From positions 1 to 39,858 of the forward strand of contig JALNWC010000001.1 in assembly GCA_023231075.1 (NCBI GenBank): a DNA stretch of 39,858 bases, given 5' to 3'. Below the pieces are notes generated by a model, which did not search any database, was not told the origin of the DNA, and saw nothing but the letters and a program-made list of their open reading frames with translations. Below are positions 1 through 39,858 of this stretch, in pieces. Each line of letters opens with the position of its first letter. Position 1 is the first letter of the stretch. This stretch comes from Rhodoferax sp. Its GTDB lineage: Bacteria > Pseudomonadota > Gammaproteobacteria > Burkholderiales > Burkholderiaceae_C. A program made the translations under genes and the position numbers.

Positions 1-321
1 GGGTGGGGCGGTGGAAGGACCCGTGACGGGGGGGTGCTGGCTGTCGGCCATCACGAGTTCGCGCGACCAGATCACGAAGTGGCTGACGCCAAACCGCACC
101 ATGCAACAAGCTATGTCGACGGTGGCTTCGGCCTGATTGAACGGCGCGCCCATCACATGACCACGCTCGCTGGCATAGAAGCAATTGGGTTCGCCCTTCA
201 ATCCACGACGTACAAAGCCAAAAGTGGGATTACCCTTCTCAGCTGCCATGGCCTTGATGGCTTCATAGACCATGGGCATGTGGGCCTTGATGCTTGCGAT
301 TTGTTGTTCCACTGTTTCCAT
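1..321 (-). CDS. hypothetical phage protein, open at the window edge (absent from the ORF track)
   Basis: ATG at 321 preceded by AAAGGA. Reads METVEQQIASIKAHMPMVYEAIKAMAAEKGNPTFGFVRRGLKGEPNCFYASERGHVMGAPF... with no stop before position 1. Confidence 0.65.
   Translation of the reverse strand, partial: METVEQQIASIKAHMPMVYEAIKAMAAEKGNPTFGFVRRGLKGEPNCFYASERGHVMGAPFNQAEATVDIACCMVRFGVSHFVIWSRELVMADSQHPPVTGPSTAPP
16..22 (-). other. cosQ-like packaging termination signal (GGGTCCT)
   Basis: Minus strand reads CACGGGTCCTTCC, compared with lambda TTTACGGGTCCTTTCC. It lies 15 nt from the window end, and the other window end looks like cosN. Confidence 0.7.
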
Positions 322-735
322 TGCTGTCCTTTGAATTCGTTGCCGTCCAGCCGTCCACTTATATACATTGATGACATCCACACACACAGATCGCTCGGGT
401 GCGAGCGCGAGCGCGGGTGCACTCACATCACGCGCCCACATTTAAGAGACTGCGCCGATCGTTGGACAATGCAGCGGCTCCAACCTGGTCTTTAGGGGAT
501 ATGACCAGAGCGGTGCGCTCCATGCCAAATGCTGGACGGCTGGACGGATGCGGCGTGACACACACCCCTGCAGACGCCTGCACGGCGCGATGGCTTGGCC
601 TACGTCATGGGGGCATGCAATGACATCCCCGCTACCGCGCCACAACACGTACTGCCAATCTTGCGTCTGGTACGTGGTGTGGAGCGGCGCGTTTGTTGAG
701 CCACGACCTTTTCGGCCACGCACGGCCCTCGCTGG

Positions 736-3429
736 TCAAAATGGCTCATCGTCACTGCCCTCGTTTTCGCCGCCTGCGTTGGGCGGGGTCGGGGGTGCGC
801 TGGCACCCTCCTCTTCATCAATCGCTGGTGGCCACACCGACGGCTGCTTATATCCCCGTCTGCGCTGGCCGGTGCTCTCGCGGCCATAACCCCAGCCGTG
901 GGCTTCCAGCCAGCCCCGTATCTGGCTTTCCAGCAAGCTGCTGGATTTGGCTGCATCTGCGCCCAGGGCGCTCACCAGCCGGTCGAGCGTGATGAACGTC
1001 GTGTGCTGGTTCAGGTCATTGGTCACCTTGCTCTCGCTGGCCGGTGCGCCTTCGCGGGTCAGCAGCTCATACAAGCGGCTTTGCACGGCAGTTTCGACCA
1101 GGCGCAGCTTTTGTTCGGGCTCGAAATACGCCTCTTCTTCCTCGCGCGTGGGGGCATAACGTTCATGCGCCAGGTAAGCCTTGAGCGCTTCGGCAAACAA
1201 CTGGCTGCGCCACTTTTGCAACCATTCCAGCTTGATCTGCTGATCAATCCATATCGGCCAAAAACGCCGGTTACCGGTCAGGTCATACAGGTACTGCTTT
1301 TTGTTGGTGCTGCAAAATATCACGCATTGCCGTGGATGCGCCTGCACATACTTGCCATAGGCACCCCGAAAACGATCCACCGTGGAGCTGAAAAACTGCT
1401 TGACCTGCTCGGAGTCCGCTTTGCGCAGAGCCGTCAACTCGCTCAGCTCATAACCCCACAGGCCCTCAAGCTGCTCGAAGCCATCCTTGCCATTGCCGAT
1501 GTCAAAGTGTGTGTCGGAGAAAAATTCAGCACCCACCAGCGTCTTGACGAACGTGCTCTTGCCGACACCCGGCAGGCCCTCGAAAACCGGCGAATAGTCA
1601 AACTTGCAGCCGGGATCCATGACGCGCGCCACCAGGCCAATCAGCAGGTAGCGGCCCACCAACTCAAGGTACCGCTTGCGCCGTGGTGACATGGTGGCCG
1701 GGTCCATGCCCAGCACATAAATCAGCCAACGATCCAGGCGCGGCTTGTCATCGTGCACCTGATCGTGCAGGTAGTCCTTGATGGGGTGATACCGGTTTTG
1801 ATCAGCCACGGTTTCAATGGCCTCGCTCAAGGCGGCGCGTGATGCTGCCTTGAGCTTGTAGGTGCTGCACAGGTAGTCACCCAACCCCAGATCGTCGGTG
1901 TCCTTCAGCGGCCCGGCCACAGCCCGCCAAGGCCAAGGCACGCGCGTGCCAGGCGCCCCGGTCAGCTCGTTAAAGCCAAGGCAGTCCTTCAAATCCGGCG
2001 CTTTGCGCAAGGCGGCAATCAACAGCTTGCGATTCACGCCCAGCTCGTGCACCTCGCAGTCCAGCTTGTCACACAGAAACGCCAGGTGGTCGGTAAATGC
2101 GTCGTTGATGCCCCCCGCCCCCATAGCGTTAGCTGGCGCCGCGCCAAAATTACCACCTTTATCCCCACCAAAAGGGGCCGCAGGCTTGCCAGGATGGGCG
2201 CTCTTGGCTTCTTCGGTGTTGCCCGATGGCAGAGGCTGCGATTGGCCGAAAAACGCCAAAACACGCGCGCCGTCCCAGCCGTCGGTGGTGATGGCATCCG
2301 CGCAATCCCACCCTGCGGGCACTTCGAGCGGCTGGGGAATGGGCAGCAGCTGCACACTGCAGCCATGCGTGTCGCGCAGAATTGCGCCAATGCCCAGCAT
2401 AGCTGCCATGCCAGGCTGTTTGGTCACTGGCAGCAGCGGCTTGGACTGCTCAAGCACGGCACGGGCCAGGTCATCAGGGCACGCGGCACGCTCTTTGGGG
2501 GTAAGTTTTTCACGATGGGCATCGCAGTCGGGCCACAACAGCACCGAGCAGCCCGCCAACCATGACCAATTGGCTTTCTTCCACGCGTTGCTGCCACCGG
2601 GCCAGCTGCACACCAGATAAATGCCGGGGGCGTATGCGTCGAGCAGATCCTGCAGGATGCCCGCTTTTTTCTCGCCCTCGACCAGCACCACAGTGGCCAG
2701 CGGCTGGCCCAGGTCGCCAGAAAATTCAACCGGTGATTTTTTTGACGGAAAGTACAGCGGCCGGGGCTCGGCAAAGGTCTTGTTCAGCCACTTCATGGAC
2801 CCGTCACGATCGCTCTTGCACCAGGTGAATGGCAGCGGCAGCTTACCGCCCTGACTGCGCATGACACGCACGATGTAGCCGTAAAGCGCGGAATCCATTC
2901 GGTATTCGGCCACGTGCTCGATATTCGACTGGTCGTAATGCGAATGGTGAAACCTGAACAAGGGGGCGAAGTCAGGCACCGGGGCCATGACCTCCCACTT
3001 CTCATCGGGCTTTTCCGGGGCGACTTTTGGCGGCTCAGGCCGGGGTGGCTTGACAAGCACCGTGGCGTCACCATGGGCAAGCGTGACGCCGGCAATGTCT
3101 TCCAGGCCTTCCTCGCGCGCCAGGGTCACTGCCGCCATGACGTTGCCCAGGCCATGAATGGCGCCGTAAAGGCTGATCAGGTCGCCGCCCTTTTCGCCCG
3201 TTGCAAAGTCAGCCCAGCAGCCCAGCCCTTCCTTGCCGGTCACATTGACGCTGCAAGAATCGCCCTTGCCTCCAGACAGCGACCCACACTTGTATTCCTT
3301 TCCTTCTTTTTTGCCTCCCGGCAACCACCCTTTAACGAGCTGTTCAATTCGGCCCAACAGCGCTGCATTGAGCGCCTCGTATTTGGGCGGCGGCAATGGC
3401 GCACGCTCAATCATTGACCGTCCCGGCAA
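736..3429 (-). CDS. DNA primase-helicase (N-terminal primase/TOPRIM-like region plus VirE/VapE-type P-loop ATPase)
   Basis: 897 aa. VLVEGEKKA and WPDCD TOPRIM-like motifs, Walker A GLPGVGKST, ELSEL, and YLYDLTGNRRFWP typical of the virulence-associated E family. Confidence 0.88.
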   Translation of the reverse strand: MPGRSMIERAPLPPPKYEALNAALLGRIEQLVKGWLPGGKKEGKEYKCGSLSGGKGDSCSVNVTGKEGLGCWADFATGEKGGDLISLYGAIHGLGNVMAAVTLAREEGLEDIAGVTLAHGDATVLVKPPRPEPPKVAPEKPDEKWEVMAPVPDFAPLFRFHHSHYDQSNIEHVAEYRMDSALYGYIVRVMRSQGGKLPLPFTWCKSDRDGSMKWLNKTFAEPRPLYFPSKKSPVEFSGDLGQPLATVVLVEGEKKAGILQDLLDAYAPGIYLVCSWPGGSNAWKKANWSWLAGCSVLLWPDCDAHREKLTPKERAACPDDLARAVLEQSKPLLPVTKQPGMAAMLGIGAILRDTHGCSVQLLPIPQPLEVPAGWDCADAITTDGWDGARVLAFFGQSQPLPSGNTEEAKSAHPGKPAAPFGGDKGGNFGAAPANAMGAGGINDAFTDHLAFLCDKLDCEVHELGVNRKLLIAALRKAPDLKDCLGFNELTGAPGTRVPWPWRAVAGPLKDTDDLGLGDYLCSTYKLKAASRAALSEAIETVADQNRYHPIKDYLHDQVHDDKPRLDRWLIYVLGMDPATMSPRRKRYLELVGRYLLIGLVARVMDPGCKFDYSPVFEGLPGVGKSTFVKTLVGAEFFSDTHFDIGNGKDGFEQLEGLWGYELSELTALRKADSEQVKQFFSSTVDRFRGAYGKYVQAHPRQCVIFCSTNKKQYLYDLTGNRRFWPIWIDQQIKLEWLQKWRSQLFAEALKAYLAHERYAPTREEEEAYFEPEQKLRLVETAVQSRLYELLTREGAPASESKVTNDLNQHTTFITLDRLVSALGADAAKSSSLLESQIRGWLEAHGWGYGRESTGQRRRGYKQPSVWPPAIDEEEGASAPPTPPNAGGENEGSDDEPF

Positions 3430-3464
3430 AAGATGTAAAAAAGATCACCACAAGGCAGCCGTTT

Positions 3465-3863
3465 TCAGCCAGCGACACGACCGTGTAACGCCTCAATCAG
3501 CACCCGATTTTTCAGGCGTTCCTGATCCAGGGCCTCGCGGGCCTGGCGCAACTCACGCTCGATCTCGCTCTCTTGTCGGCGCAGACTATGCAAGTCATAC
3601 CCGCGCTGGTACAACATCCACAGCACCGGCGCATCATTTCCGCAGGCATCCATCAAGCGTGAAAATTTGGGCCAGACAATACCTTCAGCACCACTTTGCC
3701 AACGGCTGAACTGGGCCTTGTCTACACCCAACTCATGCTGCAGCGATTTGTCCAAACCAAATCCGCCCAGCTCGGCGCACAACTCGATGGCAGCACCCAA
3801 AGACTGTTTGCGTGAAACCTCTTCGGGGCGCACTGCGATGGGTATTGATATTTGGTTTGCCAT
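3465..3863 (-). CDS. CII-like/HTH phage regulatory protein
   Basis: HTH-like LQHELGVDKAQFSRWQSG plus a C-terminal coiled coil. Lies between cro and the replication gene. Confidence 0.6.
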   Translation of the reverse strand: MANQISIPIAVRPEEVSRKQSLGAAIELCAELGGFGLDKSLQHELGVDKAQFSRWQSGAEGIVWPKFSRLMDACGNDAPVLWMLYQRGYDLHSLRRQESEIERELRQAREALDQERLKNRVLIEALHGRVAG

Positions 3864-4124
3864 AGTCACTCAACCTTGTTGAGAGCTGTTGTGTAGCTCA
3901 ACAGCCCAAAAAAAATCACACTACCGGCATGAAGAAAAACGCCACCCACCGCACAGCCCGGCAAACCGCTGCGTGTCGCTGGCATGCACGCATCAGGGCA
4001 TGGAAGGTAGGCCAGTCCAAAAAGACGGGCCGGTCCGGATCGGCGGGTAGCAAAAGGGCGAGCGCCCCAGCCGGCAGACAATGGCAGCGTCTTACCACGG
4101 CCAAAATCACCAAAAGGGGCGCTC

Positions 4125-4409
4125 ATGACAATCAGCATCAAAGAACTCGCAGCAAAACTCGACCGACTGCGTGCAGACCTCGCTGCAACCAACCAGGCAC
4201 TTGCCGCCACCATGACGGTGCTGACGCCGGAGCAGCGGCAGGACATGCTGACCGCATTGGCAAACGCATCTGCACTGAAACAAGCGTTCTACGAGAAATT
4301 ACCCATATCAGAGGAAGGCATGCGAGTGGCAACACGACTGATGCAGGAGGCAGAAGAGCGCGTGTACCGACTGCTGCAATCGGCGCCAGAACGATTTGCT
4401 GGCCGCTGA
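4125..4409 (+). CDS. hypothetical helical protein, antisense to the early operon
   Basis: 94-aa ORF with AAAAGGGG upstream of the ATG and a helical, coiled-coil-like sequence. Confidence 0.5.
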   Translation: MTISIKELAAKLDRLRADLAATNQALAATMTVLTPEQRQDMLTALANASALKQAFYEKLPISEEGMRVATRLMQEAEERVYRLLQSAPERFAGR

Positions 4410-4519
4410 ATGCGGTCATCTCGTTAAGTTCATACAGCCAGAAGTCTTCACGTGCCTGTCGAGCTTCCAGCCAGGCCTGCAGACGATGGACTTCATCCCA
4501 ATCGGGTAAGTTAGTCATA

Positions 4520-4771
4520 TCAAGCCCCCTGCTCTGTGGTTTGAGGTTGGGTGGCCAGCTCGGGCGTATTCCTCAGCACCTGCCAGGCCACATCCGGCCG
4601 CAGCCGTTCACAGCTCACGCCGGTCATGCGCTCAATCAGTGGGCATTTGTCTGCTGGTGTTTCGCGCCGGCCGTCACGCCAAAAACAAACTGCTTGAGGC
4701 GTAACCCCAAGCTCTTTCGCCAGCTTTGTGACGCTGCCGGCGATGGAAATGGCTTCTTGAATTGGTTTCAT
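4520..4771 (-). CDS. cro: Cro-like repressor (YdaS/Cro family)
   Basis: MKPIQEAISIAGSVTKLAKELGVTPQAVCFW...ERLRPDV, divergent from the cI-like gene. ATG at 4771 is preferred over the track start. Confidence 0.85.
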   Translation of the reverse strand: MKPIQEAISIAGSVTKLAKELGVTPQAVCFWRDGRRETPADKCPLIERMTGVSCERLRPDVAWQVLRNTPELATQPQTTEQGA

Positions 4772-4779
4772 GCCGTTTA

Positions 4780-4842
4780 TTCTACACATGTAGAACGCAC
4801 AAATCTACACCTGTGTTTGATTTATTTTCAACACTTGTTTAG
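4780..4842. promoter_or_regulatory. OR-like operator array (three sites) in the cro/cI divergent intergenic region
   Basis: TTCTACACATGTAGAA (4780-4795, 7-bp arms), ATCTACACCTGTGTTT (4803-4818), TTCAACACTTGTTTAG (4827-4842). TAGTCT lies 6 nt before the cI ATG, suggesting a leaderless PRM-like promoter. Confidence 0.75.
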
Positions 4843-4851
4843 TCTCGCCAA

Positions 4852-5319
4852 ATGGCTATAGGCAAGCAAATCAAACACTACCGCGAAAAAGCGGGCTGGA
4901 GGCTGAAAGAACTCTCAGCGCGCAGTGACGTCGACGTGGGCACCATCTCTGCGCTGGAAATTCGTGACAGCTCACGCTCAGAATTTTTCCAACAAATCGC
5001 CCAGGCTTTTGGCTTGACCCTGGAGCAGCTGGCCGACGAAACCGCCGATCACGACCTTTCGCACCTCAAGACACCCCCTGTCCCTGCCGGCTATTCTGGT
5101 GACCGCGATACCCACCCCACTTCCAAGATGCTGGCAACAGACACCCCGTTTCACGGCTCAAAAAGCGTGCAAGTGCATGACGAGTGGACCATGGAAGCCA
5201 TCGCCGTCATGAATCAGCTCGACACCGGCCAAAAGCAAGCCATGGTGGCAAAGATGCGTGAATACAAACAATACCTCGGCCCACCCCGCGACGGCCAAAC
5301 TCTATCAATGGCCGCATAA
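4852..5319 (+). CDS. CI-like XRE-family repressor without a recognisable S24 peptidase domain
   Basis: N-terminal HTH IKHYREKAGWRLKELSARSDVDVGTISALE, divergent from cro, 155 aa. Confidence 0.8.
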   Translation: MAIGKQIKHYREKAGWRLKELSARSDVDVGTISALEIRDSSRSEFFQQIAQAFGLTLEQLADETADHDLSHLKTPPVPAGYSGDRDTHPTSKMLATDTPFHGSKSVQVHDEWTMEAIAVMNQLDTGQKQAMVAKMREYKQYLGPPRDGQTLSMAA

Positions 5320-5433
5320 AAAGAGGGAGCGGTGTGAGTCAAAACAAAACCAAGACCACACACAAGGTATCTCGTTGGAAAAATCGCCAGCCGAACACCC
5401 CGGCTGTTATGTTCATTTGTTGAAAGATTTCCA

Positions 5434-5565
5434 ATGAGAGCACTACTTCTTACCTTATGCTTCATCGCAACAATGGCCCAGGCAACCGCTTGGACACACA
5501 GCGGCCGCACTGACAAAAACGGCTGTCACCGTGACGTTAAAGCCGGTACCCGGCACTGCCACTAA
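5434..5565 (+). CDS. small exported His/Cys-rich peptide (YHYH-domain-like), 43 aa
   Basis: MRALLLTLCFIATMAQATAWTHSGRTDKNGCHRDVKAGTRHCH: signal peptide followed by the HSGRTDxxGCH...HCH motif. Confidence 0.65.
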   Translation: MRALLLTLCFIATMAQATAWTHSGRTDKNGCHRDVKAGTRHCH

Positions 5566-5776
5566 CAAGAGGTGCATCGTGATCAAAATGACAATGTGGT
5601 TTTTGGTAACCGTCATGGTGCTGATCGCCTTGCTGGGTGTGTATGAACTTGCCACCAGGCCTAGCGACCACATGAAACGAGTCGAAGCCGTTACGCGCGA
5701 AACCAATGCGCGCATTGCCAAAGACCAGGCAGCACAAGAGCGCAAATGGGCAGCAGCGGCAAAAACGCCGACATAA
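5531..5776 (+). CDS. small membrane protein (true start probably downstream, ~5579-5594)
   Basis: Hydrophobic stretch MWFLVTVMVLIALLGVYEL followed by a charged helix. Confidence 0.5.
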   Translation: MTLKPVPGTATNKRCIVIKMTMWFLVTVMVLIALLGVYELATRPSDHMKRVEAVTRETNARIAKDQAAQERKWAAAAKTPT

Positions 5777-5779
5777 AAA

Positions 5780-6040
5780 ATGCCAGACACCCAGCAGGTA
5801 TTTGACCAGGTGTGCGCGCGCTTGCGTTTGGCGGGCGCTACCTCTTGCGATTTGCACGTCAATCTATGGTCCAACAGCTACATTGACGCCACCTTTCCAG
5901 GCAGTTTATCGGCTGCCCGAGTCGCATGTGCTACCGCCGCTCAAGCAGCCCGCACACCAGAGCGACCTCTTCTCGGCTGGCAGATCAAAATGTTTTCCCC
6001 CTTGGGTGATGACCGCCCCATCGCCGTCTGCACTCTCTAG
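5780..6040 (+). CDS. hypothetical protein
   Basis: 86-aa ORF following the previous gene and ending just before the terminator. Confidence 0.45.
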   Translation: MPDTQQVFDQVCARLRLAGATSCDLHVNLWSNSYIDATFPGSLSAARVACATAAQAARTPERPLLGWQIKMFSPLGDDRPIAVCTL

Positions 6041-6061
6041 ATTCCGCTTTCGTCAGTGCCT

Positions 6062-6085
6062 AAAACCCGCTTCGGCGGGTTTTTT
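6062..6085 (+). terminator. intrinsic terminator, possibly bidirectional, closing the cI operon
   Basis: AAAACCCGC-TTCG-GCGGGTTTTTT. Confidence 0.85.
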
Positions 6086-6105
6086 ATGACATGTTGAAAA
6101 TATAT

Positions 6106-6146
6106 TTCTACACTTGTTGACGACTATTAATCTACGAGTGTAGAAT
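6106..6146 (+). promoter_or_regulatory. PL/OL-like sigma70 promoter overlapped by two repressor operators
   Basis: TTGACG (6117)-18 nt-TAGAAT (6141). Operators TTCTACACTTGTTGAC (6106-6121) and ATCTACGAGTGTAGAA (6130-6145) match the OR motif. Confidence 0.75.
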
Positions 6147-6187
6147 TTCACTCATCCCGCCATTCCGCAGCGGGCATGGAGTGAAAA

Positions 6188-6442
6188 ATGCAGTCAAGTT
6201 ACGATCTTGTAGGAGGCCAGTCGCCCCAGGCGGTCGGTGTAGGTGGCCCAGTTGCTGGGCGAGTCGGTGTGGATACACCCATCGCAAACAGGGAGCGCGT
6301 TGTGCTTGCTGCCCTGGCCGCGATCTTGCTCGAAGTGTGCGACCACCCGGCAGTGACGCCGCACAGCGCCGACAGCTATTTGCCGGATCACCTGATCACT
6401 GATGCGATTGATGCCCTTAAGGCTTATGGGTTGACATCATGA
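6188..6442 (+). CDS. hypothetical early protein
   Basis: 84 aa, GGAG SD, first gene after the PL-like promoter. Confidence 0.6.
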   Translation: MQSSYDLVGGQSPQAVGVGGPVAGRVGVDTPIANRERVVLAALAAILLEVCDHPAVTPHSADSYLPDHLITDAIDALKAYGLTS

Positions 6443-6570
6443 GCATCAAAAGACTCATCAATCTCCTGGCGGCCATGGCCGTGGTAGTCGCCTGGTTGTG
6501 GCTGGTGGCCAACTTTGACGATTTGACAGCCCTGATCGGTAGGGTTGGCCCACTTGGAGTGACCGCATGA
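6439..6570 (+). CDS. small membrane protein, 43 aa (absent from the ORF track)
   Basis: ATGA overlaps at both ends. MSIKRLINLLAAMAVVVAWLWLVANFDDL... Confidence 0.6.
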   Translation: MSIKRLINLLAAMAVVVAWLWLVANFDDLTALIGRVGPLGVTA

Positions 6571-6830
6571 TCACCCACCGCATCCTAAACACGCTGCTGG
6601 CCATTTTTGTCATCGGCGCCTGGCTGTACCTGGCCGCCAACTTTGACGCCGAGACCGAGCAAGGCGACACCCGCCACCAGGCCGGTCTGGCCGAAGACAT
6701 GCGCTTTGCTCGTGCGGCTCAGGCCGTTTGTGGCCCTAATGCAGCCTGGTCCGAGACCACACACAAAAACCAGATTATGTGCGAGACCAAGCGCGGTCAC
6801 AAAACCATCACGGCACAGGTGCAGCCATGA
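6567..6830 (+). CDS. membrane-anchored hypothetical protein
   Basis: N-terminal TM segment, two Cys, ATGA-coupled. Confidence 0.65.
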   Translation: MITHRILNTLLAIFVIGAWLYLAANFDAETEQGDTRHQAGLAEDMRFARAAQAVCGPNAAWSETTHKNQIMCETKRGHKTITAQVQP

Positions 6831-7054
6831 GCAATGTTGAAATGCTCGAAATTTTCAAATCAGAGGCCATCGAACAACTGGCCGACAACGACCGCTACAT
6901 CGGCGTGTTGCATGAACGCATTGCAGTACTCGAATACCACCTTGGCCGGATCCGTGAATCGGCCTACCAAATGATTAGCAGCACAGTTGGTGTACTGCCG
7001 ATCGAATACGTCCATGACGACAAGCCCGCACCAAAAAACAAGAAAAAATCATGA
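6827..7054 (+). CDS. hypothetical protein
   Basis: ATGA-coupled start MSNVEMLE. Confidence 0.55.
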   Translation: MSNVEMLEIFKSEAIEQLADNDRYIGVLHERIAVLEYHLGRIRESAYQMISSTVGVLPIEYVHDDKPAPKNKKKS

Positions 7055-7332
7055 CAAACTGTTGTGATGATTTTGGCACCTGCACCCGCGGAGCCAACTG
7101 CCAGGCCCGCGCTGGCACCGTGCCTCCCGAGGCGGGTAATGTGCGCCTGCCGCCCGTTGACTACGACGGCGGCCAGCCTCTGAGCCATGACGAAAACATG
7201 GCAATGGGGCGCACCTTGTTGCTGTGGCTGATCAGTGTGGTTACTGTGGTGGGTACGGTGAGCATATTCGTGAGCTTTGGCACCGAGCACTATGCCGAGC
7301 TGCTCTGGGGTCTGCTGGCAACGCTGTCATGA
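7051..7332 (+). CDS. hypothetical membrane protein with N-terminal CCxxxGxCxxGxxC motif
   Basis: MTNCCDDFGTCTRGANC, C-terminal TM segment, ATGA-coupled. Confidence 0.65.
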   Translation: MTNCCDDFGTCTRGANCQARAGTVPPEAGNVRLPPVDYDGGQPLSHDENMAMGRTLLLWLISVVTVVGTVSIFVSFGTEHYAELLWGLLATLS

Positions 7333-7673
7333 GCACATCTGAAAAATACACCGGGCAGCTCTACCTGGCCAACAAAACCAAGCCACAGGCCATGACGCGC
7401 CAGGACGGCACCTTTGCCGTGCAGTTGCTGGCCTACAGTCGCCCCGGCCACAACATGATGGTGCCTTGGCGCATTACCTACCTGGGTGACGACGCGCTGG
7501 GCTTCTGGTGCCAGTGCGGCAATGACCTGACCCCCGGCGCCGTGCTGCAGGTGGAGCTGACCAAGCTGGTGTTGATCGAGGGCGGCGGTCGCCATGCCGG
7601 GGCCGAAATGCACGCCCACGTCAACACTCTGCAAGTGCTTCCAAAAGCGCCCAAAAGCGCGCAAACCCATTAA
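7329..7673 (+). CDS. hypothetical protein, possibly OB-fold/SSB-like
   Basis: Beta-rich pattern (WRITYLGDDA...LTPGAVLQVE) reminiscent of SSB/PriB. ATGA-coupled. Confidence 0.5.
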   Translation: MSTSEKYTGQLYLANKTKPQAMTRQDGTFAVQLLAYSRPGHNMMVPWRITYLGDDALGFWCQCGNDLTPGAVLQVELTKLVLIEGGGRHAGAEMHAHVNTLQVLPKAPKSAQTH

Positions 7674-7693
7674 CTCCAACGGAGCTTATTTTT

Positions 7694-7915
7694 ATGCCAA
7701 CCATCACCCTGACCTTGACCGACACGCCCAACGGTGCCGTGTCAATTCACAGCAGCTGGAAGCCCGCCGTGGGCAACCCATGCAGCCCAGCCCAAAGTGC
7801 GGCTCTGGAAATAATCGCCCGCACGCACCAGCAGTGGGGCGTGCACATCGACGCCGCTCCGGGCGGTGTTGACATCGATGCGGTGCACCGAGTGCGCAAC
7901 GCGGCCAGGGGCTAA
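7694..7915 (+). CDS. hypothetical protein
   Basis: 73 aa with GGAG SD. Confidence 0.6.
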   Translation: MPTITLTLTDTPNGAVSIHSSWKPAVGNPCSPAQSAALEIIARTHQQWGVHIDAAPGGVDIDAVHRVRNAARG

Positions 7916-7918
7916 GCT

Positions 7919-8320
7919 ATGGCCGGCAGTTACTTAACCACCCTCACGCCGCAGCAGGCGCTGGTGCTCGATGCCCTGCGTACCGTGGGCACCATGACGC
8001 TGGCCGAACTCCGAGCACTGACCGGCCTTGGCCAAACTTACCTGCGCCGCGCCCACCATGAGCTGTTGGCACTGAATCTGCTGACCAGCGACTATACCCG
8101 CGGCAAGGGGCGACCCATGACGCTTACCGTCACCAGCACCGGCTGCCGCGTATTGGCGCGCCACAAGCGTGTAGCAGAACGCGAATCCGACCGCGCCGAG
8201 CTGCAAGTGGTGCCGCCGCGCGGCTACGACATCGATCACGCAGTGTACGCGCCGCCGCGCCACAGCTACTACCGAAACGATGGCAATAAGCATATTGCCA
8301 GCGTGGGCGTTGGATGCTGA
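7919..8320 (+). CDS. MarR-like winged-helix protein
   Basis: LTPQQALVLDALRTVGTMTLAELRALTGL...LTVTSTG wHTH pattern. Confidence 0.6.
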   Translation: MAGSYLTTLTPQQALVLDALRTVGTMTLAELRALTGLGQTYLRRAHHELLALNLLTSDYTRGKGRPMTLTVTSTGCRVLARHKRVAERESDRAELQVVPPRGYDIDHAVYAPPRHSYYRNDGNKHIASVGVGC

Positions 8321-8336
8321 ACTTTTTGGAGCCACC

Positions 8337-10400
8337 ATGCAAAACACATTCGCTACTCTCAAATGCGCCGCGCTGGTCCCCAGCACGACAAATCCGCGCA
8401 CCATTTTTGACCCGGCCTGGATCTCCGAGCTGGCCTTGTCCATCCAATCCACCGGCGTGATCCAGCCCATCCTGGTGCGGCCCCTGCCAGGCCACCGTGT
8501 GGCCGATACCGATCGTGGTGTCACCCACGAAATTGTCGAGGGCGAATGCCGCTGGCGTGGCAGCAGTCAGGGCGGTGTGGACACCATCCCGGCCATGATC
8601 CGGGACCTGACCGATACCCAAGTCATGGAAATCCAGCTGATCAGCTTCTTGAAGCGCAAAGACCTGACCGCGCTGGAAGAAGCCCAGGGCTATGAACAGC
8701 TCATGACCGCCGCGCCCATGACGGCTAATGAGCTAGCCGACCGCATCAAGCGAAGCCGCAGTTACGTGTTTGGGCGCCTCAAGCTGCTCGCCCTGAGCAT
8801 GGAATGCAAAGAGGCCATGCGCGCCGGCCAGATCGACGCCAGCCGGGCGCTGCTCATCGCCCGTATCCCTGACACAATCCTGCAAACCAAGGCGCTGGCC
8901 GAGGCTACGCGGGTGGACTACCGGGGCGAGGTGTGCAGCCTGCGTGCATTTTCCAGTTGGCTGCAGGCCAATGTGATGCTCAAGCTGGACCGGGCCGCAT
9001 TCAATATTTCCGACTCGCAGCTGATACCTTCCGCCGGCAACTGCGCCACCTGCCCGAAGCGCACCGGCGCCAACCCGGATCTGTTTTCCGACGTGCAGAG
9101 TGTGGACATCTGCACCGACCCGGCTTGTTTCCGGGCCAAGATAGCCTGCCACCGCGCCAACATCGTGGCCACCGCTGAAAAGCGCGGCATGACGCTGATT
9201 GACGGCGATGATGCGGTCGACATCTGCGACCCGGACGGCGACTACATCGACGGCTATAGTCCGTTGACCCAAGTGCGTGAAGATACCATCGACGGCCAGC
9301 CGCGCCTGCTGGGTGCCCTGCTGGGCGACGATGCCCCGGCGCCCGTGCTGATCGAGAACCCCTGGACCAGGGAACTCATTGCCGCCGTTCCCACCGATGA
9401 GGCCGAGGCCATGCTGCTGGCCCGCGGGCTGGTGAAGGCAGCGGGAGTCAAGGCGGCCAAAAAAGACGACATCGAAGGCGACATCAAACGGCTGCAGGAC
9501 AAAATGCAGAAAGAGATCACCAAGCGCTTCCGAGAAGACGCGTTTGAGGTACTGGCCGACGTGGTGCATGACTGCGATGACGCGGTGGCAGATAAACTGG
9601 TATGTGGCGGCCTGCTTCGAGCATGGTGGTTGCGCCAAGTGAAAGAAATGAGAGCTACCGCCACCATTGCCAAGGTGTTTGGTCTGGATCTGATGAAGCC
9701 GGAAGATAGCAAAACAACCGGCGGCGTGCAAGACGCACAGACCACCCAGGTGCGCTTGCATGTGCAGCGTTGTGACTCTGCCAGCCTATATCAGGCGCTG
9801 GCTTTGTTTATGGTGCTGGACGACTGCCCTGGATATTTCTATTCCGAACCTTGTGAGCCAACGCTGCTGAACGCGCTCGCAAAAGAGGTGGGGGTTGACC
9901 TTGACGAAATGGCCAGCGACACGCGCTACACAGTGCAAGACGAATACGCCGCCGAACTCAAAAATCTTAAAGCCCAGCTCAAAGGCAGCACTGGCCACGA
10001 CATCACCGCCATCGGCTACCGTGGCCCCAATGGTGAAACCTGGACTGGCCGTGGCTTGATGCCGCGCTGGCTGACTGTGCTGGTGCAGGCTGGCCAGGAC
10101 AAGGAAAGTTTCAGGGTGACCGACCAGGTCAAGGTGATCACCCCTGAAAAATCTCCCATCACAGGAACCCCTGCTGCGCAAGCCAAGGGGCGCGGGGGCA
10201 AGAAGCCAAAAACGACCGAAGCCGAAGCCAAGGCCCAAATCGCCGCTGCGATGCAAGCGCAAGAGGAAACCAATCCAGGCGCTGACGCGCAGGGCATCGA
10301 CGGGGCCGGTGAGCAGCCAGTAGCCACCTCCGCCGCTGTCGCGCCGGCGGTGGCTCAGGCTGGGTTTAAGGCCGCTTGTCTGATGGGGGTCGAATCATGA
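8337..10400 (+). CDS. ParB/Spo0J-family protein with Cys cluster and C-terminal H-NS-type DNA-binding domain
   Basis: NPR...ELALSIQSTGVIQPILVRP...EIVEGECRWR, DLTALEEAQGY, HTH, CATCPKRTG...CTDPACF, and YRGPNGETWTGRGLMPRWL. ATG at 8337 follows GGAG. Confidence 0.85.
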   Translation: MQNTFATLKCAALVPSTTNPRTIFDPAWISELALSIQSTGVIQPILVRPLPGHRVADTDRGVTHEIVEGECRWRGSSQGGVDTIPAMIRDLTDTQVMEIQLISFLKRKDLTALEEAQGYEQLMTAAPMTANELADRIKRSRSYVFGRLKLLALSMECKEAMRAGQIDASRALLIARIPDTILQTKALAEATRVDYRGEVCSLRAFSSWLQANVMLKLDRAAFNISDSQLIPSAGNCATCPKRTGANPDLFSDVQSVDICTDPACFRAKIACHRANIVATAEKRGMTLIDGDDAVDICDPDGDYIDGYSPLTQVREDTIDGQPRLLGALLGDDAPAPVLIENPWTRELIAAVPTDEAEAMLLARGLVKAAGVKAAKKDDIEGDIKRLQDKMQKEITKRFREDAFEVLADVVHDCDDAVADKLVCGGLLRAWWLRQVKEMRATATIAKVFGLDLMKPEDSKTTGGVQDAQTTQVRLHVQRCDSASLYQALALFMVLDDCPGYFYSEPCEPTLLNALAKEVGVDLDEMASDTRYTVQDEYAAELKNLKAQLKGSTGHDITAIGYRGPNGETWTGRGLMPRWLTVLVQAGQDKESFRVTDQVKVITPEKSPITGTPAAQAKGRGGKKPKTTEAEAKAQIAAAMQAQEETNPGADAQGIDGAGEQPVATSAAVAPAVAQAGFKAACLMGVES

Positions 10401-10519
10401 AATACATCGGCTGGTTTGTCGTGCTGATCTGGCTCACCGGAGCGGTTGGGTTGATCGACGTCGACGTGTGCGTTCGGGCATTTGGCAAGTGCCCGCAAAC
10501 TTCATTGGAGCAAAAATGA
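10397..10519 (+). CDS. small membrane peptide, 40 aa
   Basis: MKYIGWFVVLIWLTGAVGLIDVDVC..., ATGA overlaps at both ends. Confidence 0.45.
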   Translation: MKYIGWFVVLIWLTGAVGLIDVDVCVRAFGKCPQTSLEQK

Positions 10520-10863
10520 CCCGCCACACCTTCGGCCCTGCGAACACTGCGATGGAGAAGGCTATGAGTGGTGGAAATGAACAACATATTGGACAGACTA
10601 CGACCCCTTGGTACACCGACCAGGAAGTCGACGACATCTGCGCCGGCCTGGTCAACAACGCCGCCAAGGTGCGCTACCTGCGCGCCCAGGGCCTGACCGT
10701 CACCACCAAACCCAACGGCCGGCCGCTGGTGATGCGGGCGCATGCCGAATCGGTGCTGTCGGGCCTGAGGCAGATCGACACCCTGCCCACCAACACCACG
10801 CCGGTGCACACCAACCGGGCCGCGCTGGTCGCGCTGTTTGGCAAACAACGGGCAGCGGCGTAA
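10516..10863 (+). CDS. excisionase-like protein (DUF4224-like); start at 10516 or 10564
   Basis: YTDQEVDDICAGLVNNAAKVRYLRAQGL...PNGRPLV, immediately upstream of the integrase. Confidence 0.7.
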   Translation: MTRHTFGPANTAMEKAMSGGNEQHIGQTTTPWYTDQEVDDICAGLVNNAAKVRYLRAQGLTVTTKPNGRPLVMRAHAESVLSGLRQIDTLPTNTTPVHTNRAALVALFGKQRAAA

Positions 10864-10864
10864 C

Positions 10865-12004
10865 ATGGCCGCCATGGGCCGCAAACGCAAATCAACCGAC
10901 ACCGGGCTGGAGCCCCGCGTGTACGCCAAGCACGGTGCGTATTACTACGTGCACCGCGACGGCCGCTGGGAGCGTTTGGGCGCCGACAAGATGGACGCCA
11001 ATCGCAAGGCGCGGCTGTTCAACGACCCCGACGGCGAATTTGGCACACTGGTGTACTGGCTCGACATGTTCCTGGTGCACTGCGCGGCCAAGGTCGAGGC
11101 CAAAACCCTGTCGCCGCGCACGCTGGACGACTACACCAACGCCATCAAGGGCACGCCTGAGCGCGTGGCCACCGCCAAAAACCCGATCACACCCGCCAAG
11201 CCAGGCGCGCTGCGCATCTTCTTCGCGCCGCCCATGACGCCGCTGGACCTGGACCCCGACATGGTGCAAGATTTCTTGGACACCAACGCCGAGCTGGGCC
11301 GCCCGGTACCCGCCAATCGTGAAAAAGCTGCCCTAAGCAGCTGCATGAGCTGGCTGATCCGCACTGGCAAGGTGCCGGGCCTCAAGATCAACCCCTGCCT
11401 GCGCGCCAGTGGCATCAAGCGCAACCCCGAGGCCAAGCGCGACCGCTATGTGACGCACGACGAATACCGCGATGTGTGGGCGGTAGCGCACAAGTCGGTG
11501 CGGCTGATGATGGAGCTGACCTACCGCACGCTGCAGCGGCCCGAGAGCGACATCATCACCTGGACCACCGAGGTGCTGCTGACCGAAGACGGCCAGGGAA
11601 AATTGCACTTTCGCCAGGGCAAGACCAAAAAGTGGATGAAGGTACTGCTCACGCCCGAGCTTGACGGCCTGATCCGCCAGGGCATGGGCACCGTCACCAA
11701 GCTCAAGCAACCCATTGTGCGCACGCGCCTGGGTGAGGCGTACAGCTACGATGGCCTGAGCGCCATGCTCAAACGCAGCATCACCAAGGCCAACAAACTG
11801 CGCCAGGCTGCCGGGCAAGACGCCATGCCGTCGTTTGGCTTTCGGGACCTGAAGGGCAAGGGCGCCACCGACATGTGGCAGGCAGGCATCCCGATCGAGC
11901 AGATCCAGCAGCTCTGCGGCCACGAGGACAAGCACACCACCGAGATCTACGTCAAGCAAAGGTGGCGGGAGACGGCTACGGCCAACCTTGTGGCGATGGG
12001 CTAG
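10865..12004 (+). CDS. int: tyrosine recombinase / phage integrase
   Basis: Arm-binding N-terminus (MGRKRK...PRVYAKHGAYYYV), TLQRPESDI, FRDLKGKGATD, LCGHEDKHTTEIY. Confidence 0.92.
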   Translation: MAAMGRKRKSTDTGLEPRVYAKHGAYYYVHRDGRWERLGADKMDANRKARLFNDPDGEFGTLVYWLDMFLVHCAAKVEAKTLSPRTLDDYTNAIKGTPERVATAKNPITPAKPGALRIFFAPPMTPLDLDPDMVQDFLDTNAELGRPVPANREKAALSSCMSWLIRTGKVPGLKINPCLRASGIKRNPEAKRDRYVTHDEYRDVWAVAHKSVRLMMELTYRTLQRPESDIITWTTEVLLTEDGQGKLHFRQGKTKKWMKVLLTPELDGLIRQGMGTVTKLKQPIVRTRLGEAYSYDGLSAMLKRSITKANKLRQAAGQDAMPSFGFRDLKGKGATDMWQAGIPIEQIQQLCGHEDKHTTEIYVKQRWRETATANLVAMG

Positions 12005-12036
12005 GGTAAACACCTAGAAAATAATTTAAATAGTTG

Positions 12037-12065
12037 TTGCAAAGCACATTTAACGTGCTTAAAAT
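12037..12065 (+). promoter_or_regulatory. sigma70 promoter with palindromic operator
   Basis: TTGCAA-17 nt-TAAAAT, with AAGCAC-N7-GTGCTT (12042-12060) spanning the spacer. Confidence 0.7.
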
Positions 12066-12129
12066 ATGACTCATGGGCAGGCAATCAAGCCAACCCCCTA
12101 CGCCTCGGGTAGCAGGCAGGAGAAGCAAA

Positions 12130-12360
12130 ATGACACAAGCCACAGTAACCGTCGACGGCGTTGAGTATCTTGTTGATCAAAGTGTTGCTGACATCATTGT
12201 TCAAACACAAGCGGAAGCAGAAGCAGACCGCCAGCAAGCTCAAATTTCTATTGATAGCGGCGCTGACGATATTGCACCGCTTTGGATTGAAAAAGCAGAA
12301 AAGACAGACTCATTCAATCGCATGCTGATTGCTTATCATTTCCAAGCAACTCAAAAATGA
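12130..12360 (+). CDS. hypothetical protein (moron operon)
   Basis: AGGAG SD, MTQATVTVDGVEY, visibly lower GC. Confidence 0.65.
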   Translation: MTQATVTVDGVEYLVDQSVADIIVQTQAEAEADRQQAQISIDSGADDIAPLWIEKAEKTDSFNRMLIAYHFQATQK

Positions 12361-12584
12361 CAACAATCATCACAATCACAGAGATGGCGTCAATGCCTGG
12401 ACGCTATTGCTGCGATCACAAAACCGGCACAGGGCGAACATTTTCAACAACTCACGCTGGGCGTGATCCGGCAGAAGCTGCGGCGTATGCGATGTCAATC
12501 GCGATTTACAAAAGTTCTTACGTGATTTTCGGACCGGAGCGGGTGCTTAAACACATTCCCGTCGAGCTTCGATCAAAGTCGTGA
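12357..12584 (+). CDS. hypothetical protein (moron operon)
   Basis: ATGA-coupled 75-aa ORF. Confidence 0.6.
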   Translation: MTTIITITEMASMPGRYCCDHKTGTGRTFSTTHAGRDPAEAAAYAMSIAIYKSSYVIFGPERVLKHIPVELRSKS

Positions 12585-13078
12585 CGTTCATCAACCACAT
12601 CACCATCAACACCGGCCACGTCGCCCGAACCAAGCGGGCCGACGTAGCGCCCGAAGTCACGCAGCTGTTGGCCGACTGGCTGCCGTCCACCATCAACAGC
12701 GGAAAAACACACGCCCTGCCGGTGCCGTCGATCAGCCATTTTTCCGCCCAGGCATTTGTGCAAGACGGCGGGCTGGTGGTAACCGTGGTGGCGCCCGTCG
12801 GGCCGCACCAGCAGGGCCAGCCGCACGCGGGCAAGACCATGCCGCTGGTGACATTTGGCGTAGCGCAACGCTCACGTCAGGGCACGGCGCTATGGGGTAT
12901 GCTGACCAGTGCGTTCGGCAGCGTGACGGGCCTGCAGCAGACCGGCACGCCCTGGTGCGCGGTGGCGGTGCACCCCAGCATCGCGGCCTACGATGGTCCG
13001 GTGGATTGGCTGGGCGACTTCGAGCGTTGCGGGGCTTGGGCCTGGCTCACGCGCAATCCTGATTTGAGGCCCGCATGA
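12581..13078 (+). CDS. hypothetical protein (moron operon)
   Basis: GTGA-coupled 165-aa ORF. Confidence 0.65.
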   Translation: MTFINHITINTGHVARTKRADVAPEVTQLLADWLPSTINSGKTHALPVPSISHFSAQAFVQDGGLVVTVVAPVGPHQQGQPHAGKTMPLVTFGVAQRSRQGTALWGMLTSAFGSVTGLQQTGTPWCAVAVHPSIAAYDGPVDWLGDFERCGAWAWLTRNPDLRPA

Positions 13079-13302
13079 TCTCCCTGCTCGACCCCAAACA
13101 ACCCACACTGGATGACATCTTTGGCGCGCGGTTTAACGCCAAGCTGACCCAGCAGCAGGCCGCGGATATGATCGGCTACAGCCGTAGGGGATGGCAGGAC
13201 GCCGAAAATGGCAAAAACAAGCTGCACCCGGCGGCGTGGGCGCTATTTTTGCTGGCTACCGGGCAGCATCCGAGCCACCGCGCGCTGTCTAATATCCAGT
13301 AG
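13075..13302 (+). CDS. small XRE-family HTH regulator
   Basis: ARFNAKLTQQQAADMIGYSRRGWQDAENG. Confidence 0.8.
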   Translation: MISLLDPKQPTLDDIFGARFNAKLTQQQAADMIGYSRRGWQDAENGKNKLHPAAWALFLLATGQHPSHRALSNIQ

Positions 13303-13424
13303 TCTGAGACCCAAAAACTCACAATTCCCCTAGCTAGTCCCATAGTCCATACACAAAAAATATTAGACAAAAATTTCAAAGAATCCAGCATCCATGCGGT
13401 CTGGCGGGTACATCGGCTGGCCGT

Positions 13425-13469
13425 CTGTTAATCCGTAGGTCCCTGGTTCGAGCCCAGGTCGAGGAGCCA
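13425..13469 (+). other. attP core: 3' half of tRNA-Asn(GTT)
   Basis: CTGTTAATCCGTAGGTCCCTGGTTCGAGCCCAGGTCGAGGAGCCA contains the anticodon loop, T arm (GGTTCGAGCCC) and CCA end. The 5' half is absent. Confidence 0.9.
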
Positions 13470-13491
13470 CTTACAAGGCTCATAGCCACTA

Positions 13492-13525
13492 AAAAGCCCG
13501 CTACATAAACAATAGCCGGCTTTTT
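13492..13525 (+). terminator. terminator-like hairpin after the tRNA fragment
   Basis: AAAAGCCCGCTA...TAGCCGGCTTTTT, imperfect stem. Confidence 0.55.
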
Positions 13526-13604
13526 GCTTTATTGGACGTTTTATTAGACAACTGTCTAATATCCAGTAGTTTCGCATCATTTTTTTGGCGGTTGCCGCGC
13601 CTCC

Positions 13605-13751
13605 TTAATGTCCAGAATCTGATTGACCTGGATCGCTACCTCGGCGTATCTGGCGCAGCGTGACTTGTTTGCCGTCCGCGGTGCGAACGGTCAATTCGCC
13701 TGAGGCGATGGCGGCATCAATGGCCGCGAGGTCGGTGGTGGTAAATGCCAT
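13605..13751 (-). pseudogene. truncated gpW-like head-tail joining protein remnant, 48 aa
   Basis: MAFTTTDLAAIDAAIASGELTVRTADGKQVTLR resembles lambda gpW-family N-termini, then degenerates. Confidence 0.6.
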
Positions 13752-13808
13752 GCGGCAAGGGTGCCGCTTTTGCTGTGCAAAGTCTCAAAAAAGCTGCACG
13801 ATTTAGCC

Positions 13809-16202
13809 CTACGCAATTACCCCAACCAGCAATGACGTGCCGCTGTAAATGCTGGTGGGCAGCGCCAGCCCGCTGGCACCCAGCAGGGTGGCGGGCGTGA
13901 AATCAGTGGCCACCATCACAAACGGGCTGCCTAATTTGGCTGGCACCAACAGTACCACATTGGTCTTGTTGACAGCGTTGCAGTGTGACAACAATTCCGA
14001 CACATAGCCGCCCCTGGAAAAGCCGGCGGCGCTGATGTCAACCACCCCAAGCGCAATCACCGGGCCTGCATAATCAGCCGTCATGGCCCCGCTGGGTGAG
14101 CCTTTGTCCATCGTTGCCGTATGCTCATAGGCATCCGTCAAAATGACCACGCTCGCCTCGCCAACAGCCTTGTAGTCATTGGCCGCAGCGTCTGCCACAG
14201 TGGTATTGGTGAAGTAAAAAACATCCGGCGCCGGGTTGTCCATTCGCTCGGTAAAAATGTATTCTCCGCTGCCAAACAGGCCCTCAACCACCAGGCTCTT
14301 GGGGTTTCTTGGGTCAAGGCACAACACATTAAAGCCGAACCCGCGCACGTTGTAGCCCAACTTGTCGCTGGGGTCCATGCCCATATCGGCCACGCCATCC
14401 AAACTAACGCCGCGGTTTGTGGTCCTGAGCGACCATACGGGGTAAGCCAATTGCTGCTCTAGCGTGTAGGTCCATATGAGCGACGACGTGCCTGTCCACC
14501 AAGTCTCGCTGCCACAAACGACACTCCCGGTCCAAGCCCCGGTGTAGGTGTGCAATGCATAGATGGTGTAGCCATCACCATCCAAGGTCTCGGTAAAAGT
14601 CTCCCCACCCGCGCTGGTGCACTCAGCATAAGCCGTCTGCAAGTCCCCGGCAACATCGTAATAAGCAGCGGCATAAATACGCAGCGTTTGTGAATAGCTA
14701 TCGGGTGAGCTCGACCCCTCACCAATGTACAGCGGCGCGCCCACGGTCCGTGTCGCGCCGGTCAGGTCGGCGTTAACCACATACTCGCAAGTCCGTGGCC
14801 GGGCGTCGTCAACACCATCAAGGTACACCAGTGTGGCACCTTTCAGCCCGGTCAACTCATCAAAAAACACGGGTGCTTTGGCATACGCATATTTTCCCGC
14901 CACCGCATTCCAGCTAAAGGCAATTTCCCCAGCTGGCACCGGGAAACTCTGAATCACCGCGGCGGCCAGCGTGGTGGCGTGGACCTTGATGAGCACATAA
15001 GCGTTCAAGTACGTCACCAGCGACAGCACCACAATGTATTTGGTATTGCCCACCTTGGCCAGGGCCGCGCCCAGCACCAGGCCGCCCACGCCAATGTTCA
15101 AGCCCCGGTAAAACACAGAGCCACCCGTGGAAGGCGTCAACGATCCGCAGGTGATGCCTTGCGACCCCCACCATGACACCGTGCCCAGCGCGCTGGTGTA
15201 AGACACATTGCCGCCCCGTTTGCTGCTGCTGGCGGTCCACTCGTAATCCCCCCCCCCGCGCCCGTGCGACCAGTCACCATAACTGCCCGGCGCACCGCTG
15301 AAAAACCAGCCCGCAGCCGCGCCGCATTCCTTCGGGTTGTCACAAAACCCAATCACCCTCGGGTTGGCCCAATCCTGCCCAGTAAATTTCACCACCACCA
15401 CATCGCCCACATCAAACGCCTCGGCGTCGCACTGCATGTAATCCACCGGCACAGCGGTTAAATTGGCCGTTTGGTTGATCGGCAGTTGCTGCGCACTCGA
15501 CACGTCATCGAACAGCGTCACATTGGCCGTGTCGGCGTCGTAGTCAATCGCCGTGATGGTGCCGCGCCGGTAAGTGGGTTTGTATTTCTGCCAGCCCGGC
15601 AACACCGCGGCGTTCCAAAACACCTGCTCCTGGCTTTGCACCTCGCGCGCCGTCAGCAGGCCGTCTGCCGGGCCGGGTGCGGGTGCGGCAGGCGCAATCA
15701 GCACCAACTTGTTTTCACCGGGGATTTCAATGGTCGCCACCTGGCCGCTGGCGTCTTCGGTCAGGTCGGCGCACCATGCGGATACGGTCTCTGTCAAAAC
15801 CAACGCAGTCCATGTCGATTGATCTTTTTTGAGCTGCGCCTGTTCAGATTTCAGCACATCCAACGGGATACGCAGGGCTGCGGTATCGCCTTTTATTTTT
15901 GCCAATGCCGTTGCAGCATCAGTGTAATTTTTCAAGGTATTTTCAAGCGCTGATGCGGGAGCTTCCGGCGTATTGCTCACTGTGATGTAAGCATCAATCG
16001 CCGCATCCACCACCACCTTTTGAGCATCCTCAATTGCCTGCTGCGCGTCCAACGAGGATTGTGCAGCGGCTATCTTGCTCACCAGCGCGGCCAGATCGGA
16101 ATTGATTTTTGCCAGCCGCGCATCACGCGCCGCCTGACCATAGTCAAGCGTCACCTGGTACAACCCGTCCGTGCCGCCGCTGGCAATGGTACCCTTGCCC
16201 AT
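13809..16202 (-). CDS. large tail-tip/host-specificity-like protein
   Basis: 797 aa, last gene of the tail module. N-terminal coiled coil and OB-like segment (YRRGTITAID...FDVGDVVVV), then a beta-rich, aromatic, lower-GC C-terminus. Confidence 0.65.
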   Translation of the reverse strand: MGKGTIASGGTDGLYQVTLDYGQAARDARLAKINSDLAALVSKIAAAQSSLDAQQAIEDAQKVVVDAAIDAYITVSNTPEAPASALENTLKNYTDAATALAKIKGDTAALRIPLDVLKSEQAQLKKDQSTWTALVLTETVSAWCADLTEDASGQVATIEIPGENKLVLIAPAAPAPGPADGLLTAREVQSQEQVFWNAAVLPGWQKYKPTYRRGTITAIDYDADTANVTLFDDVSSAQQLPINQTANLTAVPVDYMQCDAEAFDVGDVVVVKFTGQDWANPRVIGFCDNPKECGAAAGWFFSGAPGSYGDWSHGRGGGDYEWTASSSKRGGNVSYTSALGTVSWWGSQGITCGSLTPSTGGSVFYRGLNIGVGGLVLGAALAKVGNTKYIVVLSLVTYLNAYVLIKVHATTLAAAVIQSFPVPAGEIAFSWNAVAGKYAYAKAPVFFDELTGLKGATLVYLDGVDDARPRTCEYVVNADLTGATRTVGAPLYIGEGSSSPDSYSQTLRIYAAAYYDVAGDLQTAYAECTSAGGETFTETLDGDGYTIYALHTYTGAWTGSVVCGSETWWTGTSSLIWTYTLEQQLAYPVWSLRTTNRGVSLDGVADMGMDPSDKLGYNVRGFGFNVLCLDPRNPKSLVVEGLFGSGEYIFTERMDNPAPDVFYFTNTTVADAAANDYKAVGEASVVILTDAYEHTATMDKGSPSGAMTADYAGPVIALGVVDISAAGFSRGGYVSELLSHCNAVNKTNVVLLVPAKLGSPFVMVATDFTPATLLGASGLALPTSIYSGTSLLVGVIA

Positions 16203-16996
16203 TATTCCCCCACGTCCATATAGCCGTCTGACTCAAGCGCATAGTAATTGATGTAGCGCACCACAAAAGGCACCGCACCCACATAAGCCCGATGTCCTGG
16301 TCGCAGTAGCCAGTCAATGGCGCATCGCACCCGCAAACCAGAGCCACTGCTGATAGAGCGCACCCCTGCAAGCTGGCGGTCGTAGGCCACAGGTGGGTCG
16401 ATGCTGGATGCGAAGGCGTCAGGGTAGCCGCTCATGGTGCAGGTGTAGCGCTGCGGACCCTGGTTGTACCGTGCCTGCTCAGTAGCAGAGCGGGCCATCT
16501 CGTACTCGATGGTCAGCGCCGTGCCTGGCACGTCGGCACACCGGAAAATCACAAATTCGGTCGCGGCGTTGATGACGTTCACCCAATTCAAGCAGGCGGG
16601 CACCACACATTGCACATAGCTGCTCGACCCGCTTTGCAGCGTCGCCTGCCAGCTGCTGATGGGCACGCGCACCGTGCCGGTTGGCGTGATCAAGTCCATT
16701 ACCCAACGGGTAACAGCATCGCCCAGCGCGGCGCTGAAGTCATGATTAATCAGCGCAGCACCAGAACCCAGTGGGCCGGTGGCGGCCATGCTGCCCACAA
16801 TAATCGTGTTACCCAGCACCGCACCATACCCCAGCGGTCCGGTGGCGTCCGTGCGGACCACAATAACTATGTTACCCAGCACCGCGCCAGCCCCCAGCGG
16901 GCCGGTCGCTTCAATGCGCGCCAACGGGTAAGGAACGCCACTATCAGCCGGCGCACCTAGGGCGGACTCACCAATGGATGCACTGCCCAGGCTCAT
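16202..16996 (-). CDS. tail protein (hub-like), hypothetical
   Basis: 264 aa in the tail module with three ATGPLGxGAVL repeats. Confidence 0.6.
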   Translation of the reverse strand: MSLGSASIGESALGAPADSGVPYPLARIEATGPLGAGAVLGNIVIVVRTDATGPLGYGAVLGNTIIVGSMAATGPLGSGAALINHDFSAALGDAVTRWVMDLITPTGTVRVPISSWQATLQSGSSSYVQCVVPACLNWVNVINAATEFVIFRCADVPGTALTIEYEMARSATEQARYNQGPQRYTCTMSGYPDAFASSIDPPVAYDRQLAGVRSISSGSGLRVRCAIDWLLRPGHRAYVGAVPFVVRYINYYALESDGYMDVGE

Positions 16997-16999
16997 GGC

Positions 17000-17608
17000 T
17001 TACGGCCCAATGAGCGTTTGCTGCTCAGGTGCCACCAGGCTGATGCGCAGCGGGTCGTTGTTGGGCGACAGCAGCACAGCGTCTGCCGGTATCAGGCCGA
17101 CTTCTTGCAGTGCCCGGAAGGTGAACGGGTTGCTCATGGCGTTGTGCAGCTTGGCTGGTGACGGCCTGCCGTTGGCGATAATTTCGGCCTGGATCTCGCG
17201 CCCGACCACGGCGGTGAACTCGTTGGCGGCGTTGGCCTCGAACATCTGTTCGTCGGTGTAGCCCGGGATGCGCGTCGGTTCGGCAATATCAGAGTACTCT
17301 TTCAGCAAGCGCTCAAGACAGGCGATCTCTTCCTCATTCTGACGGAATGACTCCTCCTGCACGGTGTGAAACGATTCCAACTCCAGGATTTCGGCTGTTA
17401 GGTTGAGGATCAAACAGGGCCGTGCGTCGTTGTTTTTCAGGTCTTGCAGCTCTGCAAGTTTCGCTTGATACTTGAGTGCTGCCACCTGTTCCAGCACCGC
17501 TGCGCGCTTGCGGCCCCCGAGAAACTCCTGCAGCGTCTTGATCTTGGCCCAGACAGTTTCGCCGAGGACCTGGTAACGGTAGTTGAATTCTGAATTGAGT
17601 CTTGCCAT
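17000..17608 (-). CDS. helical protein coupled to the repeat tail protein (possible chaperone)
   Basis: 202 aa, starts 2 nt after the repeat-protein stop, coiled-coil-rich. Confidence 0.65.
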   Translation of the reverse strand: MARLNSEFNYRYQVLGETVWAKIKTLQEFLGGRKRAAVLEQVAALKYQAKLAELQDLKNNDARPCLILNLTAEILELESFHTVQEESFRQNEEEIACLERLLKEYSDIAEPTRIPGYTDEQMFEANAANEFTAVVGREIQAEIIANGRPSPAKLHNAMSNPFTFRALQEVGLIPADAVLLSPNNDPLRISLVAPEQQTLIGP

Positions 17609-17610
17609 GT

Positions 17611-19191
17611 TTATGCTCCGATGCTCGCAGCGGCCAGCAGGCTCCGTGCGGTGCCGACACCGGTTGTGTCAGCTGCGACAACACCGGTATTGGAGACCAG
17701 GTTGGTCATTGATACTGCGTTGGTGCCGTCGCCCGTAGCGCCATAGCCGAATATGGCTTTGCCGGTGCCGATGCTCGCCGCAGCGATGCCATGTCTGGCG
17801 GTGCCAACGCCGGTTGTGTCGGCTACAACAACACCGGTATTGGAGACCAGGTTGGTCATTGATACTGCGCTGGTGCCGCCCGTAGTGCCATAGCCGAATA
17901 TGGCTTTGTCGGTGCCGTAGCCTGCTGCGGCGAGGTTGTACCGTGCGGTGCCGACACCGGTTGTGTCAGCTGCGACAACGCCGGTATTGGAGACCAGGTT
18001 GGTCATCGATACATTGATGTAGACATCATCGTTGTAGCCATAGCCGAATATGGCTTTGTCAGCGCCGTAGCCTGCAGCGGCCAGCTGGCGCCGTGCAGTG
18101 CCAACGCCGGTTGTGTCGGCTGCAACAACACCGGTATTGGAGACCAGGTTGGTCGTGGATGTGAAGCTACCGTAGCCGAATATGGCTTTGTCGGTGCCGT
18201 AGCCTGCAGCGGCGCGGTAAATCCTTACCGATCCAACGCCGGTTGTGTCAGCTGCAACAACACCGGTATTGGAGACCAGGTTGGTCGTAGACATCTGGCC
18301 GTTCGTGGCGTTGTATCCGTAGCCAAATATAGCGCGGCCAACGCCGTAGCCTGCTGCGGCCAGACCATACCTTATTGAGCCGACCCCAGTTGTGTCAGCC
18401 ACAACAACGCCCGCGCTAGAGACGAGGTTGGTCGTCGATACAGCATTGGTGCCGCCCGTGGTGCCATAGCCGAATATGGCATAAGCAGCCCTAATCCCGA
18501 ACGCATTTAATTTCCGGCCGATCAGGTAGACCTTGAGCCCGGCCCCGGCGAACGTGGAGCCGACGGTGTCAACGTCGACTGACACCTCCGCGTCGTCGCT
18601 CAGCTCTGGGTCGCTAATAACCACGGCCGCGGTGGCCGTGGTGCTGGTCTTCTCCGAGTCGTCAATCGTCAGCTTGGTGGACAGGATCGAAGTTCCGGCT
18701 TCGTTGATGTCGACGGTCAGCAATGAGCCTGTTGGCGCTGCGTTCACGCTGGCTCGCACCGCCGTGAGCGTCATTGCGAACGGCGTCCTGACTGTCATTT
18801 TTCCCGCACCCGTCGTCAACGCCGTCGTCTCATCAGATACAACTAGCGTGATCACACTCTCGACTGCCGCGGCGACTTGCACCGCGGGCATAGAGATGAA
18901 CACCTGCTTGGTGCCCGCCTCAAAGCTCACCGCCTCATCGCTGCTACTGCTACTGGTGACGGTGGTGCGCGTCAGGGTATTGGCTGCACTGTAGGTGCCC
19001 AGGCCGCACTCCCATTCGCCCGTGGGCGTGCCACCCGCATCCACCGCCTGAATGGCATAGTACAGTGTGTCACCCACGGCGCAACGCGCGCTGAACGCAC
19101 TGAAACCCGTCATGGCCCCAGCCAGCGTGATGTCGCCCGTGCCAGTGCTGGTGCTGGTTTCCTTGACCCGGTCGGCAATGATGAACGTCAT
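17611..19191 (-). CDS. tail fibre / receptor-binding-like protein with six Kelch-like C-terminal repeats
   Basis: Anchor-like N-terminus IADRVKETSTSTGTG. Six ~44-50 aa units AIFGYG-x(n)-TNLVSNTGVVAADTTGVGTARxxLAAA. Confidence 0.75.
   Translation of the reverse strand: MTFIIADRVKETSTSTGTGDITLAGAMTGFSAFSARCAVGDTLYYAIQAVDAGGTPTGEWECGLGTYSAANTLTRTTVTSSSSSDEAVSFEAGTKQVFISMPAVQVAAAVESVITLVVSDETTALTTGAGKMTVRTPFAMTLTAVRASVNAAPTGSLLTVDINEAGTSILSTKLTIDDSEKTSTTATAAVVISDPELSDDAEVSVDVDTVGSTFAGAGLKVYLIGRKLNAFGIRAAYAIFGYGTTGGTNAVSTTNLVSSAGVVVADTTGVGSIRYGLAAAGYGVGRAIFGYGYNATNGQMSTTNLVSNTGVVAADTTGVGSVRIYRAAAGYGTDKAIFGYGSFTSTTNLVSNTGVVAADTTGVGTARRQLAAAGYGADKAIFGYGYNDDVYINVSMTNLVSNTGVVAADTTGVGTARYNLAAAGYGTDKAIFGYGTTGGTSAVSMTNLVSNTGVVVADTTGVGTARHGIAAASIGTGKAIFGYGATGDGTNAVSMTNLVSNTGVVAADTTGVGTARSLLAAASIGA
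17614..18480 (-). repeat. six tandem coding repeats of ~130-150 bp
   Basis: CCGGTATTGGAGACCAGGTTGGTC occurs five times, plus one diverged copy. Confidence 0.9.
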
Positions 19192-19200
19192 GGCGCCCCC

Positions 19201-19593
19201 TTAGTCGATGGTCACGCTGACCACCTCGACCGGTCCGGCGGCCACCACGGTCAACGTGTTCAGCACCACCTTGCCGATCACCGCCACACCGCCCGCCTGC
19301 GCCGGCAGGCTCAAGTGCACCAGCCCGGCGCTGTCGCAAAACTCGCCATAGGCGGCTGTTCCCGATGCGTCGGCGCTCTCGTCGCGCCCGTTCGGGGTAA
19401 TGGTGAGCAGGCCGGTGGCGCCATTTACCGTTCCGCACGGGTCGGTCAGTGGAATCTTCGCTAGCAGCACATCGGCTGCATCGCGGATATTGATGGACCC
19501 GGCGGCTACGCCCGCATCAAGCAGGTCGCGAAAAGATGTATTGCTGGCCACTTTGGCGGCTACGCTGTAGGTTTGAACACTAGGTGCGGGCAT
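19201..19593 (-). CDS. tail structural protein, hypothetical
   Basis: 130 aa, AGGAG SD, beta-rich (DESADASGTAAYGEF). Confidence 0.65.
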   Translation of the reverse strand: MPAPSVQTYSVAAKVASNTSFRDLLDAGVAAGSINIRDAADVLLAKIPLTDPCGTVNGATGLLTITPNGRDESADASGTAAYGEFCDSAGLVHLSLPAQAGGVAVIGKVVLNTLTVVAAGPVEVVSVTID

Positions 19594-19613
19594 GTATATA
19601 TACTCCTAAAAAA

Positions 19614-19964
19614 TTAACTCAATTTGCGAACCACCAACAGGTTCAGCGTCGACTCGGCATCGCCCGGTGTGTAGACCTCGGGCGCCACCACAAAAAATCC
19701 CTTCGGCGTCGCCAGGTGCAGCTGCGTGTACAGCATCAACAGCCTCTCGATGGCGGCTTCGTCCTGGGCGCTTTGCGGTTCCCAGGCCAGCTTCACCGTG
19801 CGGTCGCTCTCGGAAAATCCAAAATCGTTGAACACGCTGCCTCCGTCCAGCGTAGCTACCCGGTTCATGCGTCGGCGGCTCTCGCCAAATGTTTGCCTTG
19901 GCACGGTGTTGATGGCGACCACGCCAACCGGGTCAAAGGTGATGGCTGATAAAACGATTCTCAT
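19614..19964 (-). CDS. distal tail (Dit-like) protein
   Basis: Directly after the tape measure gene. RRMNRVATLDGG...DFGFSESDRT. Confidence 0.6.
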   Translation of the reverse strand: MRIVLSAITFDPVGVVAINTVPRQTFGESRRRMNRVATLDGGSVFNDFGFSESDRTVKLAWEPQSAQDEAAIERLLMLYTQLHLATPKGFFVVAPEVYTPGDAESTLNLLVVRKLS

Positions 19965-19966
19965 GG

Positions 19967-22762
19967 CTACACCCCAAGCAACAGTTTCAGGCCGTCCCTG
20001 TTCACCTTGACCTGCACCGCCTTCAGCACCTCCCACATGAAGGCCTCAAGGTGCGGCGCCAGGCCGGAGCCGTCGATCTTGATCAGGCTGTCGCCATTTA
20101 CCAGTGCGTTTGTTTGTGCCTGCATCATATCTATTTGCGCATCCGTCAATCTCTTTTGCAGGTCAAAAGCATCCTGTCGTAATTTGTTTTCGATGTCGAT
20201 TTGATCTTGAATTTTCCACTGCTGGCTGAAGCCCATGGAATCAAAGTCTTTGAACTGGCCAAACAAGCCGCCGAGCACATCCCCGGTGCTGGTGATGGTG
20301 TTGCTGATGCCCTCGATCAGTGCTGTGGCAATCTTGGTGTTGGCTTCCAAGTTGGCAATGTTCAGGCTGACATTGGCTTCGATGTTCTTGATGCGCTCAT
20401 TGCTGGCCAGCGCGGCAAGCTTCACCTCGGCATCCTTGGTCAGCTTGGCCAGCTCAAGCAGGTCCTTGTTCGTCAGGTCGGTTTTTTTGCCCAGCTCTTC
20501 CATGACACCGGCGCTGGTCTTGAGCCGGTCATTGTTGGCAGCCACCACCGGGTACAGCTGCTCATAGGCCGTCTTGATGGTATTGCTGGCGTCGGCCGTG
20601 TGGCCTGCCCAGGTGGCGGTGTCTTTGTAGGTGGCGGCCAGCTCATTGAGCGCGGTTTTATTTTCAAGCGTTGGGTCTTTCAGCGTTTTTTGCGCCTGCG
20701 CCAGAAACTCTGTTTTCAGCCGTGCCTCGCCGGCGGCAATGCCGGCGGTCACCAGGGCGTCGTTGTAGGGCGTGATGAATTTGCTGGTGTCGGTAGCTGC
20801 GCTGCGCAGCTCCATCACCTCGTCGCGCAGGCGCTTGGTTGGGTCTGCGGCATCGCTGGCGGCATCGCCAATTTTTTTCAGTCCGTCGGCACCTACCGGG
20901 GCCGCTTTGGCTAATTCGTCGGTGTCGTGCGTCAGGTCATAAATCAGCCCACCCAGGCTGCCCGATCCGGTCAGGCTTTTCACGGCAGTGTTGATGGCGG
21001 TGTTAAGCACCGTGCCCACGGCATATCCGGCAGCACCTGTCGCACCCAACAGCACGCCCGGCCCCAGCGCGGTAGCCAATGCCGCGGCAGCAGTGCCAGC
21101 CACACCAGCAGCGGTGCTCATGCTGCCCATGCCGGTCACGGTTTTCAGCAAGCTTGCACCGGCCAATAATTCCAACCCGCTGCCCACCGAGCCAATGGCG
21201 CTGCCCAGGGCGCCCAGGCCGGGCAGCAGCACGTTCAGCACATCGCCCAGGCCCAACAGCTTGCCGCTGGCCGTTGCCGACTCCTGGCTCATGTCGCTAA
21301 AAATCTTGACCAGCGGCAATGCTTTTTCAATCAAATTGGCCCACACCTGAGCAATGCCGGCGCCCTGGTTGAGCAAGTTGGCAATGCTGTCAACCACCAG
21401 CTGGATGGCGTCGGCCAGGCCCTCAGGGGTGCTCAAGTCCACGCCGTCAAACATGCCGCCCAGGCTGTCGGCCAGGTTCACCAGCGCGGCATTGAACTTG
21501 GAAAAGTCAACCTGTTCCAGCGCGGCCGGCAGGTTTTTGGCAATGCCGGCCATGAAGTCACTCAGGCGCGTGGCCAGGCCCTGCAGGGTGTCGAACACGC
21601 TGTCGAAAGCACCCGCGTCGATGCTAAAGCGCACGTTCTTCAAGATGTCGGTCATGCTCTTGAGTAGTCCGGCAAATTCTCCATTCTCATTGAGCTTGGT
21701 GCCCACTGAAACCATGAACAAGTCGAAGTTTGTCGTCATGTTTTTCAGCTGCGCATCCCAGTTCTGCGCCAGCACCTGGAACGCCTTGTCGGTAGAGCCC
21801 GCGCTATTGGCCATGGCGTCAAGCGCCTTGGCATACACACCGGCTTTGTCGGCGCCTAGCGCGGTGGCGGTCTTCAGGCCCTCCATGCTGCCAAACAGCT
21901 TGGCCATCACTTCAACATTGCCACCGGTGGTGGTGTACACCTCTTTCAGCACGCCGTCAAAACCCTTGCTGGCCAGGGCGGTAGCGTCAAACTTCAGGCC
22001 CAGCCCGGCGGCGGTTTCTTGCGCATCCTTGGTCGGTTTGATGATGTTGCTGATCGCCGCCTGAATGCCCGTCATGGCTTGGCTGGTGGGCACACCGGCG
22101 GCAGTCAGGGCGGCCACGGCGGCGTTCACGTCGGCAAAGCTGATGCCGGCGGCCGCGGCGGTGCTGGTCACCATGGCCAGGCTTTGGGCCAGCTCGGGCA
22201 GCGTGGTCTGGCCCAGCAGCACGGTCTGCATCAAAATGTCGCTGTAATGGCCGGCCTCGTCAGCGGCCGCGCCATAGGCGTTCATGCTGCCAATCAGCAC
22301 ATTGGTGCTGCTGGTCAGGTCACCTTGGCCTGCCACCGCCAGCTTTTCCGAGGTGCTGACAAAGCCCACCGCGTCGCTCCAGGCCACCCCGGCCGATACG
22401 GCGGTGTACAGCGCGCCGGTGATGTCGTCCAACCCCTTGGTGGAGTCGCTGGCAAAGTCAACCACGCCGTCGCGGAAAGTCTTCACCTGCTCGGTGGTGC
22501 CGCCAAACAGCGTGCCCACTTCGGCAATCTTGCCGTTGAACTGCCCGGCGGCGTTCAGCGCCGCGCCACCAAACGCCAGCCCCAGCGCCACAATGGCGGT
22601 GTCGGTCAGCTTGACGGCATCGGCCATCTTGTTGAGCGGGCTGATGGCGCTTTGCGCCTGGTCGGCAAAGTTGCTGATGCCCGCACCCACGCTCGACAAC
22701 CCGCTGCCGGTGTTGTCCACCACGCCAAAAATGATCTCTACCGCTTTGGTGATGTCAGCCAC
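19967..22762 (-). CDS. tail tape measure protein
   Basis: 931 aa, Ala/Gly-rich and helical, with TP901-type core (ALYTAVSAG, GQTTLPELAQSL). Confidence 0.92.
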   Translation of the reverse strand: MADITKAVEIIFGVVDNTGSGLSSVGAGISNFADQAQSAISPLNKMADAVKLTDTAIVALGLAFGGAALNAAGQFNGKIAEVGTLFGGTTEQVKTFRDGVVDFASDSTKGLDDITGALYTAVSAGVAWSDAVGFVSTSEKLAVAGQGDLTSSTNVLIGSMNAYGAAADEAGHYSDILMQTVLLGQTTLPELAQSLAMVTSTAAAAGISFADVNAAVAALTAAGVPTSQAMTGIQAAISNIIKPTKDAQETAAGLGLKFDATALASKGFDGVLKEVYTTTGGNVEVMAKLFGSMEGLKTATALGADKAGVYAKALDAMANSAGSTDKAFQVLAQNWDAQLKNMTTNFDLFMVSVGTKLNENGEFAGLLKSMTDILKNVRFSIDAGAFDSVFDTLQGLATRLSDFMAGIAKNLPAALEQVDFSKFNAALVNLADSLGGMFDGVDLSTPEGLADAIQLVVDSIANLLNQGAGIAQVWANLIEKALPLVKIFSDMSQESATASGKLLGLGDVLNVLLPGLGALGSAIGSVGSGLELLAGASLLKTVTGMGSMSTAAGVAGTAAAALATALGPGVLLGATGAAGYAVGTVLNTAINTAVKSLTGSGSLGGLIYDLTHDTDELAKAAPVGADGLKKIGDAASDAADPTKRLRDEVMELRSAATDTSKFITPYNDALVTAGIAAGEARLKTEFLAQAQKTLKDPTLENKTALNELAATYKDTATWAGHTADASNTIKTAYEQLYPVVAANNDRLKTSAGVMEELGKKTDLTNKDLLELAKLTKDAEVKLAALASNERIKNIEANVSLNIANLEANTKIATALIEGISNTITSTGDVLGGLFGQFKDFDSMGFSQQWKIQDQIDIENKLRQDAFDLQKRLTDAQIDMMQAQTNALVNGDSLIKIDGSGLAPHLEAFMWEVLKAVQVKVNRDGLKLLLGV

Positions 22763-22769
22763 GTGTCAA

Positions 22770-22953
22770 TCAGCTAAGTAGCTGCTCCTTTTGCTCGTAC
22801 CACAGGCTCCACACGGCCAGCTCGTCAGGGGTCAAAAACCCCTGCGGAAAAAGATCAGGCCGGTGCTGGTATAAAAACCCTCCCCGCATCTCGCACAGCT
22901 GGAGCGAGGGCACCAGGCCTACGCCGGCTGCGAAGAGGGCGGCGGCTTTACCC
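22770..22953 (-). CDS. gpT-like extension of the tail assembly chaperone, reached by a -1 frameshift
   Basis: G GTA AAG near the end of the chaperone. The -1 frame is open (KAAALFAAG...FLYQHRPDLFPQGFLTPDELAVWSLWYEQK) until 7 nt before the TMP start. Confidence 0.7.
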
Positions 22954-23371
22954 GGCTGCCCCCCTGGCCGGTGAGCAGTGTGATCTTGTTCGTGATGTCA
23001 TAAAATTCGATCGGGCACACCTCGGCCAGCTTGGCCGCCGCGGCATGGGTCAGCTTCGGCGCCACGCAGCCCTGCACCAGCATCTCCATACGCTTGGCAA
23101 TCTCGCCCGGCACGTCGGCATTCATGCCCAGCGCCTTGCGGATCTGCGCCACCTGGTCCTTCTGCGAACTGATGGCCTTGATCACCGTGTCGATGCCGTT
23201 CTGGCGCGTGCCCACCTCGATGGCGCGCTGCAGCTCGCTGGCGCTCAGGCCCCGCACCGTGAACACGGGCGGCGTGCCCTCGGCAAAAAACTCGGCCAGC
23301 TGCGGCACCGTCACACTCTCGGTGCGGGCGGTGAACTCGGCGGCCGTGAAGGCCTCGGCGTTAAAGCTCAT
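22919..23371 (-). CDS. tail assembly chaperone (gpG-like)
   Basis: Between tube and TMP genes. TGATG overlap with the tube gene, start MSFNAEAF. Confidence 0.75.
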   Translation of the reverse strand: MSFNAEAFTAAEFTARTESVTVPQLAEFFAEGTPPVFTVRGLSASELQRAIEVGTRQNGIDTVIKAISSQKDQVAQIRKALGMNADVPGEIAKRMEMLVQGCVAPKLTHAAAAKLAEVCPIEFYDITNKITLLTGQGGSRVKPPPSSQPA

Positions 23372-24348
23372 CAAGCCACCTCGGTGGCGGTCTTGGTCGC
23401 GCTGATGGTGCACGCCGCCTTGATGGTGTCACCGGCCGGGAAGGTGCGCGCAATGCCCAGCTTGCCCTGCGTCAGCAGGTAGGGGCTCTTGTAGCGGTCC
23501 GGGTAAAAGCGGAACCACAGCAGCGCGTCTTTGCTCGCCACCAGACCGTCGGTCACACCGTCTTCCAGGTAAGCTGTAAATCCGCCCTGCCCCAGGCTCT
23601 TGCTGGTGCTGCCCAGCGTGGTGCCGTAGATTTGTGTGCTGGTCACGCTGTGGCTGGTCTCGGGCGCGGTGAAGTCGCTGGCAAGTGATACCTCGGCAAA
23701 AATCGGCGCGGCATAGCTGGCATACACGCCCTTGGCCACGTTGCCGGTGTGAATGGCGGGCAGCGCGCTCAAAAACGTCACTTTGCCCAGGTCGTAGTTC
23801 ACGTTGTACAGCGGGTAATTGGCCCACTCGCTGTGCGTGCCCACCACGGCAAACACCTGGTCGGTGGTGATGGCGGCGGCGGCGCTGGTGACCAGGCGGA
23901 TCTGGCCAATCTCGATACTGCCCACCGGGATTAGCGGCGGGCCGCCTGCAGTGCCGCGCACCTCGCTGAAGGCGGCGCTCAAACTGTCAGTGCCAGCCAC
24001 CACGGCCACAGCCCCGGCGCTGGTTACCGTCACCGAAGACACCTTGGCCACATTGGTGGCCGGGCGCGTGATGGCCACGGCGGCTTGTGCGCCCACACTG
24101 GTCACCACGCCGGCCAGGTTGCAGGTGAGCGCGGCCACGTTCACGGCGTTGTTGGTGGCGTCTGGCGTGATCACACCGCCCGTCAGCAGGCCATTGGGCC
24201 GCACCACCGGGGCGGCGCCGGTCTTGCCAGACCACAGGCTGGCGGCGCTGTTGAAAATGGTTTTGTCGCCCGAATCTGTCAGCGCGCTCATGGCGGTGGC
24301 GGCCTGGCCGGCTTCGTATTCAAGCTTGGCGTTTTCTGCGGTGGACAT
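23371..24348 (-). CDS. major tail tube protein
   Basis: 325 aa, between tail terminator and chaperone, beta-rich. Confidence 0.7.
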   Translation of the reverse strand: MSTAENAKLEYEAGQAATAMSALTDSGDKTIFNSAASLWSGKTGAAPVVRPNGLLTGGVITPDATNNAVNVAALTCNLAGVVTSVGAQAAVAITRPATNVAKVSSVTVTSAGAVAVVAGTDSLSAAFSEVRGTAGGPPLIPVGSIEIGQIRLVTSAAAAITTDQVFAVVGTHSEWANYPLYNVNYDLGKVTFLSALPAIHTGNVAKGVYASYAAPIFAEVSLASDFTAPETSHSVTSTQIYGTTLGSTSKSLGQGGFTAYLEDGVTDGLVASKDALLWFRFYPDRYKSPYLLTQGKLGIARTFPAGDTIKAACTISATKTATEVA

Positions 24349-24373
24349 GGTGTTGCTCTTTCAAAAAAATGGT

Positions 24374-24820
24374 TTACAAGGGGGCGCCAGGGCTGCCCTG
24401 CGCGGTGGTGTAGGTGATGGCAAAACGCTGCTGGCCAATGGTGATGGGCAGGTCGCCGGCCACACTCAGGTCGGGCCGGTAGCCTGCCGGGGCAATGTCT
24501 TTCACCCCGGCAATCACCAGGCTGGCCAGCACGGTTTCTACCTGCGCCAGCAAGCTGTCGCGGGTGGTGGCATAGTTGCTGGCCTGCTGCACCTCGGCCG
24601 TAACGGCCAGGCTTAGCGTGCGGTCAATGCGGCGGGCGGACCGGCCCGCGTGGTAGTTGTTGACCACGGCCTGGTCTTCTCCCGCGTCTTCCACACACAA
24701 CGCTGGGAAGGCGGTGCGCGGGTCGTACACGGTGTCATACACGCGCGTTCCCGCCAAGGTTCCGGCTGCTTTGAGTGCGGCCACCACGGCGTCGCGGATG
24801 ACCTGGCGTGCGTGGCTCAT
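24374..24820 (-). CDS. tail terminator/completion protein
   Basis: MSHARQVIRDAVVAALK...RVY...FPALCV pattern, and gene position. Confidence 0.7.
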   Translation of the reverse strand: MSHARQVIRDAVVAALKAAGTLAGTRVYDTVYDPRTAFPALCVEDAGEDQAVVNNYHAGRSARRIDRTLSLAVTAEVQQASNYATTRDSLLAQVETVLASLVIAGVKDIAPAGYRPDLSVAGDLPITIGQQRFAITYTTAQGSPGAPL

Positions 24821-25095
24821 GCGGTGCGCTCCAGCAGCAACAGGCTGATGCCGGTGCCGTCAGGCTGCACGCTGCGCACCCGGTAGGTTTTGCCACCATG
24901 CACCAGCACGCTGGCGGTGGTGGTGCTGCTGCAGTCAGCGCTGGCCAGGGTAAAGGCACTGGCAGTGGCCGCCATGCCGTCAAAGGCCTGGGTGTAAGCG
25001 CCGTCAAACAGGCCGTGCACCACCGCGCCGTCAAGCGTGGCGGTTTCGGCAAATTCGGCGATGTTCATGAACACGCTCAGGTCTTCGGCAAACAT
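24817..25095 (-). CDS. head-tail joining protein (gpFII-like)
   Basis: EFAETATLDG...YRVRSVQPDGTGISLLLL, directly after the capsid gene. Confidence 0.75.
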   Translation of the reverse strand: MFAEDLSVFMNIAEFAETATLDGAVVHGLFDGAYTQAFDGMAATASAFTLASADCSSTTTASVLVHGGKTYRVRSVQPDGTGISLLLLERTA

Positions 25096-25108
25096 GGCAT
25101 CACGGCGC

Positions 25109-26047
25109 TCAGGCCACGGCGGACTTGATGAGGTAGCCGCTGTCGGCGCTGGTCAGCACCACCTGGCTGGCATCGCTCACTGGGTACATGAACGAGTTTT
25201 TGGCGCGGTCAAGGTAGGCCTCTTCCACTACCGGGCGGCCGGTCAGCTGGTAGGTGTAGCCAAAGTTCTGGCTGCCCATTTCCTGCAGGCTCTTGGGCGT
25301 CACGTAGGCCAGCACCGCGTCATTGCCCCACACGTCGCTGAACGTGCCGGCGGTGTCGGTGATGGCCTGGCCCTCCACGATGCGGTCAATCTCAAACAGC
25401 GCCTGCAGCTGCGCCACGGTGGCGGGTGTGCGGTCGGTGCTGGTGCTGAGCTTGTCCAGCACATTGGGGTGGATGCGCAGCGCGGACAGCACGGCGGGGC
25501 CAAGCACCATCACATTGGGGCGGCGGCCAATTTTCTTGCGCACCGCCTCTTTGGCCGCCTCGATGTTGATAAACGGCACGCTGGTGGATGCCGTCCACAA
25601 GTTGGCACCTGCTAGAGTGACTGTGTTGCCTACAGCATAGGCGCCCGCGGCCCGGGCTAATGCCGCAGCGTTTACCTCGCGCTCCAGGCTCATCTTGTTT
25701 TGCACCACGGTGATGGTGGCACTGGCCAGGTCGATGCCGGGCACCACCGATGCCTCATCCATGATCTCGAGAGGCACCTTGCCCATCAGGCGGTTGTCCA
25801 CCAGGCTGTAAGTGCCATTGCCGTAACCGATGTCGATGGACTTGGTGTCTGCACCAGGCGCGCGGCGCGTGTCAATCACCTGAAACTGCTCGCGCCCGAA
25901 GGTGATGATGGTGCCACCGCGCTGGGCGACGGGCACCACCGGAAACAGCACATCAGACACCAGTGGGAACTGGCTTTCGTAACCGCGTGCCACGGCGGTC
26001 AGGATCGGGTCGATCACCCGGGCTTGGTTGGGAGAGAGTTGAGACAT
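25109..26047 (-). CDS. major capsid protein
   Basis: 312 aa, IDPILTAVARGY...LFPVVPV...IGRRPNVMVLG. Follows the protease and decoration genes. Confidence 0.85.
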   Translation of the reverse strand: MSQLSPNQARVIDPILTAVARGYESQFPLVSDVLFPVVPVAQRGGTIITFGREQFQVIDTRRAPGADTKSIDIGYGNGTYSLVDNRLMGKVPLEIMDEASVVPGIDLASATITVVQNKMSLEREVNAAALARAAGAYAVGNTVTLAGANLWTASTSVPFINIEAAKEAVRKKIGRRPNVMVLGPAVLSALRIHPNVLDKLSTSTDRTPATVAQLQALFEIDRIVEGQAITDTAGTFSDVWGNDAVLAYVTPKSLQEMGSQNFGYTYQLTGRPVVEEAYLDRAKNSFMYPVSDASQVVLTSADSGYLIKSAVA

Positions 26048-26092
26048 TGAAGTGCTCCAGTAATTTAAATAGGTAAGGCTGGGCCGTCAGGC

Positions 26093-26464
26093 TCAGACGG
26101 CGGTAACCAGCAGGCCGGCAGACGGCACCAGCAGCACCTCAAGCAGGCTGCCGTCACCGGCGGCGGCCTCCAGCGCGCGGCCCACGGCGTGTTTGTCGCC
26201 GTCGTTGTCGTGGGTGATCACCTTGCCGTCGGCACCCACCATCAGGGTGGCACCGGCGGTAATGGCGGCGCCGGCTTCAAGAATGGCGGTTCCAAGCACG
26301 TCAACCGGCAGCGCGTCGCCAATGGCGCCGTTTGAGCGGGTAACACCCAGCGCCAGGCCTGCGGCGGCGGGGTAAGCCCCGGCCAGGGTGATGCAGCGGT
26401 TGGCCACCACAGCGGCGGTGGCGATGACGGTGAGCGTCATCATGGAAATGTTGGCTTTGGACAT
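26093..26464 (-). CDS. capsid decoration/cement protein (DUF2190-like)
   Basis: Ala/Gly-rich 123 aa with VGRALEAAAGDG, between protease and capsid. Confidence 0.75.
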   Translation of the reverse strand: MSKANISMMTLTVIATAAVVANRCITLAGAYPAAAGLALGVTRSNGAIGDALPVDVLGTAILEAGAAITAGATLMVGADGKVITHDNDGDKHAVGRALEAAAGDGSLLEVLLVPSAGLLVTAV

Positions 26465-26507
26465 GATGTTTTCCAGGTGTTAAGTGTTTACGGGCGGGAT
26501 TTGCGGT

Positions 26508-27785
26508 TTAGGCAAAGTCCAGTTCTTTCAGCGCGGCCACCACGCTGATGCCCTTGGACTTAGCCAGGGCCTGCGCCTCGGAGGCTTTCTGGGCGGCAGT
26601 TTTGGTCACCTCCACCGTGGCGGCGGGCACCAGTGGCAGCGGTGCGGGCGCATCTGCAGCCAGGGCGGCGGCCTGCGCATTGCGCTGCTGCTTTTCGGCG
26701 GCCAGCACCGCCATGGCGGCGTCGCCTGCGGTGCTGTGGCCGTCAAATTTCAGCGCGGCAATCAGCGCGTCATGGCCGGGCACGGCCTGCGCCTCAATGG
26801 CCTGAATGCGCGCGCGCTCTTGCGCCGCGCCCTCGGCTTGCACGGCGGCCAGCACATCGGGTGCCTCGGCCGCGAGTTGTTCACGGGTAATGGGCATTGC
26901 TGCTCCTTGAAGTTTGGGTTTGTGCGCCACACCGGCGCGGGGAGGTTTGCCGCTTGCGCGGTCTTGATTGAGCTGGCCTATGAGCGCGTCGAGGGTGGCA
27001 ACACCGTCCACCAGCCCCGCGTCAATGGCCTGCTGCCCGATAAAAATACGGCCGTCGGCCATGTCGGCCAACACCTTGTCAGCACTCACACCGCGCTGCT
27101 TGGCCACGGCATCCACAAACAGTGCATACGTGTAATCCACCTGGTCCTGAATGGTCTGGCGGCCTTCCTTGCTCAGCGGCTCATAGCTGCTGGCAATGCG
27201 CTTGTATTTGCCCGCGGCAATCTCGGTGGTCTTGATGCCCTGCGTGGCCTGGGCCTTGGAGACATCAGTGTGTGTGGCCACCACACCAATCGAGCCCACC
27301 ACGGTGGTGGCGTCGGTGATGTAAACGGTGTTGGCCGCCGAGCCAATCCAGTACGCCGCGCTGGCCATGGTGCCGCTGGCCAGTGCCACCACGGGTTTGT
27401 CGGCGCCGGCCACCAGGTCCGCCAGGCTGATGGTGCCGTCCACCGTGCCGCCGGGGCTGTCGATGGCCAGGATGATGCTGTGCACGGCGGGGTCGGCCAG
27501 GGCGGCCTTGAAGTCGCGCCCCACCAGCTCGGTGCTCACACCGCCGCTGATCTGGCTAAACAGGTTGGCGCGCTTGGCAATCACGCCGTCCAGCGCCAGC
27601 ACGGCCACGCCGTCAATCGTCTCGTAACCCTTGGGCTCGTTGGCCAGCGGGCGGCCCAGCTTGGCCTCCAGGGCGGCAATGTCGATCTTGTCACCGCGCA
27701 AGTGCGTGGCATAGATGGCCTGAATCTCAAGCAGCTTGGCCGGCTCTATGGCCCATGGGGCGGTCAGGACGTCGAGTAATTTCAT
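26508..27785 (-). CDS. S49 (SppA-like) prohead protease with C-terminal scaffold region
   Basis: IDSPGG, MASAAYWIGS, VGSIGV, AGKYK, GLVDGV. AGGAG before an internal ATG (MPITREQ, ~26897) suggests a Nu3-like nested scaffold. Confidence 0.92.
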   Translation of the reverse strand: MKLLDVLTAPWAIEPAKLLEIQAIYATHLRGDKIDIAALEAKLGRPLANEPKGYETIDGVAVLALDGVIAKRANLFSQISGGVSTELVGRDFKAALADPAVHSIILAIDSPGGTVDGTISLADLVAGADKPVVALASGTMASAAYWIGSAANTVYITDATTVVGSIGVVATHTDVSKAQATQGIKTTEIAAGKYKRIASSYEPLSKEGRQTIQDQVDYTYALFVDAVAKQRGVSADKVLADMADGRIFIGQQAIDAGLVDGVATLDALIGQLNQDRASGKPPRAGVAHKPKLQGAAMPITREQLAAEAPDVLAAVQAEGAAQERARIQAIEAQAVPGHDALIAALKFDGHSTAGDAAMAVLAAEKQQRNAQAAALAADAPAPLPLVPAATVEVTKTAAQKASEAQALAKSKGISVVAALKELDFA

Positions 27786-27789
27786 GATG

Positions 27790-27841
27790 CCTGACTTTAA
27801 AAAAATCAGGCTGTCTCAAATAGGGCAAATTGAGACGACTT
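27790..27841 (-). promoter_or_regulatory. late promoter candidate, copy 1 of a 52-bp exact repeat
   Basis: Dyad GTCTCA-N12-TGAGAC, then -10-like TAAAGT 8 nt before the protease ATG. Identical to 35983-36034. Confidence 0.75.
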
Positions 27842-27901
27842 TAAAAAAATCTCAAACGCGGCCAGGGCCAGTACCTCTTTTTTGTGCTCACGGATTAAAA
27901 C

Positions 27902-28156
27902 TCATGAACTGCGGCGCTCCCGGTCTATGGACCGATCAATAAAAGGATGCACCTGCTCATGCTCCCACTGCTTCTTGCAGTGGTCGGGCTGCCAGAAAAA
28001 CAGCATGTTGATGAAGGCAGCAGTCCATCCCCAAACGGGATGGTCTCGGACATCCATGCGGTATGCACGGGAGGATAGGGTCTCGTAAAACGTCCCTCCG
28101 GTCAGCCGGTTAGCAACCCGGTCGATCCACACAAGCGCATCGAGTAGCATGCTCAT
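27902..28156 (-). CDS. small phage protein of the DxxxN-GG-ETLSSRAYR-LFFWQ-HC type
   Basis: 84 aa with a recognisable motif pattern, abutting the upstream gene. Confidence 0.7.
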   Translation of the reverse strand: MSMLLDALVWIDRVANRLTGGTFYETLSSRAYRMDVRDHPVWGWTAAFINMLFFWQPDHCKKQWEHEQVHPFIDRSIDRERRSS

Positions 28157-28609
28157 TTACAGCCCCAGCTTGGCTTTTTCGTCCCGGCTCCATTGCCGGC
28201 ATGCCTCGACGTAGTCGCCAAACGCCAGAAGCTCAGCTTGCTCGCCCGGCTCAAACGTATAAGCCCCCAGCGCAACACCTACGCCAATGCGCGCAAATTT
28301 TGCCTCGTCGCTCATGCTGTAGCGGCCGCGGATTTGTTGTTCGGTGCGCTCGTAAATCAGTTGCACATGCGGGCTGGCCGCTTTGATGCGCGCCACCAGG
28401 TCATCACCCAGCGCCACCGGCTGTGGGTTGATCTCGCTCGGTTGCGTGGGCAGCGTCAATCCATCCGGCACGGCCACGTAGGTGGTGCCGTCAAGCGTGC
28501 ACAACTCGGTGCAGCGCAGGCTGTCGTCCGCGCCCTGGTTGTCTGGCAGCGCCATTTGAATGATGGTGTGCGGTGTGGAAAACTTTTGGTAGGCGTAGAT
28601 AGAGGTCAT
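28157..28609 (-). CDS. hypothetical protein downstream of DGR RT (possible fibre-assembly factor)
   Basis: 150 aa, AAGGA SD, IRGRYSMSDE...YVEACR. Its 5' 119 bp overlap the RT 3' end. Confidence 0.7.
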   Translation of the reverse strand: MTSIYAYQKFSTPHTIIQMALPDNQGADDSLRCTELCTLDGTTYVAVPDGLTLPTQPSEINPQPVALGDDLVARIKAASPHVQLIYERTEQQIRGRYSMSDEAKFARIGVGVALGAYTFEPGEQAELLAFGDYVEACRQWSRDEKAKLGL

Positions 28610-29561
28610 GGTGCTTTTCCTTCAGGTAAGTTAAAAGTGGTTTAAACGAGCAGGTGCGCCGTGCATGTCCCAGGCGCGACACCACGCCCTCCATGCGGTC
28701 ACGGCGGGCGTCGGTGCGCATGGCGCGGATGACGTGCGGGCGCACAAAACGCCCGCACGCCCAGGTGCGAAATCCGCAAAAGTTGGCTCCCCGTTTCACC
28801 GGGTGCAGGCTGTAGTGGCTGATCTCCAGGCCCAGCCCAGCCAGGTGCGTGCGTATGGCCGCCAGCCAGGCGGCACCGGTGGTGCGGTCGGGGGCCAGCA
28901 TGATGCTGTCATCCATGTAACGGCCATAGTGCGGCACCTTGAGGGTGCGCTTGCAAAACTGGTCGAGGCTGTTGAGGTAGATGTTGGCAAAGGTCTGACT
29001 CATCAAGTTGCCAATGGGCACGCCGGTGGGGCTGTCGCGGTGAGCAAACATGGCTAGCAGCGCCAGGGTGTCTTGGCACTTGATGACACGCGCCAACAGC
29101 GCTTGCAGGGTGTCGCGGTCGATGCTGTAAAAAAACTTGCGCACATCCACATGCAGCACCCATGCGCTGCGCGGGGCCTGGCGAATCACGCCTTGCAGCC
29201 AGTCGGCGGCCTGGTGCGTGCCACGGCCCACGCGACAGGCAAAGCTGGTGTCGATGTAACGGCGCTCGAACAACGGGGCGATGACGGCGTACACCGCATG
29301 TTGCACTACCAAGTCGCGGAACGCCGGCGCTTCAATCAGACGTGGCTTGCGGCCGTCTGTCACCCAAAATCGGTTGCATGGCTTCGGTTTATAGTTTCCG
29401 GTTCGCAACTCGCGCTCCAACGTGTCCAGGTTAGTGCCCAGGTTGCGGCCAAACTCAAAACAGGCACGGTGGCTGCGCTTGCGGTCACCGGCTTTGTGGA
29501 ATGCAGCCAGCAGCGCGGCTTGCGTGCAGATGTGCGGGTACAGGTTTCCAGTGCGTTTCAT
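28491..29561 (-). CDS. brt: DGR reverse transcriptase
   Basis: KPRLIEAPAFRDLVVQHA, DVRKFFYSID, GVPIGNLMSQTFANIYL (DGR-type SQ motif), YGRYMDD. No maturase or endonuclease domain. ATG at 29561 (MKRTGNLY). Confidence 0.95.
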   Translation of the reverse strand: MKRTGNLYPHICTQAALLAAFHKAGDRKRSHRACFEFGRNLGTNLDTLERELRTGNYKPKPCNRFWVTDGRKPRLIEAPAFRDLVVQHAVYAVIAPLFERRYIDTSFACRVGRGTHQAADWLQGVIRQAPRSAWVLHVDVRKFFYSIDRDTLQALLARVIKCQDTLALLAMFAHRDSPTGVPIGNLMSQTFANIYLNSLDQFCKRTLKVPHYGRYMDDSIMLAPDRTTGAAWLAAIRTHLAGLGLEISHYSLHPVKRGANFCGFRTWACGRFVRPHVIRAMRTDARRDRMEGVVSRLGHARRTCSFKPLLTYLKEKHHDLYLRLPKVFHTAHHHSNGAARQPGRGRQPALHRVVHA

Positions 29562-29825
29562 GGGCAGATGGCCTTGGCGATCATGCGCATACGCATCCAA
29601 TGCAAGCATTTCTCAGTCACAGCACTGGGCATCAGCGCCACAAACAAGAGCGCAGCAAGAAACACCGCGACTTGAAATAACGCGACAAACCCAATTTTCG
29701 CAAGGGCAGCAACACGGCTGGCGACAGCTACCGAAGGGGTTTGTTGCAAAACATTTCGCCGCAAGGCACGACGGAGGCTCCCTCTTTGCCAGACGGTACA
29801 CACCGCATGAGGCGTATATGGCATA
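29562..29825 (-). other. DGR spacer between TR and RT, structured RNA candidate
   Basis: Pairing arms GCAACAAACCC (29737-29747) and GGGTTTGTCGC (29682-29692). TGCCA...TGGCA hairpin directly after TR. Confidence 0.55.
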
Positions 29826-29946
29826 GAGTCGCAGGCAAAGCCAACGTTGTTGTTGGCGTTCGTCCGGTTGTTGTTGAGATTGCGATTGCGAGACCCGGCA
29901 TTGCTGCCGTTGTTCCAATTGCCACGAGAAATCACACAGAGCATGT
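29826..29946 (-). ncRNA. DGR template repeat (TR)
   Basis: 121-bp copy of VR with 13 AAY codons. All 17 mismatches to VR are at TR adenines. Confidence 0.96.
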
Positions 29947-30368
29947 TAAGCCTCCACCGCATTCTGGGGCGTGAGCCCCTGAATTTCTGACCTGACCCAG
30001 CCACCAATCATGCGGCCCAGTTCGTCCACCATTTTCAAAATAGTCAGGAAACGGTGCGCGCCCGGCTCCTTCGCATCCTTGCGGCTCAGGCTGTAGTTGA
30101 ACAGCCCCATTTCATTGGCCAGGTGAATCATCATGCGCAGCTGCTCGTGGCGCACGTCCAGTTGGGTCAGGCTTGTTTTTTTGAAGTACCGTTTTTGGCA
30201 CTCGGTCACCAGGTTGTAAACGTCCAAAAACGCTTGCCGAATGCCTTGCGTTAGGGTGTATTTGTGGCAGTTGGGAAAGTGGGCCAGGTAGCCCTCCAAC
30301 TGCACCGCAAACAGCACCAGCTTTCGGTGCAGTCCGGCCTCAGCATGAATGGATGTTTTTTGTGCCAT
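29946..30368 (-). CDS. avd: DGR accessory variability determinant (Avd, four-helix bundle)
   Basis: FPNCHKYTLTQGIR...KKTSLTQLDVRHEQLRMMIHLA...VDELGRMIGGW, between VR and TR. Confidence 0.93.
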   Translation of the reverse strand: MAQKTSIHAEAGLHRKLVLFAVQLEGYLAHFPNCHKYTLTQGIRQAFLDVYNLVTECQKRYFKKTSLTQLDVRHEQLRMMIHLANEMGLFNYSLSRKDAKEPGAHRFLTILKMVDELGRMIGGWVRSEIQGLTPQNAVEA

Positions 30369-30376
30369 GGTGGGTT

Positions 30377-30402
30377 TGTCCTTATCGCTATCGCTCAGGA
30401 CA
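30377..30402 (-). other. hairpin downstream of VR (candidate retrohoming recognition element)
   Basis: TGTCCT-GAGCGATAGCGATA-AGGACA, 2 nt after the target stop codon. Confidence 0.6.
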
Positions 30403-30404
30403 CA

Positions 30405-32216
30405 TTACAAATACGAGGCGCAGGCAAAGCCAACGAGGTTGCTGGCGGCCGACCGGTAGCTGTCGAGATGGCGATTGCGAGACCCGGCATTGCTGCCGAG
30501 GTACCAACCGCCACGAGAAACCACACAGAGCATGTCCACAATCCTTTGGTTAAAGCGATCGGTGCCCATGGCGTTGCTGCCTGCGGTACTCATGCCGGCT
30601 GCGGCGGGCAGGCCCAGCATCGCCAGCGCGCGGCCGTTGGCGGTACTCATGTCAAACACGGCATTGGCACCATTGCCATACCGCTGGTCATAAATATTGT
30701 TGGGGTACGTGGTGGCAAAGTTGAGCGTGACCGCATCAAACTGCGCCGCCACGCCCGTGGCACCCCAGTGGTCGGTAGCCAGCGTAACGCCTGATGTCAC
30801 GGCGGCAATGTCCACCGACTCTTTCAGCGTGTAAAACGTGCCGTTGGCGACCGTGCCGCCTGAGGTCCAGGCGGTAAACGCCGTGCCATCCACGCCGTTG
30901 AGCGTGATCGTGTTGGCATCCACTACGGTGACCACGTAAATCTTGCCGTTAAGCTGCGTCATGCCCGCCACAGCGTCAATCTGCACATAGTCACCCGTGG
31001 TGCGGCCATGCGTGGCCACAGTGAGCGCCACCGGGTTGGCCTGGGTGGCGCCGGTGATGGCCTTGCTTGTGGCAATGCACGTCAGGCCTGGGTTGATCTT
31101 GTAGATGTTGCCTGCCACGTCGGCAATGCCGCAAGCCTGGCCGTTGTGGGTGGTGCGCGCAAATACCGAGCCGCTGCCGGTCTTGGCAAAGTAGGGTACC
31201 GTGGTGGCGCCTGCGCTGGTGAACGTTACCGCGCCAGCGCCGTTTTGCAGCACGTCGGCCTCTGACTTTAGCGCGCTGTTGTCATTGCCCTTGGGGTAGT
31301 TTCGCACGCCGGTAGCGTCGTACCAGGCGCAGTAGGTGGCGCTGGTGGCAGCTTGGGCAATCCAGTCGCTGATGTCGCTTAGGGCGGAGGCGATGAACAC
31401 GCTTTCCGGGAAAAACTTGTTGCCCCGGCTCTTGGCCGCTTGCAGCGCGCCATAGTAAAAATTGCCCGGCGTCTGGCCGTTGGCAGTGCAGCCGACAAAA
31501 CCAATCTGCTGCGACACCGTGCCGGTGCCTGTGCCCACACCTGTGGCGGTAAAGCGCAGGCCAACGGTGTTGCTGGCAGCGCCGATCAGGGTAAAGTCCG
31601 TGGTGCCCACCGACAAAATGGTGTACACCCGCGCCGCCACCGTGGCTGTGGCGGCTTCGGGTTGTGGCCCGGAGACCATGGGCATCACATTTGGGAGGCT
31701 ACTGGCGATGGTGCCGTTTTGCGAACAGTCGTATTTGTCGCGGAAAAAACCGGGTTGAACGGCGCCTGCGTTGATGAATGCGCGGTGGCGGTAGTAACCC
31801 TCGGCATTGGCGGTGGCGTCGTCAGGGAAAGTGTCGATGGCCACAATGCTGACACTGTTGACACCATAGATTCCATAAGTGGGGTTGTCAGGATGGCCGC
31901 GGCGAATCCAGAATGCCGGAACCCACACCGTGATGGAGCCGTCCCGCACATACTGGTAATTTCCGTAGTTGGCAGACAACACATCGCTGTAACCTGGCAG
32001 CGGCAGGTAGCCGTCAGGCAGGGCGGGGCAAATTCCAACGCCGGAACCGGCGGCGCCGGGGGTGCCGATGTTGTTGGCTGGCGTTGCACCAAAAGCGTCA
32101 AGCCAACTAATGTCAAGCCGCGCATTTGCGTCCGCCACAGGGCTGCGCCCGGCGGCGGCGGTCAAACTTGAGGGGCGGTAGCCGTGGGCGTTTAATTGTC
32201 CGTGGTTGATGCTCAT
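30405..32216 (-). CDS. DGR target protein (Mtd-like, C-type lectin/FGE-type fold with C-terminal VR)
   Basis: GFFRDKYDCS, THNGQACGIADVAGNIY, and C-terminal SRGGWYLGSNAGSR...VGFACASYL. ATGA-coupled start at 32216. Confidence 0.92.
   Translation of the reverse strand: MSINHGQLNAHGYRPSSLTAAAGRSPVADANARLDISWLDAFGATPANNIGTPGAAGSGVGICPALPDGYLPLPGYSDVLSANYGNYQYVRDGSITVWVPAFWIRRGHPDNPTYGIYGVNSVSIVAIDTFPDDATANAEGYYRHRAFINAGAVQPGFFRDKYDCSQNGTIASSLPNVMPMVSGPQPEAATATVAARVYTILSVGTTDFTLIGAASNTVGLRFTATGVGTGTGTVSQQIGFVGCTANGQTPGNFYYGALQAAKSRGNKFFPESVFIASALSDISDWIAQAATSATYCAWYDATGVRNYPKGNDNSALKSEADVLQNGAGAVTFTSAGATTVPYFAKTGSGSVFARTTHNGQACGIADVAGNIYKINPGLTCIATSKAITGATQANPVALTVATHGRTTGDYVQIDAVAGMTQLNGKIYVVTVVDANTITLNGVDGTAFTAWTSGGTVANGTFYTLKESVDIAAVTSGVTLATDHWGATGVAAQFDAVTLNFATTYPNNIYDQRYGNGANAVFDMSTANGRALAMLGLPAAAGMSTAGSNAMGTDRFNQRIVDMLCVVSRGGWYLGSNAGSRNRHLDSYRSAASNLVGFACASYL
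30415..30535 (-). repeat. DGR variable repeat (VR)
   Basis: Aligns without gaps to TR at offset 589 and encodes the last ~40 residues of the target. Confidence 0.96.
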
Positions 32217-32494
32217 TGCTTCACCCACGCGGTTTCGCTGGTCAAAAGGCCGGCGGTGTAGCCAAAGGTTTTGACCCAGGTCCCGACGCCGTCTGTGGCC
32301 GTGTCTGTGGTCAGATCGCCACCTGTGAAACCGTAGATGTGGCTACAGGCGTCCGGATTAAAAAGCGCCCCGGTGGAGTCTGGTACTAACGATCCTCCTC
32401 CCGCGTAGGCCTGGCCGGTGGCGGGGTCGAGTAGCACGACGGCTTGCGGGCTCAAGGTGCGCGTGGCACCAGGTACATCAATAAATTCAGACAT
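32213..32494 (-). CDS. small structural-like protein coupled to the DGR target
   Basis: GGAG SD, MSEFIDVPG...WVKTFGYTAGLLTSETAWVKQ, ATGA overlap with the target. Confidence 0.65.
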   Translation of the reverse strand: MSEFIDVPGATRTLSPQAVVLLDPATGQAYAGGGSLVPDSTGALFNPDACSHIYGFTGGDLTTDTATDGVGTWVKTFGYTAGLLTSETAWVKQ

Positions 32495-32575
32495 TATCAA
32501 ACTCCGTCAAAAAAAATCTTACATATGGTTCTGTCACAATAATTTCCCCTCGGCCACGCAAAGCTACGTTTTGGT

Positions 32576-33019
32576 TTATTTTGGCCAAGCCTCTTGCATC
32601 AATTGGATGTCAGAGTGGCACTGGTCAGCATCCCGCGCCATTTGTTGAATAAATTCTGAGCTTGCTGCGACCACGGAATCGTAGGCGGCGACGACTGAAT
32701 TACAGGCTGTGGGGTCGTCGAAAGCGGCTCGCGCGGAGGAAGTGGATGCGATGCGCAACCCGTTGCCAGCATTACGACTACCATCAAAATCGACACGAAC
32801 ACGCACGCTACGCTTTGCCGAAGCAGCCTGCGCAGCCGCGACTTGCGACATACTTCGCTCAAGCGTCGCCCTTGCAGCCCGTTGTATTTCAATTCGCTCT
32901 TGAGCATGGTTCAACTCCTGTTTTGTGATATTTCCCGCTTGCAGTTGCCATGCCAGCCCGAAGCCCGCCAAGCCAGAAACGATAGCCGACACCAAGGCAA
33001 TGATCAGGGTGGGGTTCAT
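32576..33019 (-). CDS. i-spanin (Rz-like)
   Basis: N-terminal TM segment plus coiled coil, ATGA-coupled to the endolysin. Confidence 0.8.
   Translation of the reverse strand: MNPTLIIALVSAIVSGLAGFGLAWQLQAGNITKQELNHAQERIEIQRAARATLERSMSQVAAAQAASAKRSVRVRVDFDGSRNAGNGLRIASTSSARAAFDDPTACNSVVAAYDSVVAASSEFIQQMARDADQCHSDIQLMQEAWPK
32599..32907 (-). CDS. o-spanin (Rz1-like lipoprotein) embedded in Rz; start uncertain
   Basis: Alternate frame with hydrophobic stretch, lipobox LATG-C, and Pro-rich mature part. Confidence 0.7.
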   Translation of the reverse strand: MLKSELKYNGLQGRRLSEVCRKSRLRRLLRQSVACVFVSILMVVVMLATGCASHPLPPREPLSTTPQPVIQSSPPTIPWSQQAQNLFNKWRGMLTSATLTSN

Positions 33020-33522
33020 TGCAGGGCCATGCAAGCCGCATGCCGTTTGCGTTGCCGCGTCCACACGCCTGCACACACCTTATTGCCAGGGATCGAGCAG
33101 TCAAAGCCGCCGCTGCGCTTGTACAGCAGTAACGCGTGGCAGGCGGCGGGGTGGCGGTTGGCCAGCAGCTCGCGGCGCATGCTTGATTTAAGCCATGCCC
33201 CAGTGCCGTATTGGTACACCCAATCCATATACAGGTCGTACTCACCCTGGCTCAACTCAACGCCAGGCAGCGACGCCTGAAATACCTTTTCTTCTTTGCT
33301 GATGTGCGCCCGCATGGTCACCAGGGCGCGTACCGGCGTGGTGGTGTCACCCAACCTGACCGGCGTGCCGTCCGCGTGAAACGTGCTACCAAAACCCAGC
33401 GTCGGGCGGTCGTTCTGGGTCGGGATCATGGCGCTGCCCGCATAGTGCTCGCTCACAGCGATGCCAATCAGCGCCGATGCACTCAAGGTCAGGCTGGCGA
33501 CGGCGATGCGGTAAATGCTCAC
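33016..33522 (-). CDS. endolysin, GH24 lysozyme with probable SAR domain
   Basis: Weakly hydrophobic N-terminus, then E...DRPTLGFGST, YQYGTGA, SSMRR, CAGVWTRQ. GTG start. Confidence 0.88.
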   Translation of the reverse strand: MSIYRIAVASLTLSASALIGIAVSEHYAGSAMIPTQNDRPTLGFGSTFHADGTPVRLGDTTTPVRALVTMRAHISKEEKVFQASLPGVELSQGEYDLYMDWVYQYGTGAWLKSSMRRELLANRHPAACHALLLYKRSGGFDCSIPGNKVCAGVWTRQRKRHAACMALQ

Positions 33523-33558
33523 AACCACCCCCACAAGTCCCACAACTCCAGCCAGGCC

Positions 33559-33789
33559 TCAAGCCACATCTTGGTGATTTCGCTCATCACGCCCCCCCTG
33601 CTTGATGTCCCGGTAAATGGCCAGCATCTTGTGCCCGATCATGAGCATGGTGTACAGCAGCGTGCCCCACAACACCAGGTCGGACACCGGCATGCCAACA
33701 ATCGTGGCAATGGAGACAGACACAGGTGGCGCTGATTTGGCAATCATGGCCACGCCAGATTCCGCGGCTTGGGTAGACGTTGGGTTCAT
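33559..33789 (-). CDS. holin
   Basis: 76 aa, 1-2 TM segments, charged C-terminus, upstream of the endolysin. Confidence 0.7.
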   Translation of the reverse strand: MNPTSTQAAESGVAMIAKSAPPVSVSIATIVGMPVSDLVLWGTLLYTMLMIGHKMLAIYRDIKQGGRDERNHQDVA

Positions 33790-33808
33790 GGGTCGGGCTG
33801 TAAATAAT

Positions 33809-35740
33809 TTAATTGATGGGCGTGGTGATGGTTTCGATCAAATTACCGTCGCGGTCGCGGGTGTGCACCTGGCGCATGGCGGCACGGGGCGCGGGCTGCA
33901 CCACCACGGTGGGCGCGGGCACGTTGACTTGCGTGGCTTCTACCGTGTAGGCGGTCTGCACCAGACCCTCGGGCAAGTTGACGTTGATTTCATGGCCCTC
34001 GATCGTGACCGGAGGCGTGTTGATGGTGATGCTGCGCGGCTCGGCGGCCAGGGCATCCAAGCTGGCTTGAAAGCGGTCAATGGCGGCATCGCGGGAAGAC
34101 GCGGCGGCGGTTTTGGCGGGTGCGTCATCAGGCTCAGGCGGTGCATTGGTCGATGTTGCCGGGCTGCCGGGTGGCGGAACATAAATGCCGTCGCGCTTTT
34201 CGGCATTGATTTCCTTCACCCGCTGCTCGTGCTTTTGTTCCCAGTCCACACCATCGTGCAGTATGGATTCGGCCTGCTTGGTGCTGATGCCCAGGTTCAC
34301 CCGCGCCTGCGCGGCGGCCACTTCTTTGGCCGGGTCGATTGAGCCGGGGCCGTCGCCGGTCCAGATAGCAGCACACCAAGCGGCGCGCACAATGTCGTCG
34401 GCAAAAAAGCCGGGGCAGTGGATGCGCCCCTCGGCCACCTCGTCGGCCAGCCACAGCTCGATCACCGGCTGGCACAGGTTCTTGGCCAGAAAATCGCGCT
34501 TGCTGCGAAAGGCTTTCCAGGCCATCAACAGCGCGGCCCGGGCAGCGCTGTAGGATGATTGAAAGTGCATCACCAGCACCTCGAACGGCATCTCCAGCGC
34601 CATGCCGATCTGGCGCACCATGGCGGTCCAGAACGGGTCAAACGCCGGGTTCGGGCGGCCCGGCGCGGGGCTTTCAATGCTTTCGCCGGGCAGCAAATTG
34701 ATGGCCTTGCCACTGTCCATCTCGCCACTCCATTTGCTGGCGGCATCCACAATGGCGCCCTGCGCGTCTTCGTCGTACAAATTGTCAAAGGCGTCGGGGT
34801 CCATCTTGATGAAGGTGGCCATCAGGCCGCTGACCACCGCCGCGTGCAGTTCGGCATCACTCCAGCGCCCGAGCTGTTTGAGGGGTTCCAGAATGGGCGC
34901 AATCCACGGCACGCCGCGCACCTGGCCGGGGCGCAGTGGCTTGAACAGGCGTAGCACATTGCGCCGCCCGGTGCTGTCACCCCGCATGGCCACGCGCTGC
35001 CAGGTGTTTTTGCCTATGGCGGTGGCGTTGCCCGGGTGCTGGCGGGCCACGTGGATGGCCAGCGCCTCGCCGGTGGGCGGGTGGATCTCGATGCCGTCAA
35101 TCAGCGTGTCAGTGTCTTGCGCGCGATCGGGGTTGCAAATGCGGTCGGCCTCGATGAGCTGCAGGGCCAGGCGCGCCGGGCGGCCGCTGCGCGCCATGCG
35201 CGGCGTGAGCACGGCCACGTCGCCGCTCTCCAGAAAGCTGCGAAAACACAGTTCCTGCAAGCCGTAAAAATCCAGCTGGCGGGCGGCATCACAGTCCGGC
35301 GACTCGGCCCAGGCCTTGAAACGGCGCTTGGCGTCGTCTTGCCAGGCCTCGACCTGGGCATCACTCAGGCCCAAAAATTTGGCGTCAATCGCCGGGGTGT
35401 ACGTCAGCCCGGTGCCCACCACGTGGCTGACCGTGGTGTTGAGCGCACCCAGCGCGATCGGTGCATTGCGCATCTGGTCACGCGAGCGGGCCCGCAGCAT
35501 GGGCAGGTCGCGCACGGTGTCGGCATTGGCACTGCCCGCCGTGGGTAGCCAGCGCGAGAGCTGGGCGCGGTCAATGCGCGCGCCGGTGTAGCCGCCTGAC
35601 AACGCCAGCTGGGTGCGCTGCTGCATGCGCTGCAGCGCCAGGCCGGGGCGCACATAAGCAATGGCTTTGTCGAGCAGGTTCTGGCCCACCAGGGGCGCGG
35701 GGTTTGGCCCTCGGGGCGGGTTGGGTGTGCCGCCCATCAT
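33809..35740 (-). CDS. portal protein, lambda family, with C-terminal extension
   Basis: LRARSRDQMRN, LQLIEADRI, RPGQVRGVP, SYSAARAAL, IDPAKEV. Confidence 0.93.
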   Translation of the reverse strand: MMGGTPNPPRGPNPAPLVGQNLLDKAIAYVRPGLALQRMQQRTQLALSGGYTGARIDRAQLSRWLPTAGSANADTVRDLPMLRARSRDQMRNAPIALGALNTTVSHVVGTGLTYTPAIDAKFLGLSDAQVEAWQDDAKRRFKAWAESPDCDAARQLDFYGLQELCFRSFLESGDVAVLTPRMARSGRPARLALQLIEADRICNPDRAQDTDTLIDGIEIHPPTGEALAIHVARQHPGNATAIGKNTWQRVAMRGDSTGRRNVLRLFKPLRPGQVRGVPWIAPILEPLKQLGRWSDAELHAAVVSGLMATFIKMDPDAFDNLYDEDAQGAIVDAASKWSGEMDSGKAINLLPGESIESPAPGRPNPAFDPFWTAMVRQIGMALEMPFEVLVMHFQSSYSAARAALLMAWKAFRSKRDFLAKNLCQPVIELWLADEVAEGRIHCPGFFADDIVRAAWCAAIWTGDGPGSIDPAKEVAAAQARVNLGISTKQAESILHDGVDWEQKHEQRVKEINAEKRDGIYVPPPGSPATSTNAPPEPDDAPAKTAAASSRDAAIDRFQASLDALAAEPRSITINTPPVTIEGHEINVNLPEGLVQTAYTVEATQVNVPAPTVVVQPAPRAAMRQVHTRDRDGNLIETITTPIN

Positions 35741-35961
35741 CCGACCACCACAGTGCGCGCGCGGCCGCGGCCAGCGGCAGTGCGGGCCAGGCCGGTGACG
35801 CGGGTGTTCCACGTCTTAATGCCGTCCTGGATCTCGGCCAGATTGGCCCGCGTCAACCGCCGCCCGGCAATCTCATACGCCTGGCCCGATAAAACAGCGG
35901 TTTCGGCGGCCAGGTAGGCGTCGAGCTGCGTTTGCGCTTGAAGTAAGGTGATGCCTGCCAT
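35737..35961 (-). CDS. head completion protein (gpW-like)
   Basis: MAGITLLQAQTQLDAYLAAETAVLSGQAYEIAGRRLTRANL, directly upstream of portal. Confidence 0.8.
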   Translation of the reverse strand: MAGITLLQAQTQLDAYLAAETAVLSGQAYEIAGRRLTRANLAEIQDGIKTWNTRVTGLARTAAGRGRARTVVVG

Positions 35962-35982
35962 GTGTGTGCCTAGGTGGTAGGC

Positions 35983-36034
35983 CCTGACTTTAAAAAAATC
36001 AGGCTGTCTCAAATAGGGCAAATTGAGACGACTT
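35983..36034 (-). promoter_or_regulatory. late promoter candidate, copy 2 of the 52-bp exact repeat
   Basis: Identical to 27790-27841. Lies right after the Mor-like gene and upstream of gpW. Confidence 0.75.
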
Positions 36035-36354
36035 CAGCTAAAGCGCCCGCCGCCCTCTTTCATCACACGGTAAATGGTGGCCCGGCTCACGTTGTGGCGC
36101 GCCTCGATGTCTTGGGTGGGCATGGAGGTCAGGCCGTCCTGGTACACAGCGGCGCGCTGCTCGGGTGTGAGCCGCTTGGCGCCCTTGGGCACAAACACCC
36201 GGCGCCCGCCGTAATCGGCCTTGACGCGCTCTTCCACCTGGCGGGCCAGCGCGGCGCTGAAACCCGGCGCCATGGCAATCACCATCTGCAGCGTGTAGGC
36301 CACCACGTCGGGTTCGGGGTCGGGGTTGGGATGCATCATGGTGATATTGCTCAA
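36034..36354 (-). CDS. Mor/C-family transcription activator (late gene activator)
   Basis: DYGGRRVFVPK followed by C-terminal HTH IEARHNVSRATIYRVMK. Confidence 0.8.
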   Translation of the reverse strand: MSNITMMHPNPDPEPDVVAYTLQMVIAMAPGFSAALARQVEERVKADYGGRRVFVPKGAKRLTPEQRAAVYQDGLTSMPTQDIEARHNVSRATIYRVMKEGGGRFS

Positions 36355-37130
36355 AACAGCGCCCCCTGGTCTTTCAGCAGCGCGGTTTTCATGGCCTGCT
36401 GAAATGCGGTGTCAAAGTAGCCGGGAAAGTGCCGGTCAAACGCGCCACGACTGATGCCGTAAAAGTCGAGCACTTCCTTGTATTTGGCGCGCCTGACAAA
36501 GATCAGCATCGGCACCAGGCTGGTGCCCCAGGCGGTGTAGACGCGCTTGTACACGCCTGGCGGCAAGTGGGTAATGCCGCTGCCAACCCGGTTAACCCAA
36601 TAGGTGAAGCCGTAGGTCTTTTTTGTGCCCTTGGCCAGCCGCGTCACTGTCTTGCTGTTGGCGGTGTTGTAACCGGCCTCGGTGTAGGTGCCGAGCACGT
36701 TGAGTATCTGGCTGATCTGGCCCGCGCTCATGTTGCCGTAGGCGTCCAGCGTGGCACCCGCACCGGGCACCACGTTGTAGTTTTGCGGCAAGTAGTTGGC
36801 GCGCCACAGCCTCGCCTCCATTGTCTTGTAATGCCGCTGGCCAGCGTACACATGCGGCTCGACCATGGTGCGACTGCTCTCCACCGAGTTGCGGTCTTTG
36901 AATGCCAGCGCCGCTCCCAGCGCAGTCTTGGTGGCGTATTTGATGCGGATGCTGTTGATGACCCAGGCCGTTGGCCGGTCAAACACGCTCTTCATTTTGG
37001 TCTGCACATCGCTGCGCCCCTGCTCAGCCACCTTGTTGATGGCCAGCATCATGGCGTAGGGCAGCTGCTCCTTGGAGATTTTGAGCGCTTCCTGCAGCTG
37101 CGCCGTGTTGGTATCCAGGGTGATTTGCAT
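36351..37130 (-). CDS. phage morphogenesis protein (possibly gpZ-like tail completion), hypothetical
   Basis: 259-aa basic protein, QLPYAMMLAINKVA...VFDRPT. Confidence 0.6.
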   Translation of the reverse strand: MQITLDTNTAQLQEALKISKEQLPYAMMLAINKVAEQGRSDVQTKMKSVFDRPTAWVINSIRIKYATKTALGAALAFKDRNSVESSRTMVEPHVYAGQRHYKTMEARLWRANYLPQNYNVVPGAGATLDAYGNMSAGQISQILNVLGTYTEAGYNTANSKTVTRLAKGTKKTYGFTYWVNRVGSGITHLPPGVYKRVYTAWGTSLVPMLIFVRRAKYKEVLDFYGISRGAFDRHFPGYFDTAFQQAMKTALLKDQGALF

Positions 37131-37168
37131 GAGACGGCCTTTCAGGGTGGGTGTGGACGGGCAGACAA

Positions 37169-39190
37169 TTAGCGACGCAGGCCGGCCAGCGAAATCCGGC
37201 CGTTGTTGATCAGGTGGGCAGGCGGACGCGTTGGAGGTGCCATGGCCGGGGCGTCTGGCAGTGCAGACGTCTGCAGGGCGGGCGCAGCGTCAGCGGTGGC
37301 GGGTGCGTCAGCCGGGCTGGCCGACTCTGCGGGCGCCTCGAACAAGTCCAGCACCTGGGGCACTAGCCGGTTGCGCAGCGCCTGCCAGCCATGCTCGTTT
37401 TTCTTGTGCAGCCCCAGAAAATAGGCGGCGGCCAGGTTGTAGTTCATCAGGTCAAGCGGCTCGTTGGCTTCGCCCTTTTTCTTTTCCCACCAGCTCACCT
37501 TGCGCCCGCGTTTGTAGCCAAAGGTGCGGTACTCGGCGGTCAGGCCCTTGTAATAGCTCTCGGGCAAATCGGCGCTGAAGTGCACCGCACCCGGCCCAGT
37601 GGCCCGGTGCCAGCGCGCCTGCAGGTAATCTTTGGCGGTGTCGGGGCCGACAAACCAGAGCTGTGCGCCCTGCTTTTGCATCTGGCCGCGCCAGGTGATG
37701 TCGACCAGGCTGGGTTTGCTGCTCAAAATGGGCCGGTCCGGGCGGCTGTGCCCCTTGATGGCAAAGATGTTGCGGCGCTTGCGGCTGGCGGTAAAGTTGT
37801 ACACGTCCTGCGTGTTGGAGCCGCCCGAGTCGATAAACGTGGCGCTGATGTTCAGCATGGCGCCACTGGCATGCCGGTACCGGCCCTTGAGCAGTTCGTC
37901 GGCGCGCTCCCAGGTGGCAACTTCAGACGGTGGCGTGTTGATCACCTGGTAGTCGATCACCCACGACTCCATGCCCTCGCCCCACGCCACCACCTTCATC
38001 TCCAGCCGGTAAGCCTGCGTGTCAATCGCCGCCGTCAGGATCAGGCCGCCCATCGGCACCGTGCCCAGCCGGTACGGCTCAGCCCGCGCCATCAGCGCGT
38101 CATGGCGGGTGGATTCTTTTGACCGTGCCCAGCAGCGTGCCAGTCGCGTGTTGTAGAACACGATCATCGACTCCTCACTGCCTTCATCCAGCTTTTCCTT
38201 GGCTTTGTCGTACTGCTTGAGCAGCGAGATCCAGGGCAGCCAGCCGTACGGCAAGAACATGCCGCTGATGTCAAAGCTCTCGGTCTCGCCGTCACCCGGC
38301 ACGCCTTCACTCCAAAGGCCACGGGCAAACATGCGGGTTTTGTCGCCCTCCCCGTGCAAGCCGCCGCAGGACCGGCATGGGTAAAAGGCCTGTTTGCCGT
38401 CGTCGCTGCGAATCAGCCTGGGGGTACCGCTTTCAGTAAAAAAATCCAGCGGCTGGGCTTCACCGCAATGAATGCATTCCGCCAAGGCTTCACGCTGGGT
38501 GCCGATGACGTACAGATCAGAGATCGGGCTTTCGCCTTCAATGGTGGGCGAGCTGGGGTAGTAGCTTTTCCGATCGCGCTCGTGGCTGGTCTGGCGTGTT
38601 TCCGTCAGCTCGCGCGGGTCGCCCTCTCCATTCACGTTGTCCTTGCTGCGGTCCACCTCGTCATAAACCACATACGTCACCGACAGCTCGGACAGGTTGG
38701 CCGCGGCGCCCGCCGTCACGATGTACAGCGCGCCGCCCGGGTAGGCTTTTTGGTCATTGTTGTTGGTCGACACACGCGAGCTGGGGCGGGCAAAGCGTTC
38801 GCGCAACACAGGCACAGCAGCCACCACCTTGTCGATCCGGCTGGCCGCACGTTTGTGCAGCTTGCCGGTCGGCACCACCCACAAAAAGTTCTTCGGGCGC
38901 TGGTGCACCGTCTCGCCCAAAAAGTTCAGCGCCACCTGCGTCTTGAGCATCTGCGACGCACCACGCACCACCACGCGCTTGCAAGGGTGGTCGGCACTCA
39001 GGCACTGCATCACCATGCGGGCATGTGGTGTGCGTGACGTCTTGTATTGGCCAGGCTCTGACGCGCCGGTTTCCTTGGGCACGATCATGTGTTTGTCAGA
39101 CCACACATCCACCGACAAATTCGAGTCGGGCTCGATGCCGCGCACGAAGGCCTCAAGCATCAGGTGGTAGCCGTCGTGCATGGCACTCAT
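37169..39190 (-). CDS. terL: terminase large subunit, lambda GpA family
   Basis: SRTPHAR, GASQMLKT Walker A variant, VVYDEVD, SSPT, CxxC pairs, TAAIDTQ, IDSGG, NEPLDL. Confidence 0.95.
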   Translation of the reverse strand: MSAMHDGYHLMLEAFVRGIEPDSNLSVDVWSDKHMIVPKETGASEPGQYKTSRTPHARMVMQCLSADHPCKRVVVRGASQMLKTQVALNFLGETVHQRPKNFLWVVPTGKLHKRAASRIDKVVAAVPVLRERFARPSSRVSTNNNDQKAYPGGALYIVTAGAAANLSELSVTYVVYDEVDRSKDNVNGEGDPRELTETRQTSHERDRKSYYPSSPTIEGESPISDLYVIGTQREALAECIHCGEAQPLDFFTESGTPRLIRSDDGKQAFYPCRSCGGLHGEGDKTRMFARGLWSEGVPGDGETESFDISGMFLPYGWLPWISLLKQYDKAKEKLDEGSEESMIVFYNTRLARCWARSKESTRHDALMARAEPYRLGTVPMGGLILTAAIDTQAYRLEMKVVAWGEGMESWVIDYQVINTPPSEVATWERADELLKGRYRHASGAMLNISATFIDSGGSNTQDVYNFTASRKRRNIFAIKGHSRPDRPILSSKPSLVDITWRGQMQKQGAQLWFVGPDTAKDYLQARWHRATGPGAVHFSADLPESYYKGLTAEYRTFGYKRGRKVSWWEKKKGEANEPLDLMNYNLAAAYFLGLHKKNEHGWQALRNRLVPQVLDLFEAPAESASPADAPATADAAPALQTSALPDAPAMAPPTRPPAHLINNGRISLAGLRR

Positions 39191-39792
39191 TCGGTGGCCA
39201 CCTTCAGGCTCAGTTTTTCGCGCAGGCCTTTGGCCAGCATCTCCTGGATCGCCCGGTTATGGCGCCGCAAGATGGTGGCACAGGCATCAGCACTGACCAG
39301 CGGGGCCAGCTCGGCCGCCAGGGTGTTGACCGACGAATCCATGGCGTCTCGCAGCTCGCGGGCAATGTCAAAACCACCCCGTGTAATGTCGTTTACATCA
39401 CGCACTTCACCCTGCAGCCGGGCCAGCTCAAGCTCAGCCCGCCCGGCATTGGCCAACTCGGTCCTGGCACGCGCGGCGGTGTAGCCGTTGGGCTCAGCCG
39501 CCGGCGCGGCTGGCGGCACCGGCGCACCGGCCAACACCGCGCCGATATCGACCTGGGCAGATCCACCCGCATCTGGTGCCGCGCCACCTGGCGACACCCG
39601 CGCCCGCGTGTTGCGTTCCCATTGCGAATCAGCCAGCGACTTGTCGAGCAGCTTATCCGCACCGAACGCGCTGATGTGACCACGGTCAACCGCCTTGCGC
39701 ACCGCCTCACGCGAGCCGCCGGGCAGACCACGGTCCTTGCGCGACCGCGCATATTCGGCCTGCGTCAACAAATTGGGGTCACTTTTAGCCAT
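39187..39792 (-). CDS. terS: terminase small subunit (Nu1-like)
   Basis: N-terminal wHTH (LTQAEYAR...SREAVRKAV) and coiled coil (ARARTE...ELELARLQG). ATGA overlap with terL. Confidence 0.85.
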   Translation of the reverse strand: MAKSDPNLLTQAEYARSRKDRGLPGGSREAVRKAVDRGHISAFGADKLLDKSLADSQWERNTRARVSPGGAAPDAGGSAQVDIGAVLAGAPVPPAAPAAEPNGYTAARARTELANAGRAELELARLQGEVRDVNDITRGGFDIARELRDAMDSSVNTLAAELAPLVSADACATILRRHNRAIQEMLAKGLREKLSLKVATE

Positions 39793-39830
39793 GTGTCAAC
39801 CTCAGTGTCAACATTTACCCATCCCACTTT

Positions 39831-39858
39831 CTAGCGTTTTTTCGCGGTTCGAATTACC
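39831..39858 (-). other. cosN-like end of genome
   Basis: GGTAATTCGAAC-CGCG-AAAAAA-CGCTA has the same spacing as lambda GGGCGGCGACCT-CGCG-GGTTTT-CGCTA. It lies just upstream of terS. Confidence 0.7.

Follow-up and report, generated by a model that had tools for sequence, protein, structure and literature searches.

A conserved open frame across the template repeat and spacer of a phage DGR probably links translation of avd to that of the reverse transcriptase

In the BPP-1 DGR, the duplex formed between avd and the spacer (Sp) is required for reverse transcription, and Brt-Avd copies the template repeat (TR) from the folded RNA (Handa preprint, accessible part). The DNA hairpins of DGRs share a GRNA loop consensus (PMC3240598, accessible text). 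The native BPP-1 operon in E. coli has no clear RBS before brt, and adding one raises activity 100-fold (PMC12875486, accessible text), indicating that translation of the reverse transcriptase (RT) can be limiting. Among overlapping gene pairs, 13 of 14 tested were strictly coupled (PMC6728339, accessible text). PMC10612066 reports that in the ACA phages translation of TR extends RT at its N-terminus and terms the arrangement uncommon; its accessible sections offer no mechanism for the fusion. TR and Sp of BPP-1-type DGRs are described as non-coding, whereas at the locus reported here a start-to-stop frame runs across both and links avd with RT. A coupled frame through TR and spacer is not reported in the main texts that we searched, drawn mostly from outside the subscription journals.

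The window analysed here is a stretch of 39,858 nucleotides from Rhodoferax sp. (contig JALNWC010000001.1, positions 1 to 39,858). It contains a complete DGR on a temperate phage contig, in the order VR-avd-TR-spacer-RT (VR, variable repeat; Table 1). The original prediction of this order on the minus strand is borne out by the gene and repeat calls. Its description of the element as the BPP-1 layout is right for the gene order, but not for the region between avd and RT, where a start-to-stop frame absent in BPP-1 crosses TR and spacer. The cassette is flanked by portal and lysis genes on one side and by a head protease on the other, within a lambda-like phage. As a DGR, the element adds one case to a large family that is already well known.

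Table 1 Features of the DGR locus (positions in the window)
Feature	Position	Strand	Basis
150-aa gene without a named family; overlaps the 3' end of RT	28157..28609	-	neighbourhood of 109 loci
DGR reverse transcriptase, 356 aa	28491..29561	-	profile matches, PDB match, tree; YMDD catalytic and GNLMSQ motifs intact
TR-spacer open reading frame, 128 codons, putatively translated	29558..29944	-	frame analysis, relatives
Spacer (Sp) with covarying stem-loops	29562..29825	-	alignment, covariation
Spacer strand of the 13-bp avd:spacer duplex	29768..29780	-	covariation
Template repeat (TR)	29826..29946	-	repeat alignment; 13 AAY codons
avd, 140 aa	29946..30368	-	PF22296, 45 bits (cut-off 40); phrog_3206
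avd strand of the avd:spacer duplex, cPRT-Stop-like, holding the GGAGG SD-like site of the TR frame	29948..29960	-	covariation
DNA hairpin directly 3' of the target stop, GATA (GRNA-type) loop	30377..30402	-	structure scan, z -2.96
Variable repeat (VR)	30415..30535	-	repeat alignment
DGR target gene, 603 aa, VR at the C-terminus	30405..32216	-	profiles, predicted structure, virion-gene neighbourhoods
93-aa gene, no named family, stop overlapping the target start (ATGA)	32213..32494	-	neighbourhood comparison

The identification as a DGR holds, with support from the PDB match of RT, the RT tree, the Avd profiles and the CLec-like target model. The best PDB match of RT is the Bordetella phage RT 8UB7 (E 3.8e-51), and the best group II intron-type RT reaches E 8e-22. 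In the phylogeny, the 101 DGR RTs, BPP-1 Brt among them, group in a single clade (support 0.90) that excludes the eight group II-like RTs; a grouping with group II introns, which would have spoken against a DGR, did not occur. The NCBIfam models for group II, retron and DRT enzymes all score below their cut-offs on RT, as does NF033474 on Avd. Sequence comparison points to 29561 as the most likely RT start, an MKR start common to relatives, rather than 29609. The assembly (3.27 Mb, 542 contigs) holds two further RT matches about 30% identical to the DGR RT, one of which (L084) was included in the tree as a group II-like outgroup, and a search of 40 related genomes for relatives of RT returned distant matches only. 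The same 542 contigs yielded a single VR; neither a second VR nor a trans target was found in them. A scan for promoters and terminators gave results at chance level.

TR and VR align without gaps over 121 nt, and on re-alignment all 17 mismatches fall at TR adenines, as originally described (A>G 7, A>T 5, A>C 5). TR contains 32 A in 121 positions, giving a chance of 2.6e-12 that 17 of 17 mismatches hit A. The TR and VR peptides are likewise as first given, and recomputing the capacity of the 13 AAY codons returns 15^13 = 1.9e15 variants. The count of 13 changed residues is correct, although one of them has another origin. The last mismatch, TR 29829 A versus VR 30418 C (GAC>GCC), lies close to the VR end, which is located 3 codons upstream of the target stop. 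Among 40 related TR/VR pairs, this difference is identical in all 38 distinct pairs with GAC in TR. It is therefore a fixed IMH*/IMH-type end difference rather than a product of mutagenesis, so that 16 mismatches and 12 residue changes remain attributable to mutagenesis. Over the 40 pairs, 559 of 984 TR adenine sites are changed, against 24 mismatches at other bases. VR variation in sequencing runs was compared on contigs. In four other runs, all 26 listed variable VR positions coincide with TR adenines, and among phages with identical TRs the same applies to 90 of 94 variable VR columns. The claim that the element is or was recently active is thus supported for the lineage; for its own population, the likely source run gave a single VR contig with no differences, contigs being a form of data in which rare variants are dropped.

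For the target, the fold of a CLec-type variable protein is predicted, interrupted at about residues 380-460 by an FCCH-like β-barrel. Its model, folded from residue 2, superimposes on TaqVP (5VF4) with Z 13.7 and an rmsd of 4.3 over 290 aligned residues, the CLec match coming from a wide structure search. Foldseek with the whole target retrieves from the PDB only the FCCH barrel, and from BFVD an unnamed Campylobacter phage protein. The VR part of the model is of low confidence (pLDDT under 50). The predicted fold and the virion-gene neighbourhoods suggest that the target is likely a virion attachment protein. The 150-aa gene is present in 96 of 109 loci and accompanies the target even where avd-TR-RT is deleted, so its product is likely a partner of the target, not a part of the DGR machinery. 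The model of this protein is confident (pLDDT 93.9); it has no PDB match at Z 8 or more and one unnamed viral match, and its atlas neighbours are without a Pfam family. The 93-aa gene is found upstream of the target in 16 of the 109 loci.

Both nucleic acid elements described for BPP-1-type DGRs are found here. The DNA hairpin stem is broken by one G.A mismatch pair at this locus, and the relatives L038 and L042 have perfect stems with GACA or GAAA loops. In the RNA, the avd:spacer duplex (cPRT Stop) and the spacer stem-loops, as defined in the accessible part of the Handa preprint, are both present. The duplex carries compensatory changes in 7 of 13 pairs, with 96% of cells paired, and none of 500 shuffles matches the whole RNA structure on any measure. 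Moreover, the duplex covers the Shine-Dalgarno (SD) site of the TR frame.

This 128-codon frame is absent from the original description. Its ATG lies 1 nt past the avd stop, and its TGA overlaps the RT ATG, forming ATGA. Entry into TR by a prfB-type +1 frameshift at the end of avd can be dismissed by reasoning, because the last avd codon, GCT, would not re-pair in the +1 frame. The spacer is 105 nt (35 codons) longer than in the relative L002, and the frame is kept. Among close loci, 48 of 50 TR frames stop exactly on the RT ATGA, and the other two end 11 nt into RT. After dereplication at 95% RT identity, 214 avd-TR-RT loci were compared; in 172 of them no stop interrupts the TR frame before the RT start, compared with 15 and 21 for the other frames. 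Of these 172, 148 stop at the RT start and 21 fuse in frame with RT, the fusions arising on several branches of the RT tree. The stop lies exactly at +4 of RT in 126 of the 214 loci, and 42 have a stop inside TR or spacer.

The spacer alone gives the same picture. In the close clade it is open in 47 of 48 loci, where dinucleotide shuffles predict 16.4, and the other two forward frames are open in 0 and 22; the TR frame holds 1 stop and the other two 75 and 32, with about 2,246 codons per frame. In distant loci it is open in 126 of 166 (43.9 expected), versus 52 and 21 in the other frames, and in low-GC loci the TR frame is open in 34 of 57, versus 8 and 4. The phase is kept as well. Close representatives have eleven spacer lengths in one phase, with two exceptions, and of 62 independent sister pairs with unequal spacers, 39 have a length difference divisible by 3 (p 1.8e-6), as do 32 of the 38 in which both members are coupled; in the control gap, from target stop to avd start, the three phases occur 10, 6 and 7 times. 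Changes in the spacer part are even over codon positions (328/371/367; 272 non-synonymous versus 145 synonymous), compared with 1478/1123/3775 and 639 versus 2707 in RT, and the TR part has a third-position bias (118/102/217). In the spacer part, openness and phase are thus kept, and the peptide sequence is not conserved. The same +1 ATG is common to 120 of the 214 loci, so much of the frame signal reflects one inherited arrangement, an effect that the sister-pair test lessens and does not remove. These features suggest that the TR-spacer frame is likely translated. It is not required for DGR function, since BPP-1 works without such a start and 42 loci have an internal stop.

Initiation signals differ between the two starts. 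At this locus, anti-SD pairing is -9.3 kcal/mol at the TR ATG and -2.6 at the RT ATG. Values of -4 or below are found at 94% of 126 coupled TR starts versus 29% of 14 uncoupled ones, and at 69% of RT starts in coupled loci versus 56% in uncoupled loci. Coupling may therefore not be strict, RT starts in coupled loci often having their own SD-like site. Conservation of the SD-like strand is not independent evidence, because the duplex depends on the same G-rich strand, whose counterpart in BPP-1 is likewise rich in G.

The element is a phage DGR in which RT probably copies TR, with adenine errors, into the sequence for the lectin-like tip of what is likely an attachment protein; the conserved TR-spacer frame likely passes ribosomes on from avd to the RT gene. 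Ribosomes finishing avd would restart at the TR ATG and traverse TR and spacer, melting the duplex that hides their own SD site, and would restart on RT at the ATGA overlap. A single transcript would serve either as RT-making mRNA or as folded template, with ribosome traffic setting the balance, and the feature kept would be the act of translation, not the peptide. A wider proposal is offered more tentatively: in a large DGR branch, the "non-coding" template RNA may be a translated upstream frame acting as a switch. Ribosomes crossing TR and spacer would make RT but unfold the template, while the duplex would hide the ribosome site and commit the RNA to mutagenic copying. In the manner of an attenuator leader, ribosome speed on about 13 Asn codons in 39 could even make the mutation rate depend on the supply of Asn-tRNA, although this part is speculative.

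Untranslated stretches are known to be subject to polarity, and the frame might be translated so that ribosomes shield about 280-380 nt of RNA from decay or from termination by Rho, with RT initiating by itself and the ATGA overlap secondary. Unbroken ribosome cover accounts equally well for the avoidance of stops, and many RT starts have SD-like sites. However, a cover has no need of a stop exactly on the RT start, yet the 126 stops at +4 and the 21 in-frame fusions are found, and the RT site at this locus is weak (-2.6); we regard this explanation as unlikely. The product itself, an Asn-rich peptide of 83-128 aa, might instead have a function, such as mimicking the variable tip as a decoy or assisting RT/Avd as a cofactor. 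Its TR part is conserved at the amino-acid level and would be the RT N-terminus in 21 loci, but TR conservation follows from the template role for VR, while the spacer part, unlike RT, changes evenly over codon positions and varies widely in length, making a function of the peptide highly improbable.

Alternatively, the DGR could be an ordinary one and the frame an untranslated by-product, with TR mirroring VR, a GC-rich and structured spacer, ATGA derived from MK/MR starts, and the arrangement inherited. This would agree with the publications describing TR and Sp as non-coding, with the lack of a codon-position signal in the spacer, with the openness of the +2 frame in 22 of 48 close spacers and of reverse frames in 14-31 of 48, and with the absence of the frame in BPP-1 and in 42 of 214 loci. 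It leaves unaccounted for the single stop against 75 and 32 in close spacers, an excess that persists in low-GC loci, and the one phase kept, with two exceptions, through eleven spacer lengths. Moreover, VR has no need of the TR ATG (39 of 40 VRs have a different codon there), and in-frame fusions recur on several branches. A by-product is accordingly quite unlikely.

If the TR-spacer frame is translated, the statement in the Fig. 4 legend of PMC5758913 (accessible part) that TR is not translated in vivo would need revision. Ribosome passage from avd to RT, if true, would explain the RT annotations with TR fused to the N-terminus in some DGRs; for engineering, stops or frameshifts put into TR within a native operon could alter RT levels. 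The conserved frame may also bear on the DGR mutation rate and on how one transcript is shared between RT synthesis and template.

The predicted fold of target residues 67-602 resembles TaqVP (5VF4) and CLec/FGE-type targets (Mtd 1YU0, TvpA 2Y3C); Mtd, at Z 6.3, is a more distant match than TaqVP, at Z 13.7. The identity to TaqVP is 17%, and the extra barrel of the 603-aa target resembles the E1 FCCH domain and tail-tube appendages. The BPP-1 DGR (mtd-avd-TR-Sp-brt, RNP structure 8UB7) shares with this element the gene order, Avd, RT, adenine-only TR>VR differences, the C-terminal VR, the GRNA-loop hairpin, and the avd:Sp duplex with a short stem-loop and adenines after it. However, its RT is only 38.5% identical to the one here, and it has no ATG, GTG or TTG by the avd stop in the TR frame, which ends 28 nt before brt. 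Termination-reinitiation at ATGA overlaps and bacterial upstream ORFs have a similar stop/start overlap and upstream SD-like site. Coupled gene chains have a start adjoining the upstream stop and a stop overlapping the downstream start, both kept in relatives, and the sequence of this locus has the same arrangement. Unlike in coupled ATGA pairs, the upstream frame here belongs to a structured catalytic-template RNA and its peptide is not conserved, the coupling being predicted from sequence. The DGRs of Pseudoalteromonas phages ACA1/ACA2 and Aeromonas phage phiARM81mr also have a start at the avd stop and a frame open through TR and spacer. In these phages the TR frame is fused to RT, whereas at this locus the two frames differ and the TR frame terminates at the start of RT; among the loci compared, the fusion form accounts for 21 of 214 and the stop-on-start form for 148 of 214.

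The TR/VR pair of the original prediction was borne out: the repeats align over 121 nt without gaps, all 17 mismatches fall at TR adenines (chance probability of adenine-only mismatch 2.6e-12), and the 13 residue changes and 13 AAY codons are confirmed. The final mismatch, GAC>GCC, recurs in 38/38 related pairs whose TR has GAC there, out of 40 distinct pairs; the best reading is that TR and VR differ permanently at this 3′ position. The 542-contig assembly yielded no further VR. RT retains intact YMDD and GNLMSQ motifs, and among solved structures it matches the Bordetella phage RT 8UB7 best (E 3.8e-51). In a FastTree phylogeny, 101 DGR RTs including BPP-1 Brt and that of the window form one clade (support 0.90) with eight group II-like RTs outside, which upholds the DGR call. 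Avd was identified by family match, and a hairpin 3′ of the target stop has a GATA loop, in agreement with the GRNA consensus in a passage of PMC3240598. The window's DGR is a further member of the known DGR family.

TR opens with an ATG one base past the avd stop, and the frame thus begun, which the original prediction overlooked, runs from start to stop across TR and spacer, its 128 codons ending at a TGA that overlaps the RT ATG. The same overlap occurs in 48 of 50 close loci, the remaining two ending 11 nt into RT. The wide sample comprised 379 loci, 347 with RT; removal of 27 without Avd, 26 without a usable RT start and one by length and AAY filters left 293, reduced to 214 at 95% RT identity. 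Of these 214, 172 have a TR frame that stays open as far as the RT start; for the other two frames the numbers are 15 and 21. Among the 172, 148 stop at -12 to +30 of the RT start, 21 are in-frame fusions and three are longer overlaps. When a start near the avd stop is demanded as well, 142 loci remain in the TR frame versus 6 and 5.

Because TR is open by nature, the count was redone on the spacer alone. In the close clade of nearest relatives, 47/48 spacers are open versus 0 and 22 in the other two frames, 14, 30 and 31 in the reverse frames and 16.4 in dinucleotide shuffles; distant loci give 126/166 versus 52 and 21 (shuffles 43.9), and low-GC loci 34/57 versus 8 and 4. With 188/214 loci anchorable, 94 non-overlapping sister pairs were compared: spacer length is unequal in 62, and the difference is a multiple of three in 39 of these (p 1.8e-6); the control gap between target stop and avd start has no phase in these loci (10/6/7). 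L173, alone among close relatives in having its TR frame interrupted by a stop, also has an off-phase spacer, its remaining frame thereby being in phase with RT, and is a natural test case.

We consider it probable, from these sequence comparisons, that the element is a DGR with coupled translation through the TR-spacer frame. Ribosomes ending avd would likely re-initiate at the TR ATG, pass through TR and spacer and, at the ATGA overlap, re-initiate once more to make RT; the in-frame TR-RT fusion would be a second way to serve this need. Each transcript would then have two alternative fates, translation or folding with RT-Avd, the latter leading to adenine-mutagenic copying into VR. The abstract of PMC6728339 reports strict coupling at ATGA-type overlaps for 13 of the 14 pairs tested, and a passage of PMC12875486 shows that RT translation can limit the BPP-1 DGR in E. 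coli.

That the frame is a by-product seems unlikely, as spacer-only openness exceeds that of the other frames and of shuffles. Against coupled translation stand the stop within TR or spacer in 42/214 loci, BPP-1 included, and the single inherited +1 ATG arrangement common to 120/214, owing to which the frame counts overstate independence. Furthermore, 22 of the 148 coupled-type loci, whose TR frame stops at or near the RT start, have no start at -8 to +12. Translation of the frame as anti-polarity cover is likewise an unlikely reading, and a functional peptide is very improbable, since spacer codons, in contrast to RT, vary equally at all three positions, which argues that the frame is kept and the peptide is not. 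Coupled translation, with a conserved frame over the template RNA, offers a directly testable model of regulation.

Positions of features, on the window unless another contig or locus is named
Feature	Position	Strand	Remark
VR	30415-30535	-	
TR	29826-29946	-	
TR-spacer frame	29944-29558	-	
RT	28491-29561	-	
Duplex strand, avd 3′ end	29948-29960		
Duplex strand, spacer	29768-29780		
CRISPR spacer match in avd	30191-30222		
150-aa gene	28157-28609		
84-aa gene	27945-28166		3′ of cassette
Copy of 84-aa gene	C214 2383-2604		88% identical
52-nt repeat, copy 1	27790-27841		precedes head protease
52-nt repeat, copy 2	35983-36034		follows Mor-family gene, before portal operon
Mor-family gene	36034-36354		
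Small ORF	35737-35962	-	ATG just past 52-nt repeat, stop abuts portal start
ParB-family protein, 706 aa	8280-10400	+	H-NS C-terminal domain match, residues 580-613
~150-nt repeats, 6 copies	17591-18480		within 526-aa tail-region gene
63-nt repeats, 3 copies	16746-16934		within 264-aa gene
45-bp core	13425-13469		
Host tRNA-Asn, 3′ end	C186 3741-3785		identical to core
Further core copy	C285 4171-4219		flanks non-phage
CRISPR arrays	C59 3198-10287; C135 35-3816		same 28-nt repeat
Contig ends	1; 39858		just upstream of small terminase gene
VR-like TR	L109/L110 8039-8200		after avd; turns VR-like midway, with a stop, then 150-aa gene; RT absent
Adenine-poor TR	L023 5751-5871		14 adenines
Adenine-poor TR	L002 3457-3577		23 adenines

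Recent activity, also predicted, holds for the lineage, with VR variation at TR adenines in relatives; the likely source run yielded one contig only, without differences over the DGR. Four other runs, contigs throughout, contain about half of the words of the stretch; among 40 of 47 rows listed, 26 VR positions vary, all TR adenines, and part of these rows are TR itself aligned to VR, yet three distinct VR contigs come from a single run. In six groups of viral contigs with identical TR, 90/94 variable VR columns are TR adenines, and between the window VR and that of its nearest relative (L087) there are 19 differences, 18 of them at TR adenines. Judged by these sequences, the DGR lineage is active. 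Machinery has been lost in L090, L093 and L094 (avd stub fused to RT tail), in L102 (RT tail as sole remnant) and in L092 and L107 (target directly joined to the 150-aa gene), and L109/L110 look like products of a TR/VR recombination that deleted RT. The TRs of L023 and L002, where most relatives have about 28-32 adenines, appear as if themselves mutagenised; their TR-spacer frame is intact.

The target model (mean pLDDT 71.6; VR loop <50) best matches TaqVP (Z 13.7, rmsd 4.3, 290 aligned), followed among DGR targets by Mtd (Z 6.3) and TvpA (Z 6.1), and contains an inserted FCCH-like barrel. Predicted fold and gene neighbourhood suggest a receptor-binding protein. The 150-aa gene, whose product belongs to a viral protein family without a named fold, overlaps the 3′ end of RT, where its start keeps a constant offset in most relatives, so that the RT tail is double-coding.

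By its genes the window, an entire contig, looks like a temperate phage: it carries terminase and portal of lambda type, an S49 protease, capsid and tail tape measure genes, and integrase and repressor-like genes. Its DGR lies past portal, holin and endolysin and ahead of the head protease. The 52-nt repeats, exact and with internal inverted repeats, flank this portal-lysis-DGR block and are likely a duplicated late promoter. The small ORF occupies the place of a lambda gpW-like head completion gene, and the contig ends at the position that cos has in lambda-like phages; the ends overlap neither each other nor other contigs of the assembly. The 526-aa and 264-aa repeat-bearing proteins have no match in Pfam or PHROGs. 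The 45-bp core has phage genes on both sides, between integrase region and tail genes, and its match to the host extends no further into the host flanks, which points to an unintegrated attP arrangement. Of 181 spacers in the host CRISPR arrays, presumably type I-F, 13 match the phage at ≤3 mismatches (most 1-3), 12 with CC 5′, which links the phage to this host. The contigs that carry close relatives of the DGR bear the titles Rhodoferax, Macromonas, Ottowia and Burkholderiales. In a neighbourhood scan covering 37 of 96 listed ORFs, the cassette also occurs in unrelated phages: in L002 and L023 it adjoins portal genes, and in L088, L099, L107 and L111, where the phage is of a different type, it sits amid capsid and internal-virion genes.

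The TR ATG has a Shine-Dalgarno-like site (pairing with the anti-SD motif at -9.3 kcal/mol, versus -2.6 at the RT ATG) that lies within the avd strand of a 13-bp duplex between the avd 3′ end and the spacer in the window's fold. In its folded state the template would hide the site, and ribosomes could traverse TR and spacer only by melting that fold. Compensatory changes occur at 7/13 pairs among 48 relatives, and the whole structure, itself derived from the same sequences, is better than 500/500 shuffles and all slid controls. 3′ of the duplex, a short stem-loop is followed by three adenines.

Published passages describe TR as untranslated ('The TR is not translated in vivo', PMC5758913), intergenic for the most part (PMC8144416) or non-coding (PMC6182149, PMC4372165), and excerpts of PMC8867640, PMC10053308 and 10.1101/2024.11.15.621889 contain nothing on a translated TR frame. 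For the stop-on-start form, its conservation and coupling role, we found no report in the main texts of a mostly open literature. The TR-RT fusion form is already noticed: parts of PMC3521204 show one structural group with TR overlapping the annotated RT ORF, and parts of PMC10612066 report that in ACA phages TR forms an N-terminal extension of RT, which they call 'not commonly the case'. The BPP-1 cPRT Stop likewise has a short stem-loop and adenines after the duplex; in sections of the Handa preprint (10.1101/2023.10.23.563531), where Sp is called non-coding, this Stop is needed for reverse transcription.

What the first reader, a model, noticed from the sequence alone, without database searches (positions are those of the whole stretch)
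29558..29955. TR sits in a plausible translated ORF with a TM-like helix, coupled between avd and RT
Seen: avd ends ...GGTGGAGGCTTAACATG. A GGAGG SD lies 6 nt before an ATG (29944) that opens the TR in the VR reading frame. The frame stays open for 128 codons through the whole 264-nt spacer and encodes a hydrophobic stretch (IGFVALFQVAVFLAALLFVALMPSAV). It stops at 29558 in an ATGA overlap with the RT start, and the RT has no obvious SD. Established: TR is normally treated as non-coding RNA. Inference: translation across TR could couple RT synthesis to avd, or switch the RNA between mRNA and template roles, or give a membrane peptide carrying the unmutated Asn-rich VR. TRs are often stop-free in the VR frame, so the open spacer, SD and ATGA overlap are the informative parts.
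Basis: partly seen in the sequence, partly recalled or inferred. Interest (0 to 1): 0.75.

Follow-up and report, generated by a model that had tools for sequence, protein, structure and literature searches.

The report
Hidden reading frame across DGR template
In this phage's targeted-mutation cassette (a diversity-generating retroelement), the supposedly non-coding template RNA holds a reading frame that dozens of related cassettes keep open from the end of the helper gene to the first codon of the reverse transcriptase, so ribosomes likely read through it and likely tie production of the enzyme to that of its helper.

Summary
An ATG one base after the avd stop opens 128 codons across TR and spacer and ends on the RT start. 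In this locus alone that could be chance (5%). Among relatives the frame is open in 45 of 46 spacer clusters (12.3 expected), and 19 of 23 spacer-length changes keep the register. Other lineages reach the RT start by other overlaps or other frames. One lineage fuses TR-spacer to RT (24 of 29), mostly without an RT ATG. The BPP-1 group keeps a hidden frame through avd, TR and spacer (27 of 39 vs 2.3). Distant DGRs lack this (3 of 24 vs 3.4). The peptide is barely constrained (pN/pS 0.73), and the TM-like stretch is a private insertion. The 'SD' is also the avd strand of the covarying RNA duplex needed for reverse transcription. Most likely this is a ribosome conduit coupling RT synthesis to Avd, and possibly an mRNA/template switch. 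Translation is inferred from evolution, not measured. The papers I read call TR non-coding; I found no report of this in print or in earlier notes of this scan.

The parts
30405..32228 (-). DGR target gene, 607 aa, with the C-terminal VR
   Evidence: ORF; C-terminal half matches phrog_2889, middle matches Pfam E1_FCCH and phrog_584
30415..30536 (-). Variable repeat (VR)
   Evidence: Repeat D3; 18 differences from TR in 122 nt, all at TR adenines
30372..30403 (-). Hairpin-like inverted repeat just after the target stop (likely the target-recognition cruciform; not tested)
   Evidence: Seen in the sequence; role by analogy to BPP-1 (PMC3240598, passages)
29946..30368 (-). avd, 140 aa
   Evidence: Pfam bAvd-like PF22296, 45 bits, cut-off 40
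29948..29960 (-). avd strand of the avd:spacer duplex (cPRT Stop equivalent); contains the GGAGG SD-like site of the TR ORF
   Evidence: RNAalifold columns 9-21 pair with 192-204; the 13 pairs are 96.7% paired, 5 with two-sided changes
29826..29947 (-). Template repeat (TR)
29558..29944 (-). TR-spacer ORF, 128 codons: ATG 1 nt after the avd stop, stop overlapping the RT ATG; likely ribosome conduit
   Evidence: conserved frame
29788..29813 (-). 5' spacer stem-loop (position of the BPP-1 Avd-binding stem-loop; binding not tested)
   Evidence: RNAalifold columns 159-184, one pair with 21 two-sided changes among 44 sequences
29758..29780 (-). Spacer strand of the avd:spacer duplex (29780-29768) and the following 3-bp tetraloop stem (29767-29758), followed by adenines
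   Evidence: same layout as the BPP-1 cPRT Stop (bioRxiv 10.1101/2023.10.23.563531)
29570..29680 (-). Lineage-private extra ~105 nt at the 3' end of the spacer (boundaries approximate); in frame, stop-free, folds as a G/U-rich hairpin, encodes most of the hydrophobic stretch (29695-29618)
   Evidence: Only the window and L001 have it; no source found in the own genome; fold
28491..29561 (-). DGR reverse transcriptase, 356 aa, YMDD motif
   Evidence: RVT_1; homologues start Met-Lys at the same place

Best explanation
The TR and spacer of this DGR carry a conserved open reading frame from just after the avd stop to the RT start codon, which ribosomes likely translate so that RT synthesis is likely coupled to Avd synthesis, with the peptide itself likely a by-product. 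Shown: the frame, its start and its end on the RT start are conserved, and the same RNA has the conserved folds needed for reverse transcription. Inferred steps: (1) a ribosome that finishes avd re-initiates at the ATG 1 nt downstream; (2) it crosses 250-390 nt of structured RNA that would otherwise isolate the RT start; (3) it terminates on the RT start codon and re-initiates there. The SD-like site is the avd strand of the duplex required for cDNA synthesis, so a translated copy would be unfolded and only ribosome-free copies would serve as template (more speculative). My odds: translation under selection about 0.9; coupling as the main purpose about 0.7.
For: Inner clade (mostly RT 56% or more identical, plus L051/L159 at 42-44%; 66 unique TR-RT stretches from 92 loci with a TR): spacer open in the TR frame in 45 of 46 clusters vs 12.3 expected; other sense frames 1 and 18 of 46. 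In the hypervariable 3' spacer: 0 stops in 927 codons vs 28 and 7 in the other frames. 23 minimum spacer-length changes on the RT tree, only 4 alter length mod 3 (binomial P 1.7e-6, rough). ATG in all 66, 1 nt after the avd stop in 59 of 64 with avd located, while the VR has ATG there in 1 of 59, so the ATG is not a VR legacy. Where the RT starts Met-Pro-Lys or Met-Arg-Arg the register shifts to the stop at +5 or +8; TTG/GTG RT starts keep the overlap; some lineages use a non-VR frame that still ends on the RT start. Outer ring (<55%): 34 of 55 clusters coupled or fused vs 5.8 expected. Fused lineage: RT frame open across TR in 24 of 29; 22 of 24 have no ATG, and 10 of 24 no ATG/GTG/TTG, within 90 nt of the RT N-terminal motif; 0.6 expected open. 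The TR peptide matches positions 7-41 of PHROG RT family phrog_1423. BPP-1 group: 34 of 39 clusters have a frame running to the RT start vs 8.1 expected. In E. coli the BPP-1 operon with a TAATAA-bearing TR gave little activity until an RBS was put before brt (100-fold gain; PMC12875486 section 6); this fits, but the authors attribute it to the missing RBS and did not test coupling.
Against: No direct translation data. 22 of 102 RT clusters of the combined set are not coupled by my ATG rule (a few have GTG starts or stop-restart relays). My prediction that uncoupled RTs have stronger SDs failed: medians -5.65 vs -5.9, P 0.26; at 75% clustering they were weaker, -3.3 vs -5.7. Coupled RTs often have their own SD-like site. 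Distant DGRs show nothing (3 of 24 vs 3.4). In Bordetella, BPP-1 donor plasmids whose TR carried two tandem stops still homed (PMC3240598, passages), so read-through is not essential there, at least from a plasmid promoter. Relatives are not independent, and the shuffle nulls ignore shared ancestry; the tree count only partly corrects this. L100 in the inner clade is broken twice.
Confidence: 0.68

Rival explanations
1. TR and spacer are translated, but mainly to keep ribosomes on the transcript so that Rho, a weak terminator or RNases do not cut it off before the RT gene (anti-polarity); hand-over of ribosomes at the RT start is secondary.
For: It explains frame conservation without peptide conservation and any-frame solutions. 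A hairpin with a U-rich tail lies in the spacer at 29773-29757. Coupled RTs often have their own SD.
Against: The ORF ends within -4 to +8 nt of the RT start in 75 of 102 clusters, more exact than coverage needs, and fused RTs exist. TR is not C-rich over G on average (34.4 vs 34.5). Terminator-like sites in the region are no more than chance (6 vs 5.7).
Confidence: 0.13
2. The main purpose is a switch: ribosome traffic melts the avd:spacer duplex and keeps most transcripts from serving as template, which limits or times mutagenesis.
For: The TR-ORF SD lies inside the 13-bp covarying duplex; its unpaired probability is 0.01-0.32 in 12 loci tested. The duplex is essential for cDNA synthesis in BPP-1. 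Moving the TR RNA out of the operon raised activity 35-fold in E. coli (authors credit higher RNA and RT levels).
Against: A switch would not need the stop to sit on the RT start. The duplex position is fixed by the RT mechanism anyway, so overlap with the SD may be unavoidable rather than selected.
Confidence: 0.11
3. The ORF encodes a functional membrane peptide that displays the unmutated Asn-rich VR.
For: Kyte-Doolittle 19-residue maximum of 2.76 in the window peptide. The private ~105 nt stayed in frame and stop-free.
Against: Only 6 of 98 family peptides reach 1.6 (median 0.76); spacer pN/pS is 0.73 vs 0.16 for RT in 24 close pairs; no third-position excess in the spacer; non-VR frames are used elsewhere; no Pfam match.
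Confidence: 0.04
4. No translation: the open frame is a by-product of an A-poor, structured spacer and of shared ancestry.
For: In one locus the chance is 5-17%. The ATG and GGAGG lie in a conserved RNA element, and ATGA follows from Met-Lys.
Against: RNA structure does not explain indels in multiples of three, also inside hairpins, the same spacers carrying 78 and 41 stops in the other two frames, register shifts that track the RT start sequence, or RTs without their own start.
Confidence: 0.04

Closest known systems
Bordetella phage BPP-1 DGR (mtd-avd-TR-Sp-brt; NC_005357)
   Same: Same gene order, adenine-only TR/VR differences, bAvd-family accessory gene, and the avd:Sp duplex plus tetraloop stem and adenines (cPRT Stop) and 5' spacer stem-loop described by cryo-EM (bioRxiv 10.1101/2023.10.23.563531, parts 1-3 of 5 read).
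   Different: BPP-1 TR and Sp are described as non-coding (PMC6182149, passages; PMC5758913: 'The TR is not translated in vivo'). BPP-1 has no ATG at the TR 5' end and its VR frame stops 31 nt before brt. It has instead an unannotated 541-codon frame from a GTG 26 nt into avd that runs into brt. The RTs are 38.5% identical.
Translational coupling by termination-reinitiation at overlapping stop/start codons, and leader/upstream ORFs whose translation rather than product matters (general knowledge, recalled; no call)
   Same: One-base gap and ATGA-type junctions; conserved frame with poorly conserved peptide; a downstream start next to RNA structure.
   Different: Here the coupling ORF lies on the functional template RNA of a retroelement, spanning the template and the RT-binding folds. 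No sensing codons or attenuator logic were found or tested.
Phage DGR RTs annotated with a TR-derived N-terminus (PHROG phrog_1423 profile)
   Same: The TR peptide matches profile positions 7-41, as expected for TR-spacer-RT fusions like those.
   Different: The window's ORF is in another frame than the RT and ends on its start. The match shows gene calls, not expression.

Membership tests
Diversity-generating retroelement (BPP-1-like) | RT gene of DGR type | tested here: met
   RVT_1; best phage matches include BPP-1 brt, 38.5%; tree rooted on Brt
Diversity-generating retroelement (BPP-1-like) | TR/VR pair differing at TR adenines, VR at the 3' end of a target ORF | tested here: met
   18 of 18 differences at TR adenines; VR ends the 607-aa ORF
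Diversity-generating retroelement (BPP-1-like) | Avd accessory gene | tested here: met
   PF22296 above cut-off
Diversity-generating retroelement (BPP-1-like) | avd:spacer duplex with stem-loop (cPRT Stop) | tested here: met
   97.3% of cells paired, 0 of 500 shuffles as high, slid controls 44-66%
Diversity-generating retroelement (BPP-1-like) | TR:spacer template-primer duplex | not tested
   Not predicted by RNAalifold and not counted separately
Diversity-generating retroelement (BPP-1-like) | Ongoing mutagenic retrohoming | not testable with these tools
   The VR bears past adenine changes; the runs laid were contigs of mostly 90-95% identical relatives
Translationally coupled upstream ORF | Start and stop abut or overlap the neighbouring genes, conserved | tested here: met
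   59 of 64 with a 1-nt gap to avd; 61 of 66 in the ATGA-type register, one of 66 with a stop in the spacer
Translationally coupled upstream ORF | Selection on the reading frame (no stops, indels of 3n) | tested here: met
Translationally coupled upstream ORF | Downstream gene lacks independent initiation | tested here: inconclusive
   Weak SD in the window (-3.0), family median -5.9; uncoupled RTs are not stronger; RT start unpaired probability 0.15-0.65 in 12 loci
Translationally coupled upstream ORF | Ribosome occupancy, and dependence of RT output on upstream translation | not testable with these tools
   No ribosome data; no holder on record as RNA
Small membrane protein gene | Conserved hydrophobic helix under amino-acid selection | tested here: not met
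   6 of 98 peptides hydrophobic; pN/pS 0.73

The most novel reading that the evidence does not exclude
In a large part of phage DGRs, the prototype BPP-1 included, the 'non-coding' DGR RNA is translated. Ribosomes must cross TR and spacer to make RT (by coupling, by a hidden frame overlapping avd, or as a TR-spacer-RT fusion protein), and the same traffic unfolds the duplex needed for priming, so translation sets both the RT:Avd ratio and the share of transcripts that become templates. This would be a built-in, so far unrecognised control of mutagenesis rate.
Probability: 0.45. Interest if true: 0.85.

Novelty: new variant of a known kind. Interest (0 to 1): 0.72.

Why it matters
The papers I read treat TR and spacer as non-coding, and how RT is expressed from avd-TR-RT operons is unexplained: the BPP-1 brt has no clear RBS (PMC12875486). 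A conserved ribosome path through the template gives a testable answer. It adds a reading-frame constraint to TR/spacer evolution and suggests how transcripts are split between mRNA and template roles. It also warns that engineered TRs carrying stops or frame-changing deletions may silently lower RT output in native-order cassettes, and that some RT start codons are mis-annotated. The hidden frame in BPP-1 can be tested in the existing E. coli reconstitution.

Tried and rejected
Membrane-peptide reading: rejected. ATG as an inherited VR Met: rejected, the VR has ATG in 1 of 59; the window is that one case, probably because homing extended 5' (inference). 'Uncoupled RTs have a stronger SD': not supported. 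C-rich Rho site in TR: not supported on average. Universality: rejected, 3 of 24 distant DGRs vs 3.4 expected (5 loci dropped for no RT ATG found, 3 for spacers under 30 nt; RT starts there are estimates). Origin of the private ~105 nt: no match beyond 21-26-nt chance-level hits in the fetched loci or the own genome. Rfam: two matches far below gathering score. Expression: no RNA holder listed; four runs laid held contigs of mostly 90-95% identical relatives and cannot show translation. A scan with the L117 RT found no relative. Of 23 class-level genome loci other than the window's own, 4 showed an upstream TR/VR pair; they entered only the distant test. Rows left out before the inner count: L049, L080, L090, L114, L116 (RT match at the contig edge), L092, L106 (truncated), L094 (TR replaced by other sequence). 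L203, L221 and L234 were left out (truncated or no anchor). One search's 58 rows included mis-anchored ones, so I cite the filtered set (50 unique, 39 clusters). Four papers were not held. No structure prediction was run, as the peptide is not conserved.

Full report
Setting. The window is contig C1 of genome G000 and is phage-like: portal, head protease and major head protein match PHROGs. On the minus strand lies a complete DGR: target 32228-30405, VR 30536-30415, avd 30368-29946 (PF22296), TR 29947-29826, spacer, RT 29561-28491 (RVT_1). TR and VR differ at 18 of 122 positions, all TR adenines.

Observation. All stated features are present: avd stop, 1 nt, ATG 29944; GGAGG 6 nt upstream; 128 open codons; TGA overlapping the RT ATG; a hydrophobic stretch. 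In this locus alone an open spacer arises in 5.4% of shuffles (17% in any frame), and ATGA follows from an RT starting Met-Lys, so homologues had to decide.

Close relatives. Scans with the RT gave 71, 80 and 21 loci. I took 94 of them with RT identity of 42% or more and upstream DNA, plus the window; 92 had a TR and gave 66 unique TR-to-RT stretches. All 66 have ATG at the TR 5' end, 1 nt after the avd stop in 59 of the 64 where avd was located. The VR has ATG at that place in only 1 of 59 (GAG 37, CAG 16), so the codon is kept on the template side only. The spacer is stop-free in this frame in 45 of 46 clusters (90% identity) against 12.3 expected; the other sense frames are open in 1 and 18 of 46 and hold 78 and 41 stops. 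In the most variable 3' part there are 0 stops in 927 codons against 28 and 7. ATG-to-ATG distance ranges from 241 to 383 nt and is 2 mod 3 in 61 of 66. On the RT tree, 23 minimum spacer-length changes include only 4 that alter the register (binomial P 1.7e-6, treating changes as independent). The five exceptions: L051/L159 end at +5 in an RT starting Met-Pro-Lys; L008 ends at +8; L117 is in frame with RT and also has a second frame from an ATG overlapping the avd stop to the RT start; L100 is broken.

What is not conserved. The hydrophobic stretch comes from about 105 extra nt seen only in the window and L001 (99% RT identity); the nearest other relative, L002 (91%), lacks it. Six of 98 coupled peptides reach a 19-residue hydropathy of 1.6 (median 0.76). 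In 24 close pairs pN/pS is 0.73 for the spacer, 0.29 for TR and 0.16 for RT, and spacer columns show no third-position excess (0.61, 0.64, 0.63 bits in the core). The frame is selected; the peptide hardly is.

RNA structure. RNAalifold on 44 sequences pairs the last 13 nt of avd with a spacer segment, followed by a 3-bp tetraloop stem and adenines: 97.3% of cells paired, 6 of 16 pairs with two-sided changes, 0 of 500 shuffles as high, slid controls 44-66% (related sequences can beat such shuffles, so the slid control carries more weight). This matches the cPRT Stop of BPP-1, whose avd strand is required for cDNA synthesis (bioRxiv 10.1101/2023.10.23.563531, parts 1-3 of 5 read). It varies (TGGAGG in 16 of 46) yet keeps SD strength (-5 kcal/mol or better in 44 of 46) and is mostly paired in folding models. 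The stretch is therefore dual-coded: folded RNA and open frame.

Wider family. An alignment-based scan kept the best 80 of 503 viral loci, ranked by likeness to L051, so this ring is a biased sample. Of 102 RT clusters in the combined set, 75 are coupled (stop at -4 to +8 of the RT start), 5 fused and 22 neither; in the outer ring (<55% identity) 34 of 55 against 5.8 expected. Solutions differ: stops at +1, +5, +8 or -4; TTG or GTG RT starts; frames other than the VR frame (L199, L204, L246, L260 and kin); a pair where a 1-nt shorter spacer still ends at -4 (L222, L243); stop-restart relays in L211 and L255. In one lineage the RT frame runs back through spacer and TR in 24 of 29 unique loci; 22 of these 24 have no ATG and 10 no ATG, GTG or TTG within 90 nt of the RT N-terminal motif, with 0.6 expected open by chance. 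Unless they use rarer or internal starts, those RTs can only be made by reading through TR. The TR peptide also matches the N-terminus of PHROG RT family phrog_1423.

BPP-1 group. BPP-1 has no ATG at TR and its VR frame stops 31 nt before brt, but the brt frame is open from a GTG 26 nt into avd (541 codons, unannotated). In 39 RT clusters related to Brt, some frame runs from the avd stop to the RT start in 34 (8.1 expected), and the -1 frame of avd is stop-free from +40 in 27 (2.3 expected from synonymous shuffles; control RT blocks 2 of 78 vs 1.1). Many have ATG or GTG near +26 behind a GA-rich stretch, although this could also follow from a conserved Cys codon. Distant DGRs show no such signal (3 of 24 vs 3.4).

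Mechanism. Shown: conserved start, frame and end, and conserved RNA folds. Inferred: ribosomes leaving avd re-initiate, cross the structured RNA and hand over at the RT start, tying RT to Avd synthesis (0.68). The exact end point and the fusions favour this over mere mRNA protection (0.13). A template/mRNA switch is structurally plausible but untested (0.11 as main purpose). Against coupling: uncoupled RTs do not have stronger SDs; about a fifth of clusters lack it; BPP-1 donors with tandem stops in TR still homed in Bordetella (PMC3240598, passages). Compatible with it: in E. coli such an operon was nearly inactive until an RBS was added before brt (PMC12875486, section 6), which the authors ascribe to the missing RBS.

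Literature. Wu et al. state that TR is not translated in vivo (PMC5758913, passages and section 16); Handa et al. call TR and Sp non-coding (PMC6182149, passages). Nine searches and keyword passages of PMC4372165, PMC3575424, PMC6642488, PMC6602519, PMC5703328, bioRxiv 2025.03.24.644984 and 2026.06.12.731847 showed no report of a translated TR or of coupling through it. Subscription papers, four papers not held and all supplements were not seen, so priority is not settled. Four look-ups in earlier scan notes showed other DGR findings but not this one. What I say about translational coupling in general is recalled.

Verdict. An ordinary DGR by membership, with a real and apparently unreported layer: a selected reading frame through its template RNA. 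New variant of a known kind; interest 0.72.

Noticed in passing
L176 (NC_005357.1) 1756-3381, minus strand: BPP-1 has an unannotated 541-codon frame from a GTG 26 nt into avd, through avd (-1 frame), TR and Sp into brt; the avd part is stop-free in 27 of 39 related clusters vs 2.3 expected. It deserves its own study.
   Followed up: partly
L200, L223, L253, L369-L405: A lineage of phage DGRs in which TR and spacer are fused in frame to RT (24 of 29) and RT mostly lacks its own ATG; five relatives (L395, L397, L401, L403, L404) have a separate start.
   Followed up: partly
window 27790-27841 and 35983-36034: Exact 52-nt direct repeat with internal inverted symmetry, one copy just before the head-protease gene and one before the small gene upstream of the portal; possibly a duplicated late-promoter or activator site. 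Lysis-like genes and the DGR sit between portal and protease.
   Followed up: no
window 30531-30536: Here the VR matches TR further 5' than in relatives and has taken up the TR ATG (1 of 59 VRs), suggesting that cDNA or recombination extended into the avd stop region.
   Followed up: partly
L002 and L023, TR: These TRs look partly mutagenised themselves (Asn codons replaced), as if VR or cDNA sequence had been copied back into TR.
   Followed up: no
L094 2180-2500: Relative with 71% identical RT in which TR and the 5' spacer are replaced by unrelated sequence; only the 3' spacer remains.
   Followed up: no
window 28491-28609: The RT 3' end overlaps the next ORF (28609-28157, 150 aa, no PHROG match) by 119 nt.
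   Followed up: no
window 17591-18480 and 16746-16934: Imperfect tandem repeats of about 147-150 nt (6 copies) and 63 nt (3 copies shown) inside long minus-strand ORFs.
   Followed up: no
G000:C407:1794-2585 and G000:C382:1616-2341: Two further, distant RT-like genes (31-32% identity) in the own genome.
   Followed up: no
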